A DNA stretch of 64,000 nt from Shigella phage CM1: the sequence record MK962749. One strand, 5' to 3'. The position numbers were made by a program, and so were the translations under genes. Shown in pieces: positions 1-64,000 of the stretch (positions are counted from its first letter, which is position 1; every line of letters starts with the position of its first letter). Below the pieces are notes generated by a model. The model made no database searches. It was given only the letters and a program-made list of their open reading frames with translations, and was not told where the DNA came from.

Positions 1-23
1 CAGATATTTAAGTTTTTACTGGT

Positions 24-374
24 CTAACCAGTTGTTGACATCCGAATAACTTCTTCTGGTGGCAAAACTTTGGAAAATGTGCATCTTTTACCTCTCCCTT
101 GTGTGGATGTTTCAACCACCCCTGCACACTCTAAAGTTTTAACGCACGCTGCTGCTTTTGTTTTCTTTATCCCAACATCTGCTGCAATTTTCCTTGTGCT
201 GGGTGTGAAGCGTGAATTTCCTCCAAGCTTATACCAGTTGTGCAGGTAGCAGTATACGATCTTGTCATACAAGTCAAGAACAACAACCTCTCCAGTTGTG
301 TCATTCAAAACTTTTGACATAGACAGTATTTCAAGGGGGACTTTAAGATATAGCAGCTTATCCCCATCTTTCAT
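24..374 (-). CDS. hypothetical protein, possible HTH DNA-binding
   Basis: 116-aa ORF; segment TPSTRKIAADVGIKKTKAAACVKTL resembles a helix-turn-helix; no catalytic motif. Confidence 0.4.
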   Translation of the reverse strand: MKDGDKLLYLKVPLEILSMSKVLNDTTGEVVVLDLYDKIVYCYLHNWYKLGGNSRFTPSTRKIAADVGIKKTKAAACVKTLECAGVVETSTQGRGKRCTFSKVLPPEEVIRMSTTG

Positions 375-421
375 ATCTCCTGATTCTCCTTGTGTGGCAA
401 TTTTCTTTAAAATAGCAGGGA

Positions 422-976
422 TTACTCCCCGCTGTCAATAGCAAAACTCATTGCAATACGGTATGCCTCTTCTAATGGTAAGAGTCTCCCCCACACATCC
501 CAACCGACATCAAGCTGCCTGCCAAACAACTGTTGTGTGGTTCCGTGAGCATGACCGAACAGTTGGACTGATCCGTGAGGCTTTCTGTTCCACTTTGCAA
601 ATTGGTAATGGCTCATACAGATCAAATTCTTGTTGTGGCGAAGCTCGTAATAATCTACAACCTCATGACCGAACTCTTTCATAATTCTGACAGTCGTCCT
701 TGTGTCATGGTTGCCACGAACAAGAATAATATGTCCGTTCAACATATTTAGAATATCTGGAAGTAAGTTGTTGATATTCTTATCATTAGTGCACGCAATA
801 TCTCCCAAGTGGAACACAGTGTCTGCAGGTGACACAACAGAGTTCCACTCGGCGATGATTCCCGCATTCATACTGTCAAGATTGTGATCATACTGAGATC
901 TGTGTTTTTGACATGAATCGAACTCCATGACCCGCTGGTGGAGAAAGTGTGTGTCGCTTGTTACAAAGTATTTCAT
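422..976 (-). CDS. calcineurin-like metallophosphoesterase (putative 3' end-healing phosphatase)
   Basis: Start taken at internal MKYF (GGAGGG-like RBS upstream); motifs DxH (SDTHF), GD (HLGDIA), GNHD (RGNHD), GHxH (GHAHG). Confidence 0.75.
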   Translation of the reverse strand: MKYFVTSDTHFLHQRVMEFDSCQKHRSQYDHNLDSMNAGIIAEWNSVVSPADTVFHLGDIACTNDKNINNLLPDILNMLNGHIILVRGNHDTRTTVRIMKEFGHEVVDYYELRHNKNLICMSHYQFAKWNRKPHGSVQLFGHAHGTTQQLFGRQLDVGWDVWGRLLPLEEAYRIAMSFAIDSGE

Positions 977-983
977 ACATCCC

Positions 984-1394
984 TCATTTAAGTTTAATGC
1001 AGTTTTTAAGCTGGCGTTCCATACGATCCACAACCTTGTCTGGAACATCATGAATGCTTTTATTACCGTGGCGGTTTTCAACCACGATCACGGTATAACT
1101 ATACCCATGACTGATTGCCATGTCAACATATTCCTGCACATGTTTTTCTTTTGTAAACGTATTACTTACCACGATACGGTCGTATCCCATACGCATCGTA
1201 TCTTCTACGTTATCTTTGCACCATTTTGCTGCGAGTGTTACTTTACTTGCATCCCAGTTGTAATTGCCGTCATCGTCATACCAGAACATGTCGTTCTCAA
1301 AATGTGGATACAGACCCTCTAAAGATAGCGCATTTGCCAGTGTTGATTTGCCAGACCCTGGTAGACCACGCACGATATATAGCATTTTAGACAT
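984..1394 (-). CDS. P-loop polynucleotide kinase-like protein
   Basis: Start taken at MSKMLYIV (GGAGGG RBS); Walker A GLPGSGKST; size and layout like the T4 Pnk kinase domain. Confidence 0.6.
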   Translation of the reverse strand: MSKMLYIVRGLPGSGKSTLANALSLEGLYPHFENDMFWYDDDGNYNWDASKVTLAAKWCKDNVEDTMRMGYDRIVVSNTFTKEKHVQEYVDMAISHGYSYTVIVVENRHGNKSIHDVPDKVVDRMERQLKNCIKLK

Positions 1395-1494
1395 AGTAAC
1401 CCTCCGTTTTAATTTCGATGATAGTATACCTAACTGTTTTGTTAATTTCAAGTGTTGACACTGGGTTATTTGTGTGGCAGGATAAAGGGACAAA

Positions 1495-2430
1495 ATGACA
1501 AATGAGGAACGTATGATGAAGTATTTTAATGCAGACGACCTAGTTGACAAAGGTCTTGTAACCAGCAGATATCACCCAGACCTTGGGTTAAAGATCTATA
1601 AATATGCCAGAAAAGTATTCTACAACAACTTATGGCATTTGTCTCCTCGATTACTGGAGTGCCGAGGCATTGTTGTCGGTAATGAAGGAAATGTTGTGGC
1701 ATGGCCCTTTACAAAAGTGTTTAACTTGGGAGAAAACTCCACCAACCTGCCTGACAATAAGCTTGTGACGGCGGTAGAGAAAAAGAACGGATTCCTTGGT
1801 GTGGTGTCATCTCATAAAGGTGAACTATTGTTCTCAACAACCGGGTCTCTTGATTCTCCATATTGTAACCTTGCAAAGGAAACCATCCAGGAGCAATGTG
1901 GTAATTTAGATCTTATCAAGAAGGTTATGGGCAATGAAAATATGACATTCATGTTTGAAATTTGTCACCCCTCAGATCCGCATATTGTTCAGGAAGATCA
2001 TGGCGCATATTTGATAGGTTGCAGATATAATGATTCTGGAATAATGCTACCAGAAGCAGCTTTAGATGGGATTGCCAAATACCTTGGTGCAAAACGTCCT
2101 CACACTGTGCGTGAAATTCCGTTCAGTTATGCAAAAGAATTAGCTGCAGAAACAAGAGGTGAAGGGTATATGATTCGTAAGCCTTACTACCCTTATGATC
2201 TGCAGCTGAAGATTAAGTCTCCATACTATCTGGCACGGAAGGCCGTAATGAGGGGTAAAGCTTGGAAGATTTGGGATGATGATATCTTTAAACGTGTTGA
2301 CGAAGAGTTTTACGGCATGGTAAACTTCATTCGTAACAACTACACAGATGATGTATGGAACTGCCTCCTGGAGCAGGAACGCCGTGAGATACTCGATTAC
2401 TATTTCCACAACGAGAACTATATGCAATGA
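1495..2430 (+). CDS. RNA ligase (Rnl1-like)
   Basis: 311 aa; nucleotidyltransferase motif I KxNG (VEKKNGF) near residue 96, as in T4 Rnl1; divergent from kinase/phosphatase pair. Confidence 0.7.
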   Translation: MTNEERMMKYFNADDLVDKGLVTSRYHPDLGLKIYKYARKVFYNNLWHLSPRLLECRGIVVGNEGNVVAWPFTKVFNLGENSTNLPDNKLVTAVEKKNGFLGVVSSHKGELLFSTTGSLDSPYCNLAKETIQEQCGNLDLIKKVMGNENMTFMFEICHPSDPHIVQEDHGAYLIGCRYNDSGIMLPEAALDGIAKYLGAKRPHTVREIPFSYAKELAAETRGEGYMIRKPYYPYDLQLKIKSPYYLARKAVMRGKAWKIWDDDIFKRVDEEFYGMVNFIRNNYTDDVWNCLLEQERREILDYYFHNENYMQ

Positions 2431-2777
2431 AGAAGTTGATTGTGTGGCTAGATGACTTGAGAGATCCGTCAAATTACGGGCTCCAAGACGCTGTTTGGCT
2501 AAAGAATTCCTCCGAGTTTATAGATTTTATTAACGATAATAGAAAGCTCTACAGACGCGTTTCTGAGTGGCATATGGACAACGACCTTGGAGAGGTATTC
2601 GAAGGGTACGATTGCCTATCTATGTTGGAGGAAAAATTTGTATTTGGTAAGCCTCCTGTAGTTGCCAACGTGAAGATTTTCGTGCATACTTCTAACCCAT
2701 CAGCGGCTCGTAAATTCATGCTTGCAGCTGACTCGTTTAAAAAGTTTGGAATAGAGATTAAACAAAACATCTACTGA
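2427..2777 (+). CDS. hypothetical protein
   Basis: 116-aa ORF, start overlaps upstream stop (ATGA); no recognised motif. Confidence 0.45.
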   Translation: MKKLIVWLDDLRDPSNYGLQDAVWLKNSSEFIDFINDNRKLYRRVSEWHMDNDLGEVFEGYDCLSMLEEKFVFGKPPVVANVKIFVHTSNPSAARKFMLAADSFKKFGIEIKQNIY

Positions 2778-2785
2778 GGACACTT

Positions 2786-3547
2786 ATGCGACGACTGATT
2801 ATTATCTCCGGTGCTGGTTTGAGCGCTGAATCTGGTATTCCCACTTTCCGATCTGGTAGCACTGCAATGTGGGAGAATTTCAGCATCGATGAGGTGTGCA
2901 ACATCCACACCTTTGCCAAGAACTACTATAAGGTGCATGACTTTTACAATGCACGTCGTGTAGCTTTAGGCAGTGTTGAGCCTAACCTTGCACATCTTCG
3001 GATCGCTGAGTGGTATTCCCGCTGGTCTGGTCGTGTGATCAACCTTACCACCAATGTAGATGATTTGCTGGAGCGTGCTGGTGTAAAACATGAAGATATT
3101 TTACATGTCCACGGGTATTTGCCAGAAATAGTCTATGAGGACGATGAAGGAAGTGACGTCATTAAGGACATTGGATACTCTGAGGTAGACGCAGGAAAGT
3201 ATACCTGGGTTAAGCCTAATGTGGTGTTCTTCGGAGAAGTAGCTCCGAAGTATACAGACATGTATGACCTGTTGACTTCTTTTACGAGCAATGATATGGT
3301 TATCCTTGTAGGGTGCTCCAACACAGTTATCAATTTTAACTGGGAGCTATTCCCTGCCTGCAATAAGGGAACCAAACTACTGATCGTTAATAAATACGAC
3401 TCACAGCATCTAGAGGAGAATGGCATTTCACGTAGTGATATTTACCAGTATGAGGATCGCGGCATCCCAGTTTGGTTTAACGGTGCGGTTGATGCCTTCT
3501 CTGATAAAACATTCATTGAGACTGTAGAAAACTTTATGGAACTTTAA
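2786..3547 (+). CDS. Sir2-family NAD-dependent deacylase / ADP-ribosyltransferase, zinc-less
   Basis: GAGLSAESGIPTFRS (Rossmann GAGxS..GIPxFR), TTNVDDL, catalytic-His region HVHG, VVFFGE; no CxxC pairs between. Confidence 0.8.
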   Translation: MRRLIIISGAGLSAESGIPTFRSGSTAMWENFSIDEVCNIHTFAKNYYKVHDFYNARRVALGSVEPNLAHLRIAEWYSRWSGRVINLTTNVDDLLERAGVKHEDILHVHGYLPEIVYEDDEGSDVIKDIGYSEVDAGKYTWVKPNVVFFGEVAPKYTDMYDLLTSFTSNDMVILVGCSNTVINFNWELFPACNKGTKLLIVNKYDSQHLEENGISRSDIYQYEDRGIPVWFNGAVDAFSDKTFIETVENFMEL

Positions 3548-3560
3548 AAGGAGACCTTTA

Positions 3561-4274
3561 ATGCTGAATACTAAATTAATTGACAACCTGGAAAAACTAT
3601 CCCAACCTGAAAACTACCTTTGGTCTGCCAACTGGGTGGAAAACTGGAACCGTGTGGCAGCTAAAGTGAAAAAATCATACACACCATTCGAATTACAGCT
3701 TAGCTTCATTGAGGAAGAGTTCAATGAAGTTTTGGAAGAGCTGGAGAAAGGTGATGGTGGAGATCACCTGCTAAAGGAGGCCTGCGATCTTCACGTTGTC
3801 ACAAGTTATGCAGCTTATCTTGTTAATGACAATCACGAAAAGTGGTCAAACCTGTTTGATAATCCACAAGGTCTTAAGTTCAAGATCGGTGAGTTCTATG
3901 ACACACTGATCGCTGCGAAAAACACATCCAAGCAAAGAGCGTCAGCTTACCGTTTAGCGGAGTTGTCAACAGCTTTGCTGTTCCAGCTTCGCGGCGATGT
4001 GTGCGGGATGATGCGTAAGGTTCTCAAATCGAATGACAGCAAGTTTGCACGGGTCAACCATCTACGGTATTCACACGGTGCCAGTGCAGATATGCCTGCT
4101 GAACAACTCATAGAGTTGGAGATTAAAGATCTTGAGCGACGCTTTGATGGTCGATATGAAGGTTTTGTTGCTAAGGAAGAATTCTACAACGGTAATAAAG
4201 TTATCATATTCCTTGACAGTAAAGGTAAGATCATGAAGCCTTCGAGCTTCAAGGATGTAGCAGAGTATATTTAA
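3561..4274 (+). CDS. possible MazG-like all-alpha NTP pyrophosphohydrolase
   Basis: 237 aa; ExxE...ExxD acidic pattern (IEEEFNEVLEELEKG ... KEACDL). Confidence 0.35.
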   Translation: MLNTKLIDNLEKLSQPENYLWSANWVENWNRVAAKVKKSYTPFELQLSFIEEEFNEVLEELEKGDGGDHLLKEACDLHVVTSYAAYLVNDNHEKWSNLFDNPQGLKFKIGEFYDTLIAAKNTSKQRASAYRLAELSTALLFQLRGDVCGMMRKVLKSNDSKFARVNHLRYSHGASADMPAEQLIELEIKDLERRFDGRYEGFVAKEEFYNGNKVIIFLDSKGKIMKPSSFKDVAEYI

Positions 4275-4337
4275 CAACATGGCCGGGATTACCCGGCTTT
4301 ACTTGTTGTGGAAAGTATGCAAGTGAGGCAGATAGTT

Positions 4338-4646
4338 ATGTACAAGCACTCTAGAGATCTTGAAAACGATGCTGTGTTTGGGGATCAGATGAAAGAGTTG
4401 GTTAAACTTATAGGCAGGATAGAGGATAAGTTTGACACTAAGATCTACATCGATAGCAAGATCTTCAACCACAAAATATGGACAAATGTGTGTGTTGGGC
4501 TACATGGTGATAAAGATATTGTAAATTTGGTTGTAATAAAGTTCATAGTGTGGCAGAATAGGACTATACGTTATTCCGATCCACACTTACTTGTTTATCC
4601 TATAAAAGACCTACTACAGAAGGAGGACTGCAATGCCGTTATTTAA
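4338..4646 (+). CDS. hypothetical protein
   Basis: ORF 4308-4646; start placed at MYKHS with GAGG upstream. Confidence 0.35.
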   Translation: MYKHSRDLENDAVFGDQMKELVKLIGRIEDKFDTKIYIDSKIFNHKIWTNVCVGLHGDKDIVNLVVIKFIVWQNRTIRYSDPHLLVYPIKDLLQKEDCNAVI

Positions 4647-4902
4647 TCTTGCTAAACCTGTAGAAGCACACCAGTTTGATGGAAGCTCTTCATCAGTATC
4701 TGATCTGCAACGGTGGGTTGATACAGGTGTGTTTACATCGTCACCTGTTCGGACCAGAGATATTCGTCGCATGTGTGAGCTTGTTGAGCCGTTTGGCAAC
4801 TTGGTTTTGTACCAGGGAGATTGGTTAGTTGACTTTATGGGAGACTGGTTGGTAATGAGTAAAGAAGAGATGTTTAAAATTTTTAAGGAAGAGGCCGAGT
4901 AA
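4633..4902 (+). CDS. hypothetical protein
   Basis: 89-aa ORF, coupled to neighbours. Confidence 0.4.
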   Translation: MPLFNLAKPVEAHQFDGSSSSVSDLQRWVDTGVFTSSPVRTRDIRRMCELVEPFGNLVLYQGDWLVDFMGDWLVMSKEEMFKIFKEEAE

Positions 4903-6185
4903 TGCATCAAATCAAAACAACACTGTACGCACTGAACAAAGATGGCAGCTACCAACAGTGGAAAGTATTCACTGATGGCGAAAAGGTTATCGTAGAGTTT
5001 GGCAAGCTTGACGGTAAATTGCAGTACAAAGAGACGGTATGCACACCTAAAAACGTAGGTCGTGCCAACGAGACTACAGCTGAGCAACAGGCCGAGCTTG
5101 AGGCTATCAGCAAGTGGGAAAAACAAGTCCGTCTGGGGTATGTTGAAAACATGGAAGATTGCGAGCAGGGTGTTGATCTTTTACCTATGCTGGTGCATGA
5201 CTACCTGAAGCGTGGCAAGGCACTTAAATTACCTTGCTGGATCTTGCGTAAGTTAGATGGCCTTCGTCTGCTTGTTGTTTTCCAAAATGGTGAGCCTAAA
5301 TTTATTTCCCGTGGTAATAAGTCCTACCCTATTCAAGGAAAGCTTTTAGAGCAACTTCGTTCTTTCCATTCTACCACTGGGATTAAACAACTTGATGGGG
5401 AACTATACATTCATGGTCTTCCTTTGCAGAAAATAGTGTCTCTTGCTAAACGGTGGCGCACACAGGAAGAGATTCAGGCCGAGATCGATAAAGACTACAA
5501 GGCAGATAAAAAACGCCGTCATGCAGCAATTAAGGCAGGCTTATCAACATACAAAAACTTCAACAAGGTAGATATTCCTGTCGATGTTGAGCCTGTTCGT
5601 GATGATTTGCGTTACGGTGGATACTGTAGCTACGATCTGGAGTATCACATTTTTGATATTCCTAGCGACAAGGTGTGGTGGGATCCAGAAACAGAGTCTG
5701 GACGCTGCAAGGATCTTATGGATGCAGAGGATACCGTTACCACTCTGATGCTTGATCATATCAAGGTTGTTGACGCAGAGCTTGCGTACACAGTTGATCA
5801 TTGCGAAGAATCTGTTGGTATATTCATGTCCGAAGGATATGAAGGTACTATCATGCGTAATTTCTGCGGTAAATATGAGTATGGTCAGCGAACATCTGAA
5901 GCATTGAAATGGAAAAAGTTCAACGACGCAGAGGTGAAAGTTATTGACGTTGAGAAAGATAAGAATGATGAAGGTGTTCTTATCTGTGTTGACAAGGAAG
6001 GTGTTGTTGTTAAAATGAAGATGAAAGGCACGCACGAGGAGCGTAGCTATGACAGGATGCAGGAAATGATCGGCAAGTTTGTCACCTTCAAATATCAAGC
6101 AAGGACAGAAGACAACAACTACCAATTCCCTGTCGGTATCTGCGTCCGAAATGTTAACCCAGATACTTGGGAGGTTCTGGAATGA
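4902..6185 (+). CDS. ATP-dependent ligase (probable DNA ligase)
   Basis: 427 aa; motif I KLDGLR, motif IV-like EGTIMR, motif V-like LKWKKF. Confidence 0.65.
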   Translation: MHQIKTTLYALNKDGSYQQWKVFTDGEKVIVEFGKLDGKLQYKETVCTPKNVGRANETTAEQQAELEAISKWEKQVRLGYVENMEDCEQGVDLLPMLVHDYLKRGKALKLPCWILRKLDGLRLLVVFQNGEPKFISRGNKSYPIQGKLLEQLRSFHSTTGIKQLDGELYIHGLPLQKIVSLAKRWRTQEEIQAEIDKDYKADKKRRHAAIKAGLSTYKNFNKVDIPVDVEPVRDDLRYGGYCSYDLEYHIFDIPSDKVWWDPETESGRCKDLMDAEDTVTTLMLDHIKVVDAELAYTVDHCEESVGIFMSEGYEGTIMRNFCGKYEYGQRTSEALKWKKFNDAEVKVIDVEKDKNDEGVLICVDKEGVVVKMKMKGTHEERSYDRMQEMIGKFVTFKYQARTEDNNYQFPVGICVRNVNPDTWEVLE

Positions 6186-6309
6186 TGTAGGATGGTTTAG
6201 TAGGTAACGGTAGCCAATTGAATGATGGTTTTTCAATTGGCACCTACATAACCACACTATGCAGTGTTGTTGATCGGGTTAGTTATGAGCAAACTGGAGA
6301 GTATGAAAA

Positions 6310-6807
6310 ATGAAACTTGATAAAAATGTTCAACGAAAAGCTTTCTTGGATCTTATTGGCTGGGCAGAGGGAACAACAACCCACCCTGCCACTAAATGTG
6401 GAGGATACGATGTTGTAGCATACGGGATGGACGGAAAACCTGAAATCTTTACAGATTTTTCTACGCACCCTTTTGCAAACGGTCGCCCTGGTAAAGTGTT
6501 TAACTCAAAAGGGCAAAGAACTACAGCCTGCGGTAAATATCAATTTCTTGTCAAATACTGGGAACACTACAAAAAACAGCTTAAGTTGCCGGATTTTGGA
6601 CCAGATAGCCAGGATAAGTGGGCAATCCAGTTGATCAGGGAACGTAAAGCACTTGAAGACATAGATAACGGTCATATTAAATCTGCTATACGTAAGACCT
6701 CAAATATTTGGGCTTCGTTCCCATACAACCAGTACGACCAAAATCCAAAAACCATTGACAAGTTGCTTAAGAAATTTGTAGAGTTTGGAGGTGTTGTTCT
6801 GGATTAA
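6310..6807 (+). CDS. endolysin, lambda R-like lytic transglycosylase
   Basis: 165 aa; colinear with remembered lambda R (QRKAFLD, WAEGT, GYDV, SNIWASFP). Confidence 0.85.
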   Translation: MKLDKNVQRKAFLDLIGWAEGTTTHPATKCGGYDVVAYGMDGKPEIFTDFSTHPFANGRPGKVFNSKGQRTTACGKYQFLVKYWEHYKKQLKLPDFGPDSQDKWAIQLIRERKALEDIDNGHIKSAIRKTSNIWASFPYNQYDQNPKTIDKLLKKFVEFGGVVLD

Positions 6808-6861
6808 TGATCAAAAGGTAGGCCACTCGCCTACCTTTCTACACCAGAGGTGTGTTGAGAT

Positions 6862-7623
6862 ATGACGATACATTTCTTTTTTAATGATCACTATCCTTAT
6901 TGGTACAAGGATGGCGATCTAATCTTTTGGAAACCTGGCTACAGTAGGAATGGAAATAGGGCTGGACACTACAACAAAAAGACTGGATATTTCCAAGTGT
7001 ACAATAAGCTGACAAATGTTAAACGTGGCAGACATAGGGAAATTTTTGACATGTTTTATGGATGTGTCACAGATACTTGGCATATCGATCATATCGTCTC
7101 TAAGAAAAATTCTACTAACGGAGTGCCTGTAGACAAGATAGAAAACCTTCAAATGTTGAAGCCATGGGATAACTACTGTAAGAGAGCCTTGGAAAATGTA
7201 CAAAGCAATAATACCTCTACAGTGACTGGTGTGGTATGGCTGAAAAGAGAGGGTAAGTGGAGGGCAAGTAGAAGGATAAATAGGGTAAATGTTAGGTTGG
7301 GAGATTTTGACACTTTCGAAGAGGCTAAATCTAGGATTGAATGGTCGATAGCTAACCCGGAAGAGGCTTTAAAGATAGTTCCAAACCCGCACAAGAATAA
7401 TATCCTGCCCGGTATTGATTGGTCTAAGAAAGATACCTGTTGGAGGGCACGAGATAACAAAGGAAGAAACTTAAGGTGCTTCAACGACAGGAAGTGGCTA
7501 AATCCGTGGTGGGAGGCAGTTTGTGCAAGAAAGTCTTGGGAAGTAAACTGTCTCTACGGAGAGATGTCACTAACTGAGTGGAAGTTATCCAGAGGCTATC
7601 CAAGACCTTGTGTTGAGGATTAA
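6862..7623 (+). CDS. HNH homing endonuclease with AP2 domain
   Basis: HNH core HIDHIV...N...ENLQ; AP2-like TGVVWLKREGKWRASRRINRVNVRLGDFDTFEEAKSR. Confidence 0.75.
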   Translation: MTIHFFFNDHYPYWYKDGDLIFWKPGYSRNGNRAGHYNKKTGYFQVYNKLTNVKRGRHREIFDMFYGCVTDTWHIDHIVSKKNSTNGVPVDKIENLQMLKPWDNYCKRALENVQSNNTSTVTGVVWLKREGKWRASRRINRVNVRLGDFDTFEEAKSRIEWSIANPEEALKIVPNPHKNNILPGIDWSKKDTCWRARDNKGRNLRCFNDRKWLNPWWEAVCARKSWEVNCLYGEMSLTEWKLSRGYPRPCVED

Positions 7624-7686
7624 TCATTGACATAACCACACGGACGTGGTATTGTCACCTCATAAAATGTTTGAGAGGGTTTAACC

Positions 7687-7893
7687 ATGAAAGATTTTCT
7701 GTTGGCAATTTTGTTCATGGTAGCATGTCTGTCCTGTGGTGTCGTGTTTGCAGGTGAAACAGCGTATCTTGTCGATGTATATCGGGACAATGGTAAACGT
7801 ATTTGCCTTTATGAGACAAGTCAAGGTGAGCTCTACGAGCTTGTGAAACAAGGTGAGGCAGGTTCCTGCCCTCGCACCCATTTCTTTGAATGA
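7687..7893 (+). CDS. small secreted or lipoprotein-like protein
   Basis: 68 aa; N-terminal signal peptide MKDFLLAILFMVACLSCGVVFAG. Confidence 0.45.
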   Translation: MKDFLLAILFMVACLSCGVVFAGETAYLVDVYRDNGKRICLYETSQGELYELVKQGEAGSCPRTHFFE

Positions 7894-7921
7894 GGGAGAA
7901 CACGTGGAAGACGGACGTTTA

Positions 7922-8368
7922 ATGAAGTCTGAACGCAGGCTTATTGTGCAACTGATCCCAGAAACAGCTTGGTATAATAACCTCCGAAACGCTGTGAAGA
8001 AGAGTGAGTGGGATAAGATACGTAAGAAGTGCTATAGAGAAGCCAACTACACTTGTGAGGTGTGCGGCGGTAAAGGCAGCAAACACCCAGTGGAGTGTCA
8101 TGAACTTTACACTTTCGAAGAGGGAGTGATCCGGCTTGTCGGACTGATAGCACTGTGCCCGGATTGTCACACATCGGTGCATCCTGGGTTAGCAAATATC
8201 CGTGGAAAGTATGCTCAGGCAGTTAATCAGTTGGCTAAGGTGAATAAGATCACCAAGAGTATGGCAGAGGCGTATTACCGAGACTGCTTTGCAGAGTGGC
8301 GTGAGCTTAGTAAAGTTCCAGAATGGAAGACTGACTTTTCGTGGATAGAGGGTTACCTTGATGGCTAA
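7922..8368 (+). CDS. HNH-type zinc-finger nuclease-like protein
   Basis: Start at MKSERR; CEVCG...HPVECHE...CPDCHTSVH fits a CxxC/His-Me finger. Confidence 0.45.
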   Translation: MKSERRLIVQLIPETAWYNNLRNAVKKSEWDKIRKKCYREANYTCEVCGGKGSKHPVECHELYTFEEGVIRLVGLIALCPDCHTSVHPGLANIRGKYAQAVNQLAKVNKITKSMAEAYYRDCFAEWRELSKVPEWKTDFSWIEGYLDG

Positions 8369-8651
8369 GAGACCTGTAAAAGAGAAATTCGATAAGACAG
8401 CTTTTGTATTCGATACACCTCTGGACGACATCATTAGAGGTATGCAATCATTGTATCGGAAGGCTGAATCTGAGCAGCTGTCGGAATCAGAACTTTACTG
8501 GCTCGGTTGGTGGGAGTTAAACCTGCCTAAAGCTGAAAGTTCTTCTCTGAGAACTGTTAAAACGTGCGCCCAAGAAAACGCTGCACTTGGAATCTACCAC
8601 AAAAGGAAAAGATCAACAAAAAGCTCTCCAAGAAAGACTAAAAAGTCTTGA
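8358..8651 (+). CDS. hypothetical protein (basic C-terminus)
   Basis: 97-aa ORF. Confidence 0.4.
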   Translation: MMAKRPVKEKFDKTAFVFDTPLDDIIRGMQSLYRKAESEQLSESELYWLGWWELNLPKAESSSLRTVKTCAQENAALGIYHKRKRSTKSSPRKTKKS

Positions 8652-8678
8652 CAAAAGTGTTATTAATCTGATATTATC
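8648..8678 (+). promoter_or_regulatory. sigma70-like promoter
   Basis: TTGACA, about 18 bp, TATTAT, then GGAGAA RBS and ATG at 8711; approximate. Confidence 0.5.
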
Positions 8679-8710
8679 GGTCAGATATCTATAAACTAGG
8701 AGAACTAGAT

Positions 8711-9019
8711 ATGCTTAAAATTTTTATTGTTGAAGATAAAGATATTGTCCAGTTGTATGCAAACGAGAATCATAAAGGTATGATCCTGAAGAAGGCAAGC
8801 AACCTTCATGAAAACACAATTCAACCTGGCGATGTAGTTAAGATCTGTGGTTATATGATACCAGACTCCTTGATGAAAATAACCCACCACTGGGGGTCTA
8901 ATCCGTTCCTTTTTGAAAAGTATTGGGATGTTGAGTCACTTATTGCAGAGAGTGATGATGCATTCCATTACAGCATCCAACCATCTTGCAGAATAACTAA
9001 CAGGAGGGTCTTTGAGTAG
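8711..9019 (+). CDS. hypothetical protein
   Basis: 102-aa ORF downstream of promoter and RBS. Confidence 0.45.
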   Translation: MLKIFIVEDKDIVQLYANENHKGMILKKASNLHENTIQPGDVVKICGYMIPDSLMKITHHWGSNPFLFEKYWDVESLIAESDDAFHYSIQPSCRITNRRVFE

Positions 9020-10151
9020 AGAATATCCACTTATTGAGTCCATAGATTGTCTGGCTGATCTTCTTGAACCTGACGCTATAGTTTATTATGACTTCGATCA
9101 GGTTGCATATCAAGCTGCAGCAAGTTGTGAAAAAAGGACAATTGAGGTAACACACAAAGCCTCCGGACGTAAGAAGATGTTTAAAACACGAACAGAGTTC
9201 TGGGGGCGGCAGAAGAACACCGTTGGTGGTTGGTTAAAAGCTGAGAATACCAACCGTGAAGCTGCATGTAAAAAGGCTGGCAAGGAGTTTATTCCGTGGA
9301 CACGAGAAGATTTCGATGTCTTGGATATCCAAACCCCTGATCCTGTAGAGAACTGCTTGCACACAATTAAGTGTAAAGCTAATGCAGTCCTTAACTATCT
9401 CGGTATTCCGGAAGATCGGTGCGTGGGGGTACTTGGAGGCACAGGTAATTTCAGACTAGATCTTCCCATGCCGGAAAGATATAAAGCCAACCGTAACAAT
9501 ACTCTTCGACCACTGCTGCTTGGAGATGCAAGACAGTATCTCCAAAAGCAGTATAATGCTCAAGTGATCAACGGTATCGAGGCTGACGACTGGTTAGCTA
9601 TCCAGCAATTTGAAGGTTGGAACCACTACCAAAAAACAGGTAAGTTCAACAAGTTTATTATCTCTATTGATAAGGACCAAAGAACACTGCCGGGGCTTGT
9701 GTTCGATCCCATGCGAAACGATAAGGGAGATTTTGTAAGGGAAACCCCTATGCTGATCGATAACGGTATGGGGAACATCTTCATGAAGCCTAATGGAGAG
9801 GTTGGTGGTTACGGAATGCTGTTCTTCGGATACCAAATGCTGTGTGGTGACTCTGCCGACAATATCAAGCCGTATCAAGGACTTATCGGTAAGGGTAAGT
9901 TCGGGGATGCCTCAGCATTCTACCTACTGTCTCAGTGCAGCACTCCAAAGGAGATGTGGGTGGCTATTATTGATCAGTACAAGAAGTGGTTCCCGAAAGG
10001 TGTTGTTAAGTATACTGACTTCAATGGTGTTGATCGTAGAATTTCCGTAGGTCAATGGATGAGTATAATTTTTGACTGTTTGTATATGAAGCGAACATTC
10101 AATGATCAAACAAAACTTGTTAACGTTCTTAGAAATGTTGGAGCAATTTGA
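9012..10151 (+). CDS. 5'-3' exonuclease / flap endonuclease (T4 RNase H-like)
   Basis: N-terminal acidic YYDFDQVAYQ, GIEADDWLA, GDSADNIKP (GDxxDN) match FEN/T4 rnh signatures. Confidence 0.65.
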   Translation: MSREYPLIESIDCLADLLEPDAIVYYDFDQVAYQAAASCEKRTIEVTHKASGRKKMFKTRTEFWGRQKNTVGGWLKAENTNREAACKKAGKEFIPWTREDFDVLDIQTPDPVENCLHTIKCKANAVLNYLGIPEDRCVGVLGGTGNFRLDLPMPERYKANRNNTLRPLLLGDARQYLQKQYNAQVINGIEADDWLAIQQFEGWNHYQKTGKFNKFIISIDKDQRTLPGLVFDPMRNDKGDFVRETPMLIDNGMGNIFMKPNGEVGGYGMLFFGYQMLCGDSADNIKPYQGLIGKGKFGDASAFYLLSQCSTPKEMWVAIIDQYKKWFPKGVVKYTDFNGVDRRISVGQWMSIIFDCLYMKRTFNDQTKLVNVLRNVGAI

Positions 10152-10483
10152 TGACTAAAAATTCTGTAGATAGTGCAATTATGGAAGCTGTTTTTGAGGA
10201 TGATCATACAACAGGGACACTTAAAACAAAAAATACATTCGTTGTTGCCACAGGTATGTGGCGGTTGTATGAAGATGACACCATTTCATACATCCTGTAC
10301 ACTGATGATTACGCAGATGACCGTGTATGGTCTGCTGTTTTAAAAGAGGATTGTGAACTGATTGAGGGCGAGCGGTTATGCATGTTCACCAGTGTGGAAA
10401 CAGATGTTAAGCTTTGCTCTCTCGTCTTGTTCAAAGATAAGGCTTATGCTCCTGATGAAGGAGAGGAGGATGAGGAAGTATGA
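10148..10483 (+). CDS. hypothetical protein, acidic C-terminus
   Basis: 111-aa ORF ending EGEEDEEV. Confidence 0.4.
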   Translation: MMTKNSVDSAIMEAVFEDDHTTGTLKTKNTFVVATGMWRLYEDDTISYILYTDDYADDRVWSAVLKEDCELIEGERLCMFTSVETDVKLCSLVLFKDKAYAPDEGEEDEEV

Positions 10484-11109
10484 GAGAGCGTCTATTATCC
10501 ATAGACCAGTCGTTGACACACACAGCTTGCGTTGTATGGGACGATGGAAAGCCTGTTCATAAGGTTGTGTTACGAACTCAAAGCTCATCTGCAAAAGAGA
10601 AGAAACCAGGGACGGTTTCTTTTGCAACAGCTGCTGAGCGTATTGACTGGATCTGCAAACAGGTCAGATATTATATCCACACGCACGGAGTTGACACCGT
10701 GGTTATGGAAGGACTTTCCTTCGGATCTCGCGGGGATGCCACACGTGAACTGGCTGGGTTGTTTTACGGTCTCGAGGTTATGCTTTGGGATGCTTTAGCT
10801 GATTGTGAAAATGACGGCCTGTTTAAGGTTCACACAGTGACACCAACAACTGCCAAAAAGTTTGCTCGTAGTCATCTTCCTGAAGAACTTGCTTTTGAGG
10901 AGAAGAAAAAGCTTGACAAAAAGACAGGTAAAGAGCATACTGTGAAGAAACCTGTTACGATGGATAAAAAGTTGATGGTTAAGGCCTGCGAAGTATCTGA
11001 ACCAGGGTTCCTAGATGGGATCAATTTGGTACAAGGTAAGGCCGATCTCGCAGATGCTTATTGGATAGGCAGGGCGCATCTGGAGGGGTTATCGCAAAGC
11101 GTAAAATAA
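10480..11109 (+). CDS. RuvC-like Holliday junction resolvase
   Basis: LSIDQSLTHTACVVWD, VVMEGLSFG, LADAYWIG resemble RuvC/YqgF catalytic segments. Confidence 0.5.
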   Translation: MRERLLSIDQSLTHTACVVWDDGKPVHKVVLRTQSSSAKEKKPGTVSFATAAERIDWICKQVRYYIHTHGVDTVVMEGLSFGSRGDATRELAGLFYGLEVMLWDALADCENDGLFKVHTVTPTTAKKFARSHLPEELAFEEKKKLDKKTGKEHTVKKPVTMDKKLMVKACEVSEPGFLDGINLVQGKADLADAYWIGRAHLEGLSQSVK

Positions 11110-11666
11110 GAAAGAAAGCTGTCAAAGCCCCCGTTCATAGCGGGTGGCTAAAAGATTCTAAGGACATAGCCAACTTTCGAAAAGAATTGTCAGAGGAGCA
11201 GGATGGTCTTGATCCGATCTTGTGCGAGCCACTTCGTAAGCCTTGTTTAGATCATGATCATCTGACTGGTCGTTGCAGGGGTGTTTTGTCTCAGTGCACT
11301 AATACCTTTGAGGGGTATGTGCTTAAATACTGGATGAAATACTGTAACGAGTATACAGATTGCAGTTTATCAGAGGCGTTGCGCCGGATGGCTGACTATC
11401 TGGAGAAAGACTACAGCGACTTCCCGCTCCACAAAAACTACAGAGATGATATGACAAAGTTCTTGAGGAGATGCTCTAAAGCTACGATTATTGCACGAGC
11501 AGAATCAGATCTCAATCTTGTCATTAATCCAGAGTGCACCAAGCATGAGGCTATTGAGTCCTACATGCAGGAGTTTATAAAGAAAACTGAGGAGAGAGAT
11601 TTCTATGGGGATGAAAAAGGTATTCAATCCTTGCGACTCAGTCCTGATCAGGATGAAATACCGTAA
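11061..11666 (+). CDS. endonuclease VII-like resolvase (true start uncertain)
   Basis: CLDHDHLTGRCRGVLSQCTN matches the T4 endo VII LDHDH..G..RG.LC..CN motif; overlaps upstream gene by 49 nt. Confidence 0.7.
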   Translation: MDRQGASGGVIAKRKIRKKAVKAPVHSGWLKDSKDIANFRKELSEEQDGLDPILCEPLRKPCLDHDHLTGRCRGVLSQCTNTFEGYVLKYWMKYCNEYTDCSLSEALRRMADYLEKDYSDFPLHKNYRDDMTKFLRRCSKATIIARAESDLNLVINPECTKHEAIESYMQEFIKKTEERDFYGDEKGIQSLRLSPDQDEIP

Positions 11667-11826
11667 CTGGAAAGGTGTTGTTGCAGATCGCTGCGTTACT
11701 GAGCCTAATTTATGGTTTGGCTCTACAGAGTATCATAAAGAAGAGCAGTGGTTGATGCATGCCTTTGATGTAGACAAGGGCGAATATCGTGACTTCGCTT
11801 TAAAAGACATTCTTCAGTTTTACTAA
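11605..11826 (+). CDS. hypothetical protein
   Basis: 73-aa ORF overlapping the 3' end of the endo VII gene. Confidence 0.3.
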   Translation: MGMKKVFNPCDSVLIRMKYRNWKGVVADRCVTEPNLWFGSTEYHKEEQWLMHAFDVDKGEYRDFALKDILQFY

Positions 11827-11832
11827 GGAATT

Positions 11833-12822
11833 TTGACGATGATGACAAAGTTAACTCTTGAGCAAATTTTAACACTAAAGCAGCAGGGATACACTAATAG
11901 ACAAATTGCTCGTGAATTTTTAGGCCGTGAGTCACGTGAGAGTTGGATCCGACTACAGCTTAAACGTGCACAAGAGAATATGTCAGAGATTGTAGGAGAA
12001 GCAACGGAGCGCTTCCTTGAAGAACACAAAGGAGCTAAAGTTTGGGTGTATGATACAGAAACATCACCAACAAACGGCTGGTTCTTTGGGCACTATAAGA
12101 CCAACATTCAAACCTGCGGTATTGAAATTATGCCCTATATGCTAACTTTCGCAGGTAAGTGGTTAGACAGTCCTAGTGTGGTTGACTGCGCTCTTCCCGA
12201 TTACAAAATGTGGGATGAGGATATTCACAATGACCTCGAATTGATTCAGGACTTGTGGTATTATCTGGATAAATGTGATGTCGCAGTAGCCCACAATTCA
12301 GGTTTTGACTGTGGGTGGGCAAACCAACGATTTGCATTTCACGGGTTGCCTCCAACAAGCCCATACAAAGAGGTTGACACCCTTAAAATGATCAAGAAGG
12401 CATTCCGTTTGAATGCAAACACTTTGGAGTATGCATGCAAATACTTCCAACTTGCCCGACAGAAACTGATTGACCACACATTTGAAATGTGGATCAAGTG
12501 TGTTCATGGTGATCTTGAGGCGTTTAAACAGATGCGGGAGTACAATGTTGGTGATATCCTATCTCTGGGAGGCCTGTATTTGCTGGCACGCCCGTTTGCT
12601 AAGCAGCACCCCAACATGTCATTGTACTACCAGGATGAGGAGCCAAAAGTTCGTTGCCCACGCTGTGGTGGAGAACACCTTCACGAGGAAGAAGCTTTGG
12701 CGTATACTCAACTGAGTGCATTTAAAACATATCGCTGCGAAGGTTGTGGATCTGTTGTTCGTGACCGTAACAACATCCGTAGCAGAGAAGAAATGAAAAA
12801 CACCCTGATTCAGATAATCTAA
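11833..12822 (+). CDS. DnaQ-like 3'-5' exonuclease with N-terminal HTH and C-terminal zinc ribbon
   Basis: HTH YTNRQIAREF; Exo I VWVYDTETS, Exo II AHNSGFDCGW, Exo III YNVGDIL; C-terminal CPRCG...CEGCG. Confidence 0.6.
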   Translation: MTMMTKLTLEQILTLKQQGYTNRQIAREFLGRESRESWIRLQLKRAQENMSEIVGEATERFLEEHKGAKVWVYDTETSPTNGWFFGHYKTNIQTCGIEIMPYMLTFAGKWLDSPSVVDCALPDYKMWDEDIHNDLELIQDLWYYLDKCDVAVAHNSGFDCGWANQRFAFHGLPPTSPYKEVDTLKMIKKAFRLNANTLEYACKYFQLARQKLIDHTFEMWIKCVHGDLEAFKQMREYNVGDILSLGGLYLLARPFAKQHPNMSLYYQDEEPKVRCPRCGGEHLHEEEALAYTQLSAFKTYRCEGCGSVVRDRNNIRSREEMKNTLIQII

Positions 12823-12838
12823 TCAAGTATAGGGAGGC

Positions 12839-13687
12839 TTGCGCCTCCCTTTTCCTTTTGGAGGCACTTTGAGCAAGAAAGAGTCCAACGACAAATATTA
12901 CACAAACCCTGAGTATGCAGAATATCTTGTTGGTAAAGTAAAAGATAAGTATGGAAATTGTGCATACGTTGAGCCTTCTGCTGGAAGGGGTTCTTTTTCA
13001 AAACTATTTTCAGAGATACTGTCTTACGATCTGGTACCAGATCCTGAATTTGAAGGACCAACACCGTGCATTCAGGCAAACTTCTTGGAGGTGCATCCCA
13101 AGGCAGATGTCTTCATAGGTAACCCACCATTTGGCAAGAATTCATCTTTAGCTTGCAAATTCTTTAACCATTGTGCATCATTGCTAGAGCTTGGAGGGGC
13201 TATAGCCTTCATCTTGCCACGGACATTTGAAAAAATATTTTTTGCAAACAAACTGGACATGTCTATGCACCTTGTCTACAGTGAAAGGTGCCCTAAGAAC
13301 TCGTTTCTACTTAATGGCAAACCTTATGACGTGCCGTGTGTTTTCCAAATTTGGGAGAAAAAGGCGTGCAACAGGGATCCTGTAGAGATTGGAGAGAATA
13401 AGTTATTTTCTTTTAGCACCCCAGATGACTACGACTTCTGTGTAAGACGTGTTGGGTATAATGCTGGAAAAATATTGGAGGATGATGATCCAAAATCTGA
13501 AGAATCGACATATTTCATAAAATCTTTAGTTGACGGTGTTGACAGAGTGTTTGCTGAATGCTATTCTTCTTTTCAAGAAGAAGCAGGTAAGACTGCTGGA
13601 ATGAAGAGTATAGGTAAGAAAGAACTACAATACATTTTGGAGACTAGATATGATCAAAAGCATAGACTTGACCAAAGAACTTACTGA
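12839..13687 (+). CDS. DNA methyltransferase (N6-adenine or N4-cytosine class)
   Basis: SAM motif EPSAGRGSF; catalytic IGNPPFG. Confidence 0.6.
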   Translation: MRLPFPFGGTLSKKESNDKYYTNPEYAEYLVGKVKDKYGNCAYVEPSAGRGSFSKLFSEILSYDLVPDPEFEGPTPCIQANFLEVHPKADVFIGNPPFGKNSSLACKFFNHCASLLELGGAIAFILPRTFEKIFFANKLDMSMHLVYSERCPKNSFLLNGKPYDVPCVFQIWEKKACNRDPVEIGENKLFSFSTPDDYDFCVRRVGYNAGKILEDDDPKSEESTYFIKSLVDGVDRVFAECYSSFQEEAGKTAGMKSIGKKELQYILETRYDQKHRLDQRTY

Positions 13688-14108
13688 TGCAAAAGCTTTT
13701 GGTGAGACAGCGGTACAAAGGGGGCAGGCGATGGGGCTGGCACTACCTTTTGTCTTAAAAGAGCACTTTACAGATTTTCAACTCATCAAGGGTGATAAGG
13801 GAATGCTTATCCTGGAGCATAAGTTGAGTAAGAAACGCTATAAAGTTGTTTTTAATTCTAAAGCTCCAACAAAACTGGGATTCAGAACTTACAATCTTAA
13901 CCCATCCTACACTAAGGGTGTTGGAAGGGTAGAGCAACAGCATTTCAGTGCCAGAGCTTCTTTAGCCCCTTTGATGCTAAATTTCTCAGGGGTGGCTTTA
14001 GGATACCTTGATAAGAAAAGAGTTCTTCATGTCCGTTTCACAGACTTTGTAACGCTTCTAGCCAACAACGAGGTTGATGAAAAGGGACGTGTAAAAACAA
14101 ACTTCTAA
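13650..14108 (+). CDS. hypothetical protein
   Basis: 152-aa ORF. Confidence 0.4.
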   Translation: MIKSIDLTKELTDAKAFGETAVQRGQAMGLALPFVLKEHFTDFQLIKGDKGMLILEHKLSKKRYKVVFNSKAPTKLGFRTYNLNPSYTKGVGRVEQQHFSARASLAPLMLNFSGVALGYLDKKRVLHVRFTDFVTLLANNEVDEKGRVKTNF

Positions 14109-14123
14109 TAACGCATAGTATGA

Positions 14124-14327
14124 TTGGAGACCACAATGACACTAAAGTTAACAATTCCAGACAGCTTTTCAGAAAACTTTATCCCAGAAATGATGGGTAA
14201 GATGCGATCATTGCTTGATCAGATTGAGGAAGCTGTTTGGGAAGACGATGCTGTAGTGGCTAACGAGCTGGTAGATAAGTGTAAAAGTATTATTGATGCA
14301 GTTGAAGAATACCACGGAGGTTTTTGA
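14124..14327 (+). CDS. hypothetical protein
   Basis: 67-aa acidic ORF with RBS. Confidence 0.4.
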   Translation: METTMTLKLTIPDSFSENFIPEMMGKMRSLLDQIEEAVWEDDAVVANELVDKCKSIIDAVEEYHGGF

Positions 14328-14941
14328 TGGATATTATTGCTCTTAACGCCCCACCTAGCAGTGGTAAGGATCACATTGCAGATCTCTTGTTGGAAGCTAT
14401 TCCTAACTCACACCACCGTGAGGTTAAGGAGATGCTCTTCAGTGTGGCAATTAAGGCAGCTGGTGTAACTCCTCAACTCTGGAATGCACTTTATGACCGC
14501 CACTACAAAGAAGAGCCTTGCCCTTTCTTAATGATAGACGGCAAGCATGTTTCTCCGCGAGAATGGATGATCCATTGTAGTGAAAATCTGATTAAACCTA
14601 TCTTTGGTGAAGATGCTTTCGGTAAAGCCGCAGTCGCATCTTTGAAGAAAGATTTCCCTGAAGGTAAAGGGGCTGTTGTTTACTCCGATGGTGGATTCAA
14701 AGAGGAGCTGGCATGCCTTAGCGAGTACGCATACAGCACAGGTGGAGATCTGTTGTTGTTCCGTATTCACCGTGTCGGATATGACTGGGGAAATGATTCC
14801 AGAACCTACCTAAGTCTGGAAAAGAACGGAATAAAAGGGGTTGAGTTTGATGTTGTAAACCCTGAAGGTGCACCTTGGGAATGTGCATCGGAGATTGTGT
14901 GCAAGTATATTGATGCTAAAGAGGCCCAAGAAGAATGTTAA
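14324..14941 (+). CDS. deoxynucleoside monophosphate kinase-like P-loop protein
   Basis: N-terminal P-loop ALNAPPSSGKD; size like T4 gp1-type dNMP kinases. Confidence 0.5.
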   Translation: MMDIIALNAPPSSGKDHIADLLLEAIPNSHHREVKEMLFSVAIKAAGVTPQLWNALYDRHYKEEPCPFLMIDGKHVSPREWMIHCSENLIKPIFGEDAFGKAAVASLKKDFPEGKGAVVYSDGGFKEELACLSEYAYSTGGDLLLFRIHRVGYDWGNDSRTYLSLEKNGIKGVEFDVVNPEGAPWECASEIVCKYIDAKEAQEEC

Positions 14942-15528
14942 TCGGTATTGATGTAGATTTGACACTGGTAGATTCAGGAACAGCATGGTGGGAGTGGTTG
15001 GAGCGTTTATATGGTCCAGCCAGTAAGACAGTCACTAAACCTTCTAATGGGTTAATGTATTACGATCTGTCAAAGTATTGGCCTGATCGCCCCAAAGAAA
15101 ACATCATAGGGCCTTTTGATTTCTGGAGTGACCCGTTCCTCTACGACTTTCTTAAGCCTGAAGAGGGGGCTATTGAGGTTATGAAAGATTTGGTGGCTCG
15201 TGGTCACAAGCTTGCATTTATCTCGGTATGCAAGAAAGGTCACCTTGCATCTAAATCAAGGTTCTTAAAGCGTTGGACTAGTGATTTTATGGATCTGGAC
15301 GATCACACCCAGGGTCACGGCTTCTACGCCACGCATTTCAAGGGAAATGTGGCTGTAGATGTTATAATTGACGACAGGCATGAATACCTGAACCAATTCG
15401 CTTCACGCCCTGAAGTTATTAAAATCCTAAAAGATACGCCTTATGAGCAATTTGAGGAGTTAAAGGTCAGTGTTGACTATACCGCTAATAGCTGGTATAA
15501 AATAGGAAAGTTTTTAGAAGGTATTTGA
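14935..15528 (+). CDS. HAD-superfamily 5'(3')-deoxyribonucleotidase-like protein
   Basis: N-terminal HAD motif IGIDVDLTLVDS (DxDxT). Confidence 0.5.
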   Translation: MLIGIDVDLTLVDSGTAWWEWLERLYGPASKTVTKPSNGLMYYDLSKYWPDRPKENIIGPFDFWSDPFLYDFLKPEEGAIEVMKDLVARGHKLAFISVCKKGHLASKSRFLKRWTSDFMDLDDHTQGHGFYATHFKGNVAVDVIIDDRHEYLNQFASRPEVIKILKDTPYEQFEELKVSVDYTANSWYKIGKFLEGI

Positions 15529-15529
15529 A

Positions 15530-15730
15530 ATGGGCAGATGTTCTAAAGGTGGCGATCCTGTAGTCAGATACGGTGACTGGCTAGAGGTGTATGATCTGGG
15601 AGGTAAGCTGGTGTATGCCTCCAGGATCACCCAAGACATGTGCTCCGATATGTTCAACAGATACCTTGCATTTAAGGCCAACATAAACCCAGACGAAATT
15701 TCCAAAATTAAAACAAGGAGAGCAAAATAA
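15530..15730 (+). CDS. hypothetical protein
   Basis: 66-aa ORF coupled to thyX. Confidence 0.4.
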   Translation: MGRCSKGGDPVVRYGDWLEVYDLGGKLVYASRITQDMCSDMFNRYLAFKANINPDEISKIKTRRAK

Positions 15731-16713
15731 TGCTAAAACTGTGCACTGCAAAGATCATTGCTGACAGCATTTCCGAGAAAGGTAAGCGCATCACCACTTT
15801 TGAGCTAGAGTATCCTCGAATTATTCACTCAGAGCTTATGACGCACCGAGTGTTCAGCCGAAACGCCATGTCTTCCCGTGCAGTGCCTGTCGGAAAGATG
15901 CTGCAACAGATTGTGGAGAATCCGGCAATGCCAGTTCGCTTCGGTGTAAATAAGCGAGGAATGGAAGATGGTGGGGAACACGATCAAAAGATCCGTGTAG
16001 AGTACACTGATATGGGGCTAACTCCGGAAGAGTTTTGGAAAGAAGCTGCAAAAAACGCCGCTTGGCATGCAGAGAAGTTTGCCCTTGCTGGTTACCATAA
16101 GCAAGTATGTAACCGCTTAGTGGAGCCTTTTCAGCGCATGAAAACAGTTGTAACAAGCACCGAGTGGAATAATTTTTTCCACCTCCGTTGCTGGCACGAT
16201 GCGGATCCTACGATTCAGATGTTAGCTAATTGTATGTGGGAGGCTCTTGTGAATAGCACTCCTGAAATCCTTAAACCGGGTCAATGGCACACTCCATATG
16301 TAGAGCACGTTTATTTGGACGGGGAGTTTAACTACGCTGTACGTGACACAGAAGGAAAGCTCTGCATTCTCGATACTAAAGAAGCTCTGTCTATCAGTGC
16401 TAGTTGCTGTGCACAAGTATCTTATCGAAATATTGACAGCACGTTTGAAAAGGCAGACAGTGTGGCTAAAAAATTGATTGGTGGGGATCGTATTCATGCA
16501 AGCCCTTACGAGCACCAGGCAACACCTATGGATCACGATAACGCAATGGAACGTTTAAACTACTACCTGTCTTCATGTGAAATCACACAAGACATCAGTA
16601 CTTGGCAGGAAGGTGTAACCCATCAAGACCGTGATGGTAAATTCTGGTCTGCCAACTTTTGTGGGTGGGTTCAGCACAGACAACTGCTTAATAACCACTT
16701 CGTGAAAGGTTAA
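15730..16713 (+). CDS. thyX: flavin-dependent thymidylate synthase (ThyX-like)
   Basis: THRVFSRNAMSSRA fits the ThyX RHRxxSxxxxSxR signature. Confidence 0.6.
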   Translation: MLKLCTAKIIADSISEKGKRITTFELEYPRIIHSELMTHRVFSRNAMSSRAVPVGKMLQQIVENPAMPVRFGVNKRGMEDGGEHDQKIRVEYTDMGLTPEEFWKEAAKNAAWHAEKFALAGYHKQVCNRLVEPFQRMKTVVTSTEWNNFFHLRCWHDADPTIQMLANCMWEALVNSTPEILKPGQWHTPYVEHVYLDGEFNYAVRDTEGKLCILDTKEALSISASCCAQVSYRNIDSTFEKADSVAKKLIGGDRIHASPYEHQATPMDHDNAMERLNYYLSSCEITQDISTWQEGVTHQDRDGKFWSANFCGWVQHRQLLNNHFVKG

Positions 16714-16742
16714 TCCTATCACAGCGATAGGTAACTTTTGTG

Positions 16743-16771
16743 TTGACTAATAGTATTAGATAATCTATAAT
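16743..16771 (+). promoter_or_regulatory. sigma70-like promoter
   Basis: TTGACT, 17 bp, TATAAT just upstream of ATG 16773; approximate. Confidence 0.55.
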
Positions 16772-16772
16772 A

Positions 16773-17294
16773 ATGGCTCACTTTGTTAGTGAGCCAGAAA
16801 TGGAGACAGATATGAGTAATGTTATGATTCCTAAAAAGACATTTATTTCAGTTACTTTGGATTTCCTATCTACCGTTCCCGGGTTTAACGTTCGCACACG
16901 AAACGGTCTCCGAGCTGCACTCTTTGCCGTAGGGTTTGATTTAAAAAGTATTGATGTTCTTCGTGGAAAAAACGTTCGATGCAAAAATAAGCCAACACAT
17001 TATCGAAAGGCAGATGTATTTGCTGGTGTCATGCGTGCAGACTTTAGATACCCGCAAATGTATAACGGTGTAGATATTTTAGATGTAGATAAAGCACCCG
17101 GTGAGGCAATGCTTGTTCAAGATCTTCCGTATGATATCCCTGTAGAGGATCGTGTTAATGTAAGAAAGTATACAAAACAATCTGAAAAGGCTGAAGATAT
17201 TCATATTGTTGATGAACCTTTCAATTTTGAAGATCTGCATCGCCTGGAAAAATTATTCGGTATTGAAAGCCAAGGTGGTGAAGATGAGTCATAA
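16773..17294 (+). CDS. hypothetical protein
   Basis: 173-aa ORF downstream of consensus promoter. Confidence 0.45.
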   Translation: MAHFVSEPEMETDMSNVMIPKKTFISVTLDFLSTVPGFNVRTRNGLRAALFAVGFDLKSIDVLRGKNVRCKNKPTHYRKADVFAGVMRADFRYPQMYNGVDILDVDKAPGEAMLVQDLPYDIPVEDRVNVRKYTKQSEKAEDIHIVDEPFNFEDLHRLEKLFGIESQGGEDES

Positions 17295-17514
17295 CTCCAA
17301 GTGGAAGGATCTTGGTTTTGCAAGTCGGGCAGAGTATGTTGGTTGGCTTTGGTTCAACGGCCTGACAAACGATATTAAAATGTATGATGATGTTTATTAT
17401 GACGAGTATACAGGTAAAATTATAAATATCTCTGTAGAAGAGGATACCTTTATCCAGCAAGATACTGATACCTGCCTTGATAAATACGTTAATGAAGTGG
17501 AGGAAGCAAATTGA
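17284..17514 (+). CDS. hypothetical protein
   Basis: ORF 17206-17514; start at MSHNSKW with GGTGGTGA RBS. Confidence 0.4.
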   Translation: MSHNSKWKDLGFASRAEYVGWLWFNGLTNDIKMYDDVYYDEYTGKIINISVEEDTFIQQDTDTCLDKYVNEVEEAN

Positions 17515-19826
17515 TCACCAAGGTAATTAAAAGCAACGGATGTGAAGTGGCATTCGATCCAGAACGTTTAAATAAGGCAGCTATTTTCGGTGACGACGGT
17601 AACGGCAATTGGTCACATATTGCACTGGATGCCTACAAGCGGTTGTATGATGGATGTACAACCAAAGAAGTTAACCAAGCTATTATAGACTCTTGTGTTA
17701 GCCGTAAAGACGAAGCACATTCCCGTATGGCTGGTCGTGTTCTTATTGGTCAGATCTATAAAGAGGCTTTTGGAGGGTTTACAAAGATCCCTTCCTTACC
17801 ATCATTTTACAATGACATGGTTGAGAAAGGTTATTGGGAGGATATGGGTTATAGCTTTACCGAGCTAAACACTTTAGACGCTGTTATTGACCACAGTAAA
17901 GATCTCGGTTATGGCTATGCAGTCCTTAAACAGTTTCGCGACAAATACGGGATCAAGGATACTCTTAAAGACACCTTGTTTGAATCTCCCCAGATGATGT
18001 TTATGGGGATAGCAATGGCTGTCATGAAGAATATGCCGAAAGAACGTCGTATCAACGATGTTGTAAAATTATACACTTATCTGTCCGACTTAAAGATCAA
18101 TGCCCCGACACCGTACTTAAACGGGCTGCGCACAGGTAAGACAGGGTATGCATCTTGTTGTGTAATAAAAGCTGACGATACAGCAAAATCTATTGGTGTG
18201 GCACGTGAAGTTGCGTACACAATGACGGTTAACCAAGCAGGTATCGGCTACTACTTATCCTCAAGATCTGCAGGCGATGGTGTTCGTGGTAACACTATTA
18301 AACATATGGGTAAGATTCCATATTATCGAGGTATTGATGCTGGTGTTAAGGAGAACAGACAACAATCACGTGGCGGTTCTGCAACAGTATCATTCCTTGC
18401 ACTAGACCCGCAGATTGATGAGCTAATCCGCTTGAGAAACCCTATGACTGTTGCTTCAAAAAGAATCAACACCATGGACTACTCCATCGGTATTAATAGG
18501 TCGTTTATCAACCGTGTGGCTAAGAATTTAGATTGGATGCTTGTTTCTTATAAGCACGCCCCTCAACTGCATGAGGGTATCTTCACCATGTCTATGGAGG
18601 AGTTCGATGCAGAGGTTGAGCGTATTGCTAAAGATGACAGTATTCCTAAGACATGGATCCGGGCTAGAGATCTTGCTGTTGAGCTGATCACGCAGCGTAC
18701 TGAGGTGGGAAGGCTGTACGTATACTGGACAGATGAGATGAATAGACATACACCTTTTAAAGATGTGATCTATTCAAGCAACCTGTGTGCAGAAATAGCC
18801 CTCCCGACAAAAGGCTATTCAGATATGCGTAATATCTTCAAGTACGATGTTGATGATGGTGAGGTTGCATTGTGCTTCCTGTCATCTCTTGTAGCTGGAA
18901 GGGTTACCCCAGAGGAGTATGAGGATGTTGCATACTACACGGTGCTTATGATTGACAATGTTATGGAAATCATGACATATCCGTATGAAAACATGGAGAG
19001 TACTGTTAAAAAACGCAGATCCATCGGGGTTGGCCTTACCAATGTTGCACATTTTATTGCCAGCCACAAGGTTACTTACGGATCTCCTGAAAGTAAACAG
19101 CTTGTTCACGATCTTGCAGAACTTCACAGCTACAGCTTGCATAAGGCAAGTTTACGGTTGGCAAAAGAGCGTGGTGTCTGCGAGTGGATGTATAAAACAA
19201 AATATCCAGAAGGTTGGTTACCAATCGACACTTATAACAAAGAGGTCGATAGTGTGGTGAAAGATCCTTCTCTTAAACAGGATTGGGAAGGGTTACGTAA
19301 AGAAATCATTGAAAATGGTGGGCTACGTAATAGCGTTCTTGAAGCATATATGCCTAATGAAAGCTCTTCGCTGGCAACAAACACCACTAACGGGGTTTAT
19401 CCTGTCCGTGAGCACATTATCTTTAAAAAGTCGCCACAAGGGCAGGTGCTGTTTATCGTTCCTGACTATGATGAGTTGAAAGAGTATTACACCTCGGCTT
19501 GGGACGTTGATACTAACGACATGATCGATATGTATGCCGTGATTCAAAAATTCACAGGTCAGGCAATCAGCGCGGATTTATACATAGACTACACCAAGTT
19601 GAAAGATGGTAAAATTTCAATGAAGGAGCAGTTAGGGTACCTTATCCGTGCCACTAAATTCGGGATGAAGACATGGTATTATTTAAACTCTAGGGTTGGT
19701 GCTGGTGACTCCTTGGCAGAGGAACTTCATGCCAAGAAACAGGCTGAAGATGAAACCAGAAAGAACTATCCTTTGATTGCAGATAGTTCAGTTGAAGATC
19801 CGTATTGCGAAAGCTGTGCACTATAA
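17511..19826 (+). CDS. nrdA: ribonucleotide reductase class Ia large subunit
   Basis: 771 aa; N-terminal ATP cone; active-site SSNLCAEIALP. Confidence 0.9.
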   Translation: MITKVIKSNGCEVAFDPERLNKAAIFGDDGNGNWSHIALDAYKRLYDGCTTKEVNQAIIDSCVSRKDEAHSRMAGRVLIGQIYKEAFGGFTKIPSLPSFYNDMVEKGYWEDMGYSFTELNTLDAVIDHSKDLGYGYAVLKQFRDKYGIKDTLKDTLFESPQMMFMGIAMAVMKNMPKERRINDVVKLYTYLSDLKINAPTPYLNGLRTGKTGYASCCVIKADDTAKSIGVAREVAYTMTVNQAGIGYYLSSRSAGDGVRGNTIKHMGKIPYYRGIDAGVKENRQQSRGGSATVSFLALDPQIDELIRLRNPMTVASKRINTMDYSIGINRSFINRVAKNLDWMLVSYKHAPQLHEGIFTMSMEEFDAEVERIAKDDSIPKTWIRARDLAVELITQRTEVGRLYVYWTDEMNRHTPFKDVIYSSNLCAEIALPTKGYSDMRNIFKYDVDDGEVALCFLSSLVAGRVTPEEYEDVAYYTVLMIDNVMEIMTYPYENMESTVKKRRSIGVGLTNVAHFIASHKVTYGSPESKQLVHDLAELHSYSLHKASLRLAKERGVCEWMYKTKYPEGWLPIDTYNKEVDSVVKDPSLKQDWEGLRKEIIENGGLRNSVLEAYMPNESSSLATNTTNGVYPVREHIIFKKSPQGQVLFIVPDYDELKEYYTSAWDVDTNDMIDMYAVIQKFTGQAISADLYIDYTKLKDGKISMKEQLGYLIRATKFGMKTWYYLNSRVGAGDSLAEELHAKKQAEDETRKNYPLIADSSVEDPYCESCAL

Positions 19827-19864
19827 TTTTAAAGGGGCTTCGGCCCCATTTTAGAGGTAGAATA

Positions 19865-20953
19865 ATGGCTGTATTTAATGCTGAGAACACCGCTCATAAA
19901 ACTGGTGACTATCCGCTGTTTCTGGGACAGCAAATGGGTATGTACGACTCTATCAACAAAAAATATCCACAACTGTTTGAACTATACAAAAAACAAAAAG
20001 AGCAAGATTGGGCAGAGGATGAAGTGGATTTGTCGCAATCTATTTCAGATTTTGTAACATGCTCAAAGTCAACTTATGACGTGATGGTGCAGACCTTGAT
20101 GTGGCAATGGGAGGCTGATAGCGTTGCGGCAAGATCGATCATCTGCCTCTTTTCACCATTCATCACTAATAGTGAGCTTTTCACTCTATTGATGAAACAG
20201 TCAGAGATTGAAGTTCTTCACGCACTAACTTACTCAGAGATTGTTAGACAATGCCTCCCCAATGCCCGTGAGATTATAGAAGAGATTCAGGAAAACCAAA
20301 ACGTTCTGAGCAGATCTGGCGTTATTGTCAAATACATGCAAGAGCTTGAGGTTATTGGTGCAAAATACCGACTGGATACTTCTAGTGTTGAAGAAGATAT
20401 TGTGCGGAAATGCATTCTTAGAGCGCTTTTTGCACTTTTAGCCCTGGAAAGTATTGAGTTTATTGCAAGTTTTGCATGCACTTTCGCAGTAGCTGAACAG
20501 GGTATTTTTGTTCAGGTGGCGCAGCTTGTTCAAAAAATCATGCTTGACGAAATGCTACACTCGAAAGGTGATTTTGCCATCATTGATATCCTGCTTAATG
20601 ATCCAGCATGGGAGAAAAGCTTCCTTGAGATAAAAGGGGAGTTAAAAGAGATTCTTGATGAAGTACGAACCAAAGAGTACGGTTGGAGTGACTATATTTT
20701 CAGCGAAGGAAGAGCGATTATAGGTCTTAACTCACCGTTGCTTAAAGAATGGGTTGACTATAACTGCTCACCGATTTATGATTACTACGACATCGACAAA
20801 GACTTTGTGCCGCCAACAAAGGACCCGCTACCGTTTATGCAGGTGTGGATGAAACCTTCATTGCAACAGACGGCAAACCAAGAAATGTCGAACACTGACT
20901 ACCGCGTCAACACAACTGTTAACGACGCTGAAGAAGAAATTTGGGAGTTTTAA
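19865..20953 (+). CDS. nrdB: ribonucleotide reductase class Ia small subunit
   Basis: Start at MAVFNAEN (GAGGTAG RBS); di-iron/tyrosyl-radical helices. Confidence 0.85.
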   Translation: MAVFNAENTAHKTGDYPLFLGQQMGMYDSINKKYPQLFELYKKQKEQDWAEDEVDLSQSISDFVTCSKSTYDVMVQTLMWQWEADSVAARSIICLFSPFITNSELFTLLMKQSEIEVLHALTYSEIVRQCLPNAREIIEEIQENQNVLSRSGVIVKYMQELEVIGAKYRLDTSSVEEDIVRKCILRALFALLALESIEFIASFACTFAVAEQGIFVQVAQLVQKIMLDEMLHSKGDFAIIDILLNDPAWEKSFLEIKGELKEILDEVRTKEYGWSDYIFSEGRAIIGLNSPLLKEWVDYNCSPIYDYYDIDKDFVPPTKDPLPFMQVWMKPSLQQTANQEMSNTDYRVNTTVNDAEEEIWEF

Positions 20954-20956
20954 TAT

Positions 20957-21235
20957 ATGAGCTGCGAAAAATCTTTTTTCATCATCATCTACGGTAAGGA
21001 TAACTGCCCACATTGTGTCAGAGCAAAAGAAGTTGCAGTTAGCAAAGGTATACCTTTTGTATATAAGACACTTGGAGAGGGCTACACAAAAGAAGAGCTT
21101 ATTGAGAAGTGTAGTCCAATCGTCCCCAGAACGTTGCCGCAGATCTTTTTAGAAAGCGCTCTTGAAAGTGTCCATATAGGCGGTGCCGACGATTTCATCT
21201 CTTTTGTTAAGAATGGTTTTGGAGAGAAAAAGTGA
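20957..21235 (+). CDS. glutaredoxin-like redoxin
   Basis: 92 aa; CPHC active site; between nrdB and nrdD. Confidence 0.6.
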   Translation: MSCEKSFFIIIYGKDNCPHCVRAKEVAVSKGIPFVYKTLGEGYTKEELIEKCSPIVPRTLPQIFLESALESVHIGGADDFISFVKNGFGEKK

Positions 21236-22095
21236 AAGTTGTAAAACGGGACGGTAGAGAAGAGTTCTATAACGGAATTAAGGTGATCAAGGCGGCAGAG
21301 TCCGCCTTACTTGAGTCTGGACATACTGAAGAAGAAGCTTACCGGATCGCCTGCGCGGTTAATGAAGTTGTTGCTAACAATCTACCAACCGACCAGTGCA
21401 CGATCTCTGTAAAAAATATCCATATCCTTGTTGAAGATGCTCTTATGGATATGGGTTTAAAATGTGCAGCCAGAGAATACATCCAGTATAGACAGACAAG
21501 AGATAATAACAGAGAGGCAGGTGGAAAACTGCTTGCAGATATTAGTGGCTTCTTGGATCGAACTTGTGATGAATTTACAAAAGAAAACGCAAATAAGCCT
21601 ACCAATCATGTACACACTCATCGTGACCTGCTTGCAGGCATCCTTAGCAAACACCTTGCATCAACACAGATCCTGCCAGACCGTGTCTCCGAAGAGCACA
21701 ATAAAGGCTTCATCCATGTGCATGATCTTGACTACCTGATTAGTCCGTTAACAAACTGTTGTTTGGTAAATTATCCGGATATGTTGGAAAACGGATTCAA
21801 CATTGGTAACGCCCATGTCAGTAAGCCGAAGTCAATAGGGGTTGCAACAACAATCCTTAGCCAAATCTCTAGTGCAGTAGCTAGTGCTCAATATGGTGGT
21901 CAGACTATGAGCCATATTGATCATTACCTGGCACAGTATGCTGAAGCAACCTATGAGAAGAACCTTAAATTCTGCCAGGAACATTGGTTGCCAGATGCTG
22001 AGACTGTTGCAATGCAAATGACAGATAAAGACGTGTTTGACAGCATGCAGACGTTGCTTTATCAGATCAACACACTAACCTCGGTAAACGGTTAA
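21232..22095 (+). CDS. nrdD: anaerobic ribonucleotide reductase, exon 1 (3' boundary approximate)
   Basis: ATP-cone N-terminus; C-terminus of exon continues in ORF at 22380. Confidence 0.75.
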   Translation: MKVVKRDGREEFYNGIKVIKAAESALLESGHTEEEAYRIACAVNEVVANNLPTDQCTISVKNIHILVEDALMDMGLKCAAREYIQYRQTRDNNREAGGKLLADISGFLDRTCDEFTKENANKPTNHVHTHRDLLAGILSKHLASTQILPDRVSEEHNKGFIHVHDLDYLISPLTNCCLVNYPDMLENGFNIGNAHVSKPKSIGVATTILSQISSAVASAQYGGQTMSHIDHYLAQYAEATYEKNLKFCQEHWLPDAETVAMQMTDKDVFDSMQTLLYQINTLTSVNG

Positions 22096-22379
22096 CAAAC
22101 TGGCCGTTTTAAAACTCTGCTAACCTCAGTATGAGGGGTCAGCTGATCGCTGGCTAACGGGGAACGCTAAGGCGAAAGCTATGCCAATCCCGTGACTAGC
22201 TTCACAAGGAGTGAGGCGGTTGTAACGACTAACCTTTTGGTGTAGGGATTATGGAAGATTCCGAAACGCAGGGGTCTGATTAAGAATCACACGGTGTGAT
22301 TTCAGGCAAGAGATAGTCTGGCCTTGTGGAAACATAAGGGTGGGGACCGCAAACCCCTTTTATCACATTAAGTTTAGGT
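22096..22379 (+). other. ORF-less group I intron in nrdD (boundaries approximate)
   Basis: About 285 nt between the nrdD halves with group I P/Q/R/S-like elements (GGTTGTAACGACTAACC, AGAGATAGTCTGG); in-frame stop directly after exon 1. Confidence 0.6.
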
Positions 22380-23627
22380 TTGGACACTTCGGTCTTTGGT
22401 AGAATGATTACCAAAAATTACTTGAAAGTCCACAAAATGGGTCTTGGTGAAGAACGTATCACACCTGTGTTCCCTAAAGTGCTGTTCTTCCTGGAAGAGG
22501 GTGTCAACATGAACCCTGGGGATCCTAACTATGATTTGAAACGATTAGCTCTGGAATGCTGTGCAGAACGTATCTATCCTGACTTCGTATCTGTACCACT
22601 AAATAGAAAAGTGACAGGCTCGACAGATGGCAAAGTAACTAGCATGGGTTGCAGGAGTTTTCTTAGCAAATACAATGACTTGGAAACAGGCGAGGAGAAA
22701 TACCTTGGCAGATTTAACTTAGGCGTTGTTAGCCTTAACCTGCCAATGATTGCGGCAAAAGCTAAGACGGAAGGTGTTGATTTCTTTGCAGTTCTTGACG
22801 AATACTTGGATCTTGCATATGAGGCTCACCTTGTAAGGGTTAACCGTCTAAAAGGAACAAAGGCAGGGCAGAACCCCATCATGTGGTGTGAAGGCGCTCT
22901 TGCTCGCCTGGATCCTGAAGAGAGTATTGATAAACTCTTCTATGACGGGTACGCTTCCATCAGTATTGGGTATATTGGTGTGTATGAAACCTGTCAGATT
23001 TTGGGCAGAGAGGGTGACAAGGCTTTAGCTCTTGGAATCCTTCAGCACATGAGAGATGCTTGTGAGCGATACAAGAAGGAAAGTAGACTAGCATTTAGCT
23101 TGTACGGCACTCCTTCTGAGAGTCTATGCTATAAAGCTGCAACCTGTCTGGATCGTGAATATCCGGAAGTGTTGAAGCACGAGCATGAATATCTCACCAA
23201 CAGTTTCCATCAGCCAGTGTGGATAAATAGCTCTCCTTTTGATAAGTGGGAGTATGAGGAAGGTTTTGCTATGATCTCCTCTGGTGGCAACATTGGATAC
23301 GTAGAGACACCTAACCTGAAAAACAACCTGGATGCTTTAGAGGCTCTTGTTGACTTCGGGTATAAACATATTATGTATTTTGGTATTAACCAACCTGTGG
23401 ATAAATGTCTCAAGTGTGGTTTCTCTGGTGAGTTCAGTGCAACAGCTAAAGGGTTCTGCTGCCCTGCGTGCGGATGCCACGATGAACAATATATCTCAGT
23501 GATCCGAAGAGTGTCTGGCTATCTCTCCAGCCCGAACAGTAGGCCGTATAACACAGGTAAACAAGCAGAGGTTATCGAACGTGTTAAACATGTTGGGAAT
23601 GTAGACTGTTGTCCGTTGAGTAAATAA
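22380..23627 (+). CDS. nrdD: anaerobic ribonucleotide reductase, exon 2 (5' boundary approximate)
   Basis: C-terminal Zn site CLKCG...CPACGC and glycyl-radical motif RVSGYL. Confidence 0.8.
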   Translation: MDTSVFGRMITKNYLKVHKMGLGEERITPVFPKVLFFLEEGVNMNPGDPNYDLKRLALECCAERIYPDFVSVPLNRKVTGSTDGKVTSMGCRSFLSKYNDLETGEEKYLGRFNLGVVSLNLPMIAAKAKTEGVDFFAVLDEYLDLAYEAHLVRVNRLKGTKAGQNPIMWCEGALARLDPEESIDKLFYDGYASISIGYIGVYETCQILGREGDKALALGILQHMRDACERYKKESRLAFSLYGTPSESLCYKAATCLDREYPEVLKHEHEYLTNSFHQPVWINSSPFDKWEYEEGFAMISSGGNIGYVETPNLKNNLDALEALVDFGYKHIMYFGINQPVDKCLKCGFSGEFSATAKGFCCPACGCHDEQYISVIRRVSGYLSSPNSRPYNTGKQAEVIERVKHVGNVDCCPLSK

Positions 23628-23635
23628 GGAAAGAG

Positions 23636-23672
23636 GTGGAGAGCAAGGATGCTCTCATTTTTTTTTTTTGTT
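23636..23672 (+). terminator. rho-independent terminator after nrdD
   Basis: Hairpin GAGAGCA-AGGA-TGCTCTC followed by a T run of about 11; approximate. Confidence 0.6.
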
Positions 23673-23676
23673 TTTA

Positions 23677-23703
23677 TTGACTTCTATTCCTCTTTTCTAT
23701 AGT
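23677..23703 (+). promoter_or_regulatory. sigma70-like promoter
   Basis: TTGACT, about 15-16 bp, TATAGT upstream of ATG 23744; approximate. Confidence 0.4.
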
Positions 23704-23743
23704 ATGCAATATAAAGTGAATAGCGGAAGGGTCTGGTCTGGTA

Positions 23744-24553
23744 ATGAGAAGACTAACAACCGAAGAGTTTATAGAAAAAGCTCAGACTATACATGGTGAC
23801 AAATATGATTACTTCAAAGTGGAGTATAAAAACAACAAGACACCTGTGTGTATAATTTGTCCTGAGCACGGTGAGTTCTGGCAAACCCCTGTGGCACATG
23901 CTTTCAAGAATCATGGTTGTCCAAGGTGTGGTGGGTCAGCGAAAAAGAACACTGAAGAGTTCATAAAAGAGGCTATGGCTGTTCATGGGGACAAGTACGA
24001 TTACTCATTAGTCAAATATGCGAACATGAGAACGCCTGTAAAAATTGTTTGCCCTGAACACGGTGTGTTTGAACAATACCCTGAAAACCACTTATACCAA
24101 AGAAACGGCTGCCCAGAGTGCTATGACTTAAGACGTGGGCAAAGTCAAGCGTTAACCCATAAGGAGCATGCTGCAATTATCCACAAAGCCAACCCAGACA
24201 TAGAAATATTAGAGAAAATTGCCAATGATAACACAAAAGTGCAATGTAGGTGCAAAATTTGTGGGTATAAGTGGTCTGCTAAACCTAATAACCTAAAAAG
24301 TGGTCGTGGCTGCTGTAAATGCGCACAAAATGGATTCTTATCTCATGAGTACGGTAAACTCTACATTATGGTTGATGACTTAGAAGTGCCAACACTTATG
24401 AAAATCGGTGTATGCGTTAAAATGCACAGGAGGAAAAATGAGGTGCTTAACAGTGCTCGTAAATCTGGCGCAGGTGTCCACACTCTTCACGTAGTAAAAA
24501 CATGGAGCGGATCAACTCAAAACATGGTAGATTTAGAAAAAATCTGTGCATAA
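23744..24553 (+). CDS. putative homing endonuclease (Zn-ribbon repeats plus T5orf172/GIY-YIG-like C-terminus)
   Basis: Two repeats HGDKYDY...CPEHG.F...GCP.C; C-terminal YGKLYIMVDD...MKIGV; inserted between nrdD and nrdG. Confidence 0.4.
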   Translation: MRRLTTEEFIEKAQTIHGDKYDYFKVEYKNNKTPVCIICPEHGEFWQTPVAHAFKNHGCPRCGGSAKKNTEEFIKEAMAVHGDKYDYSLVKYANMRTPVKIVCPEHGVFEQYPENHLYQRNGCPECYDLRRGQSQALTHKEHAAIIHKANPDIEILEKIANDNTKVQCRCKICGYKWSAKPNNLKSGRGCCKCAQNGFLSHEYGKLYIMVDDLEVPTLMKIGVCVKMHRRKNEVLNSARKSGAGVHTLHVVKTWSGSTQNMVDLEKICA

Positions 24554-24729
24554 GGCCTTGAGCAAGTATAAAATAAACTTTCCTGTAAAATTTGACGGTA
24601 GCACTGAGTTTTTCTACTACAGGCCTGAAGTGTTTGACACGGTAGAAGAGGTATACAAGAAGATTTGTGGTAAATGATTGTAGAAAGATATGCATATCTT
24701 AAACATGCTATTAACTAAGGAGGTGCAGT

Positions 24730-24846
24730 ATGTCATCAGGTATTTATAAAATTTGCAAGTGCGGCTGTAGTTGCAATCTTCGTTGGTGCAAGGCACTAGA
24801 CGATTTTATTTGGCATTGCCCTAAATGTGATGCGGAGTATCTATGA
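24730..24846 (+). CDS. small Cys-rich zinc-ribbon protein (38 aa)
   Basis: Strong SD TAAGGAGGT; MSSGIYKICKCGCSCNLRWCKALDDFIWHCPKCDAEYL; stop overlaps nrdG start. Confidence 0.4.
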   Translation: MSSGIYKICKCGCSCNLRWCKALDDFIWHCPKCDAEYL

Positions 24847-25316
24847 ACATTGTCGGATACACAGAAATATCCTACACCGAAGGGCCAGGTATTAGAACTG
24901 CCTTGTGGGTATCTGGGTGCCCACACGCTTGCCCTGGTTGCTTTAATCAGGCATTTTGGTCAAAAGATAAGGGGAGAGAGTTCACTGAAGAAGACTTGCA
25001 AAAAATCTTGTCAGATCTAGATAACCCGTCTGTGTGCGGTATCTCTCTGCTGGGTGGAGAACCCTTAGCATACTATAATGAGCCAGGTATTATTAGCCTG
25101 ATGGAGAAAATTAAGGAAAAATTTGGTGACAAGAAAACCATTCTTGTATATACTGGGTTCACATTTGACCATATCTCTAGTGATGTTCTTAAACTGGCTG
25201 ATATCATCATTGACGGTAAGTATGTAAAAGATTTACCAACCAAGAAACCGTTCCGAGGCAGCGATAACCAAAGAATGTTTAAAAAAGTAGCAGGCGGTTG
25301 GGTTAAGGTAGACTAG
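24843..25316 (+). CDS. nrdG: anaerobic RNR activating enzyme (radical SAM)
   Basis: CPHACPGC radical-SAM cluster motif; downstream of nrdD. Confidence 0.85.
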   Translation: MNIVGYTEISYTEGPGIRTALWVSGCPHACPGCFNQAFWSKDKGREFTEEDLQKILSDLDNPSVCGISLLGGEPLAYYNEPGIISLMEKIKEKFGDKKTILVYTGFTFDHISSDVLKLADIIIDGKYVKDLPTKKPFRGSDNQRMFKKVAGGWVKVD

Positions 25317-25318
25317 TT

Positions 25319-25350
25319 GTTGACAAAGCTTGGTGTAGATAGGTATAATT
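25319..25350 (+). promoter_or_regulatory. sigma70-like promoter
   Basis: TTGACA, about 18 bp, TATAAT; approximate. Confidence 0.5.
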
Positions 25351-25380
25351 ATCGTAAAATGAAAGCAGAGGAGGTGCCAA

Positions 25381-25494
25381 ATGGCTAAAAAAGCCTTGAA
25401 GAAGGCGTACAAGAAAGAGATTGCGCTTGAGCTTAAGAAAAAACACAAGCGTGAAAAGAAACATCATGAAGATGAAGAGGGGGTGCAACAGTGA
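25381..25494 (+). CDS. small highly basic protein (37 aa)
   Basis: SD GAGGAGGTG; MAKKALKKAYKKEIALELKKKHKREKKHHEDEEGVQQ; not in ORF track. Confidence 0.35.
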   Translation: MAKKALKKAYKKEIALELKKKHKREKKHHEDEEGVQQ

Positions 25495-25841
25495 CACAAG
25501 AACGTATCGATTTGGCTAATAAGTTTGTAGACCTCATTTTGCCACGGTTAGTTACTCAACATGCAGATGCTATTTCTACTAATCTTGATGGCTTACGCCT
25601 AATGCTGAATCGCACAGATGACCCTCGTATTCGGGCTGATTTAGAAGCCTCTGCCAACAAACTGGAAAAGTTCTTGCAAGTAGACACGCAAGAAGCCTTG
25701 CACAAGATTATGGTGGAAGGTTTCTCTAAAGAATTTACCATTAAAGAGCTTAAGGAGCTGATCCACCAAGAAGAGATGAATATCCGAGTTCAGGCTGTTG
25801 CAAGCAGCATGGAAGAGGCTATTGAAAAACTGTTGCAGTAA
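25491..25841 (+). CDS. hypothetical protein
   Basis: 116-aa ORF, GTG start overlapping upstream stop. Confidence 0.4.
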   Translation: MTQERIDLANKFVDLILPRLVTQHADAISTNLDGLRLMLNRTDDPRIRADLEASANKLEKFLQVDTQEALHKIMVEGFSKEFTIKELKELIHQEEMNIRVQAVASSMEEAIEKLLQ

Positions 25842-25879
25842 AAGTACTTGGCACATCTCAATCTGAAAGGAGTCCCAAC

Positions 25880-26668
25880 ATGGGTCGAGCTAAAGAAACA
25901 AAACGCATGCGTGATGAAGCTAGAGAGGCTCGCAAATCTGATCGCCTGCGTAAGGCTGCTGAGAAATTTGCTGACGAAAGAGAGCACACCGCTCCAGCTC
26001 TCCGACCAATGAATAAGAAGCAGCAAAAGTATCTTGATTATCTGGGGTCACGTAAGATTATTATTGTAAACGGTGTGTTTGGATCCGGTAAGACATTTAT
26101 GGCATCTGCATATGCAGGTGATCTTCTGCGTAAGAACGAGATTGATAAGATCATTGTTGCACGTCCTTACGTCCAGACAGGAAAGACTTCAGGATTTAAA
26201 CCCGGAAATGCAATGCAGAAACTGTGGCCCTATCTTCGAAGCATGATGGACACGATTTGTCGTCGTGTTGGCAAAGGTGCTTTTGCCGCAATGCTGGGAG
26301 ACGGTCAGAACAGTCGTATCGAGATTTGTGAAGTTGAAAGCATTCGTGGTCGTAGTTTCGATGAGCGATGCTTTGTCCTGATTGACGAGGCACAGCAAAC
26401 TAACCCTGAAGAAATGTTGTCAATTATCACAAGGATCTCTGATCAGGCCACCCTTGTAATTATGGGTGATAATAGCCAACGTGACATCCCTGGTAAATCT
26501 GGCCTTGCATGGGTGACGGATTTCTTTACTCGTCATCCAGATCCTGAGGTTGGAATGATCAGCTTTGATAGTCCAGACGATGTCGTTCGTTCCGGGTTGG
26601 GTCGTCAGATCGCACTCAATCTTATTGAGGATCGTGCAAATCATATTTGGACCCCTGTTTCCGAGTAA
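25880..26668 (+). CDS. phoH: PhoH-like ATPase
   Basis: Walker A GVFGSGKTFMA; Walker B VLIDEAQ. Confidence 0.8.
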   Translation: MGRAKETKRMRDEAREARKSDRLRKAAEKFADEREHTAPALRPMNKKQQKYLDYLGSRKIIIVNGVFGSGKTFMASAYAGDLLRKNEIDKIIVARPYVQTGKTSGFKPGNAMQKLWPYLRSMMDTICRRVGKGAFAAMLGDGQNSRIEICEVESIRGRSFDERCFVLIDEAQQTNPEEMLSIITRISDQATLVIMGDNSQRDIPGKSGLAWVTDFFTRHPDPEVGMISFDSPDDVVRSGLGRQIALNLIEDRANHIWTPVSE

Positions 26669-26712
26669 TACAGAAGGGTGGTTATTCCACCCTTAAATAT
26701 CTAAAACAGTTG

Positions 26713-26741
26713 TTGACAAATAGGTAAGCTTTAGATATTAT
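26713..26741 (+). promoter_or_regulatory. sigma70-like promoter
   Basis: TTGACA, 17 bp, TATTAT; approximate. Confidence 0.5.
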
Positions 26742-26769
26742 TATCGGACAAAACAGAGAGAAGGACAGT

Positions 26770-27081
26770 ATGGCTACAATACAAGAGAAACTGAATAAAA
26801 TATACTGCCTGTTTGTCTACAACGGCGAGACAATTTTGGCAAATAAAGGATCCAAGAATGTGTGGATCAAGGACAGCGGTGGTAATATAATCAACTTAGC
26901 GTTGCTACGTGAGCGCCGACACAGATTCTTTATCGAGTCTCGGATTATTGAAAGCAGTACCTGCTACAGAACAGGCGATAAAGTAATTGTTGACAATGAT
27001 ACGTGGTATGTGGTAGACTGGCAATCATTGAGCTGTGATGCTTCTGACAATCGTAAGTATTCACTGGTGATTGCTAAATAA
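26770..27081 (+). CDS. hypothetical protein
   Basis: 103-aa ORF. Confidence 0.45.
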   Translation: MATIQEKLNKIYCLFVYNGETILANKGSKNVWIKDSGGNIINLALLRERRHRFFIESRIIESSTCYRTGDKVIVDNDTWYVVDWQSLSCDASDNRKYSLVIAK

Positions 27082-27141
27082 AGGTAAATGTGAATCAGGT
27101 TTAAATAAATAGCTTTCAACTTCCAATATTAAGGATTTCTC

Positions 27142-28191
27142 ATGAATTTAACACCTCGCAGCACCATGGTACACGGCATGAAAGAAAAACAGAACGGTTT
27201 CGAACCTATGAGTAATAAAATGTTCGGTATGCCGGGTGGTATTATGGAGACATACAGCTACCCAACACCTGTTGTTGACCACGTTCTTTATATCGACGAT
27301 TTGGAAGACCTGCAGGATCATATGTCTCGCCTGCAGACGATCCGTATGGCTCAGCCTGAAGAAAGCATTCGAGTGATCATTAACAGCCCTGGTGGTTGCG
27401 TGCACATTGCGATGGCTTATCTACAGGCATTCCGCGAGTCTCAGGCAAGCGTTGTTGCACATGCTGAAGGGATGTGCTGCTCTGCTGGAACAATCCTATG
27501 GCTGGGTTGCAAAGAACGCACTGTGGCTCCGGACACAGAGTTTATGTTCCACTACTATCAAGGTGGCACTTATGGTAACGGTGTGAACATGAATACTCAG
27601 GTCAGCTACTGGAAAAAGCGTTTCGAACGCCTGATCGAAAAATACTACGGTTGGGTGCTGACAGAAGATGAGATCGCATCCATCACAGCTGGTGGTGAAG
27701 TGTGGTTGGACGGAGAGGAGCTGGCAGCTCGAACTGGAGCTATCATTCTGGATGAAGGTAACATACAACGCATCCAGAACGGACAAAAACCGAAAAAGCT
27801 TCTGGCAAAAGGTGATGAAGAAGGTGTGTTAGGTGAAGCAGGTCTCCCGGAGATTCACCAGTGTACCTCTTTAGATGAGTTAGTTCATGCTGTTGAATCT
27901 GCAAAAGCTGGTGGTTCGAAAGGTGATGTTCACACTGTGTTCCTGAACCTGCAGATGGAAAGTGGTGAGACCGTTAAGATTGCCTTAGGTGAGATTACCT
28001 CAGAAGATCTGCAGCGATTCTCTGTCGTTGAACTTCAAGACATTTTGTCCCAATTGAAGACAACCCTAAACGGCGGTGAAGAGGTTAAGGTAAAAGATAA
28101 GACTCGCAAGCGTCTGGTGGACAATATTATTAAAACAGCAAAAGAGCTCAATGAAAAAATCCTGGGTGCAGGAATTGTCGAAGAAGCTTAA
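27142..28191 (+). CDS. ClpP-like serine protease with C-terminal extension
   Basis: IINSPGGCV, AEGMCCSAGT (Ser), FMFHYYQGG (His); about 150-aa extension. Confidence 0.5.
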   Translation: MNLTPRSTMVHGMKEKQNGFEPMSNKMFGMPGGIMETYSYPTPVVDHVLYIDDLEDLQDHMSRLQTIRMAQPEESIRVIINSPGGCVHIAMAYLQAFRESQASVVAHAEGMCCSAGTILWLGCKERTVAPDTEFMFHYYQGGTYGNGVNMNTQVSYWKKRFERLIEKYYGWVLTEDEIASITAGGEVWLDGEELAARTGAIILDEGNIQRIQNGQKPKKLLAKGDEEGVLGEAGLPEIHQCTSLDELVHAVESAKAGGSKGDVHTVFLNLQMESGETVKIALGEITSEDLQRFSVVELQDILSQLKTTLNGGEEVKVKDKTRKRLVDNIIKTAKELNEKILGAGIVEEA

Positions 28192-28242
28192 ACATTAATT
28201 CTAAAGCCCTCTTCGGAGGGCTTTTATGATCTGGAGATTTGC

Positions 28243-28776
28243 ATGACTTGTGCTCGAAAACCTGATGAACAACGTAACGCCTACGATGAGTATGTGACAC
28301 CGGAGTGGTGTGCAGAAGGGCTGTATGACCTTATTCCGTTCCCAGAAGACTGGACCTACTTAGAGCCTTGCAGGAATAGTGCCTCAGGTGTGTTCTACTC
28401 CCGTATGCCGTTAGGATCTGCATGGGGAGAAATACAAGAAGGTGTTGACTATCTGAATACAGAATACAACCATGTTGACTGTATTATCACCAACCCACCA
28501 TACAGCCTGGCTCGTGAGTTTGTAGACAAGGCGTTGAAAGATGCTGACGTAGTTATTATGCTTTTGCGTCTTAATTTTCTGGAAAGCAAAGCCAGATTTG
28601 AATGGTGGCTTGATAATGCACCTACCACTGTGATCACAATATCTAAGCGTCCGTCATTTCAATCAAATGGCAGAACTGACGGGCAAGCATATGCATATTT
28701 TGTGTGGGATAAGAAAAACCGTTTAGACTTGCCGCCGTTTATGTGGTTGGCACCCCCAGAGGTAGACCTGAAATGA
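28243..28776 (+). CDS. DNA N6-adenine methyltransferase-like protein
   Basis: Catalytic CIITNPPYS; size typical of small phage N6A MTases. Confidence 0.6.
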   Translation: MTCARKPDEQRNAYDEYVTPEWCAEGLYDLIPFPEDWTYLEPCRNSASGVFYSRMPLGSAWGEIQEGVDYLNTEYNHVDCIITNPPYSLAREFVDKALKDADVVIMLLRLNFLESKARFEWWLDNAPTTVITISKRPSFQSNGRTDGQAYAYFVWDKKNRLDLPPFMWLAPPEVDLK

Positions 28777-29057
28777 AAATGAGTGCTAAGGACAAATTAC
28801 ACCAGCTAGCGCTAAAACGCCCTGTAACGCTCCCTGACGAGCTTAACTCCATTTATGATGCGATTGTAGGGGAGATACAAAATAAAGCGTTAGCAGGCTT
28901 TCTGGGGTGCGGATTTTCGATAAATCTACCCTCGCATCTCTCAGATTACTTCCCGCACATTGTTGGAGATTTAAGGGCAGGAGGTCTGCAGGTAGATGTT
29001 GTTGGCATCTCCCCAGAGAAAAATAATACGGTTGCCTACTTGACAGTAACCTGGTAG
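28743..29057 (+). CDS. hypothetical protein
   Basis: 104-aa ORF. Confidence 0.35.
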   Translation: MVGTPRGRPEMKMSAKDKLHQLALKRPVTLPDELNSIYDAIVGEIQNKALAGFLGCGFSINLPSHLSDYFPHIVGDLRAGGLQVDVVGISPEKNNTVAYLTVTW

Positions 29058-29333
29058 TTGTGTATTGTTGTTTTCAACAAGAGGGGGTCATTTATGTACA
29101 AGTCATTTTCAATCTACTCAAGACAGGCGAAACACTACACAGAGATCCTGATCACTCAGAAAAAATCTGTGGAAGGTGAGTGGGAATATCACCATAAAAT
29201 GTTGCGTCCAGACTGGGTTTTTGATAGACTTATTGCTATGATCCCTCTCGGAGAAGTATACCCTCTGACAGCCCATCGCGATGCTTGGGATTTAATTGAT
29301 TACATAGATTCATTTAAGGAGCCTAGATTATGA
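29058..29333 (+). CDS. hypothetical protein
   Basis: 91-aa ORF. Confidence 0.4.
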   Translation: MCIVVFNKRGSFMYKSFSIYSRQAKHYTEILITQKKSVEGEWEYHHKMLRPDWVFDRLIAMIPLGEVYPLTAHRDAWDLIDYIDSFKEPRL

Positions 29334-29728
29334 AGATTGAGATTACTAAAGAAGGTAAGAAAGTGTCCGGCAACTATGCAACAGTAATTCGGGATTTAAT
29401 GTTTGAAGCCACCAAGATCGGTACATCTAAAGTTGGTCAAACTGTTAGTGTGAAAAGTAATATCTCCACAGGAGAGAAGGTATTCATTGTGGTCAAAGGG
29501 CAGGATCCCGTGGAAGGAACAGTGGGCCGAGGTGGCTACCTGTGCATTTCTGAAGAGCCGCGTATGTTAGTGACTGACGCTACTATGGGTGGGAAACGTG
29601 TGTGCGAGGCGGATGAGGTAATGATTATCCAACCTGTTGATCCAGATGACCCAGCAACTTGGGTGGTAGGAAATGAAATCTTCTCTTTAGAAGAGTTATC
29701 CTTCCCAGCACCGCGCTCTGTTCAGTAA
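29330..29728 (+). CDS. hypothetical protein (MKIEIT-type N-terminus)
   Basis: 132-aa ORF. Confidence 0.45.
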   Translation: MKIEITKEGKKVSGNYATVIRDLMFEATKIGTSKVGQTVSVKSNISTGEKVFIVVKGQDPVEGTVGRGGYLCISEEPRMLVTDATMGGKRVCEADEVMIIQPVDPDDPATWVVGNEIFSLEELSFPAPRSVQ

Positions 29729-29765
29729 TAATTTATCTTACCAGGGATGGTAGGTAGGAGGTAGC

Positions 29766-29999
29766 ATGAAAGTTAAATTTCTTACAGATTTAGGGTACCC
29801 TTCCTTGGTTGACTGTGTTGGTAAAATTGTGGAAGCAAAACGGCTATCTGCAAACGAGAATGTTGTCCTGGTTAAAGGGAAGGATTTACTAGCTGCAGGT
29901 GCAGAGTCTGGCAGGATCTCTCCTGATTATATGTATTACCTATCTTTAAGTAATCTGCCAGAGCGAGGCGGTAAAGGCCTTGAAGTTGTGGAGGAGTGA
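29766..29999 (+). CDS. small acidic protein, paralog family member
   Basis: MKVKFL...VKGKDLLAAGAES...LEVVEE. Confidence 0.45.
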   Translation: MKVKFLTDLGYPSLVDCVGKIVEAKRLSANENVVLVKGKDLLAAGAESGRISPDYMYYLSLSNLPERGGKGLEVVEE

Positions 30000-30529
30000 C
30001 AGGTATGCTTCTGATTAACTGGGAAGACCTCTATGGGGACAAAGACCCTGTTGCGTTTGTTGATCGTAGGTGGAGATACACTGAAGAACAACTGGCGGCA
30101 AAAAATTTAACTGCAAAACGCAGAAAGATCATCCAGTGCAAGTACAAATACGCACAGTTTGCTGCAAAAGTGTCTCCACAAATCGAGAGCTTTGTGCTTA
30201 AATTGTATGACGAGTACCTCAAATTCAAATTGGATTTTGTGCAGGTGTACCGTGCACAGGTACGACCAGATACCAACATATGTAGATGGAAGGTTGTTTG
30301 TGAAGGTAAAGATTTGCCGCTCAGCTTGACAATTGAGTGGCGTTATGGGTATCATGAGTGCGGTCTGTATGATATTTGGGATGTCATTGTAGATCCTGCT
30401 AAGCATCTGAACACAGAGGAGCTGGAATATATCAATAAGGTTATTCTCGATATGTTTTTCAGCTACACACATGAAAACTCTGAGAAAGAACGGGATAATT
30501 TTCTTGACACCCTCAGCGACCATTTGTAG
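29996..30529 (+). CDS. hypothetical protein
   Basis: 177-aa ORF. Confidence 0.45.
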   Translation: MTGMLLINWEDLYGDKDPVAFVDRRWRYTEEQLAAKNLTAKRRKIIQCKYKYAQFAAKVSPQIESFVLKLYDEYLKFKLDFVQVYRAQVRPDTNICRWKVVCEGKDLPLSLTIEWRYGYHECGLYDIWDVIVDPAKHLNTEELEYINKVILDMFFSYTHENSEKERDNFLDTLSDHL

Positions 30530-30559
30530 TATACAATTTAACCTACAAAGGGAGGACCA

Positions 30560-30796
30560 ATGAGTATAAATGTTGTGCTAATAGGTTACCTGGTAATGTC
30601 CGTTATAACAGCGGTATTCTTGACAGGTGTATGCATCGTGTCCAGACGAAGGGTGAAGTTTGATGATTTTATCACCATCATCACTGCTGCACCTTTTTGG
30701 CCTGTTGTTATCTTCATCGTGATAATGTGCTTGGTTGATTACTACAAGAATATCCGTAAGGAGAAAAAGGAGGGTAGGGATGGAGACCGCACCTAA
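30560..30796 (+). CDS. small membrane protein
   Basis: 78 aa; two hydrophobic helices. Confidence 0.4.
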   Translation: MSINVVLIGYLVMSVITAVFLTGVCIVSRRRVKFDDFITIITAAPFWPVVIFIVIMCLVDYYKNIRKEKKEGRDGDRT

Positions 30797-30932
30797 AACT
30801 GTTTATACTGTTCTTAAAGAGATTGCGTTCTACGCAGATCTTAGCCAGGCACCTTTATGGGAAAAGAGCATGTATTTAAAATGGTGCGTTAATTTAGGGA
30901 GGCCTTCCAGTGTTTCAAGCCATGTTTATTGA
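30780..30932 (+). CDS. hypothetical small protein
   Basis: Internal ATG of ORF 30735-30932 with AGGAGGG RBS. Confidence 0.3.
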   Translation: METAPKTVYTVLKEIAFYADLSQAPLWEKSMYLKWCVNLGRPSSVSSHVY

Positions 30933-31015
30933 GATGCTATCTGGGGTATTGTTACTGGTAGCCATCTTAGGTGGTGCAGTTCTGATGTATAACTATCTTG
31001 AAAAAGGAGACAGCA

Positions 31016-31201
31016 ATGGTAAAAAATAAATCTTTAGAGCAGGCTGAAAACCTTCTCCACGAGCTGGTAAAGGAGTGGAAAGTTGAATACTCAGATTTTA
31101 ATGCACGAAAGGGTGAAGATTATTGGCCTACGGAGCGCTCAGAGGGCGAATGGTATCAAGATTTTATAGAGTGGTTATATCAGACGTGCGATGAGGGGTG
31201 A
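31016..31201 (+). CDS. hypothetical protein
   Basis: ORF 30998-31201; start at MVKNKS with AAGGAGA RBS. Confidence 0.4.
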   Translation: MVKNKSLEQAENLLHELVKEWKVEYSDFNARKGEDYWPTERSEGEWYQDFIEWLYQTCDEG

Positions 31202-31668
31202 CGATGTTTGTTAAATATGTAAAAACGTGCCTCAACAGTCTTGGCAGAGAGCATTGGTACACCTTGCTTGAAAAAGGGGAAATTTTAACAAAATCTGGAA
31301 AGATAACTTTGATACCTCTTGATAGTAAAGGTAAAGACCCGTCACGACTTGTTATAGATGATTACGTTACAGGTGTGACGTTCGAGGTCTCTGTGGAGAG
31401 GTTAATACGCAGAGCTGGCGGCCCTTATGACCGAAGAGAGTATGTTTTCGATTCCGTTACAGAGATGGGGGAGCATCCGTCTTTAATGTTCAGGATGGTA
31501 ATCAGAGATATGAGGTCATCTATAGATAGGATCGTAAAGGACATTAAGGAACCTTTTAGAGTAAAAGTTAAGAAGTTTTTCGATTCTAAGATTAACATAC
31601 TTGCCGTTGCACTAGGTGTAGTTCAACTTCTGTTAATTTTGCACTATTTTGAACTACTATTTAAGTAG
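31198..31668 (+). CDS. hypothetical protein with C-terminal TM helix
   Basis: 156-aa ORF. Confidence 0.4.
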   Translation: MTMFVKYVKTCLNSLGREHWYTLLEKGEILTKSGKITLIPLDSKGKDPSRLVIDDYVTGVTFEVSVERLIRRAGGPYDRREYVFDSVTEMGEHPSLMFRMVIRDMRSSIDRIVKDIKEPFRVKVKKFFDSKINILAVALGVVQLLLILHYFELLFK

Positions 31669-31730
31669 TAGTTGAGATATGGCACAAAGGATGTGCCATA
31701 GTGAAATAAACTAAGAAAGAGGTAGAGAGA

Positions 31731-32078
31731 ATGCCAAAGATTAAAACGTTATTACTGTGGGTAGCTGTTTTAGCTTTTATAGGGTACTGGACTTGGGAAA
31801 CTGAATTAAAAGATATCGGATATACCAGTCTTGAGAGCAAGGCGTGCATTGGCATAACCGATGCGTTCAGGCAAAATGCTATGGATCACGAATGTGTTGA
31901 TGCAGATATAGATGAGAAACTGTCTAAGGACAAAGATTTTTACCATGGGCATGCTTTACTTGATAGTGGTGACACTGTAGAGTTCTGGTCGTGGTTTCGT
32001 GAAGATGGAACAATAAAAACAGCAGTAAAGATCTCTAACAAAGAGTTAATGCTGTTGCAGCAAAAGGAGGCTCAATGA
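31731..32078 (+). CDS. hypothetical membrane-anchored protein
   Basis: 115 aa; N-terminal TM LLLWVAVLAFIGYWTW. Confidence 0.4.
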   Translation: MPKIKTLLLWVAVLAFIGYWTWETELKDIGYTSLESKACIGITDAFRQNAMDHECVDADIDEKLSKDKDFYHGHALLDSGDTVEFWSWFREDGTIKTAVKISNKELMLLQQKEAQ

Positions 32079-32362
32079 TCTGGATATCCTATGCTGATGG
32101 CACCATGCTGTATACTGCAGGTACCAGATATGAAGTTCAGGAGAACGATAAAAAATTTATCGTAAAAACATTTGACAAGGACGACAACCTTTTGCTAGAA
32201 TTGACTTACAAAGTTGGAGAGGTATCCAATATCCAGTTGGATTGTGGTCATAAAGATAATCCACTCAAAAAACCTGGAGTAGGTAAGGCTTCAGAAGAAC
32301 GTCTGTCTCGTATTGCAGAAAGCGTTTCTCCCCAAAAATCTAAGAAGAGGACTAGAAAATGA
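32075..32362 (+). CDS. hypothetical protein
   Basis: 95-aa ORF. Confidence 0.4.
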   Translation: MIWISYADGTMLYTAGTRYEVQENDKKFIVKTFDKDDNLLLELTYKVGEVSNIQLDCGHKDNPLKKPGVGKASEERLSRIAESVSPQKSKKRTRK

Positions 32363-32553
32363 AAAACTTACGTTTTAACACTTATTACTACAACACATTG
32401 AATGATTTGTATTATATTGTTCGAAGTAAAAGTCTTGAAACAGTCCTATTCTGCCGCGAACCTTTCAAAGGGGAGGAAGTAGAGTCTGAGATGAATGTTA
32501 GCCAGATCACCTCTTTGTTGCTCTCAGGCGCAATGGAAGAAGCAATATTCTAA
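32359..32553 (+). CDS. hypothetical protein
   Basis: 64-aa ORF. Confidence 0.35.
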   Translation: MKNLRFNTYYYNTLNDLYYIVRSKSLETVLFCREPFKGEEVESEMNVSQITSLLLSGAMEEAIF

Positions 32554-32571
32554 ACCAGGCGGGAGGGTTTT

Positions 32572-32757
32572 ATGAAGCACTATTGCCTGTCTGGTAGAAT
32601 GGGTGCAGATTGTGATTGGGTTTTCTTAAAACTTGTCAGCATTCGAGAGTTCATCCCAGAGGAAGAGCAAGAAAGCGAGCTGATGTCATGGATCAACCAT
32701 TACGGTAACACTTTTCGGCATGTTAAGGTAGAAGAGTTGCCAAGCGAGGCTGATTGA
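32572..32757 (+). CDS. hypothetical protein
   Basis: 61-aa ORF. Confidence 0.35.
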   Translation: MKHYCLSGRMGADCDWVFLKLVSIREFIPEEEQESELMSWINHYGNTFRHVKVEELPSEAD

Positions 32758-32759
32758 CT

Positions 32760-32849
32760 ATGATTGCATCAATATTAACGTTTATGGGTGGCGTGGCATT
32801 CGGATTCATTGTTTGCCTGTTTATAGTGATTATGTCTATGCGAGGCTGA
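32760..32849 (+). CDS. 29-aa hydrophobic membrane peptide
   Basis: MIASILTFMGGVAFGFIVCLFIVIMSMRG; fills the gap between adjacent genes. Confidence 0.3.
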   Translation: MIASILTFMGGVAFGFIVCLFIVIMSMRG

Positions 32850-32852
32850 ATT

Positions 32853-33149
32853 ATGAAACTTTTTGAGTGGTTTAAAAAGTTTAAATATAAAGCTGTAGCC
32901 ATCGTGCCGTGGTCCATTCAGTGGGTTGATGAAGGTGGTCTACCGATACCTGGTGACAAAGATACTGGGTACTGGATTATGATGGAGAACGGGTTTGGAA
33001 AGCGAAAGTATACGTGCACAAACTCTACTCGATCTGCACTTAATAGAGTGCCTGGTTACAAACTTATGGTTGTGTGGAAAATGTCAGGCGTGCCTCCAGC
33101 CAATGCTCAATTTCTTACTGACAATCCGACCACGGTAGAGGGAGATTGA
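32853..33149 (+). CDS. hypothetical protein
   Basis: 98-aa ORF. Confidence 0.4.
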   Translation: MKLFEWFKKFKYKAVAIVPWSIQWVDEGGLPIPGDKDTGYWIMMENGFGKRKYTCTNSTRSALNRVPGYKLMVVWKMSGVPPANAQFLTDNPTTVEGD

Positions 33150-33433
33150 TAATGAAAAAGATTAACAGTAGTGAAGTAGAGTTTAAACTTGTCGGAAAAG
33201 GCACTTACTGGGAAGTTCGTCAAAAGGTATATTTGTTCGGTCTTATTCCCTACTGGTCTAAATTCTACTGGGGAGCTAACGAGTTGGGAAGATACGCCAC
33301 CAAATCAATGGCACTTATTGGTATAGCAGAGTACATTGCAGCCAGAGATAGGGTTGGAGACACTTATTACTATACTGCGGACGATATTCGTAACAGTGTT
33401 TACGTCCCACAACCACCTGATGGAGACCGTTGA
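33146..33433 (+). CDS. hypothetical protein
   Basis: 95-aa ORF. Confidence 0.4.
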   Translation: MIMKKINSSEVEFKLVGKGTYWEVRQKVYLFGLIPYWSKFYWGANELGRYATKSMALIGIAEYIAARDRVGDTYYYTADDIRNSVYVPQPPDGDR

Positions 33434-33657
33434 TGAAAGTTAAAGTTTTAAATTCAAGCTTCTATATTGGTCAGGAGCCTTTAGTAGGAAAAGTGTTTAC
33501 TGCTGTCCCTAACGAAGATTACCCTGACCTTTTAAAAATAAAAGGAGCAGATCTTATTGCCGCTGGTGCATCTCAGGAATGCTTTGACAGTCAGTGGACC
33601 TACAACTTTGCCCTAGGTGAGGATGTAGAGGTAGTGGAGGACGATCATGAAGGTTAA
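33430..33657 (+). CDS. small acidic protein, paralog family member
   Basis: MMKVKVL...IKGADLIAAGAS...VEVVEDDHEG. Confidence 0.45.
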   Translation: MMKVKVLNSSFYIGQEPLVGKVFTAVPNEDYPDLLKIKGADLIAAGASQECFDSQWTYNFALGEDVEVVEDDHEG

Positions 33658-33901
33658 AATTCTTGATTCTAACGTCTACTTGGGACAATCCTTCCTGAAT
33701 GGGAAGGTCGTTCCTGCGGTATACTTTGAAGGGTTGCCGTGGGAGGATCCTGTGCGGCAACATCACAGTTATGTAGGCCACAACGTGGTGTTTATCTTGG
33801 GATCAGACCTGATCACCGCTGGTGCACCTGAATATTATTTCGGGGAAGGGTCCTACTATGCCTTTGGGGTAGGGTCAGATGCAGATATTGTAGAGCTGTG
33901 A
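33647..33901 (+). CDS. small acidic protein, paralog family member
   Basis: MKVKIL...ILGSDLITAGAPE...DADIVEL. Confidence 0.45.
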   Translation: MKVKILDSNVYLGQSFLNGKVVPAVYFEGLPWEDPVRQHHSYVGHNVVFILGSDLITAGAPEYYFGEGSYYAFGVGSDADIVEL

Positions 33902-33913
33902 TGGGTAACCGTT

Positions 33914-34312
33914 GTGAAAAATAAACTGTTTAAAGTTACAATGAAAATTCGCGGGGCTTGGAGCGTAAAGCAAGGGCGTATTCCAGAATTTGAGAAAGAC
34001 TTCTACGTAGTCTCCACCTCGGAGGAGGCTGCATGCTGGCAGGCTGGCTATGCCTATGCAAGAACCTGGTACGAAGGATACCAGACTGGGGGCTATGACG
34101 GAGAAATTATCAGCAAGGGTGTAGAAGAAATTAATGTGTTGACAAGTGAAAAAGTTTTTGTTATAGTGCATCCAGATTCCAGAGTGAAGCATTACTGGAA
34201 TGCCAGAACAAAAACTTGGACACCGTTTGCAGATTCTGCTACGCCACTTTTAAACCAGAAAGCTCTTGACTCTGCCCCAAGTTATGGGGTTGTTGAAGAA
34301 AAGCTAAACTGA
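33914..34312 (+). CDS. hypothetical protein, paralog of 36119-36514
   Basis: Shares the pattern V..HP.S...YW...WTP with ORF 36119. Confidence 0.45.
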   Translation: MKNKLFKVTMKIRGAWSVKQGRIPEFEKDFYVVSTSEEAACWQAGYAYARTWYEGYQTGGYDGEIISKGVEEINVLTSEKVFVIVHPDSRVKHYWNARTKTWTPFADSATPLLNQKALDSAPSYGVVEEKLN

Positions 34313-34329
34313 AACAGTGAGGTGTCACC

Positions 34330-34620
34330 ATGATGGATTTAATTCTAAATATTGATAACGCAGGAGAGTTTAAAGACGATGGTGTAACAAGCGTGGACAA
34401 ACCCTGCTCTGCTAAGGTTGACTCAAAATGGACCTACAAGTTTGACGGAGAGATCTTCGCAAATGATGAGAAGGTTGTAGATGCTGCAGCCATTTTAAAC
34501 GCTCTAGGGTACGACCCTGTGAATTCTTTGATCAAGGATCCTGTTGAGTTTGCAGAGTATGTTCGAAAAATGGCAGATCTTGCTGTGGATATTTTAAAAA
34601 CTATCGACAACAAGCTGTAA
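34330..34620 (+). CDS. hypothetical protein
   Basis: 96-aa ORF. Confidence 0.4.
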   Translation: MMDLILNIDNAGEFKDDGVTSVDKPCSAKVDSKWTYKFDGEIFANDEKVVDAAAILNALGYDPVNSLIKDPVEFAEYVRKMADLAVDILKTIDNKL

Positions 34621-34625
34621 AAACT

Positions 34626-34654
34626 GTTGACACAACGCTTCAGATTTAGTATCA
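34626..34654 (+). promoter_or_regulatory. sigma70-like promoter upstream of hpf-like gene
   Basis: TTGACA, 17 bp, TATCAT; approximate. Confidence 0.5.
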
Positions 34655-34702
34655 TTGTTTTCAAAGAGGGTTTGGTTCCCTCTTCTTTAAAAGGAACACG
34701 TT

Positions 34703-35020
34703 ATGCAAATTGAAATCACTGGCAACGTAGAAATCACTGAAGGTATGGTGTCTTTCATTTCCCACAAAATGTCTAAGCTGGAGCGTTTGCACCCCTCTGC
34801 CAACTATGCACGTGTGAGTGTAAAAGTTGAAAATGATCACCAGGAAGTTATGGCGCTCATTTTTGACAATTCTGGAAAAGAAGTTATTGCCAAGGCTAAA
34901 GGTAGTGATGCTTACGAGGCAACTGACCGTATGGTAGATGTTGCAGCACGTCAGTTGGCTAAATGCGGTGGAAAGAAAGGTAAGGGGAAAGGCAAAGTAA
35001 AGATTGACTTTGGAGAATGA
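34703..35020 (+). CDS. ribosome hibernation promoting factor / RaiA (YfiA) family protein
   Basis: MQIEITGNVEITEGM...KLERL...VSVKVE...DAYEATDRMVDVAARQLAK is colinear with remembered E. coli HPF/YfiA. Confidence 0.75.
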   Translation: MQIEITGNVEITEGMVSFISHKMSKLERLHPSANYARVSVKVENDHQEVMALIFDNSGKEVIAKAKGSDAYEATDRMVDVAARQLAKCGGKKGKGKGKVKIDFGE

Positions 35021-35157
35021 GGTGCTACAATGGGTGTGATTAAGAAATTAGCCCCAAATGTAGAGATTGCATGCTTTGAAATTATGTTTGCAATCGCAGT
35101 TGTAGTTAATGTGTTAGGTTACGGCTATTAATATCAAATAATTGAGGAGACCTCTAA

Positions 35158-35427
35158 ATGAAAATTAAATTATTCAAAACTGAGCTGGCAGACAAAAACT
35201 GTGGACTGGTTGAAGGCATGATTGTCGAAGCACAACCAGTTGACTATATGAAGGTGGTTCGTGATGCCCTGGGTGAAGGTTTTGATCTGATGGAGCCAGC
35301 TCTGCGAGAAGATGTTATCGAGATGGCTAAAAAGCACACACCTGAAGGAATGGTGGTGTTTGTTGCACCGGGTAACGGAGAAGAGTTGATTGTAACTCCG
35401 GATGTGTATGAGATTGTAGAGGAATAA
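35158..35427 (+). CDS. small acidic protein, paralog family member
   Basis: MKIKLF...FVAPGNGEELIVTPDVYEIVEE. Confidence 0.45.
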   Translation: MKIKLFKTELADKNCGLVEGMIVEAQPVDYMKVVRDALGEGFDLMEPALREDVIEMAKKHTPEGMVVFVAPGNGEELIVTPDVYEIVEE

Positions 35428-35518
35428 TCCTGCTTGGATTAGCATACTTCCTCGACAAGGAAGGTTTGTAATTATTTGTGGGAAAGGAATCCCAATCTCT
35501 TACCAGAGGTGATACTAT

Positions 35519-35782
35519 ATGATTGTTTATTTTAAAACTTCAGGTGGATACCCTGATTCTCAAAGCTTGATCGGAAAAACGTGCACAGCATACTCACCTC
35601 TTGATGAGGAGGTAAGTGATATCCTACGAGATATGTATCGGATTGACCCCCAAGAAGCCTTTGATCAAAACCTTGTATTTGTCAAGGGCTCAGATATGAA
35701 GTCTTTGGGAGCATTCCCTGAAGCAGATGATGATGCCGTTTATTCGTTCATGACTCCTTTTGAAGCTATGGTTGTTGGGTGA
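35519..35782 (+). CDS. small acidic protein, paralog family member
   Basis: FVKGSDMKSLGAFPE core shared with family. Confidence 0.45.
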   Translation: MIVYFKTSGGYPDSQSLIGKTCTAYSPLDEEVSDILRDMYRIDPQEAFDQNLVFVKGSDMKSLGAFPEADDDAVYSFMTPFEAMVVG

Positions 35783-35786
35783 TAAT

Positions 35787-36119
35787 ATGAAAGTACGCTT
35801 TATTGGTGAAACAATTCCTGTGCATCTCCGGTCGCCTGAGGATTCTGCAGATCTTGCATCTCAAAAGGCGAGAGGTTATGATAAGAAAGTAACCTCAACC
35901 GATGTAGTGCTTGAGGCTACTAGTCTACCTGACCCTGCTGCATTCTTTAATCATTATGGGTACTATTTCAGCAATCTGATGAATATCGGTGAGCTTGTGT
36001 TTATTAGTGGTGGAGAAATTGTTGGCAAGCTTGGCGGCGATCCGGATATCTTTCATGAAACCTGTCCTTTTGCATTTGTGGTAGGTTCAGATGTGGAAGT
36101 TATTGAGGAGGTGCGGTAA
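35787..36119 (+). CDS. small acidic protein, paralog family member
   Basis: Start at MKVRFIGE; ...FVVGSDVEVIEEVR. Confidence 0.45.
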   Translation: MKVRFIGETIPVHLRSPEDSADLASQKARGYDKKVTSTDVVLEATSLPDPAAFFNHYGYYFSNLMNIGELVFISGGEIVGKLGGDPDIFHETCPFAFVVGSDVEVIEEVR

Positions 36120-36514
36120 TGGTAAGCCTATACCGTGTTGAGTATAGCTCAGATACTGTATACAACGTAAGAAGCAAAGATCGCAGCGACAGAGTGCAAG
36201 AAATGTATGTTCTTGCCGACAGTCCGTTATCTGCAGCGTTCAAGGCAGGGGCTCTTGCATCTCGTTGGAAATTTGAAGGTGGATCTTTCTATGAAGAAAC
36301 CCTTGAAGATTCTGTTGTTATTTCTTCTGTAGAGGTTTCAGATGACTACGAAGGGAAAAAGTTCGTAATGCGGCACCCACACAGCAACATTGCGTACTAC
36401 TGGGATGTTCTGAACAACGAGTGGACCCCAGATCTTCAGAAGGCTACTGTGCTAACACCGTTTTTGGCAGATAAGTTCCCACCAGAAGGTAATTTATCCG
36501 CACTGTTTCAGTAA
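36119..36514 (+). CDS. hypothetical protein, paralog of 33914-34312
   Basis: 131-aa ORF with shared HP..YYW..WTP segment. Confidence 0.45.
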   Translation: MVSLYRVEYSSDTVYNVRSKDRSDRVQEMYVLADSPLSAAFKAGALASRWKFEGGSFYEETLEDSVVISSVEVSDDYEGKKFVMRHPHSNIAYYWDVLNNEWTPDLQKATVLTPFLADKFPPEGNLSALFQ

Positions 36515-36590
36515 TTTTCTTGCACACAGGTGTTGACAACGCCAACCCTGTGTGAAATAATACCTTCATCTTAACAAGACAGGGGACCGA

Positions 36591-36851
36591 TTGATGAAGA
36601 TTAAATTGAAAAACCTTGAAACGGCAGAGATTCAGGACGGTGTTGATTTCCGTTCTAAAGATGGTGACATCTTAGAGGTAAATATTCCAACCTACGAGCT
36701 GATTAAAGGTTTTGGCAACGTTCCGGAAGAGGATATTACAGAAATTCTTATGATGTTGATTATTGACGGAACTGTGTTTGTAGGTGAAGGTGAGAACGCT
36801 ATTGCAATCCCAGGCCATTTTTATGAAGTAGTTGACGAAGAGGTGCTGTAA
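36591..36851 (+). CDS. small acidic protein, paralog family member
   Basis: MMKIKLKNL...HFYEVVDEEVL; promoter-like TTGACA upstream near 36533. Confidence 0.45.
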   Translation: MMKIKLKNLETAEIQDGVDFRSKDGDILEVNIPTYELIKGFGNVPEEDITEILMMLIIDGTVFVGEGENAIAIPGHFYEVVDEEVL

Positions 36852-37202
36852 ATGAAAGTAGAAATTACCGGTTTTGATGTGAATGTGGTTCCGGAAGATA
36901 TTTTAGCTAAACTTCCAGAAGGTTTTGGTAACGGCGTTGTGGTGGATGCTGTTCCTCCTACCAAAGACATTCTGCTGCAGTATGGTGTAGCAGAGGAAGA
37001 TGTCGATAAAGTTCTTACAATGATGGCAATCGATCGTGTTGTCGTTGTTAAAGGTCTCGATAATTTTGAGAGTGATCCCCTGATTATTCGTGGAGATGAC
37101 TACAAAATCATCGATAATGAAGGCCAAGAGTTCTATGAACCTTGTGCAGAAGATATTCTTAACTTATTACTGGAAGCAGGTACCGAAGAGGAGGACGAAT
37201 AA
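36852..37202 (+). CDS. small acidic protein
   Basis: MKVEITGFD..., acidic C-terminus EEEDE. Confidence 0.45.
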   Translation: MKVEITGFDVNVVPEDILAKLPEGFGNGVVVDAVPPTKDILLQYGVAEEDVDKVLTMMAIDRVVVVKGLDNFESDPLIIRGDDYKIIDNEGQEFYEPCAEDILNLLLEAGTEEEDE

Positions 37203-37531
37203 TGAAGATTGACCCGTTACTGAAGGCTCGTGCAGAAAAAGCGTACACCATTAAGCTGACCAACCTGGTTCCTACTTATCATCCAGATGTAGGTTGGCCT
37301 GAAGGTCTGGTAGAGGGGACTGTAACAGCTGCATACCTCCCTAACATCAAATACCTTATGGAAATCTTGGAGCTGGATGAGGAAACGGCAGAAGAGTTCC
37401 AGTTGGACATGAAACAAAGTGGGACTCTGGTTATTCACGGGTGGTATAATACTAAAGACGCAGAAGATCCTCTTGTAACTTCTAATCTGGCATATGAAAT
37501 CTTAGGACCTTTGAACCTGGGGGAAGACTAA
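37202..37531 (+). CDS. small acidic protein
   Basis: 109-aa ORF, translationally coupled. Confidence 0.45.
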   Translation: MKIDPLLKARAEKAYTIKLTNLVPTYHPDVGWPEGLVEGTVTAAYLPNIKYLMEILELDEETAEEFQLDMKQSGTLVIHGWYNTKDAEDPLVTSNLAYEILGPLNLGED

Positions 37532-37818
37532 TGAAAGATCTGGTTAAGATTAAGATTAAAGATACCAACGGCGAACTCAGCCATTTTGGAATTAATGATG
37601 GTGACGAGCTGATCGCACACCTGCCTACCAAGGAAGTTGTAAGCAAAGCAGTTGCCGGAGAAGAAGATGCAATGCAGGCTGCAGGTGTGGATGAAAACTA
37701 TGTAGCCATGTGCATGTGCCGAGACCAGGTTGTTCTGTATAAAGCGTATCGACCAAACGGAGCCACGGAGTGGCTTGTATTCCGACCCGAAGGATATGAA
37801 ATCTTAGAGGCACTATGA
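37531..37818 (+). CDS. small acidic protein
   Basis: 95-aa ORF, translationally coupled. Confidence 0.45.
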   Translation: MKDLVKIKIKDTNGELSHFGINDGDELIAHLPTKEVVSKAVAGEEDAMQAAGVDENYVAMCMCRDQVVLYKAYRPNGATEWLVFRPEGYEILEAL

Positions 37819-37907
37819 TAAATCTTGCCAAGGTTGCAACGGCACTGTTAATTATTTGCTGGTCAGTAACCTTAACACTGTGTCTTGTATTTCAGTAAGG
37901 TGCTTAT

Positions 37908-38171
37908 ATGAACATCCTGATGTGGGTTGTAGCAGTGGCGTTTGTTGCATGTTTTTGCTGCTGGGTTGCGGTGAGGATTTCTGTAGCTACCCTTCGGAAG
38001 TTGGGGTTCTCAGAGTGGGATATTAATATCCTTTCTTTTCGCAATGAAACAATCTCAGCCGCCCTGCTCTGTAAGAAATTCAAGTGGGAACCTTGCGAGG
38101 TCATGAACTATCTAAGAACGGGAGATATCCCTGAAAGATTTAAAAAAGTTCTTGACGACAAGGATAAATGA
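37908..38171 (+). CDS. small membrane-anchored protein
   Basis: 87 aa; N-terminal TM ILMWVVAVAFVACFCCWVAV. Confidence 0.4.
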   Translation: MNILMWVVAVAFVACFCCWVAVRISVATLRKLGFSEWDINILSFRNETISAALLCKKFKWEPCEVMNYLRTGDIPERFKKVLDDKDK

Positions 38172-38326
38172 TAGTATAGTGACTAACAAGAGGTGAGGAA
38201 TGACTGATTTTACTGAAGCTTTAATGATGGCCTTGTCTGTTTTAGCGCTATCGGTGTGTTTTGGGGCGTTATTTACATCTCTGGTTAAAGTTTTACATAC
38301 AGTATTATTACCTAAGGGGCGCAGTA

Positions 38327-38578
38327 ATGACGAAGATTGACTTGAATGCTGGCGACCATGTTGTTGTCAAATGCATCGGAGATTATCTTGGATTCACAAT
38401 CGGCAATACTTACGAGGCGGTAGTGGCGAAGGTTTATCATGATAAAGTCCTCAGTCTTGTATTTGACTGCGATGATGATGGAGATGACCGATACGTCTGT
38501 GAGGTGCTGGCACGAGACGACAGTGAAGACCAGAAATTCCTGGTTATTGAACTGAACGGTATTTTTGTAGAACGTTAA
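38327..38578 (+). CDS. hypothetical protein
   Basis: ORF 38261-38578; start at MTKIDL with AAGGGG RBS. Confidence 0.4.
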   Translation: MTKIDLNAGDHVVVKCIGDYLGFTIGNTYEAVVAKVYHDKVLSLVFDCDDDGDDRYVCEVLARDDSEDQKFLVIELNGIFVER

Positions 38579-38606
38579 TTTAAAACAACATAAGGAGACT
38601 CTTACT

Positions 38607-38912
38607 ATGGCTAAATCTAAAGTTGAACTGTTCACCTCTCTTCCTTCTGACACTGCAGAGCGTGATCGCCTTCGCAAGACAATCGAAGAACTGGTGGAAC
38701 TCCAACTTCAGATTAAAGATCTGAAAGATGCCATTAAGGATATCATTCTCGTTGAGAAGCAGGATCACCTGTATTCTCCTAAATTCATCAAATCTCTGGT
38801 GGCTACCGAGTTCGATATTCGCTATGAGGCTGAAAAACGTCGAGCTAAAATCGAAGAAGAGGTTGAGCACATGTCCGAGGCAGACATTTTGTTCAAACGC
38901 TCTGTAGAATAA
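38607..38912 (+). CDS. hypothetical coiled-coil protein
   Basis: 101 aa with RBS AAGGAGA. Confidence 0.45.
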   Translation: MAKSKVELFTSLPSDTAERDRLRKTIEELVELQLQIKDLKDAIKDIILVEKQDHLYSPKFIKSLVATEFDIRYEAEKRRAKIEEEVEHMSEADILFKRSVE

Positions 38913-38966
38913 TGACAAAAAGAGGGGCTTGGGCCCCTCTTTTACTATCTATGAAGGAGATTTGAG

Positions 38967-39293
38967 ATGGGTATACCGATCACTGTAAAAGAATTGAATG
39001 AACGTGATGCAGGTGGTCTATGGCCTGCACGAAAAATCCGCTGCGTCTATATGAAAGAGAATCTTGAACATCTTGATCAACAGATAAAGGTCGGCGATAT
39101 TTTCGAGGTCTTCTATTCCAATCGGCGCAACTGGGAAACCATTCAGCCTTCTGGTTTTGTTCTTGCCAAACTTGACACTGGAGAAGTGATTATCCCTGGG
39201 TTGGATATTGTCTTCGAAATTATCCAAGAGTGGGATCCGGATAAGATTAGATACGAAGAATTATTCGGTAAAGGTATTATCAAACCTGTGTGA
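38967..39293 (+). CDS. hypothetical protein
   Basis: 108 aa with RBS GAAGGAGA. Confidence 0.45.
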   Translation: MGIPITVKELNERDAGGLWPARKIRCVYMKENLEHLDQQIKVGDIFEVFYSNRRNWETIQPSGFVLAKLDTGEVIIPGLDIVFEIIQEWDPDKIRYEELFGKGIIKPV

Positions 39294-39601
39294 GGTGGAT
39301 TATGTCTACAAAGGCGGCTAAATACTCCTATATGCCATCAACCTCTGCAGAGGTAGACTTTAGTTTCGATGTGTTTCCACTGTTTGAGGTGATTCTGGCA
39401 TACCCAACAATACTATCTACTCCTGAATCACTTGTACCTGTTAAGTTGCAGAACGCTATGCATTCTATGCACTACAACAATAAATGTAGGCACAGATGGT
39501 GTCAGGACGAGGAAAAAGATTTGGATAGTTTGAGGGATTTTGACAGTCACCTTTTGACACCTTTCAGCTACTCCAACCTTGATAAGCCCTCATGGGTATA
39601 G
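39290..39601 (+). CDS. hypothetical protein
   Basis: 103-aa ORF. Confidence 0.4.
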   Translation: MRWIMSTKAAKYSYMPSTSAEVDFSFDVFPLFEVILAYPTILSTPESLVPVKLQNAMHSMHYNNKCRHRWCQDEEKDLDSLRDFDSHLLTPFSYSNLDKPSWV

Positions 39602-39619
39602 CAAAATATCAAATTTAAG

Positions 39620-39655
39620 ACACCTAGGACGCTCTGTGGCGTCCTTTTCTTTATC
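39620..39655 (+). terminator. rho-independent terminator
   Basis: Hairpin AGGACGC-TCTGTG-GCGTCCT then TTTTCTTT; approximate. Confidence 0.55.
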
Positions 39656-39863
39656 TGGTGCACGATTGCATACCTTGGACAGATAATCTCGTTACAGAGC
39701 GTTTAAGAGCTTTCTACAAACAAGTCTCTCTTTCGAGCGTAGCGAGAACGCACGTCCGTTTTGACCCAAATCACCATACGCTCGGATTTTAACCAAACCC
39801 TCGCGGCGTTTCTGTTGACACATTACCGCTCCAGTGATAGTATCCACACATAGTTTGGAGAAT

Positions 39864-39965
39864 ATGGAATACACAATGAGAACATTGTCTGAAGTTTTAG
39901 TGGTGATCCTGATGATCATTACGTCCATAGCGGCTGTTGCCGGAATACTCACGGGTGGAACATGA
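39864..39965 (+). CDS. 33-aa membrane peptide
   Basis: RBS GGAGAA; MEYTMRTLSEVLVVILMIITSIAAVAGILTGGT; stop overlaps next start. Confidence 0.35.
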   Translation: MEYTMRTLSEVLVVILMIITSIAAVAGILTGGT

Positions 39966-40165
39966 TCAACACACATGCATCTGAAGGAGTGACGACCATA
40001 TGTAACCTGGATGAGCCAGTTAAAGAGGAAAACTTAGATTCTGATGACTCTTCATCTTCGTCCCAGACAGATCCTGAGGCTGATGACCTAACGTGGGAAG
40101 ACATCGTAGACATCTGGTTCTCTATTATGCCTGAGCACGAAGAGTTCAGAGGTGGTAGACTATGA
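39962..40165 (+). CDS. hypothetical acidic protein
   Basis: 67-aa ORF. Confidence 0.3.
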   Translation: MINTHASEGVTTICNLDEPVKEENLDSDDSSSSSQTDPEADDLTWEDIVDIWFSIMPEHEEFRGGRL

Positions 40166-40286
40166 AGCACCGAGCCCACACAGGTTCCTCATGCTAAAGC
40201 ATGGCCTGAAGAGGCAAACGTGCATAATTCCAGCGTATTGGAACGTATAAAACCCTGTTCACACTCTCATTTCCAGAGGAGATTTC

Positions 40287-40502
40287 ATGAAGATAGAAAT
40301 ATTTGGTGGAGCTGACAACACTCGTGGCCTGATTTACCTTGAATTCGATGAATCATACCTGCCAGAGGTGTTAAATATAGACTCTGTTGCTGAGGCTTTG
40401 GGAGTAAACCCTAAAGAACTCCACTCTTGTGCTGAGATCGATGGTTGGGAAGAGACCATGAACATTGATTTCAGTGAAGTAGAGGATGAACCGCTGGACT
40501 GA
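40287..40502 (+). CDS. small acidic protein (MKIEIFGG N-terminus)
   Basis: 71-aa ORF with RBS AGAGGAGA; last plus-strand gene before the gene desert. Confidence 0.4.
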   Translation: MKIEIFGGADNTRGLIYLEFDESYLPEVLNIDSVAEALGVNPKELHSCAEIDGWEETMNIDFSEVEDEPLD

Positions 40503-41533
40503 CACACAATTAGCTGCCCGGCTAAAGTGCTGGAAGCGCACCTATAACACATCTTTCAACTAAATTTCCCACCACCACAATCACTTACCTTCCACACATG
40601 ACTGTTTGCTTGTTTAGTGAGCAGTCATGCCTTAACATTCTTGCCTATCCTGATAAAATTAAGTTCTTCTCTTTTCTTTTACCGAGTAATTCGGGTTTTC
40701 TGTTCTCTTCGGTTTGAAGGGGTATGGAGATACACCTGAGTGAACAGGGTGAACAACCGAACATTTGGCTATGGCATTAGCATGGCGAAGCGGACGGGTG
40801 ACGAAAGAGGGGCCGGAGGACACCAGTCACTGCCATATGATATATGGGTGATAACCTGAAGAGTCTGAATAAGTGTTTAAGTACCAGTCAGAGGAAAAGG
40901 TGAATGGTAGCCGAAGGGGGAGGGGGGTTTCTTGTATCTTTAATTTGTATATTATGTATACACTTGTAAACCAATATCATCTAAATCTGTTTACCACACA
41001 AAGTGGATAGAGACAAATATTACCTATTAAACTTGAATTATTTATAGAAAATACCACAACACCACTTAAGTCTTTGATTTTACACACAAATCTTACAGAT
41101 ATTCAACCCCCATATTTAACATACCTGTAACATATTCCATACTCTACCCGCCTGATCAATTTCCCCAACTACATCCCCCATATTTCCCCCGTCTGTACTA
41201 CCACTGCCCCGCCGGGAGTCCCGTCATATCTGGCTTTCCAGCAAATATCACACCCACAAATATCATTGCCTGAAGAGGGTTTCATCCCATAATACATGCC
41301 TTACCTGAAGAGCGCTTCATACACCACGTAAATTTTTTAATTGACCTGCAATTTCTCCTCAGATATCCCCCTGTCCCGCCGGAGAGGTTGTCTTTTCCCA
41401 CACAGACCTGAAGAGTCAGTCAGAAATATCTGAATAGTCCCAATTCTACCACGATTTTGACCTGACCTACAGGGAGGCCCGAAGGGTCTAGCTTTCAGCT
41501 AGAGCCCTTGCAGGACCTACAGGAGCGCTGCCA

Positions 41534-42579
41534 GGCGGACGGAATGGGAATACTTCTCATTCTTATAACAATTCTCAAATATCGAGGCAGTGAGAGAAAT
41601 TAATAGGCCAGGCCGTTCACACAGTGGCACAACATTTGCAACCTATTTTGTGTGGATGAATGAGAATACCTATCATTGTGAGAACTGTTATCATTACGGG
41701 CAATTTAACATAATACCCATTATGCGCACCACTGGCGATACATACAGGGATTGATAACATGGGTTACTGTTTACGCACATAACAATTATATTTCTTATTA
41801 TTTGTGGGGGATATAGTTAGCAGCCAATAGATTAGATATTGACCTGCAGACTTCTGACCGTCTAGACGTCTAAACGCCCACACATCAAGGGTTATACATA
41901 CATTACTGAATGTAAACAAGGCCGCAAAAATGCTACCATACCAGTTTGTAAATTTTTCATGCAGCACTTGACAAAGAGGAGGAAAACTTGTCTGACATAC
42001 TGTGACATAATATGACATAATAGTGACACACTGGGCATACTCAACACACTGGATACGGCGGACGGAATGGGAATACTTCTCATTCTTATAACAATTCTCA
42101 AATATCGAGGCAGTGAGAGAAATTAATAGGCCAGGCCGTTCACACAGTGGCACAACATTTGCAACCTATTTTGTGTGGATGAATGAGAATACCTATCATT
42201 GTGAGAACTGTTATCATTACGGGCAATTTAACATAATACCCATTATGCGCACCACTGGCGATACATACAGGGATTGATAACATGGGTTACTGTTTACGCA
42301 CATAACAATTATATTTCTTATTATTTGTGGGGGATATAGTTAGCAGCCAATAGATTAGATATTGACCTGCAGACTTCTGACCGTCTAGACGTCTAAACGC
42401 CCACACATCAAGGGTTATACATACATTACTGAATGTAAACAAGGCCGCAAAAATGCTACCATACCAGTTTGTAAATTTTTCATGCAGCACTTGACAAAGA
42501 GGAGGAAAACTTGTCTGACATACTGTGACATAATATGACATAATAGTGACACACTGGGCATACTCAACACACTGGATAC
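41534..42579. repeat. tandem direct repeat, 2 copies of about 523 bp
   Basis: Minus-strand track ORFs 41764-42153 and 42287-42679 share an identical 96-aa C-terminal segment; likewise 41892 and 42415; both offsets 523 nt. Confidence 0.85.
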
Positions 42580-42599
42580 AATAACAATTGTTACTATTG

Positions 42600-42960
42600 C
42601 ATGCCTCACTGTTCACGCATAGATGATAAGCCATGCCATTCGTTTGCATGAAAACAATTAACAAGATAACAATCGACAAGTTAATAATCTTTCGCTGGCT
42701 ATGCCAGGTGACTAGGTCACCCCTTCGGGCGTTCCTATGACATAATATAAAAGCAGGGCAACTATTAGCAGATCTATAGTTGCCTTGCTTGTTATGTCAT
42801 GATTAACTAAATACAAGGCAACTATGATCTGATTAATAGTTTGCAGACAAACTATCACGGGGGTGATGGTTACTGCTTTTATATTATGTCGCGACTCCGT
42901 CGCGCCATGCCATTCGTTTGCATAGTTGCCTTATTGTTACAGATAAAATAATTGTATTGT
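42600..42960. repeat. cluster of inverted and direct short repeats (iteron-like)
   Basis: GGCAACTAT-N10-ATAGTTGCC; 18-bp inverted pair GACATAATATAAAAGCAG / CTGCTTTTATATTATGTC about 110 bp apart; GCCATGCCATTCGTTTGCAT twice; palindrome GGTGACTAGGTCACC; approximate. Confidence 0.6.
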
Positions 42961-43539
42961 TAATTATTTCTTATCTTTCTATTAGTCATCTAATGATTTC
43001 AGTTAATATAGTAACGTACAGTAAACATTAGACGACTAAAGATTTCTCTGCTTATGGTAACCTAACGTGACAATTCCAGACTGTTTACGAAAAATGTTGA
43101 CACCTGGGCCGATTTATGTTATGCAGTTTACACGAATAATTATTTTATGCAGGTATTGACTATTCCGTTATTCTATGGTTGGAATAAATGCTTAGCAGGC
43201 TATAGAATGGCGAGCGTACGTAAATTCTGAGATCTGGCGGCTATAGTTATACTCAATTTTTCACGTAGAAAACGTTTTTGTAGTTATGTAAGTGTATGAC
43301 TTATAAAGATTTTTAGTTGTTGACAAGCTATTGAAGATATGCATCAGGTTAAATTTTGTGCAATAGCGGCATTACGTGCACTTTTGGGAGAGAAAACGGG
43401 TAAAAATGGACTTGCTACCACACAATGAAAAATTATGCAATAGTTATTTTCCATGTATATTTGTACAGTATGTGGGATTGATGGCTAGTCCATTATTCCA
43501 CTTGCCAGGTAGGGCCGTTTATGGTAGGAGAAGAGCAGA

Positions 43540-43570
43540 CAAAGAGAAAGGGGCCTAAGCCCCTTGATAA
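43540..43570 (-). terminator. rho-independent terminator at end of minus-strand gene array
   Basis: Hairpin AAGGGGC-CTAA-GCCCCTT, T-rich tract following on the minus strand; approximate. Confidence 0.5.
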
Positions 43571-43583
43571 TTCAGTTAAAAAA

Positions 43584-44003
43584 TTATAATGATTCGTATA
43601 TTTCAAAAATCCGATTTGCCAGGTCGTTACGGTAGCGGAATTTTTCCTCACGTTTGATCATAAGATCTTTATAGCCGTACTCTTTAAGCACTTCATTAAC
43701 TTTATAGCGGCATACTTTCATATTATCCTGCGCGTCACCAATAAATCTGTTGCTATGGTGCATGGCTTTAATTTCTTCTTCCAGGACCAGGGCAACTATG
43801 CGGACCGGATCAAGCTGATAGGCGGTAACATCCATGCGGCATTGTAAACGGCTTTTTACGTCTGCCACCGGATATACTGCAACCTCTTCCCCGTCAACAT
43901 TGACAATAATTAGTTTACCATCGATTTCGAATCCTTTCGCCGCCGGACCGTGACAAAAAGCGTTATCAAAGCTATATGCCGGATTATTAGATTTAATGTT
44001 CAT
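43584..44003 (-). CDS. hypothetical protein
   Basis: 139-aa ORF. Confidence 0.45.
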   Translation of the reverse strand: MNIKSNNPAYSFDNAFCHGPAAKGFEIDGKLIIVNVDGEEVAVYPVADVKSRLQCRMDVTAYQLDPVRIVALVLEEEIKAMHHSNRFIGDAQDNMKVCRYKVNEVLKEYGYKDLMIKREEKFRYRNDLANRIFEIYESL

Positions 44004-44148
44004 GGTGTTTTTACCTCTTAGTTAATTTTCTTACAACTTCCCTTTAAAAAAGAATATAGCAAAACTGCCGATCCCTGTCAACCAGGGATAGCATAATTTT
44101 TTATGTGATCAAGGGGCTTTATTGCCCCTGACCATGTAACTTGTTGTA

Positions 44149-44412
44149 TTATTTGTTGCTCATCCAGTTTTCCCAAGCTGCCTGATAATCTGCCTCACTA
44201 CGGCGGATCTCTTCTTGCTCTTCAAGGCGGATCTCTTCTTCCAGGTACCCCAAGATGTCAGCCTTTTTAGTCTGGCGTAGCATCCAGTCATCTTTTTTGC
44301 GAGTGAAGATCTTATAAGCTTTCTCGCAAACCTCTTTTTTGCTACCTTTCTGGACTTCAAGAACACGATAAGCCATATATTGAACTAATTTGAGCTGATC
44401 AAGACGTTTCAT
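44149..44412 (-). CDS. hypothetical protein
   Basis: 87-aa ORF. Confidence 0.45.
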   Translation of the reverse strand: MKRLDQLKLVQYMAYRVLEVQKGSKKEVCEKAYKIFTRKKDDWMLRQTKKADILGYLEEEIRLEEQEEIRRSEADYQAAWENWMSNK

Positions 44413-44472
44413 GATGTTTACCTCTTTGTGCGGTTCTGATTAGTGGGCCTTTTGGCCCGTGTCATTATCTTA

Positions 44473-44745
44473 TTACTTATGGCGGCAGAATTCAAGCGTT
44501 TTTAATTGATAATCTTCCTCAGCTTGGAGTACGACCGCCTCGATCATTTCGTTGGCATTGTTAAAGCCATAACCTTTAGCGAACTCATCCGCGCCACCTT
44601 CGTGATCATGTTCTGCGTTCATCGCTTCCACAAAATGGAATTCCAAATTGTTGAGGTAGGGGCTTGATGTTCCGTCCTCTTTTTCGATGAGATCCCAAAT
44701 AGCATTAAAACGTGATTCGACTTCTTGATTAATCCAGCTTGACAT
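44473..44745 (-). CDS. hypothetical acidic protein
   Basis: 90-aa ORF. Confidence 0.45.
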   Translation of the reverse strand: MSSWINQEVESRFNAIWDLIEKEDGTSSPYLNNLEFHFVEAMNAEHDHEGGADEFAKGYGFNNANEMIEAVVLQAEEDYQLKTLEFCRHK

Positions 44746-44962
44746 AGTGTTTTCCTCTCTCCTGGTTGTTGTGTGGGCACTTTTGCCCCTTCAAGATAAA
44801 TGTTACCTCACCCCATGGCAGATGTCAACGGTTTTTATAGTTCTTATATGACAGGCAGACCTGGTGATTGTCTCCCCCTGTTCCCAAGTGCCGCCCGTTT
44901 AATAAGAATAGCAAAAGGGGCCGAACAAGTCAACCCCAAAATCAGTACCAAAACACTTTTAT

Positions 44963-45274
44963 TTATACGGTCCGATCATTGGCCTTTGTCCAGGACCTGG
45001 CGATCCGTTTCCCGGTCACCTGGAACGGAGGCTGCATTGTGTGTAATGAGTCCAGAGTAAGGGAGGACCGTTTACGGCGTATCTTCAGGATTGCTAACGT
45101 ATTGTCCATCTCACGGCCAGGTCCTGGGCGGTATGGTGTGCCTCCAGCGTTAAGGTTGATGATCTCATGTATTGAGATCCGGCGTTGTTTTGCTTCCGCA
45201 TCTTTGAAGATAGCCAGCGGAGGCGCTATGCGTTGCCGATACCAATCTAAAACGGTTGGCGTAATAGCGATCAT
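44963..45274 (-). CDS. hypothetical protein
   Basis: 103-aa ORF; plus-strand ORFs overlap it. Confidence 0.3.
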   Translation of the reverse strand: MIAITPTVLDWYRQRIAPPLAIFKDAEAKQRRISIHEIINLNAGGTPYRPGPGREMDNTLAILKIRRKRSSLTLDSLHTMQPPFQVTGKRIARSWTKANDRTV

Positions 45275-45462
45275 ATTTTACCCCCTATGTAGTCCGGTCG
45301 GTTTTTCTCTGTCATACGCTTAAGCAATTCTTGCATGTTGCTTATGGCTTGTAGTGTATCCTCTTCAAGGGATGAATCAAGATAATCAGGATCATTCTTC
45401 ACCTTGCAATGATTATGATAACGCAGTACCGCCAGTACTTTTTTAACTTCTTCCGCTGTCAT
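45271..45462 (-). CDS. hypothetical protein
   Basis: 63-aa ORF. Confidence 0.4.
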   Translation of the reverse strand: MTAEEVKKVLAVLRYHNHCKVKNDPDYLDSSLEEDTLQAISNMQELLKRMTEKNRPDYIGGKI

Positions 45463-45470
45463 TATCGCGC

Positions 45471-45605
45471 CTAAAACAATGAGTTAATATATAACACCAG
45501 ATCGCTGACTACCAGGACAACATTAATCAGCACATACCTAACCATAAAGGGAAAGATCACCAACATTGCCGCCACGATCCCCATGGTAATAATTATCTTT
45601 CTCAT
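45471..45605 (-). CDS. 44-aa membrane peptide
   Basis: ATG 2 nt after upstream stop; MRKIIITMGIVAAMLVIFPFMVRYVLINVVLVVSDLVLYINSLF. Confidence 0.35.
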   Translation of the reverse strand: MRKIIITMGIVAAMLVIFPFMVRYVLINVVLVVSDLVLYINSLF

Positions 45606-45607
45606 GG

Positions 45608-45892
45608 TTAACGGTTCACGTAAGTTTTCCCGTTTACGGTTATCGGCAGATCCTCCAGGTCTGGATCTTCTTTAAGGTCGTGAGCAAGTTCACCGCACCG
45701 AACGCCCTCGAATCCGTAGTACTCTGTCGTGCCATCCTGGAAAGTTTTAGCGGCAAGGCATAGGCGATAAGTAACACCGATTTGATTGACGGCATGGATA
45801 TCAGTTAGATCTACCTCTTTTGCCAGCTCTTTGGCCATTACAGGCGCATTAAGTCCAACAACCAGGGCAACCACTGCGATCATCTTTTTCAT
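45608..45892 (-). CDS. small secreted protein
   Basis: 94 aa; signal peptide MKKMIAVVALVVGLNAPVMA; two Cys in mature part. Confidence 0.5.
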   Translation of the reverse strand: MKKMIAVVALVVGLNAPVMAKELAKEVDLTDIHAVNQIGVTYRLCLAAKTFQDGTTEYYGFEGVRCGELAHDLKEDPDLEDLPITVNGKTYVNR

Positions 45893-45983
45893 TGTATCTA
45901 TCCTCTTTCTGCTACGTTTAAGGCGGCGGCAACCGCCTGTTTATGCTTTGTTGGTTAATTTTCGGGTATCGGTATAAATTAAA

Positions 45984-46199
45984 CTATGCTGTACGCTCAA
46001 CTATAACAACGGCTTGAGGGATCTCACCTTCCACCACTATCAAGGCTTTTTTCTGCGTAATGGATATCTTTACCCGCTTCAGCGTGGCGGTAAAGTCTTT
46101 CATTTCGTCGCGTGGTGTTTTAGTGCAATGCCAGATCTCAGGCTTGCCGATCTGCAAGTTGCGTAAAAATTCTGTTTTGCCTGTTTTGTTAGTGATCAT
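45984..46199 (-). CDS. hypothetical protein
   Basis: 71-aa ORF. Confidence 0.4.
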   Translation of the reverse strand: MITNKTGKTEFLRNLQIGKPEIWHCTKTPRDEMKDFTATLKRVKISITQKKALIVVEGEIPQAVVIVERTA

Positions 46200-46207
46200 T
46201 TGCCAAC

Positions 46208-46312
46208 CTCACCCGATACCGTTGGAAGATAAGATCACATTAGCCATGGTTGCAATCAGGCCAATACCCAGGGCAATAACCAGGATCACCGCATCAATTA
46301 ATTTCTGTTTCA
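46208..46312 (-). CDS. 34-aa membrane peptide
   Basis: RBS GAGGAA; MKQKLIDAVILVIALGIGLIATMANVILSSNGIG. Confidence 0.35.
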
Positions 46313-46654
46313 TTTTGTTTTCCTCTTCTTGTTCCAGGTGGCGGACCATTCCACCGCCTTATGTATTATGCTTTGTAAGATGGTTGTTTGTTTTCAAACT
46401 ATTTTAACGATAATCATCGTACGCTTTATTAACCTGGCGAATATAACATTCAAAAGCCAGATCAATAGATTTATATTCACGGATATACTCACCATAGGAA
46501 ACCACATACATTTCTATAGCTTCCTCATATGCGAGGAGAATAGAATCCAAGCCTACGATCTCAGTCTTTGCAATAATAGCCATGATTTTTATCCTCTTTG
46601 TGGTTGGTGGGGCTTGCCCCTTTGATTTATATACTACAGTCTTATATGGTCATG

Positions 46655-46888
46655 TCAACTATTTTCAAAAAATTTTTCTGCTGTGATATTTTTCCCGGTA
46701 GGATTGGCTACTTTTAAAATTCTATCATGCACCGGACGCCCGAAAGAATAAGATCCGTATACAGTAAACCAATAATCGCCGTCAGGTTGTACTATTACCG
46801 CCGCATATGGTACGCCTTTTTCGTTTTTGCTGACAAAATAGATCACATTGCCATTAATAGCCTCAGCGCGTTTAATTTGTTCCATCAT
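46655..46888 (-). CDS. hypothetical protein
   Basis: 77-aa ORF. Confidence 0.45.
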   Translation of the reverse strand: MMEQIKRAEAINGNVIYFVSKNEKGVPYAAVIVQPDGDYWFTVYGSYSFGRPVHDRILKVANPTGKNITAEKFFENS

Positions 46889-46942
46889 GATGATTTACCT
46901 CTCTTTATTTTCATAATTGGGGCCTTTTCGGCCCCGCCAGGT

Positions 46943-47227
46943 TTATTTATTGATAGCGTGCAGCGGGAAAGGTACGCCAGGTTGATAGATAACTTTTACA
47001 ACCTCATCAGGGCAAAAGAAATTGCAGAATTCACCCTGATAAGCCTCATCCTCTTTTAATTCTTCATCAACATACTGGAAAAAGTAGTCAATGCTTGGAT
47101 AATCCTGACCGGGATTATATTCAACCATGGTTAATAACAATTCTTGATCATTCCGTACGATATGCATACCAGCTTTTAAGTATTTGGCTTCCATTTCTAC
47201 TACATCGCCAACGGTAACAATAGCCAT
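46943..47227 (-). CDS. hypothetical acidic protein
   Basis: 94-aa ORF. Confidence 0.45.
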   Translation of the reverse strand: MAIVTVGDVVEMEAKYLKAGMHIVRNDQELLLTMVEYNPGQDYPSIDYFFQYVDEELKEDEAYQGEFCNFFCPDEVVKVIYQPGVPFPLHAINK

Positions 47228-47374
47228 GGTTTTAACTCCTATCTATCCGGTTAATGATTGGAGGCCTCACCGCCCCCGACACCCTTTATTATCCATATTG
47301 TAGGACTTGATGCAAGTACTTCTTTAAAAATTTTTTAAGCGCCTTGGGGGCCGCTGTAACGCCAAAATAATAAA

Positions 47375-47410
47375 GGCTATGCAACCGCATAGCCTTTATG
47401 TGATTATATC
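47375..47410 (-). terminator. hairpin terminator, possibly bidirectional
   Basis: 8-bp stem GGCTATGC-AACC-GCATAGCC flanked by T-rich runs on both strands; approximate. Confidence 0.45.
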
Positions 47411-47432
47411 GCTGCAGGCCCTGCCAGGGGCC

Positions 47433-47783
47433 TTATTTTGCATTCTTTCCTATATTGCCGCTACGGTACCAGCGTTTACGGTGAAAATGGTAATAATCAC
47501 CATCGGCATTAAACATCAGATGATTTTCAATAACCAGCTTACGAAGGTGGGCCGGATCTTGTTCCATTCTTGCCAGATTCTGGCGGCTGTTACGTAAGCG
47601 GATAAATTCCATATTCAGGCCGTTGATTGCAGCATGGATGTCAAAGTAACCACCTTTGAGACGTTCACGCATGGCGTTAAGCTCAACACAATATACAGAT
47701 TTCTCACAAATCAAGGTATTAGCCAGGGCGCGGACCTGGGCAAGGGGGTTAAGCTCATTAAGGTAATATAGTTTTACTTTCAT
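47433..47783 (-). CDS. hypothetical protein
   Basis: 116-aa ORF. Confidence 0.45.
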   Translation of the reverse strand: MKVKLYYLNELNPLAQVRALANTLICEKSVYCVELNAMRERLKGGYFDIHAAINGLNMEFIRLRNSRQNLARMEQDPAHLRKLVIENHLMFNADGDYYHFHRKRWYRSGNIGKNAK

Positions 47784-47800
47784 AAAATCACCTGCTGAAA

Positions 47801-48100
47801 TTAGTTTGAGAAAACATCGTTCACAATAGCGATCACAATGCCGCCCACCTTGTCACGGTCAACAATGCACAAATCACCATAGATCATGTGGTAGTCTGGA
47901 TGATCTTTGACGGAATAGTCGATAAGTGTTTTCTTGTCATCCAGCTTACTAACTTCCATTCTCATAACGATATGAGAATCATCAAAGGCATTATTCCGAA
48001 AAGTCATAACCTGACCGCCAGGGCACCCGGTGATTTCCACCTCCACGCCGTCTACGATCTGACCATCAAAGAAATAAAGATTATTAGCCTGGATAAACAT
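47801..48100 (-). CDS. hypothetical protein
   Basis: ORF 47801-48121; start at second ATG with AAGGAG 8 nt upstream. Confidence 0.4.
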   Translation of the reverse strand: MFIQANNLYFFDGQIVDGVEVEITGCPGGQVMTFRNNAFDDSHIVMRMEVSKLDDKKTLIDYSVKDHPDYHMIYGDLCIVDRDKVGGIVIAIVNDVFSN

Positions 48101-48143
48101 GATCATTACTCCTTTTTGCACTGATTATTTTAACAGGGTTTAA

Positions 48144-48188
48144 ATTTACTTTATTGATGGCCCTGGAGTCAAGGCCATCTAAAAATAA
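48144..48188 (-). promoter_or_regulatory. conserved 45-bp hairpin element, copy 1 of 3
   Basis: TTTACTTTATTGATGGCCCTGGAGTCAAGGCCATCTAAAAATAA; minus-strand reading gives TTGACT-18-TAAAtT; approximate. Confidence 0.45.
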
Positions 48189-48191
48189 ATT

Positions 48192-48392
48192 TTACAGGCC
48201 TACAATCTCTTTAATTCGTTTTACTGCTGCCTCAGCGCCTTGAGGGTAAAAATTATGGTAACCAATCACGCGAGTGATACTAATCGCCGTTTGATGATCT
48301 TCATAATCACCTTTAAAGATTTCTTGACCGTCAATCAGCACGGCAATTTTTTCTTCTTTTTTGAAGTTAATAACGCGGATATTGTTGCTCAT
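48192..48392 (-). CDS. hypothetical protein
   Basis: 66-aa ORF. Confidence 0.45.
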   Translation of the reverse strand: MSNNIRVINFKKEEKIAVLIDGQEIFKGDYEDHQTAISITRVIGYHNFYPQGAEAAVKRIKEIVGL

Positions 48393-48531
48393 TTTGTTTC
48401 TCCTTTTGGAACTTTGTCTATGCGGTGGGGAGTGTCTCCCCGTTGATTGATATTATCCATATTCTGGATCGGATTGCAACACTCAGGGAGAAAAAATTTG
48501 AAAAGTTAGGCCCCAGGGATCGGGGCCGTTA

Positions 48532-48651
48532 TCAGTTACTTACAGCGATAAAATACATCCCTACGCCTAACAATATTTCAAGGGCGATGATCTCAAGCCA
48601 TACCATAACACGGCGCGCCTTATCGGTGCGGGGCTTATCCTTGGGTGTCAT
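48532..48651 (-). CDS. 39-aa membrane peptide
   Basis: Strong SD AGGAGG; MTPKDKPRTDKARRVMVWLEIIALEILLGVGMYFIAVSN. Confidence 0.35.
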   Translation of the reverse strand: MTPKDKPRTDKARRVMVWLEIIALEILLGVGMYFIAVSN

Positions 48652-48760
48652 CGTCTCCTCCTTTCCTCCTGTTAGCAGTGACGTGGTTTGCAATGGCCCC
48701 CAGGAGTATTATCACCACGCACATTACAAGAAAAATTATCTCTGTCGTTGTTCGATCCAT
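48635..48760 (-). CDS. 41-aa membrane peptide
   Basis: Internal ATG of ORF 48635-48817; MDRTTTEIIFLVMCVVIILLGAIANHVTANRRKGGDDDTQG. Confidence 0.3.
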   Translation of the reverse strand: MDRTTTEIIFLVMCVVIILLGAIANHVTANRRKGGDDDTQG

Positions 48761-48870
48761 TGTTATAAAATTCCTTAAGATCAGGCCTGAAAATAAAGCT
48801 TTCGTTATTGAATCCATCCCGCCAGGCGGCTGGCTTCAAATCTTCACTAAAGGGGTTAATTAACGTGGCA

Positions 48871-49242
48871 TTATTTAAACGGCTGGTCCACATATTTTCT
48901 ATTCCTCTCAAATAGGCGATCCGCCTCAGTTAAACAAATCTCATGGGCGTGATCTCTGGTTTTAGCTTCATCGAAAACCTGTTGTGCAAGGCTGCAACGT
49001 AGGGAGACTGGAAGATCGCTGTAGTAGGCGTTGACAAATGTTTGAGCGTCGTACAGGTCTGAAAATACTTTACCCTTTCTATTATTCCCCTTGTCAACAA
49101 TTGCAAGGATAACCAATACAATAGTTGCAACCACTCCCAGGAAAATAGATATAACAAACCATAGAAAAGCGGATCTACCCATCTTGCCAGCGATCCAGGC
49201 GTTGAACAAGGCAACTACTACAGCCAAAATAATAAATTCCAT
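48871..49242 (-). CDS. membrane protein (two TM helices)
   Basis: ORF 48871-49275; start at MEFIILAVVVALF. Confidence 0.45.
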   Translation of the reverse strand: MEFIILAVVVALFNAWIAGKMGRSAFLWFVISIFLGVVATIVLVILAIVDKGNNRKGKVFSDLYDAQTFVNAYYSDLPVSLRCSLAQQVFDEAKTRDHAHEICLTEADRLFERNRKYVDQPFK

Positions 49243-49306
49243 TCTATGTACCTCTTTTGCAGTTCTGTTTAACAATAAGGCGGCAAATATGCCGCCTGTT
49301 ACCTGA

Positions 49307-49687
49307 TTAAAAATTATCGCCGTAAATCTTTCCGCTTTCTGCCCACACCACCACGCGGGGCATGTTATCCCATACGTCTTGTTTTAGATTTAACGCGTGC
49401 AATTCTTCTGTGGTGCTCATACCAGGCACGGGCTGATTGTATACTGCAAAACGACCACCTGCATAATCATAAGCTAAAGTCAAATCGCACTGAATCATTT
49501 TCTTGATCATGGCGTTAAGCATAGCGTTAGCCGCGTACTGGTCACGTTTTAAAGGCAACTCTTTGATTAGTTTGCGATAGTTTTCGATATGGTCGCACAC
49601 TGTTTCACGTGGAAGATCTTTCATATCTTCACGGAATGTAACCAGGTTAAACATAACGGTGTCAATAGCTTTAGTAGTGTTTTTCAT
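49307..49687 (-). CDS. hypothetical protein
   Basis: 126-aa ORF; promoter-like TTGCAA-17-TATTAA and leader hairpin upstream. Confidence 0.45.
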   Translation of the reverse strand: MKNTTKAIDTVMFNLVTFREDMKDLPRETVCDHIENYRKLIKELPLKRDQYAANAMLNAMIKKMIQCDLTLAYDYAGGRFAVYNQPVPGMSTTEELHALNLKQDVWDNMPRVVVWAESGKIYGDNF

Positions 49688-49778
49688 GATGTTTTCCTCT
49701 TTGTTTTGTGTGGGGGCAAGTCATCTCGCCCCCTTAAGTTTTAATATAGCAGGTTTTTAGATTATTGCAACACTTTAT

Positions 49779-50402
49779 TTATGAAAAACTCATCTCTCCA
49801 TATTCATCCACATCAAACCGCCAATCATTGGCTTCAATAAGGCCGATCAAGTTTTCGGTAGTAAACTGTTCAAGATAGGCCTCCTCCAGGTCTACATAAA
49901 CCTTGCGGGATAGCTCCCGTACCGTCTCGGTGATCAGCTCTTCCAGATCTTCCACTTTATTTTCTTGTTTTGCGGTCAGATCTAGCCAGGCAGTATCAAT
50001 ATATCCGCTTACAGTGTTTTCATGGCTGTAATGGCTGTACTTGTCGCGTTCAACACTGGCTGATAGTTCGCCATCGTGCATTGTGCCGAACAAGTGACGA
50101 ATTGATCGGAACTTGGTCAGGGCCTTGACTTTACGCAAGAATTTCTCTAAGTCTACATTTTCAGCACTAATTGACGCGCCATCGCCTTGACACCAAAAGC
50201 CGGACCAATGTACATCGGTATCTTCAAGGCCGTACTCTGGAAAAACTTGTTCTTTATAATATTCAATTACACTTTCTGCGAAAAAATCCTCTCCGCTGTG
50301 TTCTTCTCTTTCGCGGACCATTTCAATAGCTTTTTCTTTTTGTTCGTCGGTCAGCACGTCGAAAGATAAATTGCAACCTGTGGTAATGTTAACGGTAGTC
50401 AT
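49779..50402 (-). CDS. hypothetical acidic protein
   Basis: 207-aa ORF; promoter TTGACA-16-TATACT and leader hairpin GGCGGGAAAACTTCCCGCC upstream. Confidence 0.5.
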   Translation of the reverse strand: MTTVNITTGCNLSFDVLTDEQKEKAIEMVREREEHSGEDFFAESVIEYYKEQVFPEYGLEDTDVHWSGFWCQGDGASISAENVDLEKFLRKVKALTKFRSIRHLFGTMHDGELSASVERDKYSHYSHENTVSGYIDTAWLDLTAKQENKVEDLEELITETVRELSRKVYVDLEEAYLEQFTTENLIGLIEANDWRFDVDEYGEMSFS

Positions 50403-50485
50403 GATATTTTCTCCTATTTTCTTTGTTAGTGGCGGGAAGTTTTCCCGCCTGTGTGTTTAAGTATACTTATTGAGGCTTACTTGTC
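50403..50485 (-). promoter_or_regulatory. sigma70-like promoter plus 5'-leader hairpin
   Basis: Minus-strand reading: TTGACA, 16 bp, TATACT, then GGCGGGAAAACTTCCCGCC, then GGAG RBS; approximate. Confidence 0.5.
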
Positions 50486-50737
50486 AACACTATTTTTTAA
50501 ATTATTGTGGCGTAAAATGTTTAGAATCTCTTCAACGTCATCAACACGGCGGCAATTTTTAAACGCTACCAATTGCCCCATGATTTTAATCACTGGGCGG
50601 CCTTGCCAGTGCCCCTGGAGAAAGCGCGCCTTGACTTTATCGGTGGAACTATCACGCCACCAAATAGCCTTGTTGTTGCAGTAGTAAAAATTATTCAGGA
50701 CAACATCAACTTTATCAAAATTTTTTAATTTACGCAT
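50477..50737 (-). CDS. hypothetical protein
   Basis: 86-aa ORF. Confidence 0.45.
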   Translation of the reverse strand: MRKLKNFDKVDVVLNNFYYCNNKAIWWRDSSTDKVKARFLQGHWQGRPVIKIMGQLVAFKNCRRVDDVEEILNILRHNNLKNSVDK

Positions 50738-50949
50738 GGCGTTTACTCCTTTCTCTCTTTGATGTGGTTAGTATAGCTAACCTGTTTAAGATGTCAAGCT
50801 TTAAATAAAATCACTGTCAATGATATTTTTAACGCCATAAAACGGCCCTAAGCGATGTTTTCAGGTTAAAGGGGGGCGATTGCATAGGTGGGGCCTTTTT
50901 GGCGCTTACAGGGCCAACCAGGGGCGCTATTCGTAGGATAGAAATAAAA

Positions 50950-50990
50950 AGCCCCGCACAATGGCGGGGCGTTGGTTGTTATTTGTCTTT
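50950..50990 (-). terminator. rho-independent terminator (minus strand)
   Basis: Minus-strand hairpin GCCCCGCC-ATTGT-GCGGGGC followed by TTTTTATTT; approximate. Confidence 0.6.
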
Positions 50991-51164
50991 ATGGCGGTAT
51001 CGTTCTGCCTGTCGTTCACGTTCCAAAAGTAGGCCAGGCAATTTACGATCATAATGATTCCGCCAGATCTTCCCAAATCTTTTTGGCTTATTCAGTTTAT
51101 TGTTGCGCTGGCGACGTTCCGGCAACTCTTCGGAATCATGAGGGCGCTTTACAATTTTTCGAAA

Positions 51165-51518
51165 TTAATTTTCATAACTTCCCCCCTTACTGATCTCAAT
51201 ATTTGCCTGAATCGCCCGGATACGCCGTTTTATAACCTCCTGATCCTTGCAATCATATCCCCAAAAGTCTACGATTTTTGCGCCTCCAGCCTTTAGGCGG
51301 TATAGTGTTTCTTGCATCTTGTAGGCCGGGATCGGTCGCGGTGTTACCTGGTCGCCCTTCTCATTCTTGTACTTGATAATGTAGTCTTCATTGTCGTTGA
51401 ATACCCAAAATGGGTATTCTGTGAGCGCGTTGCTCTCTTTTTCGTTTTTAGATTGGATCTTGTTTACAATTAAAGCCGTAGCAATAGCGCCAATAATAAA
51501 ACTTGCCCCACTGATCAT
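51165..51518 (-). CDS. membrane-anchored protein
   Basis: ORF 51165-51536; start at MISGASFIIGAI with AAAGGAGAAAG. Confidence 0.45.
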   Translation of the reverse strand: MISGASFIIGAIATALIVNKIQSKNEKESNALTEYPFWVFNDNEDYIIKYKNEKGDQVTPRPIPAYKMQETLYRLKAGGAKIVDFWGYDCKDQEVIKRRIRAIQANIEISKGGSYEN

Positions 51519-51594
51519 GTTACTTTCTCCTTTCATTGTATTGATAAACTATCTTTATAGATGGCCCTGCTACCAGGACCACCGAAAAAACAGT

Positions 51595-51840
51595 TTATTT
51601 GACGATACCGACAAAACAGATCCCGCCTTCCCCTATATAGGCAATATCGGTAATTTTATAATTTGTCAAGATCCGCGTGTTCAGCTCATTAATAAAATCT
51701 GTCATCGCGTTGGTGTAGTTGTCTTCCGTGTCTAAGGCATAATCCCAGGTGTAAACCTTTTTACGTCCGAAGCCTTTTACCATGATACGGGCGCTTTTGG
51801 TGTTGGTAGGGGCATAATATTTGGTGATTAGTGCTGCCAT
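51595..51840 (-). CDS. hypothetical protein
   Basis: 81-aa ORF. Confidence 0.45.
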   Translation of the reverse strand: MAALITKYYAPTNTKSARIMVKGFGRKKVYTWDYALDTEDNYTNAMTDFINELNTRILTNYKITDIAYIGEGGICFVGIVK

Positions 51841-51882
51841 GGTTTTAACTCCTATGCATTAGTTCAGTGTTAACAGTATAAA

Positions 51883-51927
51883 GTTTACTTTATTGATGGC
51901 CCTGGAGTCAAGGCCATCTAAAAATAA
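51883..51927 (-). promoter_or_regulatory. conserved 45-bp hairpin element, copy 2 of 3
   Basis: Same GATGGCCCTGGAGTCAAGGCCATC hairpin with T-rich flank; approximate. Confidence 0.45.
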
Positions 51928-51929
51928 TC

Positions 51930-52280
51930 TTACTCGTTTTCTTCCAGCTCCGCAAGCTCTTCTTTTGCTTCTTCCAACTCTGTCTGTAATTCCTGGTATT
52001 CTTCATCGTCCTCAATATCCAGGCTGTCGATGTAGTCGCTAAATCCGCAGCGGTAAGCGATAGGATCTAGCTCTTTGAGGATACGCGACGGAAGAAAAGA
52101 AATGTTTCCGATCATAATTTCGCCGTAGATCTCGTCTAACCATTCATCATAGTTTTCGTCGTACTTGTCCTCGTCGATTTCAAAGTTATCGATCTTGTCT
52201 TCAAGTTCTGCAATCTGTTTTTTCAGGGCGGCGATCTGCAGGGCTTTTTCTTCGGCGGTCATAGTGATGGAAGTATTCAT
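51930..52280 (-). CDS. highly acidic coiled-coil protein
   Basis: 116 aa, D/E-rich with heptad-like N-terminus; promoter TTGACA-17-TATAAT and leader hairpin upstream. Confidence 0.5.
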   Translation of the reverse strand: MNTSITMTAEEKALQIAALKKQIAELEDKIDNFEIDEDKYDENYDEWLDEIYGEIMIGNISFLPSRILKELDPIAYRCGFSDYIDSLDIEDDEEYQELQTELEEAKEELAELEENE

Positions 52281-52360
52281 AATGTTTTCTCCTTTTGGTG
52301 TTCTGGGAAGTTTTCCCGTTTATGTGCTTAGTATTATACTGATTTAAGTTAGCTTGTCAA

Positions 52361-52480
52361 TTAAAAGTTTAAGAAAAATTTTGCGAAATCATTGGCGCTA
52401 CTCATCAACATTTGCGCCAGGATGTAACCAATGATGCAAACGATAATAGTTACCTTTGTGTGCTGGCGTGTAGTGCTCAT
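52361..52480 (-). CDS. 39-aa membrane peptide
   Basis: Strong SD AAGGAGG; MSTTRQHTKVTIIVCIIGYILAQMLMSSANDFAKFFLNF. Confidence 0.35.
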   Translation of the reverse strand: MSTTRQHTKVTIIVCIIGYILAQMLMSSANDFAKFFLNF

Positions 52481-52508
52481 CTTCAAGCCTCCTTTTTAAC
52501 TGGGATTA

Positions 52509-52553
52509 GTTTACTTTACTGATGGCCCTGGAGTCAAGGCCATCTAAAAATAA
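52509..52553 (-). promoter_or_regulatory. conserved 45-bp hairpin element, copy 3 of 3
   Basis: Same GATGGCCCTGGAGTCAAGGCCATC hairpin; approximate. Confidence 0.45.
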
Positions 52554-52555
52554 AC

Positions 52556-52951
52556 TCAATAAGTTTTTAGTACTTTCCCGTCCAATCTGTCAAGCTGGAT
52601 CTCGATAGCTGCAGAAAACCTATTGTAAACCACATCGCCCAAGGAGTCCAGCCAATCTATGACGTTATACACCTGCTCTTTATTCTTGCAAGTCCGGATC
52701 CGTTTCATTACGTAAGACGGATCAATATTAGCGCTCTCGTTGTTGTGGTCATGCTCCTGGCCTGCTGCATTAGTTATAGATTTTACAACCACCTGAAAAG
52801 GCTTTAAGGTGCCTTTTGCGTTCATCTCACGCGCTTTTGCGGCGCGGTTGTTATATGTTACACAACGGCGGCAAATGTTGACCAAATGCATGTCAATAAT
52901 TTTTTCATCGTTTGCCAGTTCGTTCATGATGCGGCGTACGTTCTTATTCAT
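52556..52951 (-). CDS. hypothetical protein
   Basis: 131-aa ORF; upstream TTGACA-16-TAAACT and hairpin GGCGGGAATGTTTCCCGCC. Confidence 0.45.
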   Translation of the reverse strand: MNKNVRRIMNELANDEKIIDMHLVNICRRCVTYNNRAAKAREMNAKGTLKPFQVVVKSITNAAGQEHDHNNESANIDPSYVMKRIRTCKNKEQVYNVIDWLDSLGDVVYNRFSAAIEIQLDRLDGKVLKTY

Positions 52952-53033
52952 GATCTTTTTCCTTTGTGTTGGCGGGAAACATTCCCGCCTTTTGTGATTA
53001 GTTTACTTGAATTTTGCAGCGTGTCAACAATTT

Positions 53034-53432
53034 TTATTCGTGGGCGCATGTTACAATGTGCTTTTTATAGCCCAGGTGGTTAGCAAGTGCCGACAAAAAC
53101 TCTTCTTCATAGATCCAGCCGTTGGCAGTGATCCCCATAGCATTTAATGCGCTCTCAAGTGCTGCATTAGCTTTATCGTAACCGTGACCGCTCGCCTTCC
53201 CGCCAGTATAACCGTACTTATTGTTCTTGTTGTCGTGAATCCAAAAAACGCAGTATTGAGTGTTCCCGCTGGCGGCGGCATAATACCGGATCTCAGCTAC
53301 TTCGTGCAAATTATTGTCATCGTCCAGGCCCACCAGATTATAAGCCTTGTAAAATCCACGATCCCGGCGGCAGTTCTTGACATCAGAAAAAGAAAAGTCC
53401 GCATTATCAAAATTAAAGGTAGTGGTTTTCAT
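53034..53432 (-). CDS. hypothetical protein
   Basis: 132-aa ORF. Confidence 0.45.
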   Translation of the reverse strand: MKTTTFNFDNADFSFSDVKNCRRDRGFYKAYNLVGLDDDNNLHEVAEIRYYAAASGNTQYCVFWIHDNKNNKYGYTGGKASGHGYDKANAALESALNAMGITANGWIYEEEFLSALANHLGYKKHIVTCAHE

Positions 53433-53496
53433 GATTTTATCCTCTTAGTGTCTTTTGTGCTTTTAGTGTATTTGGTGTCAGACTATATGTCAATAC

Positions 53497-53694
53497 TTAT
53501 TTTTTATTAAACCAGTGGTTGATCTGGCCTTTTGTCAGGGCGCAACGATTAAGCTGTTGCCGGGTATAGCTCTGACCGCGACGGAATTTATAAAGGCCTT
53601 GCCCGTTGTTGATGGTTACGTCCACCTGGCAAACCATTTGATCGGTGACGGCCTGGTAAGTGTTGCGACGTACTTTAATTCCGTAGGCGTTCAT
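53497..53694 (-). CDS. hypothetical basic protein
   Basis: 65-aa ORF. Confidence 0.4.
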   Translation of the reverse strand: MNAYGIKVRRNTYQAVTDQMVCQVDVTINNGQGLYKFRRGQSYTRQQLNRCALTKGQINHWFNKK

Positions 53695-54089
53695 GATTTT
53701 TTATCCTCTCTGTTAATTAGTGTGGTGTTGTTCACCTTGCGAGGATAAGAATAACAGAACTCTCCGAGCTGTCAACCATTAGTTAGAATTATTTTTTGGG
53801 AAGAATTCTCCAGCCGCCGCCCCTGCCAGGTTAACCATCATTTTTCGTACTCTTCTTTATGTTCCAACGCTCCCGCCATAGCCTTTTCAACCAGGGTGAT
53901 AACTTCAGCGGCGTTGATCGCTACATTTTCCAGGGGATTATATTACTTTTCATTTTTGTACCTCCTCTTCAATTGTTACCTGCCCTGTAGCATAGGCCTG
54001 CCAGGCTGGCCCCGCCAGGTTGCAACGGTTAGCGCATCAGGTTAGAAAAATTTTTTGAAAAGTGTTGACAGCGGCCCCGCCAGGTGGCA

Positions 54090-54330
54090 CAATATACCTA
54101 TCGAAAGGACGGCAGGCACCGGTGACGGGGGAGACAACCACCGGGGATGGGCGCTGCATAAAATGAGAACGGTTATCATTATCATTTAAAAATTTATGCA
54201 AAAAATCCTTGCTTTCTTTGTCCTGTGTGATACTATAATAACAAGCCGGGGCAACAGGGGCCGGGAGACAATCACCGGGGGTGCCCGTTATTCTGCAAAC
54301 GAGAATGATTATCATTCAAAATTCTAAATG
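54090..54330 (+). ncRNA. two tandem related GC-rich units, candidate small RNAs or regulator-binding module (strand uncertain)
   Basis: Unit A (CACCGGTGACGGGGGAGACAACCACCGGGGATGGGCG...GAGAACGGTTATCATT) and unit B (GGGGCCGGGAGACAATCACCGGGGGTGCCCG...GAGAATGATTATCATT), each after a promoter-like TTGACA or TATAAT; approximate. Confidence 0.3.
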
Positions 54331-54419
54331 AGAACTCCTCGCATTTAATAAATTTAATTAGCGTGCTAATTACCCTCCGTAACAATTTCCTATAAAACAG
54401 TATCCCATAAAATATTCCC

Positions 54420-54640
54420 ATATAGAAATTTTAAAAATCCATTTCTGAAAACGAAAAATCGATTTCGTTCCCAAAAATTTCAGGTCGAGCTCCGGAACGA
54501 TTTCCAGAAAATCCGATTCAGAAAACGAAAAACAGATCGAGTACTGAGAAATTTATCGAGAAAAATTTTCAGAAAATTCAATCTTTGAAACGAAAAACAG
54601 ATCGAGTACCCGGAAAGCTGTACCGCAACCTCAAGATAGT
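54420..54640. repeat. array of three imperfect direct repeats
   Basis: GAAAACGAAAAA(T/C)(C/A)GAT(T/C)... three times at about 65-80 bp spacing, each preceded by AATCC(A/G)ATT; approximate. Confidence 0.6.
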
Positions 54641-54921
54641 GGTTAGACTATTACCATAAAAAGTAAAGGGTAAGTGGAGGAAGTTCTAGTAGAAGGATGT
54701 GAGCATGTGCGGGAAATCTGTAGTGGTGGTCTGGAATATGGTGCAAACGATAGGATGAGCGATTCAGCTTGTCGCGCCTACTCTGAAAAATCCATTTTAG
54801 TTTTCGATCCATTTTCTGATTTTCTAAGAATTTTAAAATATCTGGTCCGGTGAAATATCAAAAGGAGGAAATCCATTTTAGAAATCCTCCTGATCTCTAG
54901 CAACCTGATAACTTAAAAATA

Positions 54922-55254
54922 TCAGGTGCCCAGTTTGTTCTTTCCTTTATACAACCGTAAGGGTATAGTTTTTGTAACAGTCCATCTCCCCAGCCCTTCC
55001 CAGTTCCAGTTGTAGGCATGGTACCCGGTTACGCATGCACTGCTAGAATGGTCATAGGCATAAGAGAACGCTATACGCACCAAATGGAACCAGTCTTTCC
55101 ACGGTTGTGGTCCGTAAGCTTTTCTCCAACACCGACACAAACTAAATGTCTCAAGAATAGGTAGGATAACAAATCCATACACCGCCACCAGAATAGCCAG
55201 CGCAATGATTGTCAGGAATACATACCCTGCAGTTGAAACGATGATCTCTGTCAT
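54922..55254 (-). CDS. membrane protein
   Basis: 110 aa; N-terminal TM helices. Confidence 0.45.
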   Translation of the reverse strand: MTEIIVSTAGYVFLTIIALAILVAVYGFVILPILETFSLCRCWRKAYGPQPWKDWFHLVRIAFSYAYDHSSSACVTGYHAYNWNWEGLGRWTVTKTIPLRLYKGKNKLGT

Positions 55255-55454
55255 TTGTCGTCCCCTTTCTTACGGATATAGATGTGAGAGCCTGCCTGTA
55301 TATAAATTTCTCGACCATCTTCTGCAAAGATATGAAATACACGATCACCTTCATACTCGATACGTGATATCTTCATAATGGTCTTTCCACCTGGGATGCG
55401 GATCTCGTCCCCCACAGCGATGTTCCATGCAGATTTAAGCTTAAACATCTGCAC
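55251..55454 (-). CDS. hypothetical protein
   Basis: 67-aa ORF. Confidence 0.4.
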   Translation of the reverse strand: MQMFKLKSAWNIAVGDEIRIPGGKTIMKISRIEYEGDRVFHIFAEDGREIYIQAGSHIYIRKKGDDK

Positions 55455-55686
55455 CCTCCTTTGGGAGCTCTAACTCTGGCATAGCCATATACGCCACAAC
55501 AGGGTTGTAATCAAAGTAGAAATGACCGTTAATTATCCCAGTTTTGTGAGCATAGTCACCAGATCCTGCAAGAACAACCTCGCAAACTCCGAAATCCACC
55601 TTGCCATTCTCATCTGCCATGGCTACAATATACTTTCCTAGAGGCATGTTTTTAACGCCGTCTACAAATGTCCACCCTTTGTTCAT
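55441..55686 (-). CDS. hypothetical protein
   Basis: 81-aa ORF. Confidence 0.4.
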   Translation of the reverse strand: MNKGWTFVDGVKNMPLGKYIVAMADENGKVDFGVCEVVLAGSGDYAHKTGIINGHFYFDYNPVVAYMAMPELELPKEGADV

Positions 55687-55706
55687 ACTTTATCTCCTGC
55701 ATTCTC

Positions 55707-56039
55707 TTAAGGTAACCAGTAAACAATCTCGCCTTTCAGCTTCATGTCGTTTCCAACATAAATTTGCCAGCCATCCATCTTAGCAGCTGCAGGCCCAAAG
55801 TCATCCGCACCCCTTACCTCTTTCCAGGTCCCGTAGTCAGGTTGCCAGATGTAAAATCCACCTTCTTTGTCCCATGCTCCATACACTACGTTTAACAAGT
55901 TTCCCATTGCAACAATAGTGGGCCGTGGGAACAATGCATCTACAGATGCGCCACAATATTTGGTATCTTTTAAATTGCACTCCCAAAAGATGTCTGCCAG
56001 TGTGGCGGCGATAGCTTTACGTCTTTCTAATGTTACCAT
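55707..56039 (-). CDS. hypothetical protein
   Basis: 110-aa ORF. Confidence 0.45.
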   Translation of the reverse strand: MVTLERRKAIAATLADIFWECNLKDTKYCGASVDALFPRPTIVAMGNLLNVVYGAWDKEGGFYIWQPDYGTWKEVRGADDFGPAAAKMDGWQIYVGNDMKLKGEIVYWLP

Positions 56040-56046
56040 ATCATAC

Positions 56047-56238
56047 TCACTTGTTGTTAATAAGTTCTAAAACTTTCTGTCTTACCTTATCAATATCTGT
56101 TGATTCAAAAACTGTACGATATCCCCAACTTTGCCCATAAGAATGGCTGCAATCACCATAACACCATTGCTCAATTTGATAGTATTCAAGGAACGGGTGC
56201 TGTCTAACTATGATACCGTCCCGGTTAAAAATTACCAT
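56047..56238 (-). CDS. hypothetical protein
   Basis: 63-aa ORF. Confidence 0.4.
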   Translation of the reverse strand: MVIFNRDGIIVRQHPFLEYYQIEQWCYGDCSHSYGQSWGYRTVFESTDIDKVRQKVLELINNK

Positions 56239-56301
56239 AATACATCACTCTCTGTTAGTTTATGCGTATATTATACACTGCAGTTTTCAGATGTCAACCT
56301 C

Positions 56302-56496
56302 TTACAGATTGCTCCAGTACAATCGGCATTTACATTTTGGGCAATGAGGTTCTTTTATGTAATAACCGTCAGTCTTTGGAACACTTTTTGGTGCAGTTTT
56401 AAGATTGTACCTGGTAAAACATCGGAAGCAGGTTACCTCTCCCACCTGTTGATCGTTGATCCACTCACCAGAGTAAAGTTCTTTCTTGTTTCTCAT
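56302..56496 (-). CDS. small zinc-ribbon protein
   Basis: ORF 56302-56553; start at MRNKKE with GGGAGAG RBS; CFRC...CPKCKC. Confidence 0.4.
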   Translation of the reverse strand: MRNKKELYSGEWINDQQVGEVTCFRCFTRYNLKTAPKSVPKTDGYYIKEPHCPKCKCRLYWSNL

Positions 56497-56522
56497 AATT
56501 CTCTCCCAAATCCTCTGCAATC

Positions 56523-56693
56523 TTATACCAAAATCTCCAGCCAGAAAGCACACGGGAACACTTTGAGGATTGAATCTTTACTTGGCTCGGAAGTTCTTTT
56601 TCCGTATGGTAGGTAGAAATACCCTCCTGCAGATTCGAATATAGCTCCTTCGGTTGTATCTACCACAGCAAGAATTAAGATTTTAGTCTCCAC
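56523..56693 (-). CDS. possible 56-aa small protein (GTG start)
   Basis: AGAGGAGAG then GTG; VETKILILAVVDTTEGAIFESAGGYFYLPYGKRT...; not in ORF track. Confidence 0.25.
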   Translation of the reverse strand: METKILILAVVDTTEGAIFESAGGYFYLPYGKRTSEPSKDSILKVFPCAFWLEILV

Positions 56694-56747
56694 AGTGCTC
56701 TCCTCTCTTAGTTGTCGTGGAAACTATATCACCTCAGAAGATGGTCG

Positions 56748-57206
56748 TCAACACTTTTTGTACTCCACCACGACAATATCTATGTCGAAAGTGGCAAGGT
56801 TAATAACGTCCTCTACGTGTTCCCACTTCAAACCGCCTATGCCGCACCCGATCTTAGGTATGTAGAATGGTAAAGTCGATCCGCTGAATACTTCATTGAC
56901 TAGCTCAAAGCCTTTCAGGATTGAGAAATACTCAGCATTAGGTCCTGGGTAGAACTGGGTATATAGATTGATTCCGTAGACAATACCTATCGGAGATAAG
57001 TGCTCCCATCGGGAGAACGCACCCAGTTTACTTAGGCAACCGTATCTAGTCTCTTTGTCGGCTGACAGTGCTTGAGGAAACTCACGGGCAATCTGTTTTG
57101 CTATACCCTTGCCCATTGTGTGGAAGCAGTTACAACCGTGGATCAGGTGACCAGCACCGCTCTTAAAAAGGGAGATTAAATCTCCCTCTACAGTATCAAT
57201 AATCAC
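56748..57206 (-). CDS. macrodomain protein, TARG1/OARD1 (DarG-like) family ADP-ribosyl hydrolase
   Basis: GAGHLIHGCNCFHTMGKGIAKQIAREFP and IPKIGCGIGGLKWEHVEDVI match remembered TARG1 segments; start set at GTG (about 152 aa). Confidence 0.65.
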   Translation of the reverse strand: MIIDTVEGDLISLFKSGAGHLIHGCNCFHTMGKGIAKQIAREFPQALSADKETRYGCLSKLGAFSRWEHLSPIGIVYGINLYTQFYPGPNAEYFSILKGFELVNEVFSGSTLPFYIPKIGCGIGGLKWEHVEDVINLATFDIDIVVVEYKKC

Positions 57207-57621
57207 GGTAAGCCAGCTCCTCTTCCGCAATTTCAAAAAACTCAGTCCAGCACTGTGGCATATTGGAGTTACCGAAGTGGCTTTCATAGTAAAGGTTCTT
57301 ACCGCTAGGAAGGTAGAAATCTGTTACCTCATAAAATCCACAATCGTCGCACTCACCTTCTTCAAACTTGGCCTTAACCTTAATACCGAGGAAGGTGAAA
57401 AGTTTATGGACATCTTCAGTTTCGAACTCCCAGGGAATGTTGTTTTCCGCATCGGTGTAGAACTGGATCAGCAGACCATTGTCCAGTTTACCAAAATACT
57501 CTGTGAAGTAACTTCCTTCCCAGAAATCTTTATGACAAATAATATCCATGCGTTTGCCCATAATAATGGTGTGAGCGTTTTGGGCATCGTCACGAATCAG
57601 TTTTGGCATTTCATAGATCAT
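57196..57621 (-). CDS. hypothetical protein
   Basis: 141-aa ORF. Confidence 0.45.
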   Translation of the reverse strand: MIYEMPKLIRDDAQNAHTIIMGKRMDIICHKDFWEGSYFTEYFGKLDNGLLIQFYTDAENNIPWEFETEDVHKLFTFLGIKVKAKFEEGECDDCGFYEVTDFYLPSGKNLYYESHFGNSNMPQCWTEFFEIAEEELAYRDY

Positions 57622-57689
57622 CTTAGTTCTCCTGGTTCAACAGGTGGTGGCGCTACAGGAAGATCATAAAACATAGCTATCACAGTCTC

Positions 57690-57887
57690 TTACACAGGAA
57701 TTGCTTCAAACAGGCCGTTATCTATACCGTCCTTCAGATAGAGATTATATTCTATGTCGGTATCTGTGTAAAGGGCAGCATCCAGCATTCTATCTGTGAG
57801 TCCATCCATTGGGTGGAGAAACCACCACCCACGCCAGTCAAAGTAACAGCCTGGTGCATCTTCTTTTACACGGATTCGATAAATCAT
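57690..57887 (-). CDS. hypothetical protein
   Basis: 65-aa ORF. Confidence 0.4.
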   Translation of the reverse strand: MIYRIRVKEDAPGCYFDWRGWWFLHPMDGLTDRMLDAALYTDTDIEYNLYLKDGIDNGLFEAIPV

Positions 57888-57983
57888 GGGCAGTGGCCTC
57901 CTGTTAGTTATACATCCCAGTTTTCTTCGTTCATCACGTCCTCCCGTTCTATGAAGTTATAATTGCACACCTTTCAATCTGTG

Positions 57984-58400
57984 TCAACAGAAAACTTCAA
58001 CAAATTCTTCCACAGTTTTAATGTCGTGGGAAAAAGGTTTACGGCTATAACGGGCAATAGCACTATCAACCACCGCCCGGTACTCCAAATCTTCAGAATA
58101 TTTCATGAAGCATTGTAGCGTCTCTGGACAGATAGCTAAATAGCTCCACCACCCCTCTTCAGATTGGTAGTCGAATCCCATACTCTCCAACCATGAAGCA
58201 TATACGCCTGCACCCTCAAGCCAGTGAGTATTTTCATCCAGAAACTTGTTAATAGACATGTGAGCTTCTAAGCATTTATCCAGCTCTTTTCCGTTAACCA
58301 GCCACGCACTGACCGTGGCGCATCCAAGGTCTACAGATTGAGTTGACAGGTTGTATTGGTCATAGTTCTCAGGCTTAACAATGATATCTTCTAATGTCAT
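57984..58400 (-). CDS. hypothetical protein
   Basis: 138-aa ORF. Confidence 0.45.
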   Translation of the reverse strand: MTLEDIIVKPENYDQYNLSTQSVDLGCATVSAWLVNGKELDKCLEAHMSINKFLDENTHWLEGAGVYASWLESMGFDYQSEEGWWSYLAICPETLQCFMKYSEDLEYRAVVDSAIARYSRKPFSHDIKTVEEFVEVFC

Positions 58401-58462
58401 TTTTCAGATCTCCTTATACAAAAATGCCCCACCCTTTCGGGCAGGGCTATGTCAGTTAGGTG

Positions 58463-59086
58463 CTAAAAGTATTCATAGAGGTATCCATCGGGAGCTGGAA
58501 TTTTTTCATGAATGTAGTAATCAACACATATTCCGGTTTCTCTTCTACAAGAATTGTGGGATACCCATTCTTTAAGAACGTTGCCATTCATGTCCAGCCT
58601 CCTTACATTTTTACACCGTCTACCGCTGGTGCTTCTATGCAACAGAATATCCTCCGTCTGCTTGTCTTTATTTTCTCCCCAGGTCGTTAAACGGATATTA
58701 TCAAAAGAGTACCCTTTGAAATCATCTATCCTATCACAAGAAGGCTTTTTCCTTTTGTCGTATCCGCTGGCTACCCACTGATCATACAACTCTTTGTAAC
58801 CGTTCAGGTATAGCCACTCCTTAAACTCCTTTTTGGTGTAAGTAGGAGGCGGGTGACCTCTCTTCTTACTGTTGCACTTTTGAGTCTTGTACAACACGCG
58901 GATAACACCTTTTTCTGAAGAGTCGTGGGAAAATTGGTCAGCCTCCCTGCTGGCCTTCTTACAACACTCTTTGCACTTATTAAGATGACCGTCAGACATC
59001 TTTGGGTGTTTGTAGAACTCGGAGAGGTTTTTCACCTCTCCGCACTTGATGCACCTCTTACAATGCGTGGATTCTACTTTTGCCAT
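58463..59086 (-). CDS. zinc-finger HNH-like putative homing endonuclease
   Basis: Start at MAKVEST (GGTGGG RBS); CKRCIKCG...CKECC; HNH-like [22 protein letters not shown]. Confidence 0.4.
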
Positions 59087-60329
59087 ATTGCAAACCCACC
59101 GGAGCGAAAGGTATGTCATCACAGAAGTCATACTGTGCTGGATTCTGATCCATTGGGTCATCTTCCTCATCATTTACAGGAGGAGCGTCTACAGTGTTTT
59201 GCTGTGGAGCTGCTTCCTGTTTGGCAGCCTGGGGTTCTTGATAGTCAGTTGACCCAGCACCGTTCTTGATCCAATCGTACAACGGCTCAGCCAGATTAGT
59301 CAAGACATCTTTTGCTTCTGCAGTAATTGCCGCTGCAAAATCATCAACTTTCGTTTTCTTGTCAATACGGCGACAAGCGTTCAACACCGCATTGCCGACA
59401 CTGGCACCTACTTCATCTTCAGTTCGGTTGGTGGCTTGAGCATACTCTTTCTTAAGCTCAATGGTGACTACGTGCAGTGTTTTAGCCACGCCTAGTGGGT
59501 CGTCCACCTTAAACCCGCGATCCAGGATGATCTGCAACGCATTGATGCTATGTCCCGTCTCCACACCGATAGGGTCGTAAGAGGATTTACGCTTGCCACC
59601 AGAGCCTTGAGTGCCGTTCTCTGCCTTAGGAGGATAGGCCTTGAAACCACTGATAATGTTTCCGGTGTCTTTGTCAACAATGGCTGCAACACGACCACCT
59701 ACCACCAGGTCTTTAAGCTGCTCATCAGTGACAACCATAGCACCTTCGCCAATCTTGTGGTCATTAACAGTAACCACGTTGCCAACAATCTGAGTCACAT
59801 CACCATAGATGCGTAAAACGTCTTGATTGGCATTCTGCTGAGGTTTCTGCTTCTGGCCTTGTGATTGTGCACCTTGTTGCTGTTTTTGCTGCTGAGTCGC
59901 TGCTGGAGCCTCTCCTGCACCCAGCTTAACCATCTTAGCCAGTGAGCCTTTGTAATAGGTCTTACCGTTATGCTCGTTTGCCTTCAAAGGGATATTTACG
60001 ATCCATCCTGGCGTTACGGTTTCCCACTTGTCATCAATCTTAACAGAGACAGAGTCTTGATGACCCGGTTTAAGCAGTTTATCACCCATACTGATCCAGA
60101 CTTCTTCACCACCTTGAAGCAGGTTATCAGAGGAATCCAGTTCAGAAATCAGTAAAGAGATGGTGTGGCTGGATTCAATTTTCTTACCTTGCCACACAGT
60201 GGTTTTAATACCTGTTGTAGGATCAGCACCTTTGATAGGCTTGATGCTGACACGTTTAATCATGCCGTGAGCCAGTAAAACAGTTTCACGCGGATTCATC
60301 GGGTTAGCGAATTGTTGAATAACGCTCAT
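59058..60329 (-). CDS. Q-rich linker protein, possible ssDNA-binding protein
   Basis: 423 aa; low-complexity linker [20 protein letters not shown]; acidic DEEDD...DFCDDIPF resembles the SSB tail DDDIPF but is not C-terminal. Confidence 0.35.
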
Positions 60330-60694
60330 TATTTGTCTCCTTGTTCTTCGTTAGTGTTTGCCGTGTGTGCAAACCCTGCTTGAATTAATTTGTCCTGAAC
60401 TTGAGCCAACAGCCCCATTGCAAAACTTGTGGTCCCAGAGAGGGCCATCAGCATATCTCGTTGTTGAGCTACCCAACCTAAGGCATAGTCCAAACGACGA
60501 TATTTTTCTTCTTCACGCAGAGCTTGAAATAATTGTTCAGCCTCTGGTTGTTGTGTGAGCTCCTGAAGTCTTCCCATGAAAGAAGAAAGCACTAGCAGAA
60601 GAGACACTTGATCTTTACTTAACCCTAAGAAAAATTCTTGAGGTTGTTCTTGCTCGTTCATCGCAACCGACGCTTGATCGTTCATTTGTTCCAT
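60329..60694 (-). CDS. hypothetical protein
   Basis: 121-aa ORF. Confidence 0.45.
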   Translation of the reverse strand: MEQMNDQASVAMNEQEQPQEFFLGLSKDQVSLLLVLSSFMGRLQELTQQPEAEQLFQALREEEKYRRLDYALGWVAQQRDMLMALSGTTSFAMGLLAQVQDKLIQAGFAHTANTNEEQGDK

Positions 60695-60777
60695 TATGGA
60701 ATCTCCGATTTTATTTGAACAACATAGAAGGAGACACTATTTTAGCATCCCCTTCTGCAAATTACAATAGGTATTTG

Positions 60778-61023
60778 TTAGCCAATCACTTCGAAAGTTC
60801 CCCAATTCCCGTCCAGCAGGCAGGTGATCGGCTCCCCATCGTCGTCAAAGATTTCAAAGTTTTCAGCACCCAGGATGTGGCCCTCGAACACAATACTTTC
60901 GTCGCCACCACCAGAAATAACAGCGTATTCCTTACCTTGAGTCAAGTTTTGACACCCTTTGCCACCAAAACCTACTTCCACACAACGTACTTTCTGTCCT
61001 GCGCGAGCAACTACTTCAGCCAT
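60778..61023 (-). CDS. hypothetical protein
   Basis: 81-aa ORF. Confidence 0.4.
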   Translation of the reverse strand: MAEVVARAGQKVRCVEVGFGGKGCQNLTQGKEYAVISGGGDESIVFEGHILGAENFEIFDDDGEPITCLLDGNWGTFEVIG

Positions 61024-61040
61024 CTTAAGGTCTCCTGATA

Positions 61041-61361
61041 TTAATCGTCAAGTTCAAAATAGATTTTAACAGCTTCATCAAAGATTGGAATCCCGATGTT
61101 GTTGATAAGCTGCCAAACTACCATATCTTTACCTGGGTCTGGGAGAATGTCAACCTTTCTCCATGCGCTGTATATCCAGTTCGGACCACCTTCTGCACTA
61201 ACTGGCAGATTTTCACCAGCCTCCTGCAGATACTTATACAGCAAAAGATACTCTGGATACTCTAGAATACTGTCCTCTGTAGTGTATAGCAGTTCACGGT
61301 ATACTTTTAAGAACCCTGCGGGGGTGATGTTTTCAGTCTTCATTTGCTGCCTCTCCTGCAT
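61041..61361 (-). CDS. hypothetical protein
   Basis: 106-aa ORF. Confidence 0.45.
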   Translation of the reverse strand: MQERQQMKTENITPAGFLKVYRELLYTTEDSILEYPEYLLLYKYLQEAGENLPVSAEGGPNWIYSAWRKVDILPDPGKDMVVWQLINNIGIPIFDEAVKIYFELDD

Positions 61362-61722
61362 TCATCAGATCTGCCATAGCGTCACCAACGAAGAGAACAA
61401 CCACATCGTTGACAGCGTCAGTATCATCTTTGTTGACGTTGCTGAATTTAGGACACACAGCAATGATCATATAGACACCGTTACCCACCTGAACTGTCCG
61501 TGTGGTGCACATCATGGCGGTATTTGTGCCTTCTTTGAAGGCGAAGCCTTGAAGACGCTCCTCTAGAGTGTTACCGGTAGACTTCAGAAGCGCCAGCTCG
61601 TCCAAGGCATAGATGATATCTCCGGAAGTTAGTGTTGCCTTGCCATCAGACACCATAATCACTCCATCAGCACCGTCAAGCTTAGAGGCTTCAAAGATAT
61701 CAATATCCCAAATATTTTTCAT
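61333..61722 (-). CDS. hypothetical protein
   Basis: 129-aa ORF. Confidence 0.45.
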   Translation of the reverse strand: MKNIWDIDIFEASKLDGADGVIMVSDGKATLTSGDIIYALDELALLKSTGNTLEERLQGFAFKEGTNTAMMCTTRTVQVGNGVYMIIAVCPKFSNVNKDDTDAVNDVVVLFVGDAMADLMNAGEAANED

Positions 61723-61994
61723 TACGCTTCCTCGTCATCTAAGTAATCATCAAGAGAGGTGAAGATTTCACCGAAGTATTCTAAGATTTCTAGCTCACGT
61801 GTGGTGCAGCAAACATAATCGCCTTGGTCGTCCTTAATAGTGGCCTCTTTACCCAGAATATCTACTTCAAGTTCATCGTTCAACAGGACGGCCCCTGTGT
61901 AAACTTTGTCAGCTGTGCAGTCCCGAAAAGCAGAGTCCTTCTCCAGACAGTCCGGCTTAACCTTGGCTTTAATTCGTTGATATTGTTTGGTCAT
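61722..61994 (-). CDS. small acidic Cys-containing protein, paralog of 62059-62310
   Basis: Shares KP(D/E)C.E.D.AF.DCT with ORF 62059. Confidence 0.45.
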   Translation of the reverse strand: MTKQYQRIKAKVKPDCLEKDSAFRDCTADKVYTGAVLLNDELEVDILGKEATIKDDQGDYVCCTTRELEILEYFGEIFTSLDDYLDDEEA

Positions 61995-62058
61995 TGCTAT
62001 GGTCTCCTTTTTCTTAGAGGGGGACCATTATATCTGGTCCCATCTTTCTTGTCAAGTA

Positions 62059-62310
62059 TTAATGTTCAGGTTTTACAAAAACCACTTCGTTAACGGTGCA
62101 CCAGACAGAGTCTCCTTCATCATCTTTAAAGGTAAGGTACTGTGCTGAGTTTTCCAGCTCATCGATCTCTTCTTGTGATAAAGAGCCTTCTTCCAGAAGG
62201 GCTTTTACCAGAGGGTTCTCACAAAACTCTGCTTCATAAATTGCACCGATTGTGCAATCTTTAAAAGCTCGGTCATTTTCAACGCATTCTGGCTTCAGAG
62301 TAATTTTCAT
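62059..62310 (-). CDS. small acidic Cys-containing protein, paralog of 61722-61994
   Basis: MKITLKPECVENDRAFKDCT... Confidence 0.45.
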   Translation of the reverse strand: MKITLKPECVENDRAFKDCTIGAIYEAEFCENPLVKALLEEGSLSQEEIDELENSAQYLTFKDDEGDSVWCTVNEVVFVKPEH

Positions 62311-62386
62311 CTTAGCTGTCCCCTTAAGTGTTAAACAATAAACGCTCTGTTTGTGTGAAGCATCTTATATCTAATCTTACTTCTTG

Positions 62387-62758
62387 TCAACGACTATTTT
62401 CAATCATCCACACAGGGTCGAGGTAAATTTGTTGACGTCTTGCCCAATGACAAACTTCATTGTACATCTGAATCTCTTTGTCAGTCAGTTCACGAATAGG
62501 CTCATCTATACCCTCATTTTTGTGGTAATCCCAGTCGGCATCGATTTCCCACAACCATGACTTGTTGTCACCACGCTTACGCACACAGAAGTCACCGGGA
62601 CGGCCTGCCAATGCATTTAAGAACTCGTTCTCCGCTCGCTCCTGAAGAATACTAAGGAGCAAAACGTTGGAGCATGACCGTAAAATATGCTTCAGCTCAC
62701 AATCATCAATCTCAACTTCAATACGTTGTTTGACTGTGTGGGTACCTTTTACTAACAT
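62387..62758 (-). CDS. hypothetical protein
   Basis: ORF 62387-62785; start at MLVKGTHT with GAGGAGGT RBS. Confidence 0.45.
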   Translation of the reverse strand: MLVKGTHTVKQRIEVEIDDCELKHILRSCSNVLLLSILQERAENEFLNALAGRPGDFCVRKRGDNKSWLWEIDADWDYHKNEGIDEPIRELTDKEIQMYNEVCHWARRQQIYLDPVWMIENSR

Positions 62759-62768
62759 CCTACCTCCT

Positions 62769-62963
62769 CTAAACGAACTCTGCAAGAGTTGTGTTGTTCA
62801 CTGCACCGCAGTAAATGGAGTATCCCAGCCCATTAGAGTGCAGAAACCACGGCGTGCCGAAATTATCTTTCACGTAGACATCGCCGTTGTTTGTAAAGGG
62901 CCAATATTCTTCACCAAGGGTAAAATACCTATTCATACCTTCAGCAAGATACTTTACTTTCAT
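62769..62963 (-). CDS. hypothetical protein
   Basis: 64-aa ORF. Confidence 0.4.
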   Translation of the reverse strand: MKVKYLAEGMNRYFTLGEEYWPFTNNGDVYVKDNFGTPWFLHSNGLGYSIYCGAVNNTTLAEFV

Positions 62964-63187
62964 AGGTCCTCTTCAACAACTACAAACTTGGCAAGCAAAG
63001 TGGTTCCGTAGATATGATACTCACCGTTTGCCAGGTGAGAGATATACCAGTCAACCCCTTCCTCGTCTTTAATCATTTTGTTTGCACGAGCTTTATCGTA
63101 ATAAACCTCGTAGGTCTTTCCTTCTTTAAAGAATGACATGTCTGTCATCTTTTCTTCTACAAAGGTAGCTTTAACCAAAGTTGTCAT
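62960..63187 (-). CDS. hypothetical protein
   Basis: 75-aa ORF. Confidence 0.4.
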   Translation of the reverse strand: MTTLVKATFVEEKMTDMSFFKEGKTYEVYYDKARANKMIKDEEGVDWYISHLANGEYHIYGTTLLAKFVVVEEDL

Positions 63188-63546
63188 TGATCGGTCTCCT
63201 TCTTGTTAAATCTGAATACTGCAATAATAGCATTCCCAAGGTGCAGTGTCAAGTCATTTCCAAGATACCACAGCATTCCACGTTCATCTTTAATGAAAGG
63301 GTAACAATCTGGTGCCTTCCAGACATTGTACACTTTCCCAACCTGAAAGAAATCAGGCCCTGTTGGGATTTTGGTGCCAGGCCACACTTGAGATACCTGA
63401 ACACACTCCACCTGCATAATAACAGGGATAGTCATGGATGTAAATGTTTTTGTTGGTTCTACTACCATAAAAATCTCCTCTTTGCTCAACAGCACCTCCC
63501 TGTGCTGATAGTTTACATTAGTGACAATCACCCCAGTTCCGACCAC
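63184..63546 (-). CDS. hypothetical protein
   Basis: 120-aa ORF. Confidence 0.4.
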   Translation of the reverse strand: MVGTGVIVTNVNYQHREVLLSKEEIFMVVEPTKTFTSMTIPVIMQVECVQVSQVWPGTKIPTGPDFFQVGKVYNVWKAPDCYPFIKDERGMLWYLGNDLTLHLGNAIIAVFRFNKKETDQ

Positions 63547-63874
63547 ACAAGTATTCGCCTGTGATCTGGAATGGAACGCCCATCATTTTAGAAGCTTGCC
63601 AGAAGCAATGCACCACCATTTCACCCACAGGGCTCCAGATAAGTTCAAGCTTTCCGTCATCGTTCAGGATAGGATCGTACACCGTGTTTCCGTCTCTGTC
63701 AACCACTTCGTTTCCGTCTTCATCCTTGCGTGCCTTTTTGTACTTATGACCGTCGAACACATGAAGTTTGGCTTCCTGCTCTGCCTTAAATGCTTCCAGC
63801 TCTTCAATTGTGTCGAAGGTGTACACAGTCTTATACTTAGGCGTGTCAGGGACCTGAAGTTGGTACTCATCCAA
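63518..63874 (-). CDS. hypothetical protein
   Basis: 118-aa ORF; an equal-length plus-strand ORF overlaps. Confidence 0.35.
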   Translation of the reverse strand: MDEYQLQVPDTPKYKTVYTFDTIEELEAFKAEQEAKLHVFDGHKYKKARKDEDGNEVVDRDGNTVYDPILNDDGKLELIWSPVGEMVVHCFWQASKMMGVPFQITGEYLCGRNWGDCH

Positions 63875-64000
63875 TAGTTCAGGTAGGTCGTTAAGCTACC
63901 CCGCACCATTACGTGCACAGCCATACGGTTTCCTGTATGGATCGGACTATCTCATTACCTTGTTACCAAGGCACCTCTCATTTCGACCGCACTTGCTGGC

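What the first reader, a model, noticed from the sequence alone, without database searches (positions are those of the whole stretch)
56748..57206. Early-region TARG1/DarG-like macrodomain: candidate ADP-ribosylation-reversing counter-defence
A roughly 152-aa protein in the minus-strand early array carries both hallmark segments of the TARG1/OARD1 macrodomain (HxxxCNC..MGxGIA and IGCG..L.WE.V). This is also the fold of the DarG antitoxin that removes DarT-installed ADP-ribose from DNA. A stand-alone copy among early genes suggests the phage erases host-installed ADP-ribose marks (DarT-type DNA modification or protein ADP-ribosylation). Together with the zinc-less Sir2 at 2786-3547 it may form a phage NAD/ADP-ribose writer-eraser pair.
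Basis: partly seen in the sequence, partly recalled or inferred. Interest (0 to 1): 0.75.

Follow-up and report, generated by a model that had tools for sequence, protein, structure and literature searches.

The report
Phage DarG-like macrodomain (AdfM homolog)
This small phage gene encodes an ADP-ribose-removing macrodomain enzyme related to phage T4 Tk.4/AdfM, which T4 needs to resist the bacterial DarTG2 DNA-ADP-ribosylating defence, so it is a real but already-recognised kind of counter-defence gene.

Summary

The window is a Vequintavirus (rV5-like), 99.9% identical to Escherichia phage I29, where the gene is already annotated "macro domain protein".

The protein is 39% identical over its full length (E 3e-41) to T4 Tk.4. 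A 2025 preprint named Tk.4 AdfM because its deletion sensitises T4 to DarTG2. So the counter-defence reading is supported by homology, but it is not new.

The TARG1 Lys84/Asp125 pair is absent here (Gln84 and Gly). Gln is present in 232 of 237 family members and in T4 Tk.4, and none has Lys. It occupies the position of the essential Gln85 of SCO6735, a lysine-less hydrolase of thymidine-linked ADP-ribose on DNA.

The proposed Sir2 "writer-eraser pair" is not supported. The Sir2 is real but lies 53 kb away, in a published RNA-repair neighbourhood (kinase, RNA ligase, cREC, Sir2). T5 has that Sir2 and no macrodomain.

Verdict: new member of a known kind, low-to-moderate interest.

The parts
56748..57206 (-). 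Macrodomain gene: 152 aa, GTG start at 57206, stop codon 56750-56748. Stand-alone Gln-type ALC1-like macrodomain, homolog of T4 Tk.4/AdfM.
   Evidence: Identical CDS boundaries in phage I29 (I29_188 'macro domain protein').
57129..57140 (-). Codons for H23-G24-C25-N26 (HGCN). N26 is the conserved Asn, equivalent to T. aquaticus DarG N22 and SCO6735 N27. H23 aligns with Poa1p H23.
   Evidence: N26 is present in 234 of 237 family members and H23 in 231 of 237. Alignments to DarG, TARG1 and Poa1p. Role of the Asn from PMC9411070 and PMC13309987.
57099..57116 (-). Codons for M31-G-K-G-I-A36, the GxG phosphate-binding loop of the macrodomain.
   Evidence: G34 and A36 are near-invariant. The GxG loop is the hallmark ADPr-binding cleft (PMC9503650 section 3.4.1).
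56955..56969 (-). Codons for N80-L-Y-T-Q84 (NxYTQ motif). Gln84 (CAG, 56957-56955) occupies the position of the catalytic Lys of TARG1 (K84) and DarG (K80), and of the essential Gln85 of SCO6735.
   Evidence: Profile-to-PDB alignments. Gln in 232 of 237 members and Lys in none. SCO6735 Q85A is inactive.
56832..56852 (-). Codons for I119-G-C-G-I-G-G125, the second glycine-rich substrate-binding loop. The position of TARG1 D125 is Gly124 here.
   Evidence: alignment to TARG1 (IGCGLDRLQWE against IGCGIGGLKWE). G120 and G122 are present in 232 of 237 members.
57196..57621 (-). Upstream ORF (141 aa, no recognisable family) whose stop overlaps the macrodomain start. Probably co-transcribed and translationally coupled. 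Not a homolog of T4 Vs.
   Evidence: No Pfam or NCBIfam hit. BLASTP against T4 Vs gives E = 34.
57744..57772 (-). Sigma-70-like promoter candidate (TTTACA, 17-nt spacer, TATAAT; 11 of 12 matches) upstream of the two-gene unit. Consistent with early transcription by host RNA polymerase.
   Evidence: The region has 23 promoter-like sites against 14.5 +/- 3.3 in shuffles. This is a consensus match only, not proof of function.

Best explanation
The gene encodes an orphan, single-domain ADP-ribosylglycohydrolase of the TARG1/DarG (ALC1-like) macrodomain class. It belongs to the large, mostly stand-alone family that includes T4 Tk.4/AdfM.

Proposed mechanism:
1. The gene is expressed early from host-type promoters.
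2. The protein binds ADP-ribose that a host DarT2-type toxin (DarTG2 defence) has attached to thymidines of single-stranded phage DNA.
3. It hydrolyses the ribose-base bond and releases free ADP-ribose, so that phage replication and transcription can proceed.

Catalysis is expected to be lysine-independent, as in SCO6735. The invariant Gln84, held in place by the invariant Asn26, positions the distal ribose for attack by an activated water. The protein lacks the C-terminal DarT-binding domain of the DarG antitoxin. It would therefore act on the modification rather than by sequestering the toxin.

Shown here: the gene, the fold, the class, the conserved residues and the homology to T4 Tk.4.
Taken from the literature: the T4 Tk.4 phenotype and the SCO6735 chemistry.
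Inferred: that this Vequintavirus protein has the same substrate and role, and that it is an early gene.
For: Fold and class:
- Pfam Macro.
- Model pLDDT 96.6.
- Foldseek top hits TARG1, Poa1p and DarG, at E about 1e-9.
- The PADLOC DarG model matches at 2.9e-13 over its macrodomain part only.

Homology to a genetically validated counter-defence gene:
- 39% identity to T4 Tk.4 over the full length, E 3e-41, with the same NLYTQF-PGPN-EY motif.
- A tk.4 knockout sensitises T4 to DarTG2, and tk.4 is otherwise non-essential.

Active site:
- H23, N26, N80, Y82, Q84, G120 and G122 are each conserved in at least 231 of 237 members.
- Gln84 aligns with DarG K80 and TARG1 K84.
- This is the position of SCO6735 Gln85, which is essential for dT-ADPr DNA hydrolysis.

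Comparative pattern: T5 has no macrodomain by tblastn or by family HMM over its whole genome and is DarTG2-sensitive. T4 has one and is resistant.

Conservation: about 116 phage records encode an ortholog at 80% identity or more, close to the 119 Vequintavirus-type records found with the surrounding DNA.
Against: - There is no experiment on this protein or on any Vequintavirus ortholog.
- The T4 evidence is genetic, comes from a preprint, and does not demonstrate hydrolysis by Tk.4.
- At 39% identity, substrate specificity could differ.
- The family is about equally distant from DarG, TARG1, Poa1p and BT1257/SCO6735, so structure does not single out DNA as the substrate.
- The family lacks the longer 'mobile loop' that SCO6735 and BT1257 have after the Gln (alignment; PMC9411070). 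The SCO6735 mechanism may therefore not transfer in detail.
- The protein is net acidic, by residue count of the translation: 13 Lys+Arg against 16 Asp+Glu. I could not evaluate a local DNA-binding surface.
- Iyer et al. 2022 argued from gene context that phage ADPr-processing domains more often target soluble ADPr derivatives (abstract).
Confidence: 0.6

Rival explanations
1. Metabolite clean-up enzyme. A Poa1p-like ADP-ribose-1''-phosphate phosphatase or O-acetyl-ADP-ribose deacetylase that processes small ADPr derivatives. One source would be the phage's own Sir2/cREC RNA-repair module: Sir2 acts like KptA and yields ADPr>P, cREC opens it to ADPr-1''P, and the macrodomain removes the phosphate.
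For: - GenBank and PHROG label the family 'phosphatase' or 'A1pp'.
- Poa1p residue H23 aligns with the near-invariant H23 (the 6lfs entry title names an H23A mutant).
- The same genome carries the kinase / RNA ligase / cREC / Sir2 cluster, which is predicted to generate such products.
Against: - T4 has the ortholog, and its only reported phenotype is DarTG2 sensitivity.
- T5 has the Sir2 homolog and no macrodomain.
- Iyer et al. state that this sirtuin neighbourhood is not coupled to a Macro gene.
- Here the two genes are 53 kb apart, on opposite strands.
- Macro and Sir2 homologs have very different phage distributions. Pseudomonas (183), Acinetobacter (93) and Aeromonas (86) phages carry the macrodomain but are not among the leading Sir2 hosts.
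- Appr1p phosphatase activity is a common weak side activity of macrodomains (established knowledge).
Confidence: 0.15
2. Eraser of ADP-ribose on proteins or RNA. It would either reverse host ART-type defences that modify proteins or RNA ends, or tune the phage's own ADP-ribosyltransferases.
For: - TARG1 and SCO6735 also hydrolyse Glu/Asp-linked protein ADP-ribose (PMC9411070).
- TARG1 is among the top structural hits.
- Macrodomains are versatile across protein, nucleic-acid and small-molecule ADPr substrates (PMC9503650).
Against: - The TARG1 Lys84/Asp125 dyad used for Glu-ester cleavage is absent.
- SCO6735 strongly prefers DNA over protein in competition assays.
- No ART gene was identified near the macrodomain gene. 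The rest of the window was not screened for ARTs.
- The T4 ortholog's phenotype maps to DarTG2.
Confidence: 0.12
3. Degrader or sponge of ADPr-derived immune signals (Thoeris gcADPR or His-ADPR, or other TIR/Sir2 products), or a non-catalytic ADPr binder.
For: - Iyer et al. 2022 predict that phage Macro domains mainly counter soluble ADPr derivatives.
- Macrodomains bind His-ADPR in Thoeris ThsA.
Against: - Strict conservation of the catalytic-type residues N26 and Q84 argues for an enzyme rather than a sponge.
- There is no experimental link between this family and Thoeris.
Confidence: 0.06

Closest known systems
Phage T4 Tk.4 = AdfM (anti-DarT factor, macrodomain); PHROG 335
   Same: - Stand-alone macrodomain of about 150 aa; 39% identity over the full length (E 3e-41).
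- Same invariant residues, including the NLYTQF motif with Gln at the Lys position.
- Sits in a block of small non-structural genes, and its start overlaps the upstream gene.
- Accessory (non-essential) in T4.
   Different: - Different phage family: Vequintavirus against Straboviridae.
- The upstream partner gene is unrelated to T4 vs.
- There are no experimental data for the Vequintavirus protein.
- It matches the DarG models somewhat better than T4 Tk.4 does: 48 against 36 bits in PADLOC, and 46.8 against 30.3 bits in NCBIfam.
Chimallivirus AdfM (PhiKZ gp104 and relatives)
   Same: A phage-encoded, single-domain, DarG2-like macrodomain that counters DarTG2 by removing ADP-ribose from DNA (PMC13309987).
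   Different: - PhiKZ AdfM keeps the DarG-type catalytic Lys (N23/K78). The window protein and its whole family have Gln.
- PhiKZ AdfM is imported into the phage nucleus. Vequintaviruses are not known to form one.
DarG (DarG2) antitoxin macrodomain of DarTG2 (T. aquaticus 5M31/5M3E, M. tuberculosis 5M3I)
   Same: - Same macrodomain class, conserved Asn, and Gly in place of TARG1 D125.
- Proposed substrate is the same, thymidine-linked ADPr on ssDNA.
   Different: - No C-terminal DarT-binding domain: only positions 4-142 of the 329-position PADLOC model are matched.
- Gln replaces the catalytic Lys80.
- Scores far below the NCBIfam equivalog cut-off, 46.8 against 250 bits.
- Not encoded next to a DarT gene.
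SCO6735 (S. coelicolor) and BT1257 (B. thetaiotaomicron), the lysine-less ALC1-like macrodomains
   Same: - Gln at the catalytic-Lys position, plus the conserved Asn that locks it in place.
- Stand-alone proteins.
- SCO6735 hydrolyses dT-ADPr DNA and neutralises DarT.
   Different: - The phage family lacks the 5-6-residue longer 'mobile loop' after the Gln (gap in the alignment).
- About 22-23% identity only.
- These are cellular housekeeping or stress proteins rather than phage genes.
Human TARG1/OARD1
   Same: Same fold and class: Foldseek top hit at E 9.6e-10 with TM 0.78-0.85.
   Different: The catalytic dyad K84/D125 is replaced by Gln and Gly. TARG1 works mainly on Glu-linked protein ADPr and OAADPr through a lysyl intermediate.
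Yeast Poa1p (ADP-ribose-1''-phosphate phosphatase)
   Different: Poa1p acts on a tRNA-splicing by-product. No KptA/Tpt1 gene is linked to the phage gene. The T4 ortholog's phenotype is anti-DarTG2.

Membership tests
Macro domain superfamily (Pfam PF01661) | Score above the Pfam gathering threshold, and the alpha/beta macro fold with GxG loops | tested here: met
ALC1-like macrodomain class (TARG1, DarG, SCO6735, Poa1p) | Closer in sequence and structure to TARG1, DarG, SCO6735 and Poa1p than to the MacroD, PARG, macroH2A or viral nsP3 classes | tested here: met
T4 Tk.4/AdfM family (PHROG 335) | Full-length homology to T4 Tk.4 and the family-specific invariant residues (HGCN, NxYTQ, PxIGxG) | tested here: met
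   PHROG 335 at 2e-59. 39% identity to T4 Tk.4, E 3e-41. Invariant columns are shared.
T4 Tk.4/AdfM family (PHROG 335) | Protects the phage against DarTG2 (the functional definition of AdfM) | not testable with these tools
   Known only for T4 Tk.4 and, for a Lys-type macrodomain, PhiKZ AdfM. No data exist for Vequintavirus.
DarG antitoxin (NCBIfam NF048014, PADLOC DarG) | Two-domain protein (macrodomain plus C-terminal DarT-binding domain) scoring above the equivalog cut-off | tested here: not met
   46.8 bits against a cut-off of 250. Only model positions 4-142 of 329 are matched. The protein is 152 aa.
DarG antitoxin (NCBIfam NF048014, PADLOC DarG) | Catalytic Lys (T. aquaticus DarG K80) | tested here: not met
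   Gln84 aligns with the DarG Lys. No family member has Lys there.
DarG antitoxin (NCBIfam NF048014, PADLOC DarG) | Encoded next to a DarT toxin gene | tested here: not met
   The neighbours are small phage ORFs with no recognisable family and an endonuclease. No DarT is annotated or detected nearby.
TARG1/OARD1 | Catalytic dyad Lys84/Asp125 | tested here: not met
   The profile alignment to 4J5R puts Gln at K84 and Gly at D125.
SCO6735/BT1257 subclass (lysine-less ALC1-like) | Gln at the catalytic-Lys position, stabilised by the conserved Asn | tested here: met
   Q84 and N26 are present and near-invariant. Equivalence to SCO6735 Q85/N27 is by transitivity through the TARG1/DarG alignment and the statement in PMC9411070. 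I did not obtain a direct residue-level alignment to 5E3B.
SCO6735/BT1257 subclass (lysine-less ALC1-like) | Extended 'mobile loop', five residues longer than in DarG and TARG1 | tested here: not met
   BT1257 carries a 6-residue insertion relative to the phage family immediately after the Gln (alignment). The loop is described in PMC9411070.
Sirtuin-macrodomain writer-eraser operon (SirTM-type) | Sir2 and Macro genes adjacent or fused and co-distributed | tested here: not met
   Here they are 53 kb apart on opposite strands. T5 has the Sir2 without a macrodomain. Iyer et al. note that this sirtuin clade is not coupled to Macro.

The most novel reading that the evidence does not exclude
The Tk.4-type phage macrodomains form a distinct third catalytic design within the TARG1/DarG class: invariant Gln, no Lys, no Asp, and a short loop. 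In V5-like phages the protein might then serve two roles. It would erase DarT2 marks on DNA, and it would also finish the phage's own Sir2/cREC NAD-dependent RNA-repair pathway by clearing ADPr-1''-phosphate. That would link DNA counter-defence and RNA repair through one ADP-ribose hydrolase.
Probability: 0.1. Interest if true: 0.55.

Novelty: new member of a known kind. Interest (0 to 1): 0.3.

Why it matters
If the assignment holds, rV5-like phages carry a ready-made eraser of DarT2 DNA ADP-ribosylation. These phages are widely considered for therapy and biocontrol of pathogenic E. coli. The eraser would help explain and predict their host range on DarTG2-bearing strains.

The result also extends the newly described AdfM class from T-even and nucleus-forming phages to a third phage group.

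The family analysis adds one point that is useful for enzymology. The large T4-type family (1,451 50%-identity cluster representatives at E <= 1e-30) uniformly uses Gln instead of the DarG/TARG1 lysine. Lys-based criteria for "active" DarG-like macrodomains would therefore wrongly dismiss it.

The concept itself is already published, and the gene is already annotated as a macrodomain.

Tried and rejected
1. Sir2-macro writer-eraser pair: rejected. The genes are 53 kb apart on opposite strands. The Sir2 is embedded in a kinase / RNA ligase / cREC cluster that is already described for phage V5. T5 has the Sir2 but no macrodomain, by tblastn and by the family HMM on six-frame ORFs of the whole genome.

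2. Conserved vs-tk.4 gene pair: rejected. I tested whether the upstream overlapping ORF (57196-57621) is a homolog of T4 Vs. It is not (BLASTP E = 34), and it has no Pfam or NCBIfam family.

3. Direct alignment to SCO6735 (5E3B): not obtained. I tried a C-terminal fragment query, but only the glycine loop aligned. The Gln equivalence therefore rests on the TARG1/DarG alignment plus the published statement.

4. 'RNase III inhibitor/regulator' label (YmdB-type, attached to M. tuberculosis DarG in the PDB): rejected. It is an annotation carry-over from the MacroD class, and the MacroD-type structures score much lower.

5. The longer 179-aa ORF from the ATG at 57287: rejected. It overlaps the upstream gene by 92 nt, and the homologs start at the GTG-equivalent position.

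6. Data on Vequintavirinae and DarTG2: none found. The papers found mention only NADAR-type AdfN in Bas60-62, acting against DarTG1. The HIDEN-SEQ main text describes no DarTG2 challenge of Bas54.

7. Second macrodomain in the window: none. The family HMM finds only this gene.

Full report
**1. What is at the coordinates**

The minus strand carries an ORF ending with its stop codon at 56748-56750. The mechanical ORF call begins at an ATG at 57287 (179 aa). That start would overlap the upstream ORF by 92 nt.

It is preceded by GAGGAG 10 nt upstream, and it overlaps the stop of ORF 57196-57621 within GTGATTATTGA. Homologs begin at the equivalent residue (MIIDTV...). GenBank annotates exactly this CDS in phage I29.

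**2. Where the window comes from**

Megablast of 55000-59000 finds 119 phage records. Escherichia phage I29 (Vequintavirus, Vequintavirinae) is 99.9% identical. In that genome the gene is I29_188, "macro domain protein". Other records call it "phosphatase" or "hypothetical protein".

The gene lies in a long minus-strand array of small ORFs downstream of the DNA polymerase gene. Sigma-70-like promoters are enriched in 54000-62000, with 23 sites against 14.5 +/- 3.3 in shuffles. Near-consensus sites on the coding strand include:
- 57772-57744, upstream of the two-gene unit formed by ORF 57621-57196 and the macrodomain gene;
- 56751-56723;
- 56297-56270, a 12 of 12 match.

An early, host-polymerase-transcribed setting is therefore plausible, but it is inferred.

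**3. Fold and class**

Sequence evidence:
- Pfam Macro scores 28 bits against a cut-off of 22.
- PHROG 335 ("phosphatase") matches at 2e-59.
- Single-sequence PDB hits are the M. tuberculosis DarG macrodomain (1e-6), yeast Poa1p, BT1257, SCO6735, T. aquaticus DarG and TARG1.
- A 40-sequence family profile raises these hits to 1e-15 to 1e-17.

Structural evidence:
- An AlphaFold2 model built on a 51-sequence alignment has pLDDT 96.6 and pTM 0.91.
- Foldseek against the PDB ranks TARG1, Poa1p and DarG first, at E about 1e-9 and TM 0.73-0.85.

The protein is therefore an ALC1-like (TARG1/DarG-class) macrodomain, roughly equidistant from the characterised members of that class.

**4. Catalytic residues**

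In the profile alignments the family motif N-x-Y-T-Q aligns with NFPTKK of M. tuberculosis DarG and LITKK of TARG1. Gln84 therefore occupies the position of DarG K80 and TARG1 K84. TARG1 D125 aligns with Gly. BT1257 also has Gln there.

I collected 237 family members: 94 from the word-indexed search and 143 from the exhaustive profile search. Among them:
- Gln is present in 232, and Lys in none.
- H23 is present in 231, N26 and N80 in 234 each, and Y82, G120 and G122 in 232 each.

- DarG itself lacks the Asp.
- SCO6735 has Gln85 at the Lys position, and Q85A and Q85E are inactive.
- N27 of SCO6735, the equivalent of N26 here, locks the Gln in place.
- SCO6735 removes thymidine-linked ADP-ribose from DNA faster than DarG or TARG1 and rescues E. 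coli from DarT (PMC9411070).

The phage family differs from SCO6735 and BT1257 in lacking their 5-6-residue longer "mobile loop" after the Gln (gap in the alignment). It is therefore a Gln-type, short-loop variant.

**5. Nearest characterised relative**

tblastn finds homologs in 2717 phage records. Among them are the T-even tk.4 genes next to vs.

The window protein is 39% identical to T4 Tk.4 over the full length (E 3e-41). The two share NLYTQF-PGPN-EY and the other invariant positions.

A November 2025 preprint reports the following for T4 (bioRxiv 10.1101/2025.11.20.689424):
- tk.4 was the single T4 gene depleted on a DarTG2 host in a transposon screen.
- A clean knockout sensitises T4 to DarTG2.
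- Tk.4 is otherwise non-essential, with 45 of 46 TA sites tolerating insertions.
- The authors named it AdfM and proposed, without showing it, enzymatic removal of ADP-ribose from DNA.

Independently, a chimallivirus macrodomain (PhiKZ gp104), also named AdfM, was shown to remove DarT2 marks from DNA in vitro and to protect the phage. That protein keeps the Lys (N23/K78) (PMC13309987).

The PADLOC DarG model matches the window protein at 2.9e-13, but only over its macrodomain part (positions 4-142 of 329). The NCBIfam DarG equivalog scores 46.8 bits against a cut-off of 250. The protein is therefore DarG-like in its catalytic domain but is not a DarG antitoxin. It has no DarT-binding domain and no adjacent DarT gene.

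**6. The Sir2 idea**

ORF 2786-3547 is a genuine sirtuin (Pfam SIR2 4.6e-27) and lacks the zinc-ribbon cysteines. It sits in a cluster with three other genes:
- a P-loop kinase (AAA_33);
- an Rnl1-like RNA ligase;
- a cREC cyclic-phosphate-processing domain.

Iyer et al. 2022 described exactly this neighbourhood for "Escherichia phage V5". They predicted a KptA-like role in removing RNA 2'-phosphates, and noted that, unlike toxin-antitoxin sirtuins, it is not coupled to a Macro gene (PMC9503650).

The two genes are also distributed independently:
- The Sir2 occurs in 1010 phage records, mainly T5-like, V5-like and jumbo phages.
- The macrodomain occurs in 2717 records with a different genus spectrum.
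- T5 encodes a 57.6%-identical Sir2 and no macrodomain anywhere in its genome, by tblastn and by the family HMM on six-frame ORFs.
- T5 is DarTG2-sensitive, whereas T4, which has the macrodomain, is resistant.

A writer-eraser pairing is not supported. A looser metabolic link, in which the macrodomain clears ADPr-1''-phosphate produced by the Sir2/cREC pathway, cannot be excluded. I keep it as a rival at low probability.

**7. Mechanism proposed**

Shown here: the gene, the fold, the class, the invariant residues, the homology to T4 Tk.4, and the absence of a second domain.

From the literature: the T4 Tk.4 anti-DarTG2 phenotype, dT-ADPr hydrolysis by Lys-type (DarG, PhiKZ AdfM) and Gln-type (SCO6735) relatives, and the role of the Gln/Asn pair.

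Inferred: the Vequintavirus protein is made early. It binds ADP-ribosyl-thymidine in single-stranded phage DNA through the two glycine loops. It hydrolyses the N-glycosidic link by a lysine-independent, water-mediated mechanism positioned by Gln84 and Asn26, and so restores a replicable template.

Confidence that it is an active ADPr hydrolase of this class is about 0.9. Confidence that its main role is anti-DarTG2 is about 0.6.

**8. Novelty and score**

The gene is already annotated as a macrodomain. This is a new member of a known kind.

Two points go modestly beyond the literature I could read:
- The T4-type family is uniformly Gln-type with a short loop, distinct from both the DarG/PhiKZ (Lys) and the SCO6735 (Gln, long loop) designs.
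- The family is very large: 20,313 50%-identity cluster representatives at E <= 1e-3, and 1,451 at E <= 1e-30.

Interest: 0.3.

Noticed in passing
window 984-4274: RNA-repair-type gene cluster: P-loop kinase (AAA_33; 984 to about 1394, minus strand), Rnl1-like RNA ligase (1495-2430), cREC cyclic-phosphate-processing domain (2427-2777), zinc-less Sir2 (2786-3547), and a 237-aa ORF (3561-4274) with no Pfam hit that may be the MazG-like protein. It matches the phage V5 neighbourhood that Iyer et al. 2022 predicted to be a sirtuin-based, KptA-like RNA 2'-phosphate removal system. That system is still uncharacterised experimentally, as far as I found.
   Followed up: partly
window 4902-6185 (+): 427-aa ATP-dependent DNA ligase (Pfam DNA_ligase_A_M plus DNA_ligase_OB_2), immediately downstream of the RNA-repair cluster.
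   Followed up: partly
window 56302-56496 (-): Small ORF two genes downstream of the macrodomain gene. It carries a 'Phage zinc binding domain' (PF23903, 8e-23). A perfect-consensus sigma-70 promoter match (TTGACA, 16-nt spacer, TATAAT) lies at 56297-56270, just after it.
   Followed up: no
window 58426-58447 (-) and 58463-60329 (-): Strong terminator-like hairpin (9 pairs, 7 of them GC, followed by a T-run) between the endonuclease gene and the next small ORF. The endonuclease ORF (58463-59173 as listed; annotated in I29 from the equivalent of 59086) overlaps the 3' end of the 423-aa ORF 59058-60329, which has a low-complexity Gln/Lys-rich centre and no recognisable family.
   Followed up: no
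GenBank records MG065644-MG065690 (hits H8, H9, H19-H24, H66, H89): Some 16-25 records named 'Campylobacter phage', with host given as Campylobacter jejuni, are 94-99% identical to this E. coli Vequintavirus at the DNA or protein level. They are probably mislabelled or contaminant assemblies.
   Followed up: no
L004 7588-8094 (T5 genome NC_005859, T5.105): T5.105 is annotated 'Sir2 (NAD-dependent deacetylase)', but its sequence contains ...FLDIDGVLN near the N-terminus, a HAD-phosphatase-type motif. The real sirtuin is T5.102, so this looks like an annotation error. It fits the Sir2 + HAD phosphatase neighbourhood that Iyer et al. describe for phages typified by SP15.
   Followed up: partly
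proteins P0109, P0166, P0186, P0227: A few close family members are much longer (378-570 aa), and two of them have two macrodomain stretches. These are fusions or tandem duplications of the Tk.4-type macrodomain, and their partner domains might hint at substrates.
   Followed up: no
H50, Acinetobacter phage TAC1 (MK170160) 84674-85129: In this phage the Tk.4-type macrodomain gene lies next to a nicotinamide phosphoribosyltransferase gene. This possible link to phage NAD+ salvage was not examined.
   Followed up: no
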